Below, in pieces: positions 1 to 64,000 of a DNA stretch of 64,000 bases. Where the stretch lies: contig NC_086097.1 in assembly GCF_963921235.1 (NCBI RefSeq), positions 1,364,001-1,428,000 on the forward strand, read 5' to 3'. The stretch comes from Mobula hypostoma (taxonomy: Eukaryota). Position numbers and translations under genes: made by a program. Position 1 is the first letter of the stretch, and every line of letters starts with the position of its first letter. The notes below the pieces were generated by a model, which was given only the letters and a program-made list of their open reading frames with translations, ran no database searches and was not told where the DNA came from.

Positions 1-110
1 TCTGTGGAAGGGACAAGGTTCCCACATTGGCCTGATCAGCCACATCAGAACCCAGAGAAAGGGAAACCAAGCTGCCCATCCTCGGCCTCCAAGGATTGCC
101 TGAGGAGACT
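1..110 (+). mobile_element. Degraded 3' end of an RTE-type LINE
   Basis: tcccacattggcctgatcagccacatcagaaccc encodes SHIGLISHIRT, the typical RTE ORF C-terminus. Confidence 0.5.
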
Positions 111-663
111 TACTGATTGAAGGAAATTGACTCTTCTATTACTACAACCACTGAACTGTTTTGTTTGTTTTTCAAAGAACACATTTTAAAAAATAAAGCA
201 CGTAACAGCTCTTAAACAGAAATATGAATTACACAACATTTAAGCTAATTTACCTGATGAGGTGGTATCTTCTGCAGCTCTAGGCTAGCATGAGAAAATA
301 AAGAAGTGGACTATTGTGGGTATGAATGGATGGGTATAATCACAAAGCAAAAGCTGGTCAGGCCCTAGATATACAAGCATCAGCTTGCATCTTTGCTCCC
401 CAAACTATTGACAATCTGAGCATCTGCTGTTAATAGGAGTAGTGTGCCCTTGTCTTCTATACTGTTACCACCATGTGTCCCCAATGGATGGCTACATTTC
501 CATTCCCATTCTCACTGGATAGGTACTTCTGAACACAGGAGCACAGAGAATATACCACTGACTTCCAACACATACACCACTGGTTACCTACTAAGATTTT
601 AAAATACACTTTGATCAGTTACAATAATGATTTTTTAGAAGCCCAAACAGACAGAGTACGTAC

Positions 664-731
664 TGGGTAATGAGTCAGCACCATCTTGTTCAGGAGAGTT
701 GAAACTGCATAATAGGAACCCGTGTTAATTC
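664..731 (-). CDS. FLVCR2: Internal coding exon (equivalent to exon 4) of an FLVCR-family transporter
   Basis: Not in the ORF track. Read by hand as (G)INTGSYYAVSTLLNKMVLTHYP. Acceptor ttttgttttaattaacag, donor gtacgt, 68 bp, phase 1 to 0. In frame with the 141-bp exon (G|GA = Gly). Confidence 0.87.
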
Positions 732-1204
732 CTGTTAATTAAAACAAAATAGTTAAAGACACTCTCTACACCCATTACTCAGTTAGCTCTACCATACCTC
801 GGACAGAAGTCATGCTAATGGAGGTGCTCAAGCTCAAAATTCATTTAAATACTAGGGCACACAATGTGAAATTAAAGAAATTGAACAAATTGTGTATTTG
901 GGTAATAAAGACAGAAGCTAGGAATAATCAAGGCGCAGAAAAGATTCACAAGGATATGGCCAAGACTGGCAGGCTTGAGTTATGAGAAAACACTGGAGAG
1001 GTGGAAACTGTTTCTCACTGGGGTGAATGAGGCTGGCCGGTGTGCTTACAGTGGGTTAGAAGATCATAAGGCACAGTGATAGGGTACTGCGGAGTCTAAA
1101 GCAAGAGGGCATAGGCTTAGACCATGTGACACAGGAGAAGAATTAGGCCATTTAGCACTCAAGAACTGCAATGGTGCATTCCCATTCTTGGAGCTTGCCG
1201 ATTA

Positions 1205-1567
1205 GTCATAGTCATAGTCATACTTTATTGATCCCGGGGGAAATTGGCTTTCATTACAGATGCACCATAAATAATAAATAGTAATAAAACCATAAACAGT
1301 TAAACAGTAATATGTAAATTATGCCAGGAAATAAGTCCAGGACCAGCCTATTGGCTCAGGGTGTCTGACCCTCCAAGGGAGGAGTTGTAAAGTTTGATGG
1401 CCATAGGCAGAAATGACTTCCTATGACGCTCTGTGTTGCATCTCGGTGGAATGAGTCTCTGGCTGAATGTACTCTTGTGCCCATCCAGTACATTATGTAG
1501 TGGATGGGAGACATTGTCCAAGATGGCATGCAACTTGGACAGCATCCTCTTTTCAGACACCACCGTC
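1205..1567 (-). mobile_element. Rex1/Babar LINE 3' fragment
   Basis: ORF 1348-1563 (HPLHN...RCNTERHRKSFLP) and a (CTATGA)n tail. Near-identical to the 3' end of the copy at 26441-28294. Confidence 0.8.
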
Positions 1568-1569
1568 AG

Positions 1570-2925
1570 GTTAGAAAGTTAAATATGTGGCTCAAGGATT
1601 GGTGTGGGAGAAGTGGGTTTGAATTCATGGGAAATTTGCACTAGTACTGGGGAAGGAGGGAGCTGTACCAATGGGACGGGCTCCACCTGAACTGATGGGA
1701 CCTGGATCCTAGTGAATCGAATAACTAGGGCTTTAAACTAAATAGTAGGAGGGTGGGTTCAACAGATTGGCGAAGTATGGATAAAGTAAAAGAGAAAAGT
1801 GTGGATAAAGGTAAAGAAAAAGCAAAGGACAAAAAAGAGAAAAGTAAGAGTGGAGTAATGAAAAGTGAAGTGCAAAAGAGAAAAAGATTACAAGATTTTA
1901 AAAGCACAATGAGTGTAAGGGCACCTTATCAGAATGCCTGTAGTCAGTGAACTTGTGGCACAAATCAATACATTAGTGATCTTGTAATTTGGGATTCTCT
2001 TGGAAAGAGTGATCAAAGCATAATTCTCACACAATGGAGGGTGCAATAGTTCAATCTAAAACCAGTGTATTATGCTTAAACAACAGAAACTACAATGGGA
2101 TGAGGAAGGATTTGGTTACTGTAGACTGGGAACACAGGTTATATGGTGGGACAGTTGAGGAACAGTGGAAGTCTTTGAAAGAGATATTTCACAGTGTTTA
2201 ACAAAAGTATATTCCAGATAAAAGCAAGAACAGCAAGGGTGGGGAAAGCCAGCCTTGGATAACTAAGGAAATAAAAGGCGGCAACAAACTAAAAGCTTGT
2301 GTGTTGAAAGTCACCAAGAGTAATGGAAAACTGGAAGATTGGGAAGACTTTAAAAAGCAACAAAGAATCACAAAGCAAGCAATAAAGAAAGGGAAGATAG
2401 ATTATGAAAATAAACTGGCACAAAATATAAAATGGATAGTAAAAGTTTTTGTAATTATATTAAGTGGAAAAAGGTGCTAAAGTGAACGCAGGTCCCTTGG
2501 AGGACAAGGAGCAGGAATTGAAATTGGACAATCAGGAAATGGCAGAGGCTTTGAATGACTATTTTGTGTCAGTCTTCACAGTGGAGGACATGCCTGACAT
2601 GTCTAACATGCCAATGAGAGATGTTATGGATGCGATCGGAGGTGAGGACTTTGATACAATAGCTGTCACTAAAGAGGTAGTGCTGAGCAAACTTGTGGGC
2701 CTGAAGGTAGATAAGTCCTCTGAACCTGATGAATGCCTCCCAGGATACTGAAAGAAATGGCAGAAGCTATAGTAGAGGCTTTGGTGATAATTTACCAAAA
2801 TTCTCTGGATCTGAAGATGGTGAATGTCACGACATTGTTCAAAAAAGGATGTAGGCAAAAGACAGGTAACTCTATGCCAATTAGTTTAACGTCTGTAATT
2901 GGGAAAATGCTGTATATTAAAAAAA
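1570..2925 (+). mobile_element. Degraded, internally deleted CR1 LINE
   Basis: End of ORF1 esterase, then ORF2 pieces (EMAEALNDYFVSVFT, LKVDKS). Confidence 0.7.
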
Positions 2926-4926
2926 AGTGAGGTTGTGCCCAAAGATTCAATGTCCATTCAGGAATCGGATGGCAGAGGGGAAGAAGCTGTTTTAGAATCG
3001 CTGAGTGTATGCCTTCAGGTTTCTGTACCTCCTACCTAACAGTAACAGTGAGAATAGCTTGCGGAGATTTGGTATATCATCCAAGACTCTGACAAATTTC
3101 TACAGATATACGGTGGAGTTAAGGGTTCAGAATTACCAGAGCAGCAGATTTCCTTCCATGAAGGCAGTCTGATAACCCTACGGTATTGGAATTGGTTTAT
3201 CATTATCACATGTACCAAGATAAAGTCAAAAGTTTGTCTTGCATAGTGTTCATACAGATCAGTTCATTATTCAGTGCATTGAGGTATAATAAAGTAAAAC
3301 GATTAACAGAAGTCGGAATAAAGTGCAATAGCTACAGACATTAAAGTGCAAGGTCATAACAAAGTAGAATGTGAGGTCAAGGTGCACCTTATTGCGGAAG
3401 AGAGGGAACTGTTCAATAGACTTATTACAGTGGGGGAGAGGCTGAGCTCGAGCCTGGCTGCGTGAGTTTCCAGGCTTTTGAGAGAATTTCAGAGAATGTC
3501 TGGGAGGGTGGGTCTCTGATTGAGCTAGCTGAATTGCCGAGGCAGTGAGAAGTTCAGACCAAGTCCATTCAAGGGAGGCTGATTTCCATAATGTGCTGAT
3601 CCGAGCCTACAACTCTCTACCTTGGTCTTATTCACTTTGCATTTGAGCTTCTTTATTTTACCTGAATTTTAATTCCACAGCTGACTTTGTGCAATTTGAA
3701 CCCGTGCCTTGTAGACTGGTAGTTTTTTGTGAAGAATCGGACAAGCAGTGCAGGCAAAGGTTATTGAGTTGCATTATGTGACTTCTGAAAACCTGTGGTA
3801 ACCACGTGCCTGCAATAATCACTACTTCTAACAGCAAGGCTGGCAACTTGTTCGCAATCTGGTTAGTGAAGTGGATGAATGGTTGACCAATTGATACATG
3901 GGATAAATATGTCCAAGAGCCAATTAGAAAACAAAAGCTAGGAAATTAAAACATTGGGAAGACAGGTTTTATTCATTGCAGAAGGTACATGAGATAGCAA
4001 TATTGAAACCACTTTGTGCTGCGTGGGATGATGTCACTTGCTTACATGGGAAAGCCTTGCAGTCAGATGGCTTCTCCCATCAGTCAGCTGTAAGCAGATC
4101 ACTGGTCAGGGGTTAACTTGATACGAGAAACCCAGCCGCCTGACCAGTTTCAACTGGTTTGTGTCAGAAACGTATTTATAGGGAGATTTTTGGAAGAGCA
4201 CTATGGAGTGTACTGGCAATGTAGAGACTGAAGAACAGGAGCTTGGTGAGAGTACACTATGTGCAACAAAACACAAGAGTTAAATATCTGTCAGGAGTCA
4301 CAAGAACAGGATTTCCTACACATCCCTAACTGTCCTTTGAAAGAAGTGAGTTGCCAGGCTGTTTCAGAAGGCATTTCTGTGGGTCTGGAAACACACATAG
4401 GGCAGACTCGGTAAGGACATCTAGTACTTACATTTTTTTAAAAAAACTGGCCTGGTGCGTTCATGATCACCATTGTGCATATAGACCACTTCGCTCTCAA
4501 ATCTATTTAATAACAAATTTGATTCTCAAGGTGTCATTGTGAAATTCATTTTTAGGTCGATGGTCCAGCCCTCAGTTTACTAATAACACAACTGTACTGT
4601 AACTATGTCATGGTACTGTCAATGTTTCAGACCTCCCAACCTGCAAAAACTCATTTCAGGGAGGTAGCACCCCCGCCCCCCACAACCCCATATTTCCCCC
4701 CCCCCGCCCCCTGTCAACCTCCAAGGATGTATGTAATACTTTGCTTAGTGATTTTGTCTAATCTGTAAACCAAGTTGGGTATCTGCAGCAAATGTGACAT
4801 TAAAATATGTACTTATATTATTATGTTTATTCTATTACAACCTTAAGCAAGTCTACAGGGAGTTTTGCCTCATCACGTAGGACATCAATGGCGTAGCTCC
4901 TTGGCAGCCAGCCAGCTAGTTTAAAT

Positions 4927-6072
4927 CCGGGGTCCCCAACCTTTTTAGCACCGCGGACCGGTTTAATATTGACAATATTATTGCAGACTGGCCGCCCGAG
5001 GGGGGTGGGGGGCTAATCACAACCGGAATATAGGTGACGAGTCAACTATGTCACTTGTAAGTAGCTAATACACTCAATTTCATTTCTAAAGGGGTTTATC
5101 TAACGAATTTAATATTAAACACACAGCGCATATTTTCCTCGCATGAATGTAGTGATAAATCCATTATAACAGTGGTCCCAAACCTCCGGGCTGCGAAGAA
5201 TGCAGTGGTACAGCAGTAGCCAGAATGCACCCAGCACATCTTTAAGAAAAAAGCCGAAGTAAACAAGTTAATTGATTAGGTGCCGCCCGGCATGTAAATG
5301 TCGGCCCAGATCAGAGACTATGCAATCAGCAATCGCCTCTGATCTGCGCCAACATTTACGTGCCGTGCGGCACCTAATTAACTACCTTGTTTATTTCAGC
5401 TATTTTCTTAAAGATATGCAGTGCATTCCGGCCACTGCTGTATTCTTTGCGGCCTGGAGGTTGGGAACAACTGAATTATAAGTCACTTGTACTGTAAGTC
5501 AATAGCATCATAACATTTTAAGTAAATTTGGATACTAAACACACAGCGCATATTTTCCTCGTATGAACATATAAAATTATTGCAACACACCAATATCGCT
5601 GAATCAGTGGGAGCCCTGGGCTTGTTTTCCTGCAACAACACGGTCCTATCGAGGGGTGATGGGAGACAGCAATACTCGAAGGAGGTTCCTTATGTCCAGT
5701 CTATTCCGCAATTTAGTTTTCGTTGCATTCATTGCAAAGATATGTTGCAAATGGAAGCAACGTTTTCAGTGCTTTCGTGGCTATCTCAGAATATTCAGCC
5801 TTGACTTTGATCCAGAATGCCGGCAGAGATGTTATGTCAAAACATACTTTTCAGCCCACCGTCATTTGCAAGCTCGAGGAGTTGATCTTTTTCCTGCGCT
5901 GACATGGATGATTCATGGTCACGGACCCATTCCTTTGCACGTCTTGGGATGACCTCACGTGCGTTGAAATTCAACAGTGCGTGACAGGGAATGAGGAAAG
6001 GTGCAGCTGATTCATATCGTTTCATATCGCCAAATCATATTGTTCCTCGCGGCCCGGTGGTTGGGGACCACT
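4927..6072. mobile_element. Non-autonomous hAT-Charlie (MER1/Charlie3-like) DNA transposon
   Basis: TIRs ccggggtccccaacc / ggttggggaccact. Minus-strand remnant of the hAT dimerisation domain (WIKVKAEYSEIATKALKTLLPF...GKQAQGSH*). TSD not preserved. Confidence 0.8.
5170..5473. mobile_element. Palindromic hAT-type MITE nested in the MER1-like element
   Basis: TIRs cagtggtcccaaacc / ggttgggaacaactg, 8-bp TSD cattataa/aattataa, long internal inverted repeat. Confidence 0.8.
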
Positions 6073-6171
6073 CTTAGCATGAAGAGAGACCAATCAGGAT
6101 GCTCGCTCGCTCTCCCTCTCAAAAAAATCTATTTCCAGGATATTATCTATTCCTTTTTAAATTTTGTATGT

Positions 6172-8270
6172 TTAGAAACATAGAAAACCTACAGCACAAT
6201 ACAGGCTCTTCAGCCCACAAAGTTCTGCCAAGCATGTCCCTACCTTAGAAATGACTAGGGTTACCTATAGCCCTCTATTTTTCTAAGCTCCATGTACCTA
6301 TCCAAAAATCTCTTAAAAGACCCTATCGTATCCGCCTCCACCACCATCGCCGGCAGCCCATTCCACGCACTCACCACTCTCTGTGTAAAAAACTTACCCC
6401 TGACATCTCCTCTGTACCTACTCCCCAGCACCTTAAACCTGTGCCCTCTTGTGGCAACCATTTCAGCCCTGGGAAAAAGCCTCTGACTATCCACACGATC
6501 AATGCCTCTCATCACCTTGTACACCTCCATCAAGTCACCTCTCATCCTCCGTCGCTCCACGAGAAAAGGCAGAGTTCACTCAACCTGTTAACATAAGGCA
6601 TGCTCCCAATCCAGGCAACATCCTTGTAAATCTCCTCTGCACCCTTTCTATGGTTTCCACGGCCTTCCATAGTGAGGTGACCAGAACTGAGCACAATACT
6701 TCAAGTGGGGTCTGACCAGGTTCCTATATAGCTGCAACATTACCTCTAGGCCCTTAAAGTTAATCGCACGATTGATGAAGGCCAATGCACCGTATGCCTT
6801 CTTAACCACACAGTCAACCTGCGCAGCTGTTTTGAGTGTCCTATAGACTCGGACCCCTATATCCCTCTGATTCTCCACACTGCCAAGTGTCTTGCCATTA
6901 ATGCTATATTCTGCCATCATATTTGACCTACCAAAATGAACCACCTCACACTTATCTGGGTTGAACTCCATCTGCCACTTCTCAGGCCAGTTTTGCATCC
7001 TATCAATGTCCCGCTGCAACCTCTGACAGCCCTCCACACTATCCACAACACCCCCAACCCTTATGTCATCTTCAAATTTACTAACCCATCCCTCCACTTC
7101 CTCATCCAGATAATTTTAAAAAATCACAAAGAATTGGGGTCCGAGAACAGATCCCTGAGGCACAACACTGGTCACCAACCTCCATGCAGAATATGACCCG
7201 TCTACAACCACTCCACAAAGCAATGTCCCCTTGGATCCCATGCCTCCTTACTTTCTCAATAAGCCTTGCAAGGGGTGCCTTATCAAATGCCTTGCTAAAA
7301 TCCATATACACTACATCTATGGCTCTACCTTCACAATGTGTTTAGTCACGTCCTCAAAAAATTCAATCAAGCTCGTAAGGCATGACCCGCCTTTGACAAA
7401 GCCATGGTGACTATTCCTAATCATATTATGCCTCTCCAAATGTTCATAAATCCTGCCTTTCAGGATCTTCTCCATCAACTTACCAACCACTGAAGTAAGA
7501 CTCACTGGTCTATAATTTCCTGGGCTATCCCTAATCCCTTTCTTAAATAAGGGAACAACATCCACAACCCTCTAATCCTCCGGAACCTCTCCCATCTTCA
7601 TTGATGATGCAAAGATCATTGCCAGAGGCTCAGCAATCTCTTCCCTCACTTCCCACAGTAGCCTGGGGTACAACCCGTCCGGTCCCAGTGACTTATCCAT
7701 CTTGATGCTTTCCAAAAGCTCCAACACATCCTCTTCCTTAACATCTATATACTCAACCCTTTCAGTCCGCTGCAAGTCATCCCTACAATTGCCAAGACCC
7801 TTCTCTGTAGTGAATATTGAAGCAAAGCATTCATTAAGTACCTCCACCATCTCCTCCGGTTCCATACACACTTTCCCACTGTCACACTTGATAGGTTCTA
7901 TTCTCTCACGCCTTATCCTCTTTCTCTTCACATACTTGTAGAATGCCTTACGGTTTTCTTTAATCCTGTCCGCCAAGGCCTTCTCATGGCCCCTTCTGGC
8001 TCTCCTAACTTCTTTCTTAAACTCCTTCCTGCTAGCCTTATAATCTTCTAGATCTCTATCATTACCTAGTTTTTCAAATCTTTCATAAGCTCTTCTTTTC
8101 TTCTTGACTAGATTTACAACAGCTTTTGTACACCATGGTTCCTGTACCCTACCATCCTTTCCCTGTCTCATTGGAACGTACCTGTGCAGAATCCCACACA
8201 AATATCCCCTGAGCATTTGCCACATTTCTTCTGTACGTTTCCTTGAGGACATCTGTTTCCAATTTATGCC
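6172..8270 (-). mobile_element. 5'-truncated CR1 LINE (ORF2 RT, frameshifted)
   Basis: ORFs with [35 protein letters not shown], and a CR1 3' tail. Confidence 0.9.
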
Positions 8271-8629
8271 TCCATTTCTAATGCCTCCCCAATTTCTTCA
8301 GCTACCTCTCAGAACCGTGGGGTGTAGTCCATTTGGTCCAAGTGACTTACTTACCTTCAGACCTTGCACGCTCCCAAGCACCTTCTCTTTAGTATAGGAA
8401 TAATGCTCACTTCTGCTCTCTGACACTCTCAAACTTCTGGTATACAGCTAGTGTCTTCCATATTGAAGACTAATGCAAAACACTTAAATTCCTTCAACAT
8501 ATCAAGCTATTGTTAGGAAGTTTCCTGTCTACAGTTAGATGAATGAAGTAAAAAGCAATAACTACTGAAAGATTATCTTCAGAATTAGATTTTCATCCTG
8601 AAGTGCATGGACGTGAAGACCTACAGGGG

Positions 8630-8870
8630 AGGTGTTTTTACAGCACCAGTAATTGCGGTTCAATTCCAGCCACTGTCTGTCAGGAGAATGCACCTCCTCC
8701 TCCTCCTCCCCATGACTCAATGGGTTTCCTCCCACATTCCTTACAGCTCACTAACCCTTCCTTACGGATTAGTAAGGGTTAGTGAGCTGTAGGCACACTA
8801 TGAAGACTGCCCCCAGCATATCATTGAACTGTTCTAGTCTTTTATGCAAACTACACATTTTACAGGGTGA
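8630..8870 (+). mobile_element. Degraded tRNA-derived (V-SINE/HE1-like) SINE
   Basis: B-box-like ggttcaattcc followed by a V-domain-like ctgtctgt...gggtttcctcccacattcc. Confidence 0.5.
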
Positions 8871-10840
8871 TTCCATAAGACCATAAGACATATGAGCAAA
8901 ATTAGGCCATTTGGCCAATTGAGTCTGCTCCGCCATTCAACCATGGCTGATCCTTTTTCCCCACCTCAGCCCCACTCCCCAGCCTTCTCCCCGTAACTTT
9001 TGATGTCGTGTCCATTCAAGAACCTGTCAAGCTCTGCCTTAAATACATCCAATGACCTGGCCTCCACAGGTGCCTGTGGTAACAATTTCCACAAATTCAC
9101 CACCCTCTGGCTAAAGAAATTTCTCCACATCTGTTTTAAATGGATGCCCATCTATCCTGAGGCTGTGCCCTTTTCTCCTAGACTTCCCCACCATGCAAAA
9201 CATCCTTTCCACAACTACACTGTCTATGCCTTTCAACATTCAAAAGGTTTCAATGAAATCCTCCCCATATCCTTCAAAATTCCAGCAAGTACAGACGCAG
9301 AGCCATCAAACATTCCTTGCATGATAACCCTTTCATTCCCGGAATCATCCTTGTGAACCTCCTCTGGACCCTCTCCAATGCCAGTACATGTTTTCTTTGA
9401 TGAGGAGCCCAAAACTGTTCATATTACTCAAGTTGAGGCTTCACCAGTGCCTTACAAAGCCTCAGCATCACATCCCTGCTCTTGAAATGAATGCCAACAT
9501 TGCTTTGCCTTTCTCACCATTGACCCAACCTGCAAGTTAATCTTTTGGGAATCCTGCACAAAAACCCCGAAGTCCCTTTGTATCATTCCTGTAATCCCAT
9601 GGGCTCTTAACTTGGTAAGCAGCCTCACGTGTGGCACCTTGTCAACAACCTGAAAGTCTAAATATACAACGTCACTGCATCCCCCTTTATCTAGCCCATG
9701 CAATTTCCTCAAAGAATTCCAACCAGTTTGTCAGGCAAGATTTTCCCTGAAAGAAACCATGCTATCTTGTCCTGTGTCACCATGTATTCCATAACCTCAT
9801 CCTTAACAATGGACTCCAACATCTTCCCAACCACTGAGGTCAGGCTAACTGGTCAATAATCTCCTTTCTGCTGCCTTCCTCCTTTCTTAAAGAGTGGAGT
9901 GACATTTTTAATTTTCCAGTCCTCTGACCATGTCAGAGTCCAATGATTTTTAAAAGATCATTACTGATGCCTCCACAATCTCTACTGCTACCGCTTTCAG
10001 ACCCTAGGGTACAGTTCATCTGGCCTGGGTGACCTATGTACCCATTGGTCTTTCAGCTTTTTGAGCACCTTCTCTCTTGTAATAGTAACTGCACCCACTT
10101 CCCTTCCCTCAATCCCTTCAACATCTGATATACTGCTAGTGTCTTCCATGGTGAAGACTGATGCAAAATATTCATTGAGTTCATCAGCCATCCCATTGGC
10201 ACCCATCATTATTTCTCCAGCCTCATTTTCTAACGGTCCTATATCCACTCTCATCTCTCTTTTATTTATTTATTTTTTAACATTCTTGAAATAGCTTTTA
10301 CTGTCCACTTTGATATTGTTTGCAAACTTGCTTTTACATTTCATCTTTTCCTCCTAATGATTCTTTTAGATACTCTCTGTAGAGTTTCAAAAGCTTCCCA
10401 ATCCCCTGTCTTTCTACTAATTTTTGCTTTGTTGTATGTCCTCTCTTTTGCTTTTACAATAGCTTTGACTTCCTTTGTTTGCCACGGTTGTACTATTTTG
10501 CCATTTGAGTATTTCTTCATTTTTGGAATACATCTATTCTGCGCCTTCTTCATTTTTCCCAGAAACACACGCCATTGCTGCTCTGCTGTCATCCCTGCCA
10601 GCTTCTCCTTCCAATTTACTTTGGCCAACTCCTCTCTCAAAGCACTGCAATTTCCTTTACTCCACTGAAATACTGCTACATCAGACTTTACTTTCTGTAT
10701 CAAATTTCAAGTTGAATGCATTAGCGGTGGGCCAATTGATTTGAAGAGAGAAGGAGCTTTGAACAGTCAGGGAGAAAAGTTTAAGAAAAAGGAGTGTTTT
10801 GCGGGGTTCGGTGCATTAGCGGTGGATCTATCAATTGAGA

Positions 10841-10910
10841 TGAGTGAGAGTGAGAGTGAGAGTGAGAGAGAGAGAGAGAATGAATGAATATATATATATA
10901 TATATATATA
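10841..10910. repeat. Compound microsatellite (GAGTGA)n-(GA)n-(TA)n
   Basis: Directly visible. Confidence 0.95.
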
Positions 10911-13900
10911 GATTCGCACAGGTCGGGGAGAAGTGTGCAGACGCTGAGAAAGCTCTGAAGTAACAGAGGGACTTGTCTAGCAGGGCGGTGGTCGGAGTAG
11001 TGTAAGTCGGAGTAGTAGGGCTTTGGTCCATCGGGGCTTCGGCGAGGACGGGCCAAGGTGAGGTAGGTTACTCTTGTCCCCCGCCCCTCTAACAAGAGTA
11101 GTGGGTATGACTACAAGGCCAATTTACTATTCTAGGTGTCAGATGTGGGATGTCTGGGAGAGTTCCAGCCTCCCTGATAGTCACATCTGCGCCAGGTGCA
11201 TCAAGCTGCAGCTCCTTAGAAACCAAGTTAGGGAACTGGAGCTGCAGCTTGATGACCTTCGACTTGTGAGGGAGAGTGAGGAGGTGACAGACAGGAGCGA
11301 CAGGCAGGTAGTCACCCCGGGGCCAAAGGAGACAGAAAAGTGGGTGACCGTTAGATAGTGGAGAGCACACCTGTGGCTATCCCCCTTAACAATAAGCACT
11401 CCATTTTGAGTGCTGTTGGAGGTGGAAACAATAGTGGCCATGTCTTTGGCAATGCGTCTGGCCCTGTGGCTCAGAAGGGTAGGGAATGGAAGTGGATGGT
11501 ACCAGTAATAAGAGACTCTATTGTTAGAGGGTTAAATAGGCAATTCTGTGGGCGTGAAAAAGAAACAAGGACGGTAGTTTGCCTCCTAAGTAATGTTTCT
11601 GAGCACATCCACAATACCCTGAAATGGGGGGTGAGCTGTCAGAGGTTATGGTACATATTGGTACCAATGACGTAGGTAGAAAAAGAATGGAGGTCCTGAG
11701 AATACAGGGAGTTAGGAAGGAAGCTGAGAAGCAGGACCTCAGAGGTAGTAATCTACGGATTACTACTTGTGCCACGCGACATTGAGTATAGGAATAGAAT
11801 GAGGTGGAAGATAAATGTGTGGCTGAGAGATTGGAGCAGGGGGGTAGGGATTCAGAATTTTGGATCACTGGGACCTCCCTTGGGGCAGGTGTGACCTGTA
11901 CAAAAAGGATCCAAGGGGACCAATATTCTGGCAGGAGGTTTGCTAATGCTATTGGGGAGGGTTTAAACTAGGTTTGTAGGGGGTGGGGAACCGAAGTGAA
12001 GAGGCAGAGGATGGGGAGGTTGGAGCACAAGCAGAGACAGCTTGTAGGGAGTTTGTGAGGACGGATAGGCAGGTGTTAGAGCAAAGAAGCACTCAGCCAG
12101 GTGGTTTGAGATGTGTCTATTTTAATGCAAGGAGTATCATAAACATTGCAGATTAACTTAGAACAGGGATCAATAGGTGGAACTATGACGTTGTGGCCAT
12201 TACAGAGACTTGGATGTCTCAGGAGCAGGAATGGCTGCTGAGTGTGCCGGGCTTTAGATGTTTCAAAGAGAACAGAGAGGGAGGCAAAAGAGGTGTGGGC
12301 ATGGCATTGCTAATTAGGGACAGTGTCACGGCTGCAGAAAAGGAGGAAGTTATGGAGGGATTGTCTACTGAGTCAGTGTGGGTGGAAGTCAGAAACAGGA
12401 AAGGGGCAATAACTCTACTGGGTGTTTTTTTATAGACCCCCCAGTAGTAACAGGGATATCAAGGAGCAGATAGGGAGACAGATTCTGAAATGTTTCAATA
12501 ATAATAGGGTTGTTGTGATGGGAGATATTAACTTTCCTAATATTGATTGGCATCTCCTTAGTGCAGGGGGTTTAGATGGGGTGGAGTTTGTTCGGTGTGT
12601 TCAGGAAGGTTTCCTGATGCAATATGTAGATGAGCCAACTAGAGGGGAGGTTGTGCTTGATCTAGAATTGGGAAATGAACCTGGTCAGGTGTCAGATCTC
12701 TCTGTGGGACAGCATTTTGGAGGTAGTGACCACAACTCTACCTCTTTCACCATAGCACTGGAGAGCGATAGGAGCAGACAATTTGAGAAAATATTTGATT
12801 GGAATAGGGGGAAATATGATGCTATTAGGCAGGAACTTGGGAGCACAAACTGGGATCAAATGTTCTCAGGGAAATGCACACAGAAATGTGGCAAACGTTC
12901 AGAAAACATTTGCATGGAGTTCTGCATGGGTATGTTCCATTGAGGTAGGGAAAGACGGTAGGATTAAAGAACTGCAGTGGACAAAAGATGTAGAAAATCT
13001 AGTTAAGAAGAAAGGAAAAGCTTACGAAAGGTTCATGAAACAAGGTACTGTTAGAGCTCTAGAAAATTACAAGGTTACTAGGAAGGAGCTTAAGAATGGA
13101 ATTAGGTGAGCCAGAAGGGGCCATGAGAAGGCCCTGGTGAGCAGGATTAAGGAAAATCTCAAGGCATTCTATAAATACGAGAAGAGCAAGAGGATAAGAC
13201 GTGTGAGAAAAGGACCAATCAGGTGTGATAGTGGAAACGTGTGCATGGAGTTGGAGGAGGCAGCGGAGGTACTTAATGAATACTTTGCTTCAGTATTCAC
13301 CGGGGAAAAGACTTTGGTAATTGTGGGGATGACTTACAGTGGACTGAAACGCTTGAGCATATAGACAATAAGAAAGAGAATTAAGTTAGATAAATCACCG
13401 GGACTGGATGAGATATATCCCAGGCTACTGTGGAAAGTGAGGGAGGAGATTGACAAGCCTTTTGCGTCATCTATGGGGATGTGAGAAGTACAGGAGGGTT
13501 GGAGGGTTGGAGGGTTGAAAATGTTGTTTCCTTGTTCGAGAAAGGGAGTAAAAAATAACCCAGGAAATCGTAGATCAATGAGTCGGACTTCAGTGGTGGG
13601 CAAGTTGTTAGAGAAGATCCTGAGAGGCAAGATTTATGAGCATTTGGAGAGACATAGTCTGATTAGGGATAGTCAGCATGGCTTTGTCAAGGGTAGGTCG
13701 TGCCTTACGAGCCTGATTGAATTCTTTGAGGATGTAACAAAACTCGTTGATGAAAGCAGAGCACGGGATGTAGTGTATATGGATTTCAGTAAGGCATTTG
13801 ATAAGATTCCCCATGCAAGACCCCTTCAGAAGGTAAGGAGGCATGAGATCCAAGGGGACATTGCTTTGTGGATCCAGAATTGGCTTGCCCACAGAAGGTA

Positions 13901-14176
13901 AAGGGTGTTTGTAGATGGTTCATTTTCTGCATGGAGGTCAGTGACCAGTGGTGTTTTGCAGGGATCTGTTCTGGGACCCCTCCTCTTTGTGATTTTTATA
14001 AATGACCTGGATGAAGAAGTAGAAGGGTGGGTTAGTAAGTTTGCTGATGACACAAAGGTTGGGGGTGTTGTGGATAGTGTGGAGGATTGTACAGTGGGAC
14101 ATCAATAGGATGCAGAACTGAGTTGAGAAGTGGCAGATGGACTTCAACGCAGATAAGTGTGAAGTGGTTCATTTTA

Positions 14177-14330
14177 AACACAAGATAATCTGCAGATGCT
14201 GGGATCAAAGCAACACTCACAGCACGCTTGAGGAACTCAGCAGGTCGGGCAGCATCTGTGGAAACGATGAGTCAATGTTTCGGGCCGGAACCCTTCGTCA
14301 GGACTGAACAAAGAAGGAGGGGGAAGGATA
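14177..14330 (-). mobile_element. Penelope-like terminal-repeat fragment with hammerhead motif, inserted in CR1
   Basis: Minus strand 14270-14305 reads agtc-CTGACGA-agggttccggccc-GAAA-catt-gact. Confidence 0.7.
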
Positions 14331-15934
14331 GTTTGACAGTGTTGTTAAGAAGGCGTATGGTGTGTTGGCATTCATAAACCATAGGATTGAGTTCAAGAGC
14401 TGTGAGGTAATGTTACAGCTATACAAGACCTTGGTCAGGCTCTACTTGCAGTACTGTGTTCAGTTCTGGTCACCTCACTACAGGAAGGATGTGGATACTA
14501 CAGAGAGAATGTAGAGGAGATTTACAAGGATGTTGCTTGGATTGGAGGGCATGCCTTATGAGAACAGGTTGAGTGTACTTGGCCATTACTGCCTGGAGCA
14601 ATGGAGGATGAGAGGTAACTTCACAGAGATGTACAAGATGATGAGGGGCATTGATTGTGTGGATGGTCAGAAGCTTTTTCCCAGGGCTGAATGGGTAACA
14701 CAATGGGGCATAGTTTTAGGGTGCTTAGAAATAGGTACTGTTTTTCACACAGTGAGTTGTGGGTGCGTGATATGCACTGCCGGCAGTGGTGGTGGAATCG
14801 GATACAACAGGGTCTTTTAAGAGCCTCTTAGATAGGTACATGAAGCTTAGAAAAATAGAGGGTTATGCGCGAGGGAAACTCTCGGCAGTTTCTAGGGTAG
14901 GTTACATGGTCGGCACAACAGTGTGGGCCTGTAATGTGCTGTAGATTTCTGTTCCATGTACAATCATATTGTGATCACTGTCTCGTAAGGGTTCTTTTAC
15001 CTTAAGCTCCCTAATCACCTCTGGTTCATTACATAACACCCACCCAAGCTGATCCCCTAGTAGGCTCAACAATAAGCTGCTCTAAAAAGCCATCTCATTG
15101 ACATTCAACAAACTCACTCCCTCGGGTTCCACTTCCAACCAATCAACCTGCATGTTGAAATGACTATCATAACTTTGCCCTTTTGACAGGCCTTTTCTAT
15201 TTCTTGTTGTAATCTATGATCCACATCCCAGCTACTGTTAGGAGGTTTGAATATAACTGCCATCAGGGTCACTTATACTTTCAGACTCTTAACTCAACCC
15301 ACAAGGATTCAACACCTGCTGATTCTATGTCAGATCATTCTACTGATTTGATGCCATTCTTTACCAGCAGAGCCACACCACCCCCTCTGCCCACCTTCCC
15401 ATCCCTCTGATACAACGTGCAACCTTGGACATTCAGCTCCCAACTACAACCATCCTTCAGCCATGACTCAGTGATGGCCACAACATCATATCCGACAATC
15501 TGTAAAACTGCAACATGACCATCTACCATATTTCTTATACTCCGTGCATTGAGATATAACACTTTGAATGCTGCATTTGCTACGTTTTTTGTTTCTGCAT
15601 CCATGATGCACCGATACTCACCCTGCCTGCTCTTCCTGTCAGTCTGACTGCACACTTTGCTTTTTTAACCATCTGTACAATCCCAAATCCCTTCACTCTG
15701 GTCAAATTAGCTTGAACCCTCCCCAACAGCTCTAACAAACCTGCTCATGAGAATATTGGTTCCCCTTGGATTCAGGTGCAACCCGTCACTTTTGAACAGG
15801 TCATACCTCCCCCAGAGGAGATCCCAATGATCCAAGAACCTGAAGCCCTGCCCCCTGCACCAGCTTCTCAACCACAGATTAATTTGCCATATCATCCTGT
15901 TTTGATGTACATGTGACAAATAAAGATAATCATC

Positions 15935-16330
15935 AATCTTATATTCTGTCTTGGTAGCCTCCAACCTGATGGCATGAATATGAATTTCTCCTTCTGGTAA
16001 AAAAAATTCCCTCCCCTCCGCTCTCCTTCTATTCCCCATTCTGGCCTCTTTCTTACCTGCCTATCACGTCCCACTGGGTCCTCTTCTCCTTCTCCATCCC
16101 TTTCTCTTATTGTCCACTCTCCTCTCCAGCTCTTTACCTTTCCTACACACTCAGCTATTCTCTTTCCCTTCCACTCCCCCACTTTTATTCTATCATCTTC
16201 CTTCTTACTTCCCATTCCTAATGAATGATCTCAGCTGTTTACTCATTCCCACAGATGTTGCCCGACACGCAATCTGCTGAGTTTCTCCAGCATTTTGTGT
16301 GTAGCTCTGGATTTCCAGCATCTGTGTTTC
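15935..16330 (+). mobile_element. Penelope-like element 3' fragment
   Basis: IFCLGSLQPDGMN end of the GIY-YIG ORF, pyrimidine-rich UTR, same terminal sequence as 48190-49320. Confidence 0.7.
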
Positions 16331-16699
16331 TTATCATATTTGAGCAGTATTTCCATGTACACTTGAAGAGGCTTTTTGACTACCAATGGGCTAAATGAGC
16401 TTCTTTTGTGTCATTTTTTGAGATTAACTTGTTACATTTCCTGTTAATTTAATCAGTATTCTTTCCTTATCTTTAGTTTTTTCAAACTTTCTAAATCAGG
16501 CTTACCATACTTCAGTCTTTTTGCAAATCTTAATGAAAGGTCTTTGCCTAAAACATTGACAGTTCATTTCCCTCCCAGTTGCTGCCTGAACTGTTGAGTT
16601 CCTCCAGCATTTTGTGTCTACACTGCTTTAATCTAATGGCATCCTTCAGTAACCCTTAGTCAGCCATAAACTTTTTCTAATGGGGCTTTATTTCCTGAA

Positions 16700-17333
16700 G
16701 TTCATTTCTAGAGGTATAGAATGTGATGTGATGGGATGTGATGTTGAGGCTCTATAAGACACTCGTGAGACCACACTTAGAGTGTTGTGTGCAGTTTTGG
16801 GCTTCTTATTTTAGAAAGGATATACCGACATTAGAGAGGGTTCAGAGAAGATTCACGAGAATGATTCCAGGAATGAAAGGGTTACCGTATGAAGAACGTC
16901 TGGCAGCTCTTGGGCTGTGTTCCCTGGAGTTCAGGAGAATGAGGGGGGATCTCATAGAAACATTCCGAATGTTAAAAGGCCTGAACAGATTAGATATGGC
17001 AAAGTTATTTCCCATGGTAGGGGTAGGACAAAAGGACACAACTTCAGGATTGAAGGATGTCCGTTTAGAACTAAGATGCGAAGAAATTATTTTAGTCAGA
17101 GGGTGGTAAATCTGTGGAATTTGCTGCCACAAGCAGCTGTGGAGGCCATGTCATTGGCTGTATTTAAGGCAGAGATAGATAGGTTCTTGATTAGCCAGGG
17201 CATCAAAGGGTATGGGGTGAAGACAGGGGAGTGGGGATGACTGGAAGAATTGGATCAGCCCCATGATTGAATGGCAGAGCAGACTCAATGGGCCAAATGG
17301 CCTACTTCAGTTCCTATATTTTATGGTCTTATG
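16700..17333 (+). mobile_element. CR1 LINE 3' fragment
   Basis: LYKTLVRPHLE...ERVQRRFTRMIPG...RGDLIE and a CR1 tail. Confidence 0.9.
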
Positions 17334-18076
17334 AAGTAAAATACATTTGTTGTGAATTTTTATAATTTTTTAAAAAATATTTGATATTGTTTATAACTAA
17401 AATAAAAATATCAGTTACTAAATCTACCTTACGCACCAAATCTCATTATCAGAATCAGGTTTAATACCACCGGCATATGTCGTGAAATTTGTTATGTGGC
17501 AGCAATACATAATTAAAACTGTAAACTACAGTAAGTACATACATTTGATAGATGGGAAGATGTTGGGTGTGTGCCTTCAGGCTCCTGTACCTCCTCCCTA
17601 ATGGCAGCAATGAGAAGAGGGCTTGTCCTGAATGATGGGGGTTCTTAATGATGGATGTTGTCTTTTTGAGACATCGCTCCTTGAAGATGGCCTGCATCCT
17701 CAGGAGGCTAGTGCCCATGATAGAGCTAATCCAGTTCAGGTTACTTTGATCCTGTGTGGTGCCATTCCCCCCACCCCCCATACCCGTTAGAAATCTCCAC
17801 GGTACATTTCCAGAAATTTGCAGGTCTCTTTGGGTGACATACCAAATATCCTCAAGCTCCTCATGAAATAGAGCAGTTGCCATGCCATTGTAACTGCATC
17901 AGTACCACGGCCCAGGATAGATCCTCTGGGATGTTGACACTGAGGAACTTGAAACTGCTCACCCTTTCCATTCTGATCCTTCCATTGGTGTATGCTCCAC
18001 CTTACCATTTCTGAAGTCCACAATCAATTCTTTGGTCTTACTGACATTGAGCACAAGGTTGTTACCTTGTATTGTT

Positions 18077-21000
18077 ACCTGGAGTATTGTGTGCAGTTTT
18101 GGTCCCCTAAAACCTGGAGTATTGTGTGCAGTTTTGGTCCCATAATCTGAGGAAAGACATTCTTGCCATAGAGGGAGTACAAAGAAGGTTCACCAGATTG
18201 ATTCCTGGGATGGCAGGACTTTCATATGATGAAAGACTGGATCGACTAGGCTTATACTCACTGGAATTTAAAAGATTGAGGGGGGACCTTATTGAAACGT
18301 ATAAAATTCTAAAGTGATTGGACAGGCTAGATGCAGGAAGATTGTTCCTGATGTTGGAGAAGTCCAGAACGAGGGGTCACAGTTTGAGGATAAAGGGGAA
18401 GCCTTTTAGGACTGAGATGAGGAAAAACTTCTTCACACAGAGTGTGGTGAATTTGTGGAATTCTCTGCCACAGGAAACAGTTGAGGCCAGTTCATTGGCT
18501 ATATTTAAGAGGGAGTTAGATATGGCCGTTGTGGCTAAAGGGATCAGGGGGTATGGAGAGAAGGCAGGTACAGGGTTCTGAGTTGGATCATCAGCCATAG
18601 AACCATAGAAACTACAGCACAGAAACAGGCCCTTTGGCCCTTCTTGGCTGTGCCGAACCATTTTCTGCCTAGTCCCACTGACCTGCACACGGACCATATC
18701 CTTCTATACACCTCCCATCCATGTATCTGTCCAATTTATTCTTAAATGTTAAAAAAGAACCCGCATTTACCACCTCGTCTGGCAGTTCATACCATACTCC
18801 CACCACTCTGTGTGAAGAAGCACCCCCTAATGTTCCCTTTAAACATTTCCCCCCTCACCCTTAACCCATGTCCTCTGGTTTTTTTCTCCCCTTGCCTCAG
18901 TGGAAAAAGCCTGCTTGCATTCACTCTATCTATACCCATCATAATTTTATATACCTCTATCAAATCTCCCCTCATTCTTCTACGCTCCAGGGAATAAAGT
19001 CCTAACCTATTCAACCTTTCTCTGTAACTGAGTTTCTCAAGTCCCGGCAACACCCTTGTAAACCTTCTCTGCACTCTTTCAACCTTATTTATATCCTTCC
19101 TGTAATTTGGTGACCAAAACTGAACACAACACTCCAGATTCGGCCTCACCAATGCCTTATACAACCTCATCATAACATTCCAGCTCTTATACTCAATACT
19201 TCGATTAATAAAGGCCAATGTACCAAAAGCTCTCTTTACGACCCTATCTACCTGTGACGACACTTTTAGGGAATTTTGTATCTGTATTCCCAGATCTCTC
19301 TGTTCCACTGCACTCCTCAGTGCCTTACCATTAACCCTGTATGTTCTACGTTGGTTTGTCCTTCCAACGTGCAATACCTCACACTTGTCAGTATTAAACT
19401 CCATCTGCCATTATTCAGCCCATTTTCCAGATGGTCCAAGTCCCTCTGCAGGCTCTGAAAACCTTCCTCACTGTCTACTACACCTCCAATCTTTGTATCA
19501 TCAGCAAACTTGCTGATCCAATTTACCACATTATCATCCAGATCATTGATATAGATGACAAATAACAATGGACCCAGCACTGATCCCTGTCACCACTAGT
19601 CACAGGCCTCCACTCAGAGAAGCCATTCTCTACCACCACTCTCTGGCTTCTTCCATCGAGCCAATGTCTAATCCAATTTACCACCTCTCCATGTATACCT
19701 AGCGACTGAATTTTCCTAACTAACCTCCCATGCGGGACCTTGTCAAAGGCCTTACTGAAGTCCACGTAGACAATATCCACTGCCTTCCCTTCATCCACTT
19801 TCCTGGTAACCCCTCCTCAAAAAACTCCAACAGATTGGTCAAACATGACCTACCACGCACAAAGCCATGTTGACTCTCCCTAATAAGCCCCTGTCTACCC
19901 AAATGCTTGTAGATTCTGTCTCTTAGTACTCCCTCCAATAACTTACCTACTACTGACGTTAAACTCACCGGCCTATAATTTCCCGGATTACTTTTTGATC
20001 CTTTTTTAAACAACTGAACAACATGAGCCACTCTCCAATCCTCCGGCACCTCACCTGTAGACAGCGACATTTTAAATATTTCTGCCAGGGCCCCCCGCAA
20101 TTTCAACACTAGTCTCCTTCAAGGTCCGAGGGAACACTCTGTCAGGTCCCGGGGATTTATCCACTTTAATTTTCCTCAAGACAGCAAGCACCTCCTCCTT
20201 TTCAATCTGTACAGTTTCCATGGTCTCACTACTTGATTCCCTCAATTCCATAGATTTCATGCCAGCTTCCTTAGTAAACACAGACGCAAAAAACCTATTT
20301 AAAATCTCCCCCATTTCCTTTGGTTCCGCACAAAGCCGACCACTCTGATCTTCAAGAGGGCCAATTTTATCCCTTACAATCCTTTTGCTCTTAATATACT
20401 TGTAAAAGCTCTTTGGATTATCCTTCACTTTGACTGCCAAGGCAACCTCATGTCTTCTTTTAGCCCTCCTGATTTCTTTCTTAAGTATTTTCTTGCACTT
20501 CTTATACTCCTCAAGCACCTGATTTACCCCGTTTCCTATACATTTCATACAACTCCCTCTTCTTCTTTATCAGAGTTGCAATATCCCTTGAGAACCAAGG
20601 TTCCTTATTCCTATTCAATTTGCCTTTAATCCTGACAGGAACATACAAACTCTGCACTCTCAAAATTTCTCCTTTGAAGGCTTCCCACCTACCAATCACA
20701 TCTTTGCCAGAGAACAACCTGTCCCAATCCACGCTTTTTAGATCCTTTCTCATTTCTTCAAATTTGGCCTTCTTTCAGTTCAGAACCTCAACCCTAGGTC
20801 CAGATCTATCCTTGTCCATGATCAAATTGAAACTAATGGTGTTATGATCACTGGATCCAAAGTGCTCCCCTACACAGACTTCTGTCACTTGCCCTAATTC
20901 GTTACCTAACAGGAGATCCAATATTGCATCCCCTCTAGTTGGTCCCTCTATATATTGATTTAGAAAACTTTCCTGAACAGATTTTACAAACTCTAAACCA

Positions 21001-21658
21001 TCTAGACCCCTAACAGTATGGGAGTCCCAATCAATGTATGGAAAATTAAAATCCCCTACCACCACAACTTTATGTTTCCTGCAGTTGCCTGCTATCTCTC
21101 TGCAGATTTGCTCTTCCAAATCTCGTTGACTATTGGGTGGTCTGTAATACAATCCCACTAATGTGGCCATACCTTTCCTGTTTCTCAGCTCCACCCATAA
21201 GGACTCAGTAGACAAGCCCTCTAATCTGTCCTGCCTGAGCACTGCTGTAATATTTTCCCCAACAAGCAATGTTACTCCCCCACCTTTCATTCCTTTGCCT
21301 CGATCACATCTGAAACATCGGAACCCTGGAATATTAAGCTGCCAGTCCTGCCCCTCCTGTAGCCAAGTTTCACTAATTGCTACAACATCATAATTCCACG
21401 TGTCAATCCACGCCCTCAACTCATCCGCCTTCCCCGCAATACTCCTAGCATTGAAATATATACACCTCAGAAGATTTTTACTACCACTCACAACCTTTCT
21501 ATCAGCGGATTTGCTTAAACTTTCAACATCATTTATTTTCACCCCAGCCACATTGTCAGCTCTGGCACTCTGGTTCCCATCCCCCTGCAATGATCATAGT
21601 GAATGGTGGTGCAGGCTCGAAGGGCCGAACGGCCTACTCCTGCACCTATTTTCTATGT
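18077..21658 (+). mobile_element. CR1 3' fragment, itself split by an opposite-strand CR1 at 18596-21590
   Basis: gatcatcagcca|tgatcatagtgaatgg rejoins the tail. Same subfamily as 60747-62270. Confidence 0.85.
18596..21590 (-). mobile_element. CR1 ORF2 (APE + RT), nearly complete, few frameshifts
   Basis: 271-aa endonuclease ORF (YFNARSI, GDFNFP, GSSDHN), RT ORFs (KFADDTK), (TTTCTATGG)n tail. Confidence 0.93.
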
Positions 21659-24024
21659 TACTGAGACACCACTCAAACAGCTGATCTACCTCACTCCTGT
21701 ACCATCTGAAAGTCTGCCAACAATTGTTCTGTTGCAGCAAATTTATAGATTGCATTTGAGTTGTGTCTAACCATACAGTCATGGGTGTAGAGAGAGTAGA
21801 GCAGCGGGCTAGGCACACATCCTTGAGGTGTGCCAATGTTGATTATCAGGGAGGTGGAGATTTCACTTCCGATCCACAGACTTTGGTCTTCTGGTGAGGT
21901 AGTTAAGGATCCAGTTGCAGAGGGAGGTACAGAGGCCCAGGTCCTGGAGCTTTTTAAATCAGAACTGTAGGAATTATTGTGTAAAACACTGAGCTGTAGA
22001 CAATACACAGCAGCCTGACATAAGTTTTAGTACCGTCCAGGTGTACATAGCCTCAGGAAGAGCCACTGAGAGCACTCGAACGTAGACCCTATGGGTCTGG
22101 GTCCTTGCTTAGGCAGGATTGATTCTAGCCATAAACAACCTTCACCTCTGTAGCTGTGGGTGCTACGGAATGACAGTCATGAAGGCAGCTCACCCTTGTT
22201 GTCCTTTTGAAGCAGCTGGGAACTTTCAATCGAAGAAATGAGAGATTGACAATGTCTTTGAACACACCTGCCAGCTGGTTGGCAGAGGTTTTCAGAGCCC
22301 TACCAGGTACACTATTTGGGCCTGTTGCCTTGCAAGGGTTCACCCTGTTGTTGGCGGCCAGGCAGATCACAGGGTCACTGGATGCTGCAGGTATCCTCAT
22401 AGCTGTAGGTTTATTCTGTGTTTCAAATCCAGCATAAAAAAGCATTGAGCCCATCTGGGAGTAAAGCATCACTGCCACTCATGATGCTAGGTATTGTTTC
22501 CTAGGAAGAAATGATCTGCAAACCCTGCCAGAGTTGACGTGCATCCTATTCTGCCTCTAACCTCCAATGAAATTGTCCATTTGCTCTTGAGTCATACCAG
22601 CCTTCTTGTATAGTTCTGGGTCACCAGACTTGAATGCCACAGATCTAGCCCTTAGCAGATTTTGAATGCCCTGATTCATCTACAGCTTTTAATTCTGGTA
22701 TGTATGGTATGCTCTACTAGGCACACACTCATCCACAGAGTTTTCAGTGAAATCAGTGACAACTGTGGCATATTAATTTGAACTTGAAGAAGGGCAGCTG
22801 AATACTCTGCACTCCACCAACTCAAAACAGTCCTACAAGCACTCCTCTGCCTCCCTTGTCCATACCTTCTTGGTCCTCACTACTGGTGCTGTGGTCTTCA
22901 GTCTCTGCCTATACTCAGGGAGTAGAAGTACAGCCAGGTGATCAGACTTCCCAAAGTGTGGGTGTGGTACAAATGTGGGCACAGTAAGCATTCTTGATGG
23001 TGGCACAAGAGTGGTCCGGTGTATTGGCTCCTCTGATTCCACAAGTGATATGTTGGTGATAATTATTTAGGGAATTTTTTAAGCTGTCCTGGTTAAAATC
23101 CTCCAAGATGATAGGAAAGGCTGTTTCATGCCTGTTGATTACGCTGCAGGGGTTCCCAACTTGTGGTCCAAGGACCCCTTGCTTAATAGTACTGGTCCAT
23201 GGTGTTAAAAAAATGGTTGGGAACCTCTGATCCAAAGCCTGCTTGAGATGGGCCTGAGGTGGAATATACACCACTATCGAGGTGATGGCTGAAAATTCTC
23301 AAAGCAGATAAGATGGATGACACTTGATCGTTAGGTGTTCCAGGTCGGATGAGCAGGTCTGGCACAGAGCCACGTTTGTGCACCACAGGGAGTTAATCAC
23401 AAAGCATACTCCATCTCCTCTGCCTTTGAAAGAGTCTGCAGTCCCATCCTGGTGGTGAATCATGAAGCCGGCAAGGTGTATTGCTATGGAAGGGGGTAGC
23501 CAAGCCTTCATGAAACAGAGAACTCAACAAACCCTGATGTCTTTCTGATACAGCAATCTTGCTCGGAGGTATTTGATTTTATTTTCCAGAGTCTGTGCAT
23601 TTGCCAGCAGAACAGACAGTAGTGGAAGTTGGAACACCCCTCTTCCTTAAATGAACTTTTAATCCAGTGCGGCATCGTCTCTTCTGCCTGTCTTAAAGGG
23701 GAACTGCACTTGTGACTTCACTTCTGTCAGGAATCTTGCTGCTGTGCAAGATTCATCAAGTTTGAGTAGTGACAGTATTTTTAAAAACACTTTAAATCTC
23801 TCATACTTGCATGATCATCTTGAGGAAGAAGGGACTACGGGGACTAAACAGACTGTGTAAGGAACTGCCATACACTCAACAGCAAGTGGTCTGACAACAT
23901 ATTGTAATGATTCTATACCCTCCAGCTGAATTGTGTTTCTTGAATCACATGTTCCATCACACTGATCAGCCTTACTTAAGAGTATGAGACTACTAATTAA
24001 TAAGATTGTTCAAACATCAACATC

Positions 24025-24266
24025 AGGAGAAATTTCTTTAGCCAGAGAGTGGTGAATCTATGGAATTCGGCCTCCCAGAGGCAGCTGTGGAGACCAAGTC
24101 TTTATATAAATTTAAGGCAGATGTCGATAGATTCTTCATTGGTCAGGGCATGAAGGGATAGAGGAGGGAAGGCAGGAGACTGGAGCCGAGAGAAAAATGG
24201 ATCAACCATAATAAAAGGTGGAGCAGACTCCATGGGCCAAATTCTGTTCCTACATCTTATGGTCTA
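24025..24266 (+). mobile_element. CR1 3' tail fragment
   Basis: NFFSQRVVNLWN-like sequence followed by the CR1 3'UTR ending cttatggtct. Confidence 0.7.
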
Positions 24267-25519
24267 AGCAGTAGACTGCAATTTTAAATTACCATTAAAT
24301 AATACTAGTTTTTGAATGGCCTGAATAAAAATGCCCTGCTTAGCAGTGAAACATTTAACATTGTCAATGCACTTAAACAGCTCTATGGACTTGCCCCACA
24401 TCATTATAAACCTCTTCCATCTTCTAACCCTCAAATCTCAGCAGTTCTCCAATTCTGATTCCTCGCACATTAGGGATGTTCTTTGCCTCTGTTATTGATC
24501 AGCTTAGTGGTCTATTATCATATTCCTTGGCTACAAACAATGTTTGTTAGGAGCCCTGTGAGACAAGAAATGCAGGGCATTTCACCACATAGGTAGCTTG
24601 ACATCTGAGAGATTAGCAGTCCCAGTGTCAGGATTCACACACCCACTCCTCCCATCCCTTCCCCTTTCCTTCAACCTCTCAAGTGCTCAGGCTGCCTGAC
24701 AGGTTGAACAAGAAGAATCAAAAACCACATTACCACACCTACAATCCAGCAGCTGCCAAGTCACAAGGTTGTTTCCGTCTTTAACCACTTAAACTGTAGG
24801 TTGTTGAGAGAGACGATGCACTGGGACAAAAGCTGGCCTCAGAATTACTAGTATTTTCTTTTCTAAGATCAAGGTTCCTAGATCATGGGAAATGTGGGCG
24901 AAGGGTCAGATGGGAATGCTCAGAGCTGTAACAGACATTACAGGTCAAATAGCTTTCCATGATGTCAATGAAAACAATGACAATGTACGCATCCTGAGCA
25001 CATCCTCCTGTCCATATCCAGACCGCCACCAAACCTAAAGAGAGCCACCTTCACAATTTACCAAGTCACACAGTATAAACTCTTTCCAGCCTTATATTAC
25101 ACAAATTAGAAACAGAGGGATACTTGGCCGGTGAAATGGCTTCACCCATTAAGATCAATGCTAATCGGTAATCTGAATGCTGCATTCCCACCTTTTCTCA
25201 GTACCATTCACTCTTTTATCAAGCACCTCTCTAAACTCTGCCTTAAAATATTCAGTCTCCATTGCACCATCCTTTGGCAAAGTTCCAAAACTTCGAAACT
25301 TGGGGTGGGGGGGGGAGGGGCAGGAATTCACCTTTTCTCACTGGAATGGGCAACATCTTATCTTTAAACAGCGATTCTAAATTGTAAATTCTCTCACAAG
25401 AGGAAACATCTCCTCCAAGCCCATTATCTCAGAATCGGAATCAGGTTTATTATCACCAGAATGTGTTGTGAAATTTGGTAACTTAGCAGGAGCAGTTCAA
25501 TGCAATACATGATGTAGAA

Positions 25520-28515
25520 CAGGGGTCCCCAACCTTTTTTGCACTGCGGACCGGCTGACCCGGGGTGGGGGGGGGGTGCGGGGTTGGGTTGCCAACAGAC
25601 AAGAGTAGCAGTCAAATACGTTGTGTTTACCCCGAGGAAGATTACCATGACCATGAAGCCTTGCGCAGGCACCTGTGTGCGCATGTGTGTATGTGCCAAT
25701 TTTTTTTCCTACAAATCGTTTTTGGCGATTCCGTTTGGGGGGGGGGTGTTAATCACGACCGGAATATAGATGATAAGTGGCTAATACACTCAATTTCGTT
25801 TCTAAAAGGGGTTATCTAACAAATTTAATAATAAACACACAGCACATATTTTCCTTGCATGAATATAGCGATAAGTCAATTATCAGGGGAGGACAGGGGA
25901 GCTTGAAGTAAGTGTTGAACAAACTTCCAGTAGAAGTGGTAGAGGCAGGTTCGATATTATCATTCAAAGAAAAATTGGATAGGTATATTGGCAGGAAAGG
26001 AATGGAGGGTTATGGGCTGAGTGCAGGTCGGTGGGACTAGGTGAGAGTAAGCCTTCAGCACGGACTAGAAGGGCAGAGATGGCCTGTTTCTGTGCTGTAA
26101 TTGTTATATGGTTATATAAGTCACATAAGTCAATAGCATCATAACATTTTAAGTAACCTTTGGATATTACACACACAGCACATATTTTCCCCATATGAGC
26201 ATATAAAATCATTGCAACACACCAATATCGCTGAATCAGTGGGAGCCCTGGGCTTGTTTCCCTGCAACAAGATGGTGCCATTGAAGGGTGATGGGAGACA
26301 GCGATACGCGAAGGGGGTTCCTTATGTCCAGTCTATTCCGCAATTTAGTTTTCGTTGCATTCATTGCAAATATATGTTGGAAATGGAAGCAACGTTTTCA
26401 GTACTTTCGTGGCTATCTCAGGATATTTAGCCTCGACTTTGTCATAGTCATACTTTATTAATCCTGGGGGAAATTGGTTTTCGTTACAGTTGCTCCATAA
26501 ATAATAAATAGTAATAGAACCATAAATAGTTAAATAGTAATATGTAATTTATGCCAGTAAATTATGAAATAAGTCCAGGACCAGCCTATTGGCTCAGGGT
26601 GTCTGACCCTTCAAGGGAGGAGTTGTAAAGTTTGATGGCCACAGGTAGGAATGACTTCCTATGACGCTCTGTGTTGCATCTCGGTGGAATGAGTCTCTGG
26701 CTGAATGTACTCCTGTGCCCAACCAGTACATTATGTAGTGGATGGGAGACATTGACCAAAATGGCATGCAACTTGGACAACACCCTCTTTTCAGACACCA
26801 CCGTCAGAGAGTCCAGTTCCATCCCCACAACATCACTGGCCTTACGAATGAGTACGTTGATTCTATTGGTGTCTGCCACCCTCAGGAAATAGAGACGGCT
26901 CTGACCCTTCTTGCAGACAGCCTCAGTGTTCTTTGACCAGTCTAGTTTATTGTCAATTCGTATCCTCAGGTATTTGTAATCCTCCACCATGTCCACATTG
27001 ACCCTCTGGATGGAAACAGGGGTCACCGGTACCTTAGCCCTCCTCAGGTCTACCACCAGCTCCTTAGTCTTTTTCACATTAAGCTGCAGATAATTCTGCT
27101 CACACCATGTGACAAAGTGTCCTACCGTAGCCCTGTACTCAGCCTCATCTCCCTGATGCATCCAACTATGGCAGAGTCATCCGAAAACTTCTGATGATGA
27201 CAAGATTGTGCAGTAGTTGAAGTCCGAGGTGTAAATGGTGAAGAGAAAGGGAGACAAGACAGTCCTCTGTGGAGCCCCAGTGCTGCTGATCACTTTGTCG
27301 GACACAGTGTTGCAAGCACACGTACTGTGGTCTGCCAGTCAGGTAATCAAGAATCCATGATACCAGGAAAGCATCCACCTGCATCGCTGTCAGCTTCTCC
27401 TCCAGCAGAGCAGGGCGGATGGTGTTGAACACACTGGAGAAGTCAAAAAACATGATCCTCACAGTGCTCGCTGGCTTGTCCAGGTGGGTGGAGACAGGGT
27501 TCGGCAGGAAGACGATGGCATCAACTCCTAGTCGGGGCTGGTAGGCTAACTGGAGGGGATCTAAGTGTGGCCTGACCATAGGCCGGAACAGCTCCAGAAC
27601 AAGTCTCTCCAGGGTCTTCATGATGTGGGAGGTCAATGCCACCGGTCTGTAGTCATTGAGGCCGCTGGGGCATGGCGTCTTCGGCACAGGGACGAGGCAG
27701 GACGTCTTCCACAGTACAGGAGCCCTCCGGAGCCTCAGGCTCAGGTTGAATACGTGGCGAAGTACTCCACATAGCTGAGGGGCACAGGGTTTGAGCACCC
27801 TGGTACTGACACCATCCGGAACTGCAGCCTTGCTTGGGTTGAGACATTTCAGCTGTCTTCTCACCTGTTCAGCTGTGAAGCCCTCCATGGTGGTTTCGTG
27901 TGAGGAAGGGGTATAGTCATGAGAGCAGGGTGGGGGACTGTGAGGAGGGGTAGGAGGGGAGAGTGGAATATGTGTTGGTTGGGGGCTGACAACAGATGGT
28001 TCATGTGTGGGATGGGCAGGGGCCACAATGCCAAATCTGTTAAAGAACAGGTTAAGTTCATTGGCCCTGTCCACACTGCCTTCAGCTCCTCTGTTGCTAG
28101 TTTGCTGGAACCCAGAGATGGTCCTCATCCCCCTCCAGACCTCTCTCATGTTGTTCTGCTGGAGTTTCCACTCAAGCTTCCTCCTGTACCTGTCTTTAGC
28201 CTCCCTGATCCTGGCTTTCAGGTCACTCTGTATTGCCCTCAGCTCCTCCCTATTTTCATCTCTAAATGCCCTCTTTTTAGCGTTCAGATGTCCAGATCCG
28301 GAATGCCGGCAGAGATGTTATGTCAAACATACTTTTCAGCCCGCCGTCATTTGTAAGCTCAAGAAGTTGATCTCCTTCCCGTGCTGACATGGATAACGCG
28401 TGGGTAATGACCTCGCATGTGTAATGGCTCAATAGTGGGTGTGACAGGGAATGAGGAAAGGTTTCCTCGCGGCCCGGTAGCACATGCTTTGCGGCCCGGT
28501 GGTTGGGGACCGCTG
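25520..28515. mobile_element. Non-autonomous hAT-Charlie (MER1-like) element, second copy
   Basis: TIRs caggggtccccaacc / ggttggggaccgctg. Perfect 8-bp TSD atgtagaa (25512-25519, 28516-28523). Contains a CR1 tail (about 25920-26117) and a Rex1 LINE. Confidence 0.92.
26441..28294 (-). mobile_element. 5'-truncated Rex1/Babar LINE (RT)
   Basis: 327-aa ORF with [15 protein letters not shown] and FFDFSSVFNTI, a 191-aa C-terminal ORF, and a (CTATGA)n tail. Confidence 0.9.
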
Positions 28516-28743
28516 ATGTAGAAGAGAAAAAATAAATAATAAGTAAATCAATTTATAGTATACATACAGTATAATGAATTGATTAAAACTCATGTAAGAA
28601 CAGAAATAATATATATTAAAAAAAATGAGGTAGTGTTCAAGGGATCAATGTCCATTTAGGAATGGGATGGCAGAGGGGAAGAAGCTGTTCCTGAATCACT
28701 GAGTGTGTGCCTTCAGGCTTCTACACCTCCTACCTGATGGTAG

Positions 28744-29672
28744 TGTACGGGGTCTTTCTTTTTGTTAGAGTTAAAATGGCGACTTTGTTATGTTAATCTG
28801 GGAATGCGGCTTTGTTGTGTTAAACGTTGAAGAAGTTTGCGCTAGCAGTTTGCTTTACTTTAAAATGAGATAGCAGCATTCTATTAGCCAATGGGTGGTT
28901 ATGTATCGTTTTGTTTCCGGATACCATGCTGTATGATATGACTGTAGCTGGAGTTTTGGCGGGGAGTCGGAGGTGAGACGAGGAGGACGGTGGACGGGGT
29001 GTCGGAGGAGAGACGGGGAGGACGGAGGAGAGACGGGGAGGACTGCGGACAGGGGTTTTTGGGGGGGGGGAGTCGGAGGAGAGACGGGGAGGACGGTGGA
29101 CGGGGTTTTTGACGGGGAGTCGGAGAAGAGACGGGGAGGACGGAGGAGAGACGGGGAGTCAGGGGAGAGACGGGGAGTCGGAGGAGAGACGGGGAGGACG
29201 GTGGACGGGGTTTTTGACGGGGAGTCGGAGGAGAGACGGGGAGGATGGAGGAGAGATGGGGAGGACGGTGGATGGGGTTTTTGGTGGGGAGTCGGAGGAG
29301 AGACGGGGAGGACGGTGGACGTGCGGAGAGGCTCGGGTCGATCACTCCGGGTGGTCCCGAGCCCTGAGTCGACAGGATCCAGGTGGTCGCCTGGAATCAA
29401 TTGAGCTCCAACGGTTGCGCACGAAGAACTTGGACTTTGATAAGTGTTGGCGCCTTTTTTTCATTACTTTCCTCTCTGTATCAAATCCATATTAATGTCA
29501 TAGAATTAGTAATATCTATAAAGTGTATTTGTTAAAATTTACTGGGTGTGCTGGCTGATGATTGATGTTTGGGATTGATTCGGGCTGCGACTGACCCTGA
29601 GGGGAGCGTTGAAGCAGGTGCTGGGCAGGATTTCCCCTAGACATACACGAGCCAATATAACAGAACGTTACA
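28744..29672. mobile_element. Solo LTR (929 bp)
   Basis: TG...CA ends (tgtacg...cgttaca) and a 4-bp TSD gtag/gtaa. Removing it restores the Rex1 sequence cctgatggtaacagtgagaaaagggc. Confidence 0.8.
28960..29321. repeat. G-rich modular tandem repeat inside the solo LTR
   Basis: Shuffled modules ggggagtcggaggagagac, ggggaggacggtggac and ggggtttttgac. Confidence 0.95.
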
Positions 29673-30154
29673 GTAACAGTGAGAAAAGGGCATGCCCTGG
29701 GTGCTGGGGATCCTTAATAATGGACGCTGCCTTTCTGAAACACCGCTCCTTAGTATCTTGTATGCTGGTACCCAAGATGGAGCCGAAAAATTTACGTCCC
29801 TCTGCAGCTTCTTCTGGTCCTGTGCAGTAGCCCCTCCATACCAGACAGTGATACAGCCTGTCAGAATGTACTCCTCAGTACAACTATAGAAGTTTTTGAG
29901 TGTATTTGTTGACATACCAAATCTCTTCAAACTCCTAATAAAGTATAGTCACTGTCTTGCCTGTTTTGTAGCTGCATTGATATGTTGGAACCAGGTTAGG
30001 TCGTTAGCGATCTTGACACCCAGGAACTGTTCACTCTCTCCTCTTCTGATCCCTCTGTGAGGATTGGTATGTGTTCCTTCGTCTTACCCTTCTTGAAGTC
30101 CACAATCAGCTCTTTCGTTTTACTGACGTTGAGTGCCAGGTTGTTGCTGTGACA

Positions 30155-31015
30155 TGTTACGAGAATACACATAAAATTAAGATGTTTGCTGGCCTGGGCT
30201 AGCATCAGTGGCATCAGCAGTTGGTCTGCCACCTGCCCTCAGGGGAAGGAGAGATAAGGAACAATGGAGCAGCGTCTGGAGATGTGTAATGAAGGGATGT
30301 GGGAGAGAGAGCTGTCTGGAGCGGCTCCCCCCTTTGAACCCTGAACTGTTTGAAGTGATGGACAGGCGATACCCCAGCAGGGGGATAAAAAGGGACAGGT
30401 TCGCTAAGACAGGGACACATGCCACCCGAGGTAACGAGACCCTGGAAGCGGTGCGCCTCTCACGAGTGGATGAGAAGTACCAGACAACGACAAGGGTGGA
30501 AAGGTACGATCAGCGGGAACCCGGTGTGTGTCCGCCCTTGCCTGGGTGCCGGGTTCACTGCAGAGGATCGACCGCATCTGGAGGAGGGGTCACAGTCGGT
30601 GACCTCAGGTGACATCACCAAGGACCCGCCCAAAAGTTGCTCGTGAGCAATCTCGCTGGTCCGTGAGTGAAGCTGTGCTGAATGATGAGTTGTTCCTGTT
30701 CTCTCTGTCTCTCTTCCCCCACCTTGTCCATCGCCATGGCAACGATTACTGCGAACTGAACTACTAACTGGACTGAACTTTGAGTCATTTTGAAATTGGT
30801 CATTTACCTCTAGACAACGATAGAGCTTGATTGATGCTGTTATCTTAATTCTGTGCACATGTGTGGTTATCATTGTTGAATTGTTGCATTTATTATCCTT
30901 TCGATTACTGTGTTGCTTGTTTCTTTAATAAAACTTTCTTAGTTCTAGTACTCCAGACTCCAACTGAGTGATCCATTTCTGCTGGTTTGGCAACCCAGTT
31001 ACGGGGTACGTAACA
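30155..31015 (+). repeat. 5' LTR
   Basis: Direct repeat of 34218-35078. AATAAA at 30927-30932. Confidence 0.96.
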
Positions 31016-31019
31016 TAAG

Positions 31020-31038
31020 TGGGGTTCTCGTCCGCGAT
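31020..31038 (+). promoter_or_regulatory. Primer-binding site, tRNA-Pro-like (imperfect)
   Basis: tggggttctcgtccgcgat, 4 nt after the LTR, versus canonical TGGGGGCTCGTCCGGGAT. Confidence 0.75.
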
Positions 31039-31114
31039 TTTGAACGCTAAATTTGGGACGGAGTAAATTGATTGGGTTAAAATTCCCGAAAGAAAGAAAA
31101 GACAAACAGCAGAA

Positions 31115-33853
31115 ATGGAGGTTGAGGAATTTATAAAGGCGCCGACCTTGGAGGCATTAGAGGATGCCAGGAAATCGGAATTGATAGCCGTGGCCAAACG
31201 GTTGAATCTTGCTAAGGTGAAGTCGACAATGAGGAGAGAGGAGATACACAGAGCTATTGTAGAGCACTATGTATCTAAAGGTGTGTTTCCCCAAGGTGAG
31301 CTGGGGGTGGTGTCTGTTGAAAAACCTGCTGGAGACGCAGTACAGGTACAGCTTGAAAAACTGAGACTCGAGCACGAGTTCCGGGTACGGCAGTTAGAAC
31401 ACGAAGAGAAGCAGTTAGAAAGGCAGGAGAGAGAGTTAGAAAGGCGGGAGAGAGAGAAAGAGTTAGAAAGGCGGGAGAGAGAGAAAGAGTTAGAAAGGCG
31501 GGAGAGAGAGAAAGAGGTAGAAAGGCAAGAGAGAGAAAGACAGTTGGAGAGAGAAGAGAGAGAGAGGGACAGACAGTTGGAGAGAGAGGAGAAACAGAGG
31601 GAAAGGGAATTTGAGCTGGAGAAGTTAAAGATAAGGGCCGAGCAGGGGCTCGTGCCGAACCAAGGTAGAGGGTTCCGGGCGACCCAGGAGGTAAGGCTGG
31701 TTCCCCCTTTTGACGATACCGACGTGGATCGGTACTTTCTCCACTTCGAAAAGGTGGGAAGTCAGGAATGGCCGAGGGATAAGTGGGTTGTTTTACTTCA
31801 GAGTGTACTGAAAGGGAAGGCCCAAGAAGCTTACTCCGCTTTATCCGCGGAAGATGCCCAGAAGTATGAGGTGGTGAAGGAGGCCATCCTCAGGATTTAT
31901 GAGTTGGTCCCGGAGGCATACCGGCAGAGGTTCCGGAATGCGAGGAAGCAGTGGGACCGCACGTATTTGGAGTTTGCTCGTGAGATGCAAACATATTGTG
32001 AGCGTTGGTGCACCTCGAAAGGGGTAGAGGGGGATTATGACAGACTGCTGCAGCTGATTCTGATTGAGCAGTTTAAAGGTTGTGTCCCTGAGGGTATGAG
32101 ACCCTACCTCGATGAGAAAGAGGCAGCCACGTTAGCCGCAACTGCTAAGTTAGCGGATGAGTATGCGTTGACGCATAAAATGAAGTTTGCCCCGAGTAAA
32201 GGCTACCAGAAGGGTAGTCAGGACGGCGGGGAGAGTCCGCCGGAAAAGTCAGAAAGTAAGCCGGGGACTAGTGAAAAGGATAAGGTAGACCGGGAGCAGT
32301 CTGGTAGGAAGTCTCCTGGGGTCGTCTGTTATAATTGTGGGAAAGTCGGACACTTTGCGTCCAGGTGCTTTGCCCCAAGAAAGGAGACGGGGAAAGGAAA
32401 AGCGGAAATTTTGAATGGCTGTATCGAGCTGTTAAGCGAACCGCTAGGGAAGGACAGGTCTGAAAAAGTCCAGGAAGGGCGCGAGAGGTTTATCTCGGCC
32501 GGACTGGTGTCAGTGAAGGAGAGGTTAAAACCAGTTCCAGTGCGGATCTGGAGAGACACGGGAGCGTGTCAGTCACTAATACTGAAGAGTGTATTAGAGT
32601 TTAGCTCAGAGACCCAGACTGGGGAGGTAGAGGTCAAAGGTGTTGGGGAAGGGACAGAGTCAGTCCCTTTGCACCAGATACACTTACAGAGCAACCTGGT
32701 CTCTGGAGTAGTCACGATCGGGGTGAGGTCCGAATTACCGATGAAAGACGTGGAGGTCTTGCTCGGTAATGGCATCGCCGGAGGAATCGTGTTCCCAGTC
32801 GTGAGATTGACGGGTCAGCCTGCCAGCATGGAGGCCCCGCCCGCGATGGTGAATTTGGCTGAAACATTTCTGCCAACCTTGTATGAGACAGGGTGTAGTG
32901 AGATAAGAGGTAGTGAGGGAGCTGGGACAGACGTAGCAGTAGCCAGGAAAGAATTTGTGCAGACGCAGGAGCGAGACGAGGGGCTGATGGTTTTGGCAGA
33001 GACCGCTCTCTCTGACACAGCCTTGACAAGCTATTGTGCGGAGGAGGAAGTGCTAAGGAAGAAAGGGAAATCAAGTACAGTACCCGCAGATGAGGAATGG
33101 GGGGTGGTGCAAAAGAGTTATGGGGATGAGGTTTTTAACATGGCCCACGAGGTACCCCCCGGTGGACATTTTGCGGTGCTGGAGGAAACAGTTGGTGGAA
33201 TCATGAAAGAGATTTACCGGCTGCCCAGGGGGAAAAATGTTATTGATCATGACCGACGCGAACTGAGACGGTCACCGGCTTTTGATATGCTAACAAACCT
33301 AGTCGGTGTTAGCGTGGAAATCAATGAAGCTAGGGGCCCCCTGATAAGAGAAAAAAACCATTTTGAAAAGATTAGGATGGGATCGGTCAGATGGGAGAAG
33401 GCTATTGTTTTGGCCAGGTCTACTGATAAGGTCTCTCCCTTAATCCCCGAACAAAGCGAATCTTTAGAAGGAGTAATTAAACGACTCGCACCTATGTGTT
33501 TGATTGTCCCGAGGAAATGCAAAGAACTGGGACGTTGGGTGATTGTGGTTACAATAGGGCAGCCAAGTAAACAACACCCATATTTTTCGGGTAATTCAGT
33601 GACTAAAGGGCTGATGAACACAGAGGTGTGTATTGGCAATTTAACACGGCTGTCTGAAGCCAGTTTGATAGTGAACCTTGAAAAAAATGAATTCGGCCAC
33701 ACGAGGGTCACTTACCTGGGAATTGTGGTGACACAGGGGCAGCTGCCAGTGATGCAAGCTACAGTGCAGGCTATCGCTGACCTCCCAACCCCGACAGACA
33801 AGAGGGCCCTCAGAAGGCTTTTGGAGATGGTGGGGTACTGCAGGAAGTTTTGA
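31115..33853 (+). CDS. Gag-protease polyprotein with vestigial integrase/RT (912 aa)
   Basis: Coiled coil (ELERREREK)n, SCAN-related capsid (PEAYRQRFR...LILIEQF...LADEY), CCHC knuckle CYNCGKVGHFASRC, protease RDTGA, IN remnant AHEVPPGGH, RT remnants KQHPY and VTYLG...GYCRKF. Confidence 0.92.
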   Translation: MEVEEFIKAPTLEALEDARKSELIAVAKRLNLAKVKSTMRREEIHRAIVEHYVSKGVFPQGELGVVSVEKPAGDAVQVQLEKLRLEHEFRVRQLEHEEKQLERQERELERREREKELERREREKELERREREKEVERQERERQLEREERERDRQLEREEKQREREFELEKLKIRAEQGLVPNQGRGFRATQEVRLVPPFDDTDVDRYFLHFEKVGSQEWPRDKWVVLLQSVLKGKAQEAYSALSAEDAQKYEVVKEAILRIYELVPEAYRQRFRNARKQWDRTYLEFAREMQTYCERWCTSKGVEGDYDRLLQLILIEQFKGCVPEGMRPYLDEKEAATLAATAKLADEYALTHKMKFAPSKGYQKGSQDGGESPPEKSESKPGTSEKDKVDREQSGRKSPGVVCYNCGKVGHFASRCFAPRKETGKGKAEILNGCIELLSEPLGKDRSEKVQEGRERFISAGLVSVKERLKPVPVRIWRDTGACQSLILKSVLEFSSETQTGEVEVKGVGEGTESVPLHQIHLQSNLVSGVVTIGVRSELPMKDVEVLLGNGIAGGIVFPVVRLTGQPASMEAPPAMVNLAETFLPTLYETGCSEIRGSEGAGTDVAVARKEFVQTQERDEGLMVLAETALSDTALTSYCAEEEVLRKKGKSSTVPADEEWGVVQKSYGDEVFNMAHEVPPGGHFAVLEETVGGIMKEIYRLPRGKNVIDHDRRELRRSPAFDMLTNLVGVSVEINEARGPLIREKNHFEKIRMGSVRWEKAIVLARSTDKVSPLIPEQSESLEGVIKRLAPMCLIVPRKCKELGRWVIVVTIGQPSKQHPYFSGNSVTKGLMNTEVCIGNLTRLSEASLIVNLEKNEFGHTRVTYLGIVVTQGQLPVMQATVQAIADLPTPTDKRALRRLLEMVGYCRKF

Positions 33854-34205
33854 AATAACTCTGCGGTCAATACCCGTCCCCCTCCTACTAAGCCCTTGCG
33901 AGAGAAAACTGAGTCGGAATGGGACAACCCTTGTTATTGTGGTCCGGGACAAAACCAAATGAGAGGTTACATTGGTCGCAATTCATCAGTGTTTTTGGCC
34001 ACTATGAAGTTTGCTGAGTTGGAGCCTGGTCTAAGGGATTATTAATAACACGTGTAAAAGGAACAGAAAATGTGATGACTGTCTGTCAAGGTGTTGACAG
34101 CTTCAAATTCTCTGTATTAGCTAAATAACTGTTAAAGATGTATATTGTGTATGTATCAGATAATGTAGTCATGTTTGTAATTTTTACCTCCCGGTAAAAA
34201 TCCTT

Positions 34206-34217
34206 AAAGGGGGAAAG
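34206..34217 (+). promoter_or_regulatory. Polypurine tract
   Basis: aaagggggaaag directly before the 3' LTR. Confidence 0.85.
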
Positions 34218-35078
34218 TGTTACGAGAATACACATAAAATTAAGATGTTTGCTGGCCTGGGCTAGCATCAGTGGCATCAGCAGTTGGTCTGCCACCTGCC
34301 CTCAGGGGAAGGAGAGATAAGGAACAATGGAGCAGCGTCTGGAGATGTGTAATGAAGGGATGTGGGAGAGAGAGCTGTCTGGAGCGGCTCCCCCCTTTGA
34401 ACCCTGAACTGTTTGAAGTGATGGACAGGCGATACCCCAGCAGGGGGATAAAAAGGGACAGGTTCGCTAAGACAGGGACACACGCCACCCGAGGTAACGA
34501 GACCCTGGAAGCGGTGCGCCTCTCACGAGTGGATGAGAAGTACCAGACAACGACAAGGGTGGAAAGGTACGATCAGCGGGAACCCGGTGTGTGTCCGCCC
34601 TTGCCTGGGTGCCGGGTTCACTGCAGAGGATCGACCGCATCTGGAGGAGGGGTCACAGTCGGTGACCTCAGGTGACATCACCAAGGACCCGCCCAAAAGT
34701 TGCTCGTGAGCAATCTCGCTGGTCTGTGAGTGAAGCTGTGCTGAATGATGAGTTGTTCCTGTTCTCTCTGTCTCTCTTCCCCCACCTTGTCCATCGCCAT
34801 GGCAACGATTACTGCGAACTGAACTACTAACTGGACTGAACTTTGAGTCATTTTGAAATTGGTCATTTACCCCTAGACAACGATAGAGCTTGATTGATGC
34901 TGTTATCTTAATTCTGTGCACATGTGTGGTTATCATTGTTGAATTGTTGCATTTATTATCCTTTCGATTACTGTGTTGCTTGTTTCTTTAATAAAACTTT
35001 CTTAGTTCTAATACTCCAGACTCCAACTGAGTGATCCATTTCTGCTGGTTTGGCAACCCAGTTACGGGGTACGTAACA
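34218..35078 (+). repeat. 3' LTR
   Basis: Four transitions relative to the 5' LTR seen by eye. Confidence 0.96.
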
Positions 35079-35442
35079 GACACCACTCCACTAGTTGGCA
35101 TATCTCACTCCTGTACGCCCTCTTCTCACCACCTGAGATTCTACCAACAATGGTTGTATCATCAGCAAATATATAGATGGTATTTGAGTTATGCCTAGCC
35201 ACACAGTCATGTGTATAGAGAGAGTAGAGCAGTGGGCTAAGCACACACCCCTGAGGTGCGCCAGTGTTGATCATCAGCGAGGAGGATATGTTGTCACCAA
35301 CCCACACAGATTGTGGTCTTCCGGTTAGGAAGTCAAGGATCCAATTACAGAGGCCCAGGTTCTGTAACTTCTCAATCAATTTGTGGGAATGATTTATATT
35401 AAATGCTGAGCTATAGTTGATGAGCAGCATCCTGACACAGGT

Positions 35443-35631
35443 AAACACAAGGAATTCTGCAGATGCTGGAAATTCAAGCAACACACATCAAATTTGCTGG
35501 TGAGCGCAGCAGACCAGGCAGCATCTCTAGGAAGAGGTACAGTCGACGTTTCGGGCCAACGTTTTGACAAAGGGTCTCGGCCCGAAACGTCGACTGTACT
35601 TCTTCCTAGAGATGCTTCCTGGCCCACTGCG
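35443..35631. mobile_element. Fold-back Penelope-like terminal repeat
   Basis: Inverted arms of about 53 bp meeting within the hammerhead motif. Flanked by duplicated tcctgacaca(g/a)gt. Confidence 0.75.
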
Positions 35632-35679
35632 TCCTGACACAAGTGTTTGTATTACTCAGGTTGTGGAAGGCTGTGTGAT

Positions 35680-36370
35680 CTCGGGATTTCTACCCATGCT
35701 ACGTGCTAATGAGGCCAAAACTAGGAAGATTGTATAGTTTAATATGTGACTAAGGAGATGGTGTAGGAGGGAGGGCATAAGATTTTGGGATCATTTGCTC
35801 TCTTCCAGGGAAGATCGGACCTGTACAGAAGGGACAGTTTGCACTTGAACTGGTGGAGGTCTAATATCCTAGTGGAAGGTTTGTTAATGCTGCATGGTGG
35901 GGTTTAAACTAGAGTTGCAGGGGGCTGGGAACCAGAGTGCCAGAACAGTTAGAGGAGAGGTTGTGGAGACAGATGTTGGTAAGATCTCAGACAAAGTTAG
36001 GAATCAAAAGTTTGAGAATGGTGCGACTAGTGTCCTCAGCTGCCTATATTTCAATGTGAGAGGTATCGTAGGAAAGGCAGATGATAGTGCTGAAGATGAA
36101 CTATCTGGTTTACAAATAGACACAATGTGTAGTGGAGAAAGGCTGTTGATGGGGCAAAGTTGCAGTTAACAGGATCAGTTGCAACATAAATGCAGACAAA
36201 ATCGAAAAGGGTGAATACAAGACCGAAGCTGTTGTATTTGAATGTGCACAGTCTACGGAATAAAGCAGATGAACATTTACCACATTTACAGATTGGCAGG
36301 TATAATGTTGTAAGCATGATGGAATCATGGCTGAAAGATTATAGCTGAGAGCTTAATATCCAAGGCCACA
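35680..36370 (+). mobile_element. CR1 fragments (ORF1 end and endonuclease start)
   Basis: CLYFNVRGIVGKAD and LYLNVHSLRNKADE motifs. Confidence 0.7.
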
Positions 36371-37256
36371 GGTAGTCTTTATGTATACAGGTGTCCCCCA
36401 CTTTACAAACATTCGCTTTACGCCACTTCACATGAAAGACTTACATTAGTACCTGTTTTCGCTAACCGAAGGTTTTTGCTTTTATGAAAAAAAGGCAGCG
36501 CGCGCCCCGAGCTGCACGGCCAAGCTCCTCCCCCGGGAACTGCTCTCAGCAGCAAGCCGCCATAGCTTCAACACGTGTCTGTGAGCATCTGCTTTACAGT
36601 ACAGTATCTCGATTTATTTTGTGCATCCGTTAGCAAGATGAGTTCTAACGTATCGGAAAAGCCTAAGAGAGCTCGTAAGGGTGTTATGCTTAGCGTAAAA
36701 ATGGACGTAATTAAACGTTTTGTTCGTCCAAGTAAGGACATTATGCGTGCGTTGAACTTGCCTGCGTCCACCATTCGCACTACTTACAGGCAAAGAGAAA
36801 GAATCTTGAAAGCTGCCGATGTTACTATTGGTTCTGCTAATAGCAAAGTGGTCTCTTTTAGTCAGCATCCAGTAATGGATAAAATGGAAAGTGTACTGCT
36901 TGAGTGGATTGATGGGTGTACAAAGCGTGGTGTTCCATTAAGTTATCTTATACAAAGAGAAGTCAGTCAGTACTTTTAATAAGTTGAAACAGAAAACACT
37001 GGACGATGGTGATGAAAGTGTTGTGAAAGTGGAATTTAAAGGTAGTCACTGGTGGTTTGATCGGTTTCTGAGGTGAGGGCAGCTTCATAGTTTAACGTTT
37101 GCTGGAGAGAGTGCTTCGACTGATACTGAAGCTGCCAAAAAGTTCCCAGCAGAACTGAAGAAAATAATTACAGAAGATAGTTGTTCCTATAAGCAAGTGT
37201 TTAACTGTGACGAAACTGCAATTTATTGGAAAAAATTGCCGAACAAGACATTTACT

Positions 37257-37778
37257 TCGATAGGCTTCCTCCTACCATATTTCATTGGTTTTCACAAACT
37301 ATGTTGTGTTTAAATTTGGAAAAAATTAGAACTGTTATTTATGACCCTTCCATTAAATTCGAAAAGACTTGTAGGTCATTTACTCAGCATTTTCATATGA
37401 TGTAATTTGACCATTTCCAAACTTATTTTACTTCTCTGTAATGTTGGTTGAGAGGAACGGAGTCGTCGACAACTAAGGTTTTCTTTTCTCCCATTTTTAC
37501 GATGTTAAAACAGCCCAGGTCTTTTTTTTTTTTAGTTTAGTTGATTAATTCTGTTTAGATTAGTTTTTTTTGGGGGGGGGTGGTTATTATTTTTTTTTCC
37601 TTTTTCATGATTTTTGTTTAGATATTTTTCTTTGTTCTATATTATTCATTGGTATCCTATATGATTGGGAGTTTTATCATTTAAATATTATTTGGCTTTA
37701 TAATCGCTCATGTTAATTATAACAATGTATTCCCAATAACTTTGTACTACTACTATGTCATGTTTATATCCTTATGAA
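37257..37778 (+). mobile_element. L1/Tx1-like LINE 3' end inserted in the Tigger transposase
   Basis: PPTIFHWFSQTMLCLNLEKIR...KFEKT C-terminus and a T-rich 3'UTR. It interrupts KLPNKTF|TKEKQAKGHK. Confidence 0.65.
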
Positions 37779-38622
37779 ACTAAAGAAAAGCAGGCTAAGG
37801 GACACAAGGCATTGAAGGAGAGGTTTACCCTAATGCCTATTATTAACACCACTGGTGATGCTGTCCTTAAGCCTCTACTAGTGTACCATTCAGAAGGCAT
37901 TGATAAGAATACACTTCCTGTGGTGTTCCGTTCACATCCAAGCAGTTGGAATACCCAAAGGATTTCTTCTGAGTACATGAGTGAGTACGTTAGTCCTTTT
38001 GTTGAAAAATACTGTAGAGAAAATAACCTGGATAATAGGTGTCTCGTGATTGTTGATAATTATGCTGCTCATCCGCCTGCCATTACCGAGTATGGCGGTA
38101 ACATTCGTGTTGCGTTCTTACCGCCGAATACGACATCGTTGCTGTAGCCGTGTGACCAAGGCCTAATAGCCACAATTAAGGCTTACTATATGCAAAATGT
38201 GACGCATTTTATTGTAATTGCCATTGACGGAGAGGGCAACTCCAAAGTGTCTTTGCGAGAGATCTGGAAAGAATACAATATAAAATTGGCAATTCCCAAC
38301 ATTGGAGATGCTCTCAACAGGCTAACAGTCTCGACGAGAAATGGCGTTTGGAGGAAAATGTGTCCCGAAGCAGTGAACGATTTTAAAGGCTTCGAACCAA
38401 CAACAATAAATACGGCAATAGTGACTTTGGCTAAGGAGGCTGGGTTTCTGGAAGTTGGCAAAGATGATGTTGAAAAGGGTTTGGCATCCCATGATCAAGA
38501 ACTGACAGATGAAGAGCTGATGCAATTGCAAGAAGAAAGGATACGAATTGAAACCGAATGCAGTAGCGAATGGCCTGAAAGTGAAGTTGTCCAGGAACTG
38601 AACCATATAATATAACCATATA

Positions 38623-40201
38623 CAGGTGTCCCCCGCTTTTCGAACGTTCGCTTTATGACACCTCACTGTTACAAAAGGCCTACATTAGTACCCTATTTTC
38701 ACTTTCAGAAGGTGTTTTCACTGTTACGAAAAAAAATTCAACGCACAATAAAAAAATCAGTGCGTGATAAAAGGCAGCACGCTCCGAGCAGCCACTCTCT
38801 CCCGGATTCTCGCCGGCATTGCTTAAACGCGAGCCTGTGTGCAGCCGTTTGCAAGATGAGTTCTATGGTACTGGAAAAGCCTGAAAGAGCTCGTAAGGGC
38901 GTTACGCTTAGCATAAAACTAGACATAATTAAGCGTTTCGATCGTTGTGAACAAAGTAAGGACAACGTGAGTTTGGCTTGTGGAAGTTGACGAAGATGAT
39001 GTTGAAGAGGGTTTGGCATCTCATCACCAAGAACTGACAGATGAAGAACTGATGCAATTGGAAGAAAAAAGGATAACAATCGAAACCGAATGAGTAATGA
39101 TAAAGTACGACTTTAATTTTGAAAGGGTAAGTCGGCTTAGGGGATATTTGCAGGATGGTTTGAGTCCTTATTAAAGAATTGTGTGATAGAAAAATACACG
39201 AGGCTCAGCAGTCAAGCAAGCCTTCCACATCAGCCACAGCAGATGACAAACCTCGACCTTCAACATCCAGGCAGGCAGTCATAGGAGAAGATGAGCTGCC
39301 TGCTCTAATGGAAACAGACGACGAGATGACACCCCAGTGTCCCACCACCCGAACCCCCAGGCCAGGGACAGATACCGATTCGCGGAAAATGCAAAGGTAG
39401 CCAGGAGGCACGCAGCACATCTTGAAGAAAAAAGCCGAAATAAACATGCTAATTAATTAGGTGCCACCGACACGTAATTGTCGGCCCAGATCAGAGACAA
39501 CGCAATCGGAAATCGGCACTGATCTGGGCCGACAATTACGGGCGGCACCTAATTATTTAGCACATTTGTTTTGGCTTTTTTCTTAAAGATGTGCTGTGTA
39601 CCTCACGGCTACCGCTGGACCCCTGCGTTCTTTGTGGCAATGTATCGCTCAGCGGCCTGGAGGGTGGGAGCCACTGCACCACCCAAACTCCGACAAGTCT
39701 AACACACCATCATCAGTGTGCTCGGCAAGCTGTCTTGCCGATTCCGGTAATTGATACTACACTGTACATACATTATTTCTACTTTATATAGGCTGTGTAT
39801 TTTTACGTGTTATTTGATATGATTTGGCAGCTTCATAGCTTAAAGGTTACCGGAGAGCGCTTGCACGTGTTTTTGCCAACAGCGCTTTTGTGAGATTTTC
39901 TGCTGACGGTGCTTGTGTGAGATTTTCGCTATGGAGAACAGTTCAGTAATGACTGTGGAAAAGTATTTCTACTTTATATAAGCTGTGTATTTATCATATC
40001 ATTCCTGCTTTTACTACATGTTACTGTTATTTTAGATTTTATGTGTTATTTGGCATGATTTGGTAGGTTATTTTTGGGTCTGCCATCGCTCACAAAATTT
40101 TCCCATATAAATAAATGGTAATTGCTTCTTCGCTTTACGACATTTCGGCTTACGAACCATTTCATAGGAACGCTCTACCTTCAGATGGCGGGGGAAACCT
40201 G
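38623..40201 (+). mobile_element. Internally deleted Tigger derivative
   Basis: Same TIRs as 36388-41671 with TA on both sides. Transposase N-terminus (KPERARKG) fused to the C-terminal ELTDEELMQL segment. Confidence 0.9.
39335..39676. mobile_element. Palindromic hAT-type MITE related to 5170-5473
   Basis: cagtg...ccactg ends and the same hairpin core (aagaaaaaagccgaa...taattaggtgcc...ggcccagatcag). Absent from the matching region of the long Tigger near 41330. Confidence 0.75.
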
Positions 40202-41692
40202 TAACAATTACAGCACGGAAACAGGCCATCTAGGCCCTTCTAGTCTGTGCCGAACGCTTTCTCTCACCTCGTCACCGACCTGCACTCAGCCCATAACCCT
40301 CCATTCCTTTCCTGTCCATATAGCTATCCAATTTTACTTTAAGTGACAGTATCAAACCTGCCTCTACCACTTCTTCTGGAAGCTCATTCCACACAGCCAC
40401 CACTCTCTGAGTAAAGAAGTTCCCCCTCATGTTACCCCTAAACTTTTGCCCCCTAACTCTCAACTCATGTCCACTTGTTTGAATCTCCCCCACTCTCAAT
40501 GGAAAAAGCCTATCCACGTCAACTCTATCTATCTCCCTCATAATTTTAAATACCTCTATTAAGTCCCCCCTCAACCTTCTACGCTCCAAAGAATAAAGAC
40601 CCAACTTGTTCAACCTTTCCCTGTAACTTAGGTGCTGAAATCCAGGTAACATTCTAGTAAATCTTCTCTGTACTCTCTCTATTTTGTTGACATCATTCCT
40701 ATAATTCGGTGACCAGAACTGTACACAATACTCCAAATTTGGCCTTACCAGTGCCTTGTACAATTTTAACATTACATCCCAACTCCTATACTCAATGCTC
40801 TGATTTATAAAGACCAGCAAGCCAAAAGCTTTCTTCACCACCCTATCCACATGAGATTCCACCTTCAGGGAACTATGCACCATTATTCCTAGATCCCTCT
40901 GTCCTACTGCATTCTTCTATGCTCTACTATTTACCATGTATGTCCTATTTTGATTAGTCCTACCAAAATGTAGCACCTCACATTTATCAGCATTAAACTC
41001 CATCTGCCATCTTTCAGCACCTCTTCTAACTGGCCTAAATCTCTCTGCAAGTTTTGAAAACCTTGAAGAACGTGAAGCACTTTTGTGAGATTTTCGCTAC
41101 AATTGACAGTGCTGCAATGATTGCAGAAAAGTATGACTTTAATTTTGAAAGGGCACGTAGGTTTAGGGCACGTTTTCAGGATGCTTTTAGTGCCTACAAA
41201 GAACTGTATGATAGAAAAATGCACGAGGCTATCAGTCACGCATACTGTCATATTTGAAGCCTTCCACATCGGCCACAGCAGACGAACCTCGGCCTTTGAC
41301 ATTGAGGCAGACAGACATAGAAGAAGGTGTAGACGTACCTCCCACCTCCCCAACCTCCGACGCCTCAGCCTGACACACCATCATCAGTGTGCTCGTAGTC
41401 TTCCCGATTCCGGTAAGTGATACTACACTATACATACATTATTTCTACTTTATATAGGCTGTGTATTTATCATATCATTCCTGCTTTTACTATATGTTAG
41501 TGTTATTTTAAGTTTTGTGTGTTATTTGGTATGATTTGGTAGGTTATTACGCGAACAACTCACAAATTTTTCCCATATAAATAAATGGTAATTGCTTCTT
41601 CACTTTATGACATTCCGGCTTACGAAAGGTTTCATAGGAATGCTCTACCTTCGGATAGCGGGGGAAACCTGTTAAGGTAGAAATTGATAGGT

Positions 41693-43372
41693 AGACACCT
41701 TCTATGCACGTTTTGAAAAGGAGAACACAACTGCGGCTGTGAAGATCCCTGCTGCACCTGATGACCCTGTGATCTCTGTCTCAGAGGCCGATGTTAGACT
41801 GACTTTAAAGAGAGTGAACCCTTGTAAGGCAGTAGGTCCTGATGGAGCACCTGGTAAGGCTCTGAAAATCTGTGCCAACCAATTAGCGGGAGTATTCAAG
41901 GACATTTTCAACCTCTCACTGCTAGGGGTAGAAGTTCCCACTTGCTTCAAAAAGGCAACAATTATACCAGTGCCAAAGAAGAATAATCTGAGCTGCCTTA
42001 ATGACTATCGCCCAGTAGCACTCACATCGACAGTGATGAAATGCTTTGACAGGTTGGTCATGACTAGACTGAACTGCTGCCTCAGCAAGGACCTGGACCC
42101 ATTGCAATTTGCCTATCGTCACAATTGGTCAACGGCAGATGCAATCTCCACCGTTCTTCACACGGCTTTAGACCACCTGGACAACACAAACGCCTACGTC
42201 AGGATGCTGTTTATGGACTATAGCTCAATATTTAATACCATCATTCCCATAATCTTGATTGAGAAGTTGCAGAACCTAGGCCTCTGTAATTGGATCTTCG
42301 ACTTCCGAATCAGAAGACCACAGTCTGTGCAGATTGGTGATGACATCTCCCCGCTGACGATCAACACTGGCGCACCTCAGGGGTGTGTGCTTAGCCCACT
42401 ACATGACTCTCTCTACACCCATGACTGTGTGGCTAAGCATAGCTCAAATACCACCTACAAATTTGCTGTTGATACAACCATCGTTGGTGGAATGTCAGGT
42501 GATGACGAGAGGGCGTACAGGAGTGAGATATGCCAACTAGTGGAGTGGTGCCGCAGCAACAACCTGGCACTCAACATCAGTCAGACGAAAGAGCTGATTG
42601 TGGACTTCAGGAAGGGTAAGACGAAGGAACACATACCAATCCTCACAGAGGGATCAGAAGAGGAGAGAGTGAGCAGTTTCAAGTTCCTGGACATCAAGAT
42701 CTCTGAGGATCTAACCTGGTCCCAACATATTGATGTAGTCATAAAGAAGGCAAGACAGCGGCTACACTTGATTAGGAGTTTGAAGAGATTTGGCATGTTA
42801 ACAAATATACTCAAAAACTTCTATAGTTGTATTCTGACAGGCTGCATCACTGTCTGGTATGGAGGGGCTACTGCACAGGACTGAAAGAAGCTGCAGAAGG
42901 TTATAAATCTAGTCAACTCCATCTTGGGCACTAGCCTACAAAGTACCCAGGACATTTTTTAGGGAGCAGTGTATCAGAAAGGCAGCATCCATTATTAAGG
43001 ACCTCCAGCACCAGGACATGCCCTTTTCTCACTGTTACCATCAGGTAGGAGATACAGAAGCCTGAAGGCACACACTCAGCGATTCAGGAACAGCTTCTTC
43101 CCCTCTGTTATCTGATTCCTAAATGGACATTGAAGCTTCAGACACTACCTCACTATTTTTAATATACAGTATTTCTGTTTTTGCACATTTTTCAAAAATC
43201 TATTCAATATACATAATTGATTTACTTGTTTATTTATTATGTTTTATTTTATTTATTTATTATTATTATTTCTCTCTCTGCTAGATTATGTATTGCATTG
43301 AACTGCAGCCGCTAAGTTAACAAATTTCACATCACATGCCAGTGATAATAAAACTGATTCTGATTCTGATTC
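41693..43372 (+). mobile_element. 5'-truncated Rex1/Babar LINE with a 381-aa RT ORF (41739-42884)
   Basis: [22 protein letters not shown]; catalytic FADD changed to FAVD. (GATTCT)n tail. Inserted in a CR1 tail that resumes at 43373-43510. Confidence 0.92.
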
Positions 43373-43885
43373 TTGATTAGTCGGGACATAAAGGGATACG
43401 GGGAGAAAGCAGGAGATTGGGACGGAGAGGAAAATGCAATCAGCCATGATAAAATAGTGGAGCAGACTAGATGGGCCAAATAACCTAATTCTGCTCCTGT
43501 AACTTATGGTCCAGCCTTTTGTTGTAAGTCTCCTTGATTTTATGGTGTTGTACTCGGTGCGATAAAACTATGTGTGAATCGAAAGCTTGCAAAGCAATTT
43601 AAAAAATAGTATTATGGAATCATGTAGAAAGTTTACAAAGTCAAAAATGTACAATTCGCTATTTTGCATGTCAACTATTTTCCATAAAGTTGCACGTAGC
43701 TAACAGGTGTTGTAACAGTGACCTTTATTGAATAACATTGCCAGAAATGGGCTATAATTGGATGTATGAATCACCAATGTTCAAAAATCAACCATATTTA
43801 AGGGGACTAACATTAATCCAATGTAACTGTAATGCTGTGTGGGAAAAGCAAGGCAAAGCAATAAATTTACAAAGCAGAAGCTTAC

Positions 43886-44026
43886 CATAGGTTACAATGA
43901 GGAGGAAAAATGGCAAGTTTTTGACCATCTGCAGAATAGATTGGATATAGGAGTAGTCCTGTGGAGGGCTGGCATGGATAGCTGCTTGTGCTTGGCTTGG
44001 TGGAATATCCGGCTTCTCCTGAAACA
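43886..44026 (-). CDS. FLVCR2: Internal coding exon (equivalent to exon 3) of an FLVCR-family transporter
   Basis: (V)[46 protein letters not shown]. Acceptor ttcctttatttcag, donor gtaag, 141 bp, phase 1 to 1. Joins the previous exon in frame (G|TG = Val). Confidence 0.88.
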
Positions 44027-44084
44027 CTGAAATAAAGGAATTAAATTAGAAGTGGGCCACAAATTAATCCTTTACATAACAAAA

Positions 44085-44540
44085 ACAAAAAACAAACTGT
44101 TGTTAGAACAGTTGATGGGGATGGAATGGTTAACAGTTTTGGTTGAGACCCTGTATCAGGACTGAGAGTGGAGAGGGAACAGAGCCAATTTAGAGAAGAT
44201 GACAGAGACAGGAGCCAACAGGTGACAGGGAGACGTGAAAGATAATGGGCAGGAGCCAGGTGGAGGAGAGGGTGGGGTGGAACAGGGAGACAGAAACAGG
44301 TGAGTGATAGGTGGAAACAGACAAGAAAATAAAGGCCATTGCAATTGAGGATGGGAGGGGAGGATGGAGACAAGGTTACCCCTCCTCGCTCCTCTATACA
44401 GGCTACCTACCCTCTTCACTCTTAGTCTTGGTGCAGAGTCTCAACTTACAATTCCAACAATTCCTCCTCCCTCTCACAGATGTGGGCTAACCAAATGAAT
44501 TCCTCCAGTAGTTTTATTTGCACCAGATTCCAGCATCTGA
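44085..44540. mobile_element. Degraded inverted pair of Penelope-like terminal repeats
   Basis: Minus-strand agtcctgatacagggtctcaacc and plus-strand agtcttggtgcagagtctcaac...ttccagcatctg. Confidence 0.55.
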
Positions 44541-44779
44541 AGTTTACCTTGCATCTCCAAATATACATCCAGAATTGCACACATTTTGGCCTAGTTTCAT
44601 ATGAATATAGTTAAGCTCACAAAGAAACCAGCATCAAGACCAGTTTCAGATGCATTGAATTTGAGTTGGACCATCCACACCTAGGGTGCATAAATAGAGC
44701 TACTTTTTTTTAAGTCAAGGCAGCGATGAAGATTTTGAAGGCAGAATTTTGTAGCAGTTTTTCCTGATTTGAGAAGCAA

Positions 44780-47700
44780 TCAATCAGCAGGAGGGGTTCA
44801 ATAGAAAGGGCCAATAAGAATAATTCAAGTGCAAGCGGAGCGGCCATTCATTTTGAGTGTGCCAGACTTTAGAGTGACTTTGGCTCATTAAGATCAGGTT
44901 CCGGTGAAGTATGTCGTCTTGCAAGTTACTCTCTCTCTGTATTTATTTGATAGAGCATAGTAGGTTAGTGAGAATGGCTCCGAAGCAGTGTTTTGTACTT
45001 CGTGTGGGATGTGGGAAGTCTGGGAGACTGGACGTCTCCCAGATAAACACATCTTCACAAGGTGCACTAAGTGACAACTTCTGAGAGAACGTATTAAGCA
45101 ACTGGAGCTGTAGCTTGATGACCTTTGGCTCATATGGGAGAATGAGACAGGAGCTACAGAGTGCCACCAGGCTGCAAGAGACAGGTAACTGGGTGACATC
45201 AGGAGAAAGAGGGGAAATGCACAGCCCCTATAACCATTCCCCTTAATAATAAATATATAACTTTAGATTCTATTAAGGGGATGACCTATGGGGGCGGGGG
45301 GGGGGGTGCTAGCCACAGTGACCAGGACTCTGGCACTGAGCCTGGTGCTGTGGTTCAGAAGAGCAGAGAGATGAAGAGGAATGCAGTGTTGGTAGCAGAT
45401 TCCTTCGTCAGCAAGACAACCGGATGTATGTTGCCTCCCTAGTGCCAGGATCAGGGATGTCTTGGATCGGGTCCATGGCATGCTCAAGGGTAAGGGTGGG
45501 CAGCCAAAAGTCCTGGTACATGTTGGCACCAATGACATAGGCAGACAAGGTGAGGAGGTCCTGAAAGGAGATTTTGGGGAGCTAGGTAAAAAGCTGAGAA
45601 ACAAGATCTCCAGGGCAGTGAAAAAAAAAGGACCAGCCATGATTGAATGCGTAGCGGATTCGATAGGCCAAATGACCCAATTCTGCTTCTGTGTCGTATG
45701 GTAATCTCTGGATTGCTGCCTGTGCCATGTGCTAGTGAAGGTAAAAATGAAATGATTTGGCAGGTGAATATGTGGCTGAGGAACTGCTGCAGGGGGCAGG
45801 GCTTCAAATTTATGGATCATTGGGATCTCTTCCGGGCAAAGTATAACCTGTATAAAAGGCACGGGTCAGATATGAACCCGAGGAGGTCCAATATCCTTGC
45901 GGGCACGTTGGCTAGAGTTGTTCGTGTGGGTTTAAACTAATTTGGCAGGGGGATGGGAACCAGATTGATAGTGCTGCAGATGAAGTTGTTGGTTTACAAA
46001 TAGAGGCAATGTGTAGTGAGACTCCTAGCAAGGAGAGGCTGATGGCGGGGCAAAATTGCAGTCAACAGGATGTGTTGCAACGTAAAAGGTGGACAAAGTT
46101 GAAAAGAGTGAACACAGGACTGAAGGTGTGATATTTAGATGCACGCAGTGTACGGAATAAAGTAGATTAACTTGTAGCACAGTCACAGACTGGCACATAT
46201 GATGCTTAGGTATCACTGAATCATGGCTGAAGGAAGATTATAGCTGGGAGTTCAATGTCCAAAGATACACATTGCACGGAAAGGAGAGGCAGAAAGGCAG
46301 AGGAGGTGGCATTGCTTGGTTGGTAAAAAATGAAGTCAAATCATTAGAAAGAGGTGACAGAGGGTTAAAAGATGTTGAATCATTGTGGATAGAGCTAAGG
46401 AACTGCAAGAATAAAAAGTTACCGATGGGAGTTATATACAGACCTCCAAACAGTAGTAAGTATGTGGTCTACAATTTACAATGGGAGATGGAAAATGTAA
46501 ACCCAAAGGGCAACGTTACAATGGTCATAGAGGATTTCAATATGCAGGTAGATTGGGAAAATCAGGTTGACACTGGATTCAAAGAGGGGGAATGTCTACG
46601 AGATGGCTATTTAGATGGCTCTTGGTTGAGCCCACTAGTGGAACAGCTATTCTGCATTGAGTCTTGTATAAGAGCTTAAGGTAAAAAACCCTTTGGGGCA
46701 AGTGATAATAATATGATTGAATTCATCGAGGATTTTGAGAAGGAGAAACTAATGTCAGATGTATCAGTATTAGAGTGAATTACAGAAGCACAAGGTGAGA
46801 GTGAATCTCGTACCACTGGAGAACGATGCTGGAGAGGTAGTAATGGGAGACAAGGAAATGGCAGACAAACTGAACAAGTATTTTCCTGTGGAAGACACTA
46901 GCAGTATGGTGCAAGTTCCAGGTGCCAGGGGTCATGAAATGTGTGAAGTTACCATTGCTAGAGAGAAAGTTCTTGGGACAACTGAAAGGTCTGAAGCTAG
47001 ATAAGTCACCTGGACCAAATGATGAAGTGTGAACCACCCCACAGTTCTGCGAGAGGCGGCTCAAGAAATTGTGGAGGCATTAGTAATGAATGAGCAAGAA
47101 TCACCAGATCCTGGAATGGTTCAGGATGACTGGAAAATTGCAAATATCACTCCACTTTTAAAGAAGGGAGAGAGAAATTGTAGGCCAGTTAGTTTGACCT
47201 CAGTGGTTGGGAAGAAGTTGGAGTCGATTGCTAAGGATGTGGTTTCAAGGTACTTGGAGGCACGTGATAAAATAGGCTGCAGTGAGCATGCATTCCTCAG
47301 GGAGAGCCTTGCCTGACAGATCTGTGGAACTCTTTGAGGAAATAACAAGCAGAATAGATGAAAGAGAATCAGGTGATGTTGAGTACTTGGACTTTCAGAA
47401 GGCCTTTGACAAGATGCCACATATGAGCCCATGGTATTACACGGATAAAGCAGCGGCCAACTGGCAGGAGGCAAAGAGTGGGAATAAAGTGAGCCTTTTC
47501 TAGTTGGCTGCCGGTGAAGGGGTGTTCCACCAGAGACTGTGTTGAGACCGATTCTTTTTACATTATATGTTAATGATTTGGATGATGGAATTGATGGCTT
47601 TGTTGCAGAGTTTGCAGACAATATGAAGACAGGTGGATAGGTGTTTTGTTTGGCAGCTTTGGGCCTATACTCACTAGAATTTAGAAGAATGAGGGGGATC

Positions 47701-47992
47701 TCATTGAAACACATCCAAGTTGAAAGGAGGAGATAAGGCAGATATGGAGAGGATATTTCCTGTGGTGGGTTATCCAGAACTAGAGGGCACAGCCTCAAAA
47801 TTGAGGGGCGACTCTTTAGAACAGAGGTAAGGAGACTTTTTAAAGCAAAAATTGATAGTTTCCTGATTGATCAGGGCTTCAAAGGTTATGGCGAGAAGAC
47901 AGGTGTATGGGGTTGAGTGGGATCTGGGATCAGCCATGATGGAATGGCGGGGCTGAATGGCCCAATTCTGCTCCTATGTCATATGGTCTTAT
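44780..47992 (+). mobile_element. Degraded CR1 with ORF1 (VHVGTNDI esterase) and internally deleted ORF2
   Basis: ORF1 Zn finger, GVIYRPPN, RPVSLTSVVG, YLDFQKAFDK and a tail. Confidence 0.85.
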
Positions 47993-48795
47993 CACCTTAA
48001 CGTTTCAGGTCAAAGCTCCTTTATCAGAACTTCGCACAGAAATAAGGATGTAAGGCTCTGTTTTTAAGTACGTATAAATGGAAGGGAGAGGTCCAAGTAC
48101 ATAATGGCACCTTAGAGAATGAGATTAGGGAACCTGTCATGGGGGTTCTAGGAAATGGCTGGGAGTTAAACTGGAGTTAGGCTGGGAGTCCATTCGTCTC
48201 CCCCCATCCCTTCCCACCGATCTCCCTCCCAGCACTTACCCTTGTAAGTGGAACAAGTGCTACACATGCCCTTACACTTCCTCCCTCACCACCATTCAGG
48301 GCCCCAGACAGTCCTTCCAGGTGAGGCGACACTTCAACTGCGAGTCGGCTGGGGTGATATACTGCGTCCGGTGCTCCCGATGTAGTCTTCTATATATTGG
48401 TGAGACCCGACGCAGACTGGGAGGTTGTTTCGCTGAACACCTACGCTCTGTCCGCCAGAGAAAGCAGGATCTCCCAGTGGCCACACATTTTAATTCCACA
48501 TACCATTCCCATTCTGATATGTCTATCCACGGCCTCCTCTACTGTAAAGATGAAGCCACACTCAGGTTGGAGGAACAACACCTTATATTCCGTCTGGGTT
48601 GCCTCCAACCTGATGGCATGAACATTGACTTCTCTAACTTCCGTTAATGCCCCACCTCCCCCTCGTAACCCATCCTAATCTATTTATTTATTTCCACAAA
48701 CATGAGGAATTCTGCAGATGCTGGAAATTCAAGCAACACACATCAAAGTTGCTGGTTAACACAGCAGGCCAGGCAGCATCTCTAGGAAGAGGTGC

Positions 48796-48831
48796 AGTCG
48801 ACGTTTCAAGCTGAGACCCTTCGTCAGGACT
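48796..48831 (-). ncRNA. Minimal type I hammerhead ribozyme motif with intact core
   Basis: agtc-CTGACGA-agggtctcagctt-GAAAC-GTC-gact: stem I agtc/gact, palindromic ACGT stem III, GUC cleavage triplet. Confidence 0.7.
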
Positions 48832-49219
48832 AACTGAAGGAAGAGCTAGTAAGAGATTTGAAAGTGGGAGGGGGAGGGTGAGATCCAAAATGATAGGAGA
48901 AGACATGAGGGGGAGGGATGGAGCCAAGAGCTGGACAGGTGATTGGCAAAAGGAATATGAGAGGATCATCCGTTATTTATTTATATACACATATTCTTTT
49001 TCTCTCTCTCTCCTTTTTCTCCCTCTGTCCCTCTCACTATACCCCTTGCCCATCCTCTGGGTTTTCCCCCCCTCCCCCTTTTCTTTCTCCCTAGGCCTCC
49101 TGTCCCATGATCCTGTCCAGCTCTTGGCTCCATCCCTCCCCCTCCTGTCTTCTCCTATCATTTCGGATCTCCTCCTCTCCCTCCCACTTTCAAATCTCTT
49201 ACTATTTCTTCCTTCAGTT

Positions 49220-49255
49220 AGTCCTAATGAAGGGTCTCGGCCCGAAACGTCGACT
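49220..49255 (+). ncRNA. Minimal hammerhead motif with core mutation (CTAATGA)
   Basis: agtc-CTAATGA-agggtctcggccc-GAAAC-GTC-gact. Confidence 0.6.
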
Positions 49256-50021
49256 ATACCTCTTCCTATAGATGTTGCCTGGCCTGCTGCGTTCACCAGC
49301 ATTTTTCTGTGTGTGTTGTGGGAGTTAAGCAAATACTTTTCATCGACCTTTATGCTAGAAGATATTCTATACATCCCATTAATGCTTAATAATGCAAGAA
49401 AGGAATTAATTATCATTGCTATCACTAAACAATTGGTACCAAGCTACCTGATGAATCTGAAGAATCCGAATAAGAAGCATCTATTTAACAGTGAGATGAG
49501 GAAGCCTTTCTGCAGACGGTGAGTACTTTTGAAACTCCTTGTACACAGAGCTGCGGTAGCAGAGTGCTTGTGGATATTTAAAGGTGAGAGGTCGATAATT
49601 GATCAGGGAATAAAGGGTTAAGGGAAGAAGGCAGGAAAGTGGGCTTGGGAGAAACACACTGCCAGAACAGGCAGTGGAAGCAGTGACTCCCACTACAGTA
49701 GTTGGACGAGAACATGAACCACCAAGATATGAGGCTGAGAGCTGATAAATGAGATGGAGACAATGTGCTGAAGGGTCCGTTTCTAGTCTCGAAACTCAGT
49801 GGATGTTGAGTTGGTCATGATCCTCTGGAATGGTAGGGTAGGACTGAGGGGTTAAATCATATACCCTGTTCTTATTGGTCTTGGGTACTGGGATGTTGCA
49901 AAGGGGTGAAAGCACATAAAAAGATATCCATCCTCAGAAAAGCAGACCTTGAATAAGTTTCAGTGATTGTTCTGGTAAAAGACAATTGTATTCTTTAATT
50001 CCAGATTCACAATATGTTTCA

Positions 50022-50286
50022 GTAACACACACAAAACGCTGGAGGAACTCGGCAGGCTAGGCAGCATCTAGGAAGAGTACAGTTCACGTTTCAGGCTAAA
50101 ACCCTTCAGCAGGTTCAGAGAAAAAAAAGATGAGGAGTCAGAGCGAGGTTTTCTCCAGTCCTGCTGAAGGGTCTCGGCCTGAAACATTGAGACTCTTTTC
50201 CTAGATGCTGCCTGGCCTGCTGAGTTCCTCCAGCATTTTGTGTGTGTTGCTCGGATTTCCAGCATCTGCAGATTTTATCTTGTTTC
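50022..50286. mobile_element. Fold-back pair of Penelope-like terminal repeats
   Basis: aacacacacaaaacgctggaggaactc...gagttcctccagcattttgtgtgtgtt, each arm with a decayed hammerhead (CTGCTGA...GAAA). Confidence 0.75.
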
Positions 50287-50290
50287 TGTA

Positions 50291-50920
50291 ACCCCCTATT
50301 GACATCAATGCATCTGGGGTTGACAGGGCGAACAACTTTAAGTTCCTCGGCATAAACATCACTGAGGATCTCACATGGTCTGTACACACCAGCTATGTGG
50401 TGAAAAAGGCACAACAACGCCTCTTTCACCTCAGATGGTTGAGGAAGTTTGGTATGGACCCCCAAATCCCAAGAACTTTCTACAGGAGCACAATTGAGAG
50501 CATCCTGACTGGCTGCATCACTGCCTGGTATGGGAACTGTACTTCCCTTAATTACAGGACTCTGCAGAGAGTGGTGCGGACAGCCCAGCACATCTGTAGG
50601 TGTGAACTTCCCACTATTCAGGACATTTACGAAAACAGGTGTGTAAAAGAGGCCCGGAGGATCATTGGGGATCCATGTCAGCCCAACCACAAACTGTTCC
50701 AGCTGCTACCACCTGGGAAGCGGTACTACAGCATAAAAGCCAGGACCAACAGGCCATCAGACTGATGAATTCATGCTGACACAACTGTATTTCTATGTTA
50801 CATTGTTACTCATACTATTTATTATAAATTACTATAAATTGCACATTTAGACGGAGATGTAACATAAAGATTTTTAATCCTCATGCATATGAAGGATGTA
50901 AGTAATAAAGTCAATTCAAT
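50291..50920 (+). mobile_element. Rex1/Babar LINE 3' fragment
   Basis: KKAQQRLFHLR...FYRSTIESILTGCITAWYG and tail aataaagtcaattcaatt. Confidence 0.85.
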
Positions 50921-51202
50921 TGATTCACAATACATTTAGTTCATTTTGCATCCTTATGTACTCCGATATATATGGCCTACTTCTGCTCCTATATCTTTTG
51001 GTCTTATATAATAGGTACTGAAGATTTCCATCTTCAGCACATACACAAAAATTATGCACCATAATGCTGTCTGAAGGATGACACAGGAAAAATCATTGTA
51101 CAAGCAGAGCTAGAATCAGCAGCCAAAATAAACAATGTCGTCTTGACCACAGAAAATCATTCAACCAACATGTCTGCTTGCTTAAAGTAACAGGTTCCTT
51201 AC

Positions 51203-51344
51203 CTAGTATGACGAGAACAAAGAGCAGAGTTGCCACTGCAGCAGTGCCGTAAAACATGACGTTGATATGGTAAGTTAATTTATCAAGGTCATCTACATTT
51301 GGCACCAGGATGGGAGGAACGAGAAATCCCACTGCAACCCCCAG
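51203..51344 (-). CDS. FLVCR2: Internal coding exon (equivalent to exon 2) of an FLVCR-family MFS transporter
   Basis: Translates [47 protein letters not shown]. Acceptor tcttttcttcacag, donor gtaag, 142 bp, phase 0 to 1. [13 protein letters not shown] resembles FLVCR2 more than FLVCR1 (from memory). Confidence 0.88.
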
Positions 51345-51514
51345 CTGTGAAGAAAAGATGGGGAACTTACGGACAGAGAATTTCAACAACACTTGTTAAA
51401 CATGTAGTCTAAGCCACTAGCCGTGCGGACAATATGGCTGAGCAAGTATCAATCCTATTCACCTCATTTCCAGTTTTGTTCTTACTTTTCACCAGATGAC
51501 AGAAAAATAATACG

Positions 51515-53310
51515 ACCATAAAACACAGGAGCAGAAATAGGTTATTCAGCTCATACAGTCCGCTCTAGTCATCAGCAGCCAACTGAAAAGGCTCCCTCTA
51601 TTCCCACTCTTTGCCTCCTGTCAATCAGCCAGCCAATTTTCCATCCATGCTACTAACATTCCTGTAACTTCATGACAGCTTACTAAGCAGCCTCATGAGC
51701 AACACCTTGTCAAAGGCCTTCTGAAAATCCAAGTAAACAACACTCACCAACTCCCCTTTGTTTATCCTGCCTGTTATTTCCTCAAATAATTCCAACAGAT
51801 TTACCAGGCAAGACTTCTCCTTAAGGAAACCATGCTGACCTTGGCTTATTTTATCATGTGCTTCCGAGTATCCTGAAATCACATCCTTAACAATCAACTT
51901 CAACACCTTCCCAACAACTGAAGTCAGGCTAACTGGCGCATCATTTCCTTTCTTCTGCCTTCCAATCTTTTTAAAAAGTGGACTGACATTTACAATTTTC
52001 CAGTCCTCTGGAACCAGTCCCGAATCCAGTGATTCTTGCAATATCATTACTGATGCCCCTACAATTCTCTTCAACTATCTCTTTCAGAACGCTGGGATAT
52101 AGTCCATTGGTCCAGGTGTTTTATCTACCTTCAGACCTTTCCACTTCCCAAACACCTTCATATTAGTAACAGCAACATCACTCACTTCTGCCCTGACACT
52201 CAAAATTCTAGCATACCGAAATTCTTCCATAGGGAAGACTGACACAAAATATTTATTCAGTTCATCCGCTATTTCTTTGTCCCCCATTACTACCTCTCCA
52301 ACGTAATTTTCCAGCAGTCCGATATCCACTCGTCTCTCTTCTATTCTTTTTAAATCTGAAAAAGCATTTGTTATCCTCTTTTATATTATGGGCTAGCTTC
52401 CCCTCTGACACTCAACACAGGAGCTCCTCAGGGCTGTGCACTAAGTCCCCTCCTTTACTCCCTGTATACCCATGACTGTGTTGCTACCCACAGCTCTAAT
52501 CTGCTAATTAAATTTGCCTACGATGCTACATTGATTGCCCTTATCTCAAACAATAACAAAGTGGCCTATAGGGAAGAAATCATCTCTCATGTTAGCCATT
52601 TCAGTCCCGGGAAAAAGCCTCTGACTATCCACACGGTCGATGCCTCTCATCATCTTATACACCTCTATCAGGTCACCTCTCATCCTCCGTTGCTCCAACG
52701 AGAAAAGGCCAAGTTCACTCAACCTATACTCATAAGGCATGCTCCCCAATCCAGGCAACATCCTTGTAAATCTTCTCTGCACCCTTTCTATAGTTTCCAC
52801 ATCCTTCCTTTAGTGAGGCGACCAGAACTCCAAGTGGGGTCTGACCAGGGTCCTATATAGCTGCAACATTACCTCTCAGCTCCTAAACTCAATCCCACTA
52901 TTGATGAAGGCCAATACACGGTTTGCCTTCTTCACCACAGAGTCAACCTGCGCAGCAGCTTTGAGCATCCTATGGACTTGGACCCCAAGATCCTCTGATC
53001 CTCCACACTGCCAAGAGTCTTACCATTAATACTATATTCTGCCATCATATTTGACCTACCAAAATGAACCACCTCACACTTATCTGGGTTGAACTCCATC
53101 TGCCACTTCTCAGCCCAGTTTTGCATCCTATCAATGTCACCATGTCCCGCTGTAACCTCTGACAGCCCTCCACACTATCTGCAACACCTCAACCTTTGTG
53201 TCATCAGCAAATTTACCAACCCAACCCTCCACTTCCTCTTCCAGGTCACTTCCAAAAATCACGAAGAATAGGGGTCCCAAACAGATCCCTGCAGCACACC
53301 ACTGGTCACC
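51515..53310 (-). mobile_element. Two CR1 ORF2 fragments (51515-52400, 52586-53310) separated by a short plus-strand Rex1 piece
   Basis: PVSLTSVVGK, YLDFQKAFDK, KFADDTK, MEFNPDKCEV. Confidence 0.8.
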
Positions 53311-54319
53311 GAGTGAGCTAGGGCTTTTGTCTTTGGAGCGAAGGAGGATGAGAGGTACAAGATGATCAGAGGCATAGATAAAGTTGTCAGGCAGCACCTT
53401 CCCCCCCCCCCCCACTGGGTAGAAATGGCCAATGCCAGAGGGCATCAGTTTAAGAAGAGAGAAGGAAAGTTTAGGAGATGTCAAAGGTAGTTTGTCTTTT
53501 TTAAAAAAAGCAAGCTGTAAGGGCTTGGAATGTACTGCTGAGGGTGATGGCAGAGGCTGATACAAAAGGGACTCAGATGGATGTACGATAAATGGGAGGG
53601 TTATGGGCTATGTAGGAGGGAAGGGAAAGATCAAATATCGAGTAGATTTATATTGGTTGGCACAACAACACGAGCTGAAGTGCCTGTACTGTTCTATGTT
53701 TTATGACAACTTTCTACACTATCCACAACACTTCCAACCATTATTATTGTCTGCAAATCTACTAGCCATACTGTGGTACTACTATGGATATGGAGGAAAC
53801 AAAGATCATATTTAATGCCACAATTACTTTCCTCACTTCACATAATAACTATGGGGTATATCCCATCCAGCTCCAAGGACTTATCTATCCCAATGTATTT
53901 TTCACAAGCTTCAACACTGCCTCTTTCTTAACTTTGCCATGCTCCAGTGCAGTAGCCTGTTCTACACTTATTTCACATTCATCAATGTCCATCTCCCTGG
54001 TGAACACTGAAGCAAAGTATTTATTAAGAACCTCCCCTCCTTCCTTTACCTCCTGGCATGTTTATGTCCTTTATCCCCGAAGCACCCTACCCTCACTCAA
54101 GTCGTCCTCCAGTAGAACGCCTTGGTATTTTTTCCTTAAGCCTACTTCAGGATGTGGAAAAAGCAAGAGGAAGAGAAAAGTTGGAAGCGAGTGTAAGTCT
54201 GAGGGAAGAAAGGCAAAACCAGGCTGTGAGAGGGAAGGAAAATGCGCCACAATAGAAATCAAAAGGGCACAAAGGCTCCCTTCAGAGTGCGTTGATGGAA
54301 CCCCAGAAGACAAACAGTG

Positions 54320-54462
54320 AGACAGAGTCCTGATGAAGGGTCTCAGCCCAAAATGTCAACTGTACTCTTTTCCATAGCTGGCCTGGTCCGGTCCGCTGAG
54401 TTCCCCCAGCACTTTGTGTGTGTTGCTTTGGATTTCCAGCATCTGCAGATTTTCTCTTGTTT
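54320..54462 (+). mobile_element. Penelope-like terminal-repeat fragment with decayed hammerhead
   Basis: agtcCTGATGAagggtctcagcccAAAAtgtcaact followed by the shared ttccagcatctgcag end. Confidence 0.65.
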
Positions 54463-56224
54463 GTGACTACATACATCATATTAGGTCATTCAGCTCTACA
54501 ATAACTGGATGCTTCTCTTCAGAGGCTACCCAGTTTACAAGTTCCCACATTGTCTTCTTATTTCATCCACTGAAATTATGTTTTTTTGAGTTTGTATATC
54601 CCACCCACTTATCTACCTTCAGTTCCTTGAATTTGATTAACTATATTTCACCAAGAAACCTCCAAGGTACTCATTTAACCTGTATACAAAACAGTGGCAT
54701 TTAGCAAACAGAACTCATTCTGCAAGCTGAATGGCAGCTCCAACACCACCTCACACCCTCCCAGATCAATCACCAGGGAATACTTGCATCTTCTTCCAAA
54801 CTGTCACTGACCTCAGAGATTCGGCTCAACCACTGCCCCTTGCCCCAATCCACCAACCACTTAATTCACTTGTTAAATCAGGTAGCAGTATTTCAGTGAG
54901 ACTTGCATCAGTGCCAGGAAAATTACTGGAGAAAATTCTAATGGACAAGTTTCATGAAATGCCATCTCCACAGCCGATACAATAGGGTCCATTAAGAGAC
55001 TCCTGGATAGGTACATGGAGATTAGAAAAACAAAGGGCTATGGGTAACCCTAGGTAATTTTAAAGTAAGTGCATGTTTGTCACAGCATTGTGGGCTGAAG
55101 GGCCTGTATTGTGCTGTATATCTGGTGCATATTTACATATCTATGTAAATCTGGTGCTGATCAGCGATAATTAGCATGGAGCTTTTTTTCCCCAGGGGAA
55201 ATCCTGACTTCCTAACTTGACTGAGTTTTGTTTGAAGAGGTAACCAAGAAAATTGATGAAGACAAGGCAGTAAATGTTGGTATATGGTCACTAGTAAGGC
55301 ACTTGCAAAATGGTGTCACATATAAACAGGGTGGGAAGGTGTTTAGCACACTAGCCTTCGACAGTCAGGGCACGAAGTAGAGGAGTTGTACAAGTTGCAC
55401 CTGGAGTACAGTGCACACCCTGTAATGGGAAAGAAGTTACTAAACAGGAAAGAGTGCAAATATTTGAGAATGTTGACAGGATACGACAGCCTGAATTAAT
55501 AGGGAGATGTGTGCAGACTGCATAGGCCTTTTTTCTAGGAACTTAGGAAATCAAGGAGTGACTTTAGTGCAATTATAAGATAAAGTAGGATGTCATACAG
55601 GGAGATTGTGATGGGAAGAGTTCATTTCATCATACAAGAGGTCCTTCAAGGGTCTGATAACAGTGAAATCGAAGCTGTCTTTGAACCTGATGGTACAGCC
55701 TGTCCTATGGGTGAGGTGAGAATAAAGAATGGCCAGGGTGTGTGGAATCATTGACTATGACCTCAGGCACACAGGAAGATGAAGCTTTCAACCCTTTCAA
55801 CCTGGAAAGTATTGGCCTGAATGTATGGAGAATAAAAATTGGATCATTGTATAATTGGGGTAAATACATGCGTGATAGTGCAGTTGGCAGAAGGACTTGT
55901 TACTGCGCTGTGTGACTCTGACTTCACATGTATGTCTACATTATGGACTGTTATGGAGTGAATATGTGTGTGTATCTCCATAATATGATTATTAGAGGGC
56001 TGTTCCCTACATGCCTATTCCATTTACACATGCCTTTGTTTGCAATGGTGAAAATTAGTGACGGGTGTAATCTATTTTCCTTTCCTCCTTTGGCTTTCAA
56101 GTCAGCATCTGAGATCAACAGCAATGTGGTAAAATAGTTATAGCTGCGATTAATTGGAACTATGAATTAATTCACAAAGCTTTATCACAGCTTAGTTCCT
56201 CTGGATGTATACACAAAAGATGAG

Positions 56225-56890
56225 CTGACATCAGAGAGGGTCCAGAGGAGTTTCATGAGAATAATTCCAAGAATAAACATACGTTGACGTGCTGAGCGTT
56301 TGATGGTTCTGGGCCAGCATTTAGAAGAACGAGGGGGTGATCTCATCAAAACTTATCGAATATTGAGAAGTCTGTGCTGACATCGGACAGTGTTCAGAGG
56401 AGTTTCACAAGGATGATGCCAGGATTGAAAGGGTTATCATTTGAGGAATGTTTAATGGTTCTGGGTCTGTACTCACTGGAATTTAGAAGGATGGGGGGGG
56501 GGGGGATCTTACTGAAACCTTTTGAATGTTGAAAAGCTGAGACAGAGCAGGTATGGAAAGGATGCTTCCTATGGTGGGAGAGTTTAGGAGAAGAGGGCAC
56601 AGCCACAGGATAGAGGGCTGTCCATTTAAAACAGAGATGTGGAAAAATTTCCTTAGCCAGAAGGTGGCAAATTTGTGGAATGTATTACCACAGGTAACTG
56701 TGGAGGCCAGGTTGTTGGAGGTATTTAAGGCAGAACCTGATAGATTCATCATTGGACATGGCAGCAAAGTTTATGGGGAGAAGGCTGGGGAGCGGGGCTG
56801 AGGAGGGGAAAAAGCATCAGCCATGACTGAATGGTGGAGCAGACTTGATGGGCCAAATGGCCTAATTCTGCTCCAATGTCTTATGGTCCA
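56225..56890 (+). mobile_element. CR1 3' fragments
   Basis: RGHSHRIEG...NFLSQKVANLWN and a tail. Confidence 0.75.
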
Positions 56891-57147
56891 ATTGCTTTTG
56901 ACTGGAAGTTCATGATCAGTGGAGCACCACAGGATCAATACTGAGGCCCTTTTGAGATATACACTAAAAACATGGATGTGATTGGAGACATTCTAATTAG
57001 TAAGTTTGAGGGTAGATGACAGGCTGAACAAGGTTACAGCTGAATATAAACCAATGAAAATTTGGGAGGCGCATTGGCAGATGGAATTTCACCCTGACAA
57101 GTGCATGATGATGAATTTTGGAAAGTCAAATAGAGATGGGCCATATG

Positions 57148-57607
57148 CAGTGCCTTGAAAATGTACTCAGCCCCCACTAATATTTACACATTTTACTGTC
57201 TCATTTTCTAAATTTAAAACAATATTGTAATAGGATTTTTTGAGCAAAACATCGTGCATCATGTCAAATCAAAAGAAAAAATCCAAAACCTGTCAATAAT
57301 TTACTAAAGCTAAAAACCAAAATTCCAAGGCTGAAAAAGTATTTCTCTCCTTTGTAATTATCACCCTAACTTCCTTCAGGTGCAATATACTGCATTACCT
57401 CACCAATTCACCCAATTTGTTGATGTGGAAAGATGGTGGATCACCCATTTTCAATGGCTTCATAAGAATAAATACCCCCTCTATCTATAAAGTCCAACAG
57501 TACTGTAGATTTTCAACAGAACAAATCAAAATGAAGCCAAAAAGGTATTCAAGATAAGTCTAGGAAATGATAGAGAAGCACAGATCTGGGGATGTGTACA
57601 AGACCAA
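57148..57607 (+). mobile_element. Tc1-like transposon left end (TIR and transposase start), truncated
   Basis: cagtgccttgaaaatgtactcagcccc, inner repeat aaaaagtattt, and IEKHRSGDVYK paired-like N-terminus. Confidence 0.7.
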
Positions 57608-57610
57608 CTC

Positions 57611-57892
57611 GGGGGGGGGGGGAGAGAGAGGGGGGAGAGAGAGAGGGGGGAGAGAGAGAGGGGGGAGAGAGAGAGGGGGGAGAGAGAGAGGGGGGAGAGA
57701 GAGAGAGGGGAGAGAGAGAGAGAGGAGAGAGAGGGGAGAGAGAGGGGGAGAGGGGGAGAGGGGGAGAGGGGGGGAGAGGGGGGGGGGGGAGGGGGAGGAG
57801 AGAGGGGGAGAGAGGGGGGAGAGGGGGAGAGAGGGAGAGGGGGAGAGAGGGGGGGAGAGGGGGAGAGAGGGGGAGAGAGGGGGGGAGAGAGA
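57611..57892. repeat. Pure-purine G/A simple repeat
   Basis: About 280 nt of (GGGGGGAGAGAGAGA)n-like sequence with no pyrimidine on the + strand. Confidence 0.95.
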
Positions 57893-57899
57893 TATTCCC

Positions 57900-59720
57900 A
57901 TACGTCGGGGAGAAGAGTGAAAAAAAGTGTTTTGCAGGGATCGTCACATTAGTGGTGGACCAATCAATTCAAAGAAAGAAAGAGAGTGCTTTGCACAGAT
58001 CAGAAAGAAGAGTTTTGAAAAGGAGCATTTCGCAGGGCTCAGTGTATTAGCAGTGGACCAATCAATTCATGATTCATTGGGTCAAAGCAGAGTGACTATT
58101 GTGTGAGTGGAGCAGTGTAGGAGTGGAACTTGAGGATTTGGGTCAAGGGGCTTCGGAGAAGAGGCACAGATAAATAGCAGGTACACTTTTTATAGCAGTT
58201 GAATAAAAAGTCACAAAATTACAGTTAATTAAATAAAGGGATGCTGCAGAATCAGGTGATGTGCTGTCACTGCATGATGTAGAAGCTAGTGGACTCCAAT
58301 ATGTTTCCTGGTGACCACATCTGCAGCAAGTGTTGGCTGCTGGAGGAACTCAGGCTCAAAGTGATGACCTGAAATCTGAGCTTCAAACACTGCGGCACGT
58401 TGGGGGGCGGGGGGGGGTGTCGAGTTACCTGGATTCCCTGTTCCAGGAGGTAGCCACACCCATTAGATTAGCAGCCTCAAATTCAGTCTGTGGTCAGGGA
58501 CGAGAGGGTGTGAGGGTCAGAGAGGTGGGTAGTGGGATCCAAGAGACAGTGCTGAAGGAGCCTCAGCCCTTGAGCTTGTCCAACAGGTCTGAGATTCTTG
58601 CTCCCTGTGTGGATAAGAGTGGGGACTGTAGGAAGGATGAGCAACATAACTGCGGCACCCTAGTTCAGGCAGCATTCAAGAGGGGGGAGGGGGGAGAGAA
58701 GAGAAATGTAGTGGTAATTGGGGATACTATAGTCAGGGGTATAGACAGAGTTCTTTGTCATGAGGATAGAGCGTCCCGAAGACTGTGTTGCTTGCCTGGT
58801 GCCCGGATTTGGGACATCTTATCTGACCTGCAGAGAAATTTGTAGTGAGAGAGGAAAGATCCAGTTGTTGTGGTCAATGTGGGTATCAACGACATAGCAG
58901 AATCTCTTTCCTCATTCTACCCAAGGGAATTTGAGCAGCTAGGGACCAAATTAAAAAGCAGAACCAAGAAGGCGGTAATCCCTGGATTACTACCTGAGCC
59001 ATGTGCAAATTGGCATAGAATCAAGATTAGAGAGTTAAATGTGTGGCTCAAGGATTGATGTGGAAGAACGGAGGTTGAATTCATAGGAAATGTAAGGGCA
59101 CTTTATTTGAATGCCTATAGTATTCAGAACAAGGTCAGTAAATTTGTGGTTTAAATCAGTACAAAGGGGTATGATTTAGTGGCCATTACAGAGACGTGGT
59201 TGCAGGGTGGAGTGGATTAGGAATTAAATATCCAAGGATATCACGTAATACGGAAGGATAGGCAGAAAGGTAAGGGAGGTGGGGTAGCGCTCTTAACTAA
59301 GATGAGATCAGGGCGATAGTAAGAGACAATATAAGATTCAAGGAGCAGAATGTTGAATCCATCTGGATAGAGATTAGGAATAGCACAGCGGGAAAAAAAA
59401 ATCACTGGTGGGAGTTGTCGATCGGCCACCGAATAATGACATTACGGTGACCCAGTTAATAAACAGAGAAATATCTGAGGCATGTAAGAATGGAACAGCA
59501 GTTATCATGGGGGACTTTAATTTGCACATAGATTGGGCAAATCAAGTTGGTCGTGGCAGTCTTGAGGAGGACTTCATGGAATGCATCCGTGATGGCTTTC
59601 TTGAACAGCATGTTACTGAACAAACAAGGGAACGTGTGATCTTAGATCTGGTCCTGTGCAATGAGACAGGTAAAATTAGTCATCTTGTAGTTAGGGATCT
59701 TCTTGGAAAGAGTGATTACA
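57900..59720 (+). mobile_element. CR1 5' portion (5'UTR, ORF1 Zn-finger/esterase, endonuclease), degraded
   Basis: VVIGDTIVRG, CCLPGARI, VGINDI, IMGDFNL, LGKSD. Confidence 0.85.
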
Positions 59721-59991
59721 GTCTTACGAAGATGAGCAAAGTTCAGTTCCTGGTACTGAGTTGCGTAGTGATGGAGAGAGAGAGAGAGAGGGAGAGATTT
59801 TCTTTTCTCAGTTTTTCTCTGTTCAACTTTAAACCCATTGAACTTCTCCTATAATTAAATTACTTTCCACTTGGCTATATCAATCATTGATTCTCCTTCC
59901 TCAGTTTAAACATTTTAACAGACCTTTCTTGCATTGCTGTTTGACCTGCTGAATACTTACAACATTCCCAGTTGTTTCAAACCAGAAAATA

Positions 59992-60439
59992 CCAGGGGTG
60001 ATTGATAAGTTCACGGCCTAAGGTAGAAGGAGTCAATTTCAGAAAACCTAGCACGTTTGTTTTTCAACTTTCTGCATAATCACTCAAAGAGCTGAACTGC
60101 ACGTGCATGTAACAAGAGCTGTATAACTCATTTCCTTCTACCTTAGGCCACGAACCTATCAATCACCCCTTCTGTGGACCACCTGGAGGTCCAAGACACT
60201 CTCATTACATGCATGTACAGTTCAACTCTGAGTGAAAATGCAGAAAGCTTGAAGTTAATAACTCATCTCCTTCTACTTTAGGCCACGAACATATCAATCC
60301 TGCTGTGGACCACTTCTACAAAGAAGGGATCTGTATGCTCCATGACCGCTGGACTAAGTGTGTAAACGTAGGAGGGAACTATGTTGAAAAATAAATGTGC
60401 TAAGTTTTCTAAAACTGACTCCTTATCAATCACCCCTCG
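59992..60439. mobile_element. Mariner-type MITE
   Basis: TA-flanked TIRs ccaggggtgattgataag / cttatcaatcacccctcg, with internal extra TIR copies. Confidence 0.8.
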
Positions 60440-60746
60440 TATGTTAAAAGATACAGCTAGTGGAATAGTTGATGCACTGGTTTTAAATGTTAAAAGTTGC
60501 ATAGGCTGCAGCTCTTTTATTCAAATTGAGAGAGAAAGGACAAAGATTCTGGTGTGTTATCTTAACGTCCTTCAGAGTGAAAATATTTTTAAACTGGCAA
60601 CTCAACATCCCAGATGATAGAATCTTCCGGCACAGCAGGGTGGGATGAAAGAACGTTGATGACGTTGCAGTAGTATTCAATGAATGAGAAGGCAGCGAAT
60701 AGAGGGATACAAACTATGTACATATATGCAGAACGTCAGTTTAAAA

Positions 60747-62270
60747 ATAGAAATATAGAAAATAGGTGCAGAATTAGGCCATTCGGCCCTTCGAGCCTGC
60801 ACTGTCATTCAGTATGATCATGGCTGATCATCCAAATCAAAACCCTGTACCTGCCTTCTCTCCATACCCCCTGATCCCTTTAGCCACGAGGGCCATATCT
60901 AACTCCCTCTTAAATATAGCCAATAAACTGGCCTCAACTGTTTCCTGTGGCAGAGAATTCCACAGATTCACCACTCTCTGTGTGAAGAAGTTTTTCCTAA
61001 TCTCGGTCCTAAAAGGCTTCCCCTTTATCCTCAAACTGTGACCCCTCATTCTGGACTTCCCCCAACATCAGGAACAATCTTCCTGCATCCAGCCTGTCCA
61101 ATCCCTTTAGGATTTTATACATTTCAATAAGACCCCCCTCAATCTTCTAAATTCCAATGAGTATAAGCCTAGCCGATCCAGTCTTTCATCATATGAAAGT
61201 CCTGCCATCCCAGGAATCAATCTGGTGAACCTTCTTTGTACTCCCTCTATGGCAAGAATGTCTTTCCTCAGATTAGGGGACCAAAACTGCACACAATACT
61301 CCAGGTGTGGTCTCACCAAGGCCTTGTACAACTGCAGTAGTACCTCTCTGCTCCTGTACTCGAATCCTCTTGCTATGAATTGCCAGCATACCATTCGCCT
61401 TTTTCATCGCCTGCTGTACCTGCATGCCCACTTTCAATGACTGGTGTGCAATGACACCCAGGTCTCATTGCACCTCCCCTTTTCCTAATCGACCACCATT
61501 CAGATAATAATCTGTTTTCCTGTTTTTGCCACCAAAGTGGATAACCTCACATTTATCCGCATTAAATTGCATCTGTCATGAATTTGCCCACTCACCTAAC
61601 CTATCCAAGTCACCCTGCATCCTCTTAGCATTCTCCTCACAGCTAACACTGCCGCCCAGCTTCGTGTCATCCGCAAACTTGGAGATGCTGCATTTAATTC
61701 CCTCATCCAAGTCATTAATATATATTGTAAACAACTGGGGTCCCAGCACTGAGCCTTGCGGTACCCCACTAGTCACTGCCTGCCATTCTGAAAAGGTCCT
61801 GTTTATTCCCACTCTTTGCTTTCTGTCTGCCAACCAATTCTCTATCCACATCAATACCTTACCCCCAATACCGTGTGCTTTAAGTTTGCACACTAATCTC
61901 CTGTGTGGGACCTTGTCAAAAGCCTTTTGAAAATCCAAATATACCATATCCACTGGTTCTCCCCTATCCACTCTACTAGTTACATCCTCAAAAAAATCTA
62001 TGAGATTCGTCAGGCATGATTTTCCTTTCAGAAATCCATGCTGACTTTGTCCAATGATTTCACCGCTTTCCAAATGTGCTGTTATCACATCTTTGATAAC
62101 TGAATCTGGTATTTCCCCCCCACCGATGTTAGGCTAACCGGTCTATAATTCCCCGGTTTCTCTCTCCCTCCTTTTTTTAAAAAGTGGGGTTACATTAGCC
62201 ACTCTCCAATCCTCAGGAACTAGTCCAGAATCTAAAGAGTTTTGAAAAATTATCACTAATGCATCCACTG
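60747..62270 (-). mobile_element. 5'-truncated CR1 LINE (RT)
   Basis: SQHGFLKG, YLDFQKAFDK, GVPQGSVLGP, KFADDTK and a tail. Confidence 0.92.
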
Positions 62271-62535
62271 TTTAATTTGGCACTATAGTCACAACAGACG
62301 TTGTTACTTTGAGAAATTCTGGTTAATTACCATCAAGAGCCAATTAGCCACTTGGGCAGCTTACTTGTAAATCGATGTTGACAGTTCAGTAATCAAGAGT
62401 GCAACTCGAATAGATGAATGTTGGGAATTTAGGTGGCAATAAAGTAAAGGCATCCGTTAGTCTTGCGAGACCATGGATCTGTGCCTGGAAAGTCTTCACT
62501 CTCCAGGGCACAGGCCTAGGCAAAGTTGTATGAAA

Positions 62536-62925
62536 GACATTAGAAGTAATCTTTATGATACTTCAGTTAAATTTGAACAGATTTGGAGACCTTTCATTCA
62601 ACATTTTCATTTAACGTAATTTTTTTTCTCTTTGCCCATATTTACATTCCCTTCTTGCTTTGTTTTAAACTGTTTTTAATGGAGGTCGGGTTTGAGGACG
62701 TGATTGTTTTAAGTTGTTTAAGTCTACTTGTTACCTAGTTAGCCCATTGCTTTGCTTTGCTTTTTCGATTAGTTGCACGGTGGGTTTTTTTTTGAGTATT
62801 TTTCTTCTCTTTACTGATATGTATGGAAAATTAGTATACTATTATATTACCTTGTTATTTTATATCTAAACTGCACTGTTTGTACTAACTTTTTTTTGTG
62901 TATTAATCTCTTGCAAATTTATAAT
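62536..62925 (+). mobile_element. L1/Tx1-like 3' fragment
   Basis: IRSNLYDTSVKFEQIWRPFIQHFHL* and a T-rich UTR. Related to 37257-37778. Confidence 0.6.
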
Positions 62926-63213
62926 AGAACATAGAATAGTACAGCACAGTACAGGCCCTTTGGCCCACAATGTTGTGCCGACCCTCAAACCCTGCCTCCC
63001 ATATAAGCCCCCGATTCCTCCATATACCTGTCTAGTAGTCTCTTAAACTTCACTAGTGTATCTGCCTCACATTCAATAGAATGTGATGAAAGCAGAAAAA
63101 CAGGAAGGCATGGTGTTAATCATGTCACTTCAATACCTCCACTGAGAACTAGGCCGAACAATAAACAGAAAGCAAAGACTATATATTTTTGTAATTTACA
63201 GTAATTTTTGTCT

Positions 63214-64000
63214 TGGACTGGAGGAGGTAGCAGAGGTATTTAATGAATACTTTGCTTCAGTATTCACTACGGAAAAGGATTCTGGCGATTGTAGGGATGA
63301 CTTGCAGCAGACTGAAAAGCTTGAGCATGTAGATTTTAAGAAAGAGGATGTGATGGAACTTTTAGAAAGCACGTAAGTCACCGGGACCGGACGGGATGTA
63401 CCCCAGGCTACTGTGGGAGGCGAGGGAGGAGATTGCTGAGCCTCTGGCGATGATCTTTGCATCATCAATGAGGATGGGAGAGGTTCCGGAGGATTGGAGG
63501 GTTGTGGATGTTGTTCCCTTATTCAAGAAAGGGAGCAGAGATAGCCCAGGAAATTATAGACCAGTGAGTCTTACTTCAGTGGTTAGTAAGTTGATAGAGA
63601 AGATCCTGAGAGGCAGGATTTATGAACATTTGGAGAGACATAATATGATTAGGAATAGTCAGCATGGCTTTGTCAAAGGTAGATTGCGCCTTACGAGCCT
63701 GATTGAATTTTTTTTGAGGATGTGACTAAACACATTGATGAAGGAAGAGCAGTAGATGTAGTGTATATGGATTTCAGCAAGGCATTTGATAAGGTACCCC
63801 ATGCAAAGCTTATTGAGAAAGTAAGGAGGCATGGGATCCAAGGGGACATTGCTTTGTGGATCCAGAACTGGCTTGCCCACAGAAAGCAAAGGGTGGTTGT
63901 AGACGGGTCATATTCTGCATGGTGGTCGGTGACCAGTGGTGTCCCTCAGGGACCTGTTCTGGGACCCCTTCTCTTCGTGATTTATATAAATGACCTGGAT
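63214..64000 (+). mobile_element. CR1 ORF2 (RT), runs off the window
   Basis: [26 protein letters not shown]. Same subfamily as 6172-8270. Confidence 0.9.

Follow-up and report, generated by a model that had tools for sequence, protein, structure and literature searches.

An important question raised by the Gmr1-like LTR retrotransposon at positions 30155-35078 (4924 bp) of a window of the Mobula hypostoma contig NC_086097.1—i.e. of the whole 64-kb stretch of DNA that was analysed—is how an element that lacks most of its own pol gene came to be copied, and whether selection keeps what is left of pol in frame. A preliminary description, made from the letters alone, had portrayed a young copy with intact Gag and protease and a multiply deleted pol, mobilized in trans and selected for its open frame. 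The element and its insertion site are organized as follows.

30151-30154, plus strand: left target-site duplication GACA; empty site in the second LINE copy of the window
30155-31015, plus strand: 5' LTR, 861 bp, TG...CA
31020-31046, plus strand: primer-binding-site-like (PBS-like) stretch; no Rfam match
34206-34217, plus strand: polypurine tract (PPT)
34218-35078, plus strand: 3' LTR, 861 bp
35079-35082, plus strand: right target-site duplication GACA

This architecture is as it had been described: a count confirms four differences in 861 sites between the two LTRs, all of them transitions; both LTRs start with TG and end with CA; downstream of the 5' LTR lies a PBS-like stretch, and upstream of the 3' LTR a purine tract. 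The target-site duplication, said to be perfect, reads GACA on both sides, and the uninterrupted target site is found in a second LINE copy of the same window (about 42198-43012, minus strand). The target itself is a LINE copy (29700-30154 / 35079-35436) with a Pfam RVT_1 match, presumably Rex1/Babar-like by its motifs. An insertion of the LINE type is ruled out for the element, as the LTR ends and the 4-bp duplication point to integrase.

But for a bulge and two mismatches, the PBS-like stretch resembles a sequence complementary to the 3' end of its putative primer, tRNA-Pro, and this likeness seems to extend over more than 18 nt (31016-31046). Read contigs were taken from four (X1, X9, X5, X17) of 23 listed public runs; a 311-base X5 contig across the PBS has just two differing letters, and from this contig the odd PBS looks like a family trait. 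Rfam has no match anywhere in the element, and ARAGORN found no tRNA in the 64-kb window. Each LTR contains a 143-codon stop-free frame (30181-30612 and 34244-34675) that has no Pfam match. Among the neighbours in the window are a G-rich tandem repeat (28949-29330) about 800 bp upstream of the element, an open stretch at 38148-38615 that may be a pogo/Tigger transposase piece, a 397-codon open stretch in the second, uninterrupted LINE copy (41691-43012) and an open stretch at 48129-48647, possibly a piece of a Penelope-like GIY-YIG endonuclease.

The coding part of the element consists of a single ORF, in which the pol remnant makes up 395 codons in the same frame as Gag and protease.

31115-33853, plus strand: the one ORF of this copy (P0001, 912 aa), coding for Gag, protease and the remnant of pol
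31406-31594, plus strand: charged coiled-coil region of Gag, repeated for the most part in 27-nt units whose number varies among sisters
31910-32179, plus strand: SCAN-like capsid C-terminal domain, residues 266-355 (Pfam PF02023, E 4.3e-13)
32324-32368, plus strand: CCHC zinc knuckle, residues 404-418 (Pfam PF00098, E 4.3e-6)
32495-32812, plus strand: aspartic protease, DTGA at 32555-32566 (alignment with full-length relatives)
32855-33259, plus strand: remnant of the integrase N-terminus with His 678 and His 685 but without the Cys pair (coordinates by hand)
33260-33592, plus strand: integrase C-terminal tail, linker and RT start to KQHPY
33593-33850, plus strand: RT remnant, CIGN (33629-33640) through thumb, 18-aa in-frame gap (tblastn to P0082 1145-1275, same frame)
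33851-33853, plus strand: stop codon private to this copy
33854-34045, plus strand: remainder of the ORF shared by the family, with scraps of the connection and RNase H (about 87 aa missing); family stop at 34043-34045

The 912-aa frame is indeed unbroken from 31115 to 33853, its end being set by the private stop. Pfam detects no integrase, RT or RNase H in P0001, and the exact P0001 sequence was not found in the protein collection searched. An AlphaFold model from a 10-row alignment (mean pLDDT 37.6) has the Gag coiled coil as its sole confident helix and is uninformative on every other domain.

What is missing becomes clear by comparison with P0082, a full-length sawfish polyprotein with the Pfam order SCAN, H2C2, rve, RVT_1 and RNase H, which served as reference for the deletions, their sizes being counted by hand. 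The remnants map along P0082 in the order protease, integrase, RT, RNase H. Captured host sequence in the remnant is rejected, as the remnant aligns lengthwise to the pol of relatives. The alignment bears out that the integrase keeps its two histidines and has lost the cysteine pair and the DDE core: a deletion of about 289 aa removed the Cys pair and the whole core (junction at about 33259/33260). It likewise bears out the jump in RT from KQHPY to the CIGN that stands at the YxDD position, with about 128 aa deleted after KQHPY (junction at about 33586-33592) and, after CIGN, a further 18 aa missing before the RT thumb, which is kept. Both large deletions preserve the frame, as had been claimed of all deletions, but the claim fails for the final 35 or so ancestral RNase H codons, which sit in other frames. 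The junctions join short matching motifs of the ancestral protein (comparing P0210 with P0082, Arg-Arg in integrase and Arg-Met in RT), a pattern that template switching would be expected to leave.

With its SCAN-like capsid and the order protease-integrase-RT-RNase H, the element agrees with the Gmr1-like clade of Ty3/gypsy elements, in which integrase precedes RT and which is described as abundant in fishes (bioRxiv 10.1101/2025.03.03.638093, PMC4131045), and its TG...CA LTRs, PBS, PPT and short target-site duplication are those of the clade, too. It differs from autonomous Gmr1-like elements by having no intact integrase DDE core, RT YxDD or RNase H. Without the catalytic cores of these three enzymes, which have been deleted, the element cannot move alone.

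Had the deletions arisen in this copy, they should be unique to its locus, a possibility that the preliminary description itself had raised. They are found instead at sister loci and in a M. birostris lineage that is 41% diverged. A search with the remnant returned nine proteins, all from Mobula, and their clusters added 13 more; all these sister sequences are annotated proteins and hence picked for open frames. Among 18 aligned sisters, with identities to the window copy of 91-98% for M. hypostoma and 87-92% for M. birostris proteins, the integrase junction is shared by 13/13 and the RT junction by 11/11 of those that reach the respective point, and the 13 sisters with the integrase junction sit on 12 differently sized scaffolds. 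Eight of the 18 continue beyond the stop of our copy to a common end about 62 codons further on (five of them from the first Met). Since the stop is private and these sisters read past it, the RNase H scraps, which had been placed after the stop and do lie there in this copy, belong inside the family ORF.

Individual sisters are often damaged. By eye, there are five independent frameshift cases in single copies, with P0002, P0006, P0008, P0022 and the pair P0004/P0005 ending in another frame, and P0014 ends early; nine placeable family proteins, the window copy included, are broken somewhere. P0004 and P0005 lie on different scaffolds but have in common a frameshift at about residue 873 and older 3' residues, and in gag-protease P0004 groups with the young family, a pattern of residues that suggests recombination between subfamilies. 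As the frameshift is found at both loci, a truncated form appears to have been propagated on at least one occasion, and loss of some 100 terminal codons thus did not block copying. In RefSeq, P0003, P0022, P0017 and P0023 appear as isoforms of MACC1, PPM1Lb or UBE2G2 or as trichohyalin-like, and P0011 has a foreign N-terminus; all five look like misnamed or chimeric gene models.

The age of the deletions can be read from P0210, a single 408-aa gene model of M. birostris that is known as protein only and whose residues 5-408 align in the frame of the ORF. P0210 differs from P0001 at 135/331 sites (about 41% divergence) and already carries, in frame, both large deletions as well as a 5-aa gap. 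It retains stretches of 18 aa and 7 aa that are missing from the window line, and Pfam still detects its integrase finger and RT. The trees are ladder-like, leading from a Hypanus protein via P0007 with its intact finger, P0009, P0010 and P0005 to the young family, and a fully supported node places P0210 between P0007 and the family; the capsid-protease tree was built without P0082, P0085 and P0024 (3/25 rows), and its bootstrap is not settled. As far as protein alignments and trees can tell, this shows that the integrase core and the greater part of RT were removed in an ancestor, through two deletions that kept the frame, before P0210 split off, and that the lineage went on multiplying long after this loss of enzymes. 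Decay of pol is therefore older than the insertion, as proposed: the deletions are present in the sisters and in P0210.

Copying after the loss of its own enzymes requires that a retroelement receives RT and integrase in trans, and the multiplication of this lineage after enzyme loss thus implies a need for a helper. The 120 best matches of 566 longer proteins related to P0007 include no full-length Mobula polyprotein, and the best full-length match in this set, 45% identical, is from a sawfish. This absence is weak evidence, since annotation skips most repeats. Two further Gmr1-like polyproteins, P0093 and P0106, are labelled Campylobacter and Candidatus Thiodiazotropha and are probably animal DNA in bacterial assemblies.

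How recently the copy at 30155-35078 was inserted is a separate matter. At the directly measured shark mutation rate of 7 x 10^-10 per generation (interval 1.4-14.1; PMC10587355), an LTR divergence of 0.46% corresponds to about three million generations (1.6-17 million); by eye, two of the four LTR differences are at CpG sites, and an age of three million generations would for this reason be too old. 'Young' is thus appropriate in a relative sense only: the LTRs are near-identical, but this may still mean millions of generations. In the contigs of the public runs, the rare letter at 30420 and 30809 is the one borne by the 5' LTR. Gene conversion between the LTRs, which had been named as a possible source of their identity, is not needed, because private changes are similarly dense in the LTRs (four in 1722 bp) and in the interior (at least 10 in 3202 bp).

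Since its insertion, the copy has gathered lesions of its own, so that it is probably dead. Six residues and a stop are private to it: at position 33853 within this stop (33851-33853), more than 99.9% of the contig depth in X1 and all contig depth in X9, X5 and X17 differ from the window. The six private residues include a one-codon gap in the capsid at about residue 215 and, at residue 553 (32771-32773) in the conserved protease motif LLGN-x, a Gly that this copy alone has among 230 motif-bearing proteins. The Gag-protease was therefore called intact only partly with good reason, since the SCAN-like capsid, the CCHC knuckle and the DTGA are there, but the capsid has its codon gap and the protease its Gly 553. 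Contig depth in X1 (72,693 contigs) is 0.93-1.23 million in LTR bins and 0.18-0.50 million in internal bins, figures that do not represent copy number. In run X5, which may be RNA, five contigs cover 30986-34107 with zero to three differences; their depth is even (475-565), as would be seen if a single near-identical copy were dominant.

Evolutionary rates differ between the parts of the ORF. In relative-rate tests of the family against P0007 with four outgroups, the integrase remnant shows 28-33 family changes versus 3-5 (p at most 1e-4), i.e. lineage-specific changes are up 6- to 10-fold, whereas the protease (6-7 versus 8-10) and the capsid, tested against P0195 (7-14 versus 9-15), show no significant difference; the RT part, with 11-15 versus 5-7 changes (p 0.08-0.26), is not significantly accelerated. 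The tree path from the P0007 node to the young family measures about 0.25 changes per site for capsid-protease and 0.61 for the integrase remnant. Among eight sisters, columns with a shared minor residue number 10/500 in gag-protease versus 16/331 in the remnant (p 0.025). In these protein comparisons, capsid and protease are shown to evolve at a normal slow rate, with the integrase remnant relaxed. The ratio of synonymous to nonsynonymous non-private changes points in the same direction without being significant (4:1 in gag-protease, 6:14 in the remnant; contrast p 0.12), the counts coming from 32 ORF variants among those listed in the reads, several of which rest on one contig. Identity to P0210 is uneven along the remnant (0.62, 0.50 and 0.67; p 0.04-0.23), and because of this unevenness and the non-accelerated RT part some amino-acid constraint on the remnant is possible.

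Against this background of relaxed sequence, the openness of the frame stands out. For the codons of the remnant, stops are 4.0-5.7% as frequent as missense changes, so that 5-10 stops are expected over the distance between P0001 and P0210; none is seen (chance at most 0.005). Since the split from P0210, the window line has undergone about eight indels, all in frame in the protein alignment, which conceals compensating frameshift pairs. As a neutral yardstick, 18 decayed-repeat pairs of the window have 8/57 indels in multiples of three, or 8/25 when only indels of at least 3 nt are considered, and at one third each, eight in-frame indels would occur by chance about once in several thousand; the spectrum of RT-error indels may differ from that of the genomic decay used here. 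Among the 12 read indel rows listed, all eight in the LTRs are 1-2 nt, and the four in the ORF consist of the copy's 3-nt gap (two rows) and a compensating pair. What appears to be selected in the remnant is the frame rather more than the amino-acid sequence, and this selection seems weaker near the 3' end. The earlier proposal of selection on the ORF holds in this form, and the random frameshifting of sisters, which would have spoken against it, is not what the spreading lineage shows, its line being in frame and free of stops.

The account that we consider probable is that of a long-lived non-autonomous Gmr1-like subfamily of devil rays, which would contribute its own Gag-protease in cis, depend on borrowed RT and integrase, and be under selection to keep its frame open. 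The RNA of the element would be translated into Gag-protease, which would co-assemble with this RNA and with the Gag-Pol of an intact helper supplying RT and integrase. Why the remnant would be kept open is less certain, but may be related to the single ORF of the clade having no natural stop after gag. An early stop would consequently mean shorter translation and a longer 3' UTR, and may lower RNA survival or packaging in cis; if such stops are harmful, the element could shed pol only in multiples of three. By hand, the 3' UTR measures about 0.95 kb, and with a stop after the protease it would be about 2.1 kb, a modest signal for nonsense-mediated decay (NMD). Retroviral RNA becomes subject to NMD when a long 3' UTR follows gag, and in Rous sarcoma virus (RSV) a stability element after the gag stop is needed to escape it (PMC2925335), while in the mouse IAP 1-delta-1 elements an in-frame gag-pol fusion aids retrotransposition in cis (PMC6466679, PMC7411935). 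By analogy, these cases can serve as precedents rather than as tests of the mechanism. That this Gmr1-like lineage is a long-lived half-parasite, in which selection acts on translation through dead pol and not on the encoded sequence, is a more tentative proposition, to which we would give somewhat less than an even chance.

The main rival accepts the same non-autonomous lineage and lets its protein tail work, with the RT palm-thumb or the integrase N-terminus docking to, or competing with, the helper enzymes in the particle. The RT part, not significantly accelerated, is the best kept (58-60% identity to P0082 versus 38-41% for the integrase part), and identity to P0210 along the remnant varies in the order that is seen among autonomous pairs. 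However, the integrase part is accelerated 6- to 10-fold, its zinc finger is half lost, the RT piece is cut by the 18-aa gap, a thumb-less form exists at two loci, and among the remnant variants listed 14/20 are nonsynonymous, close to the neutral share of about 70%, all of which makes a working tail rather unlikely. If, on the other hand, there were no selection on the frame at all, an open remnant would have to result from a sample picked for ORFs together with luck in a few master copies. Only annotated proteins were sampled, and nine placeable family proteins are broken somewhere, as this reading would have it; yet sampling cannot erase stops fixed on the shared stem, along which about 0.4 changes per site and about eight indels include none that breaks the frame, and the listed indels of 1-2 nt in the LTRs differ from the 3-nt gap and compensating pair in the ORF. 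We regard this reading as improbable.

Even less can be said for selection by the host, in which a Gag-protease with a dead pol tail would interfere with active Gmr1-like elements. RefSeq models exist for many loci, some of them with several isoforms or fused to host genes, and the run guessed to be RNA (X5) has its near-identical contigs at even depth, but individual copies gain stops and frameshifts once inserted, none of the loci was seen to be orthologous and conserved, and the tree is a ladder of spreading subfamilies, so that host selection appears very improbable indeed. Finally, an ordinary single element that decayed in place and later had its LTRs homogenized would explain nothing beyond the private lesions of this copy, and it is refuted by deletion junctions common to many loci and a second species and by the similar density of changes in LTRs and interior.

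In its way of working, this ray element is like IAP 1-delta-1, TR-GAG and GAG/PROT elements, yet it belongs to none of these. IAP 1-delta-1 is non-autonomous as well, with an in-frame deletion and one fusion ORF, and spreads with enzymes supplied in trans; it is, however, derived from a retrovirus, has one 1.9-kb deletion that includes part of gag and needs Gag in trans. In contrast, the ray family has whole gag and protease at the family level and a dozen or more stepwise indels, its defective line is about 41% diverged in the remnant across two species, and its close relatives are all Gmr1-like polyproteins rather than having an IAP backbone. With plant TR-GAG elements, for many of which no autonomous partner is apparent, it shares LTRs, PBS, PPT and a Gag ORF (PMC4350172, PMC8704663), and TR-GAG-type transposition has been demonstrated in Arabidopsis (PMC4350172, PMC8704663). 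LTRs, PBS, PPT, one ORF and at least two copies are all found for the ray element; but TR-GAGs are described as shorter than 4 kb (PMC4350172), compared with 4924 bp here, and by definition have no similarity to protease, integrase, RT or RNase H, whereas the ray element has a protease and pol remnants. The GAG/PROT and partly decayed POL families of sugar beet (PMC13570524) are likewise non-autonomous with a Gag ORF. The accounts of plant TR-GAG and sugar beet families that we consulted report no selection on the frame of decayed pol. LTR-mediated retrocopies (PMC5131818) are a further point of comparison, from which the ray element differs in that no captured host sequence was seen in it. 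In the openly accessible literature, we found no published account of the ray elements or of a pol decay that preserves the frame.

LTR elements that have become defective are generally seen as passive cargo. In the ray lineage, graded natural relatives record a stepwise loss of enzymes during which capsid and protease stay constrained and the leftover frame stays open. The family also matters for annotation: it yields false or chimeric gene models in Mobula, and, with its RT and integrase signatures gone, homology-based repeat tools would miss or misclassify it. The cis-translation mechanism, known mainly from mouse IAP 1-delta-1, can thus be put to the test through comparative genomics, in a gypsy family of vertebrates.
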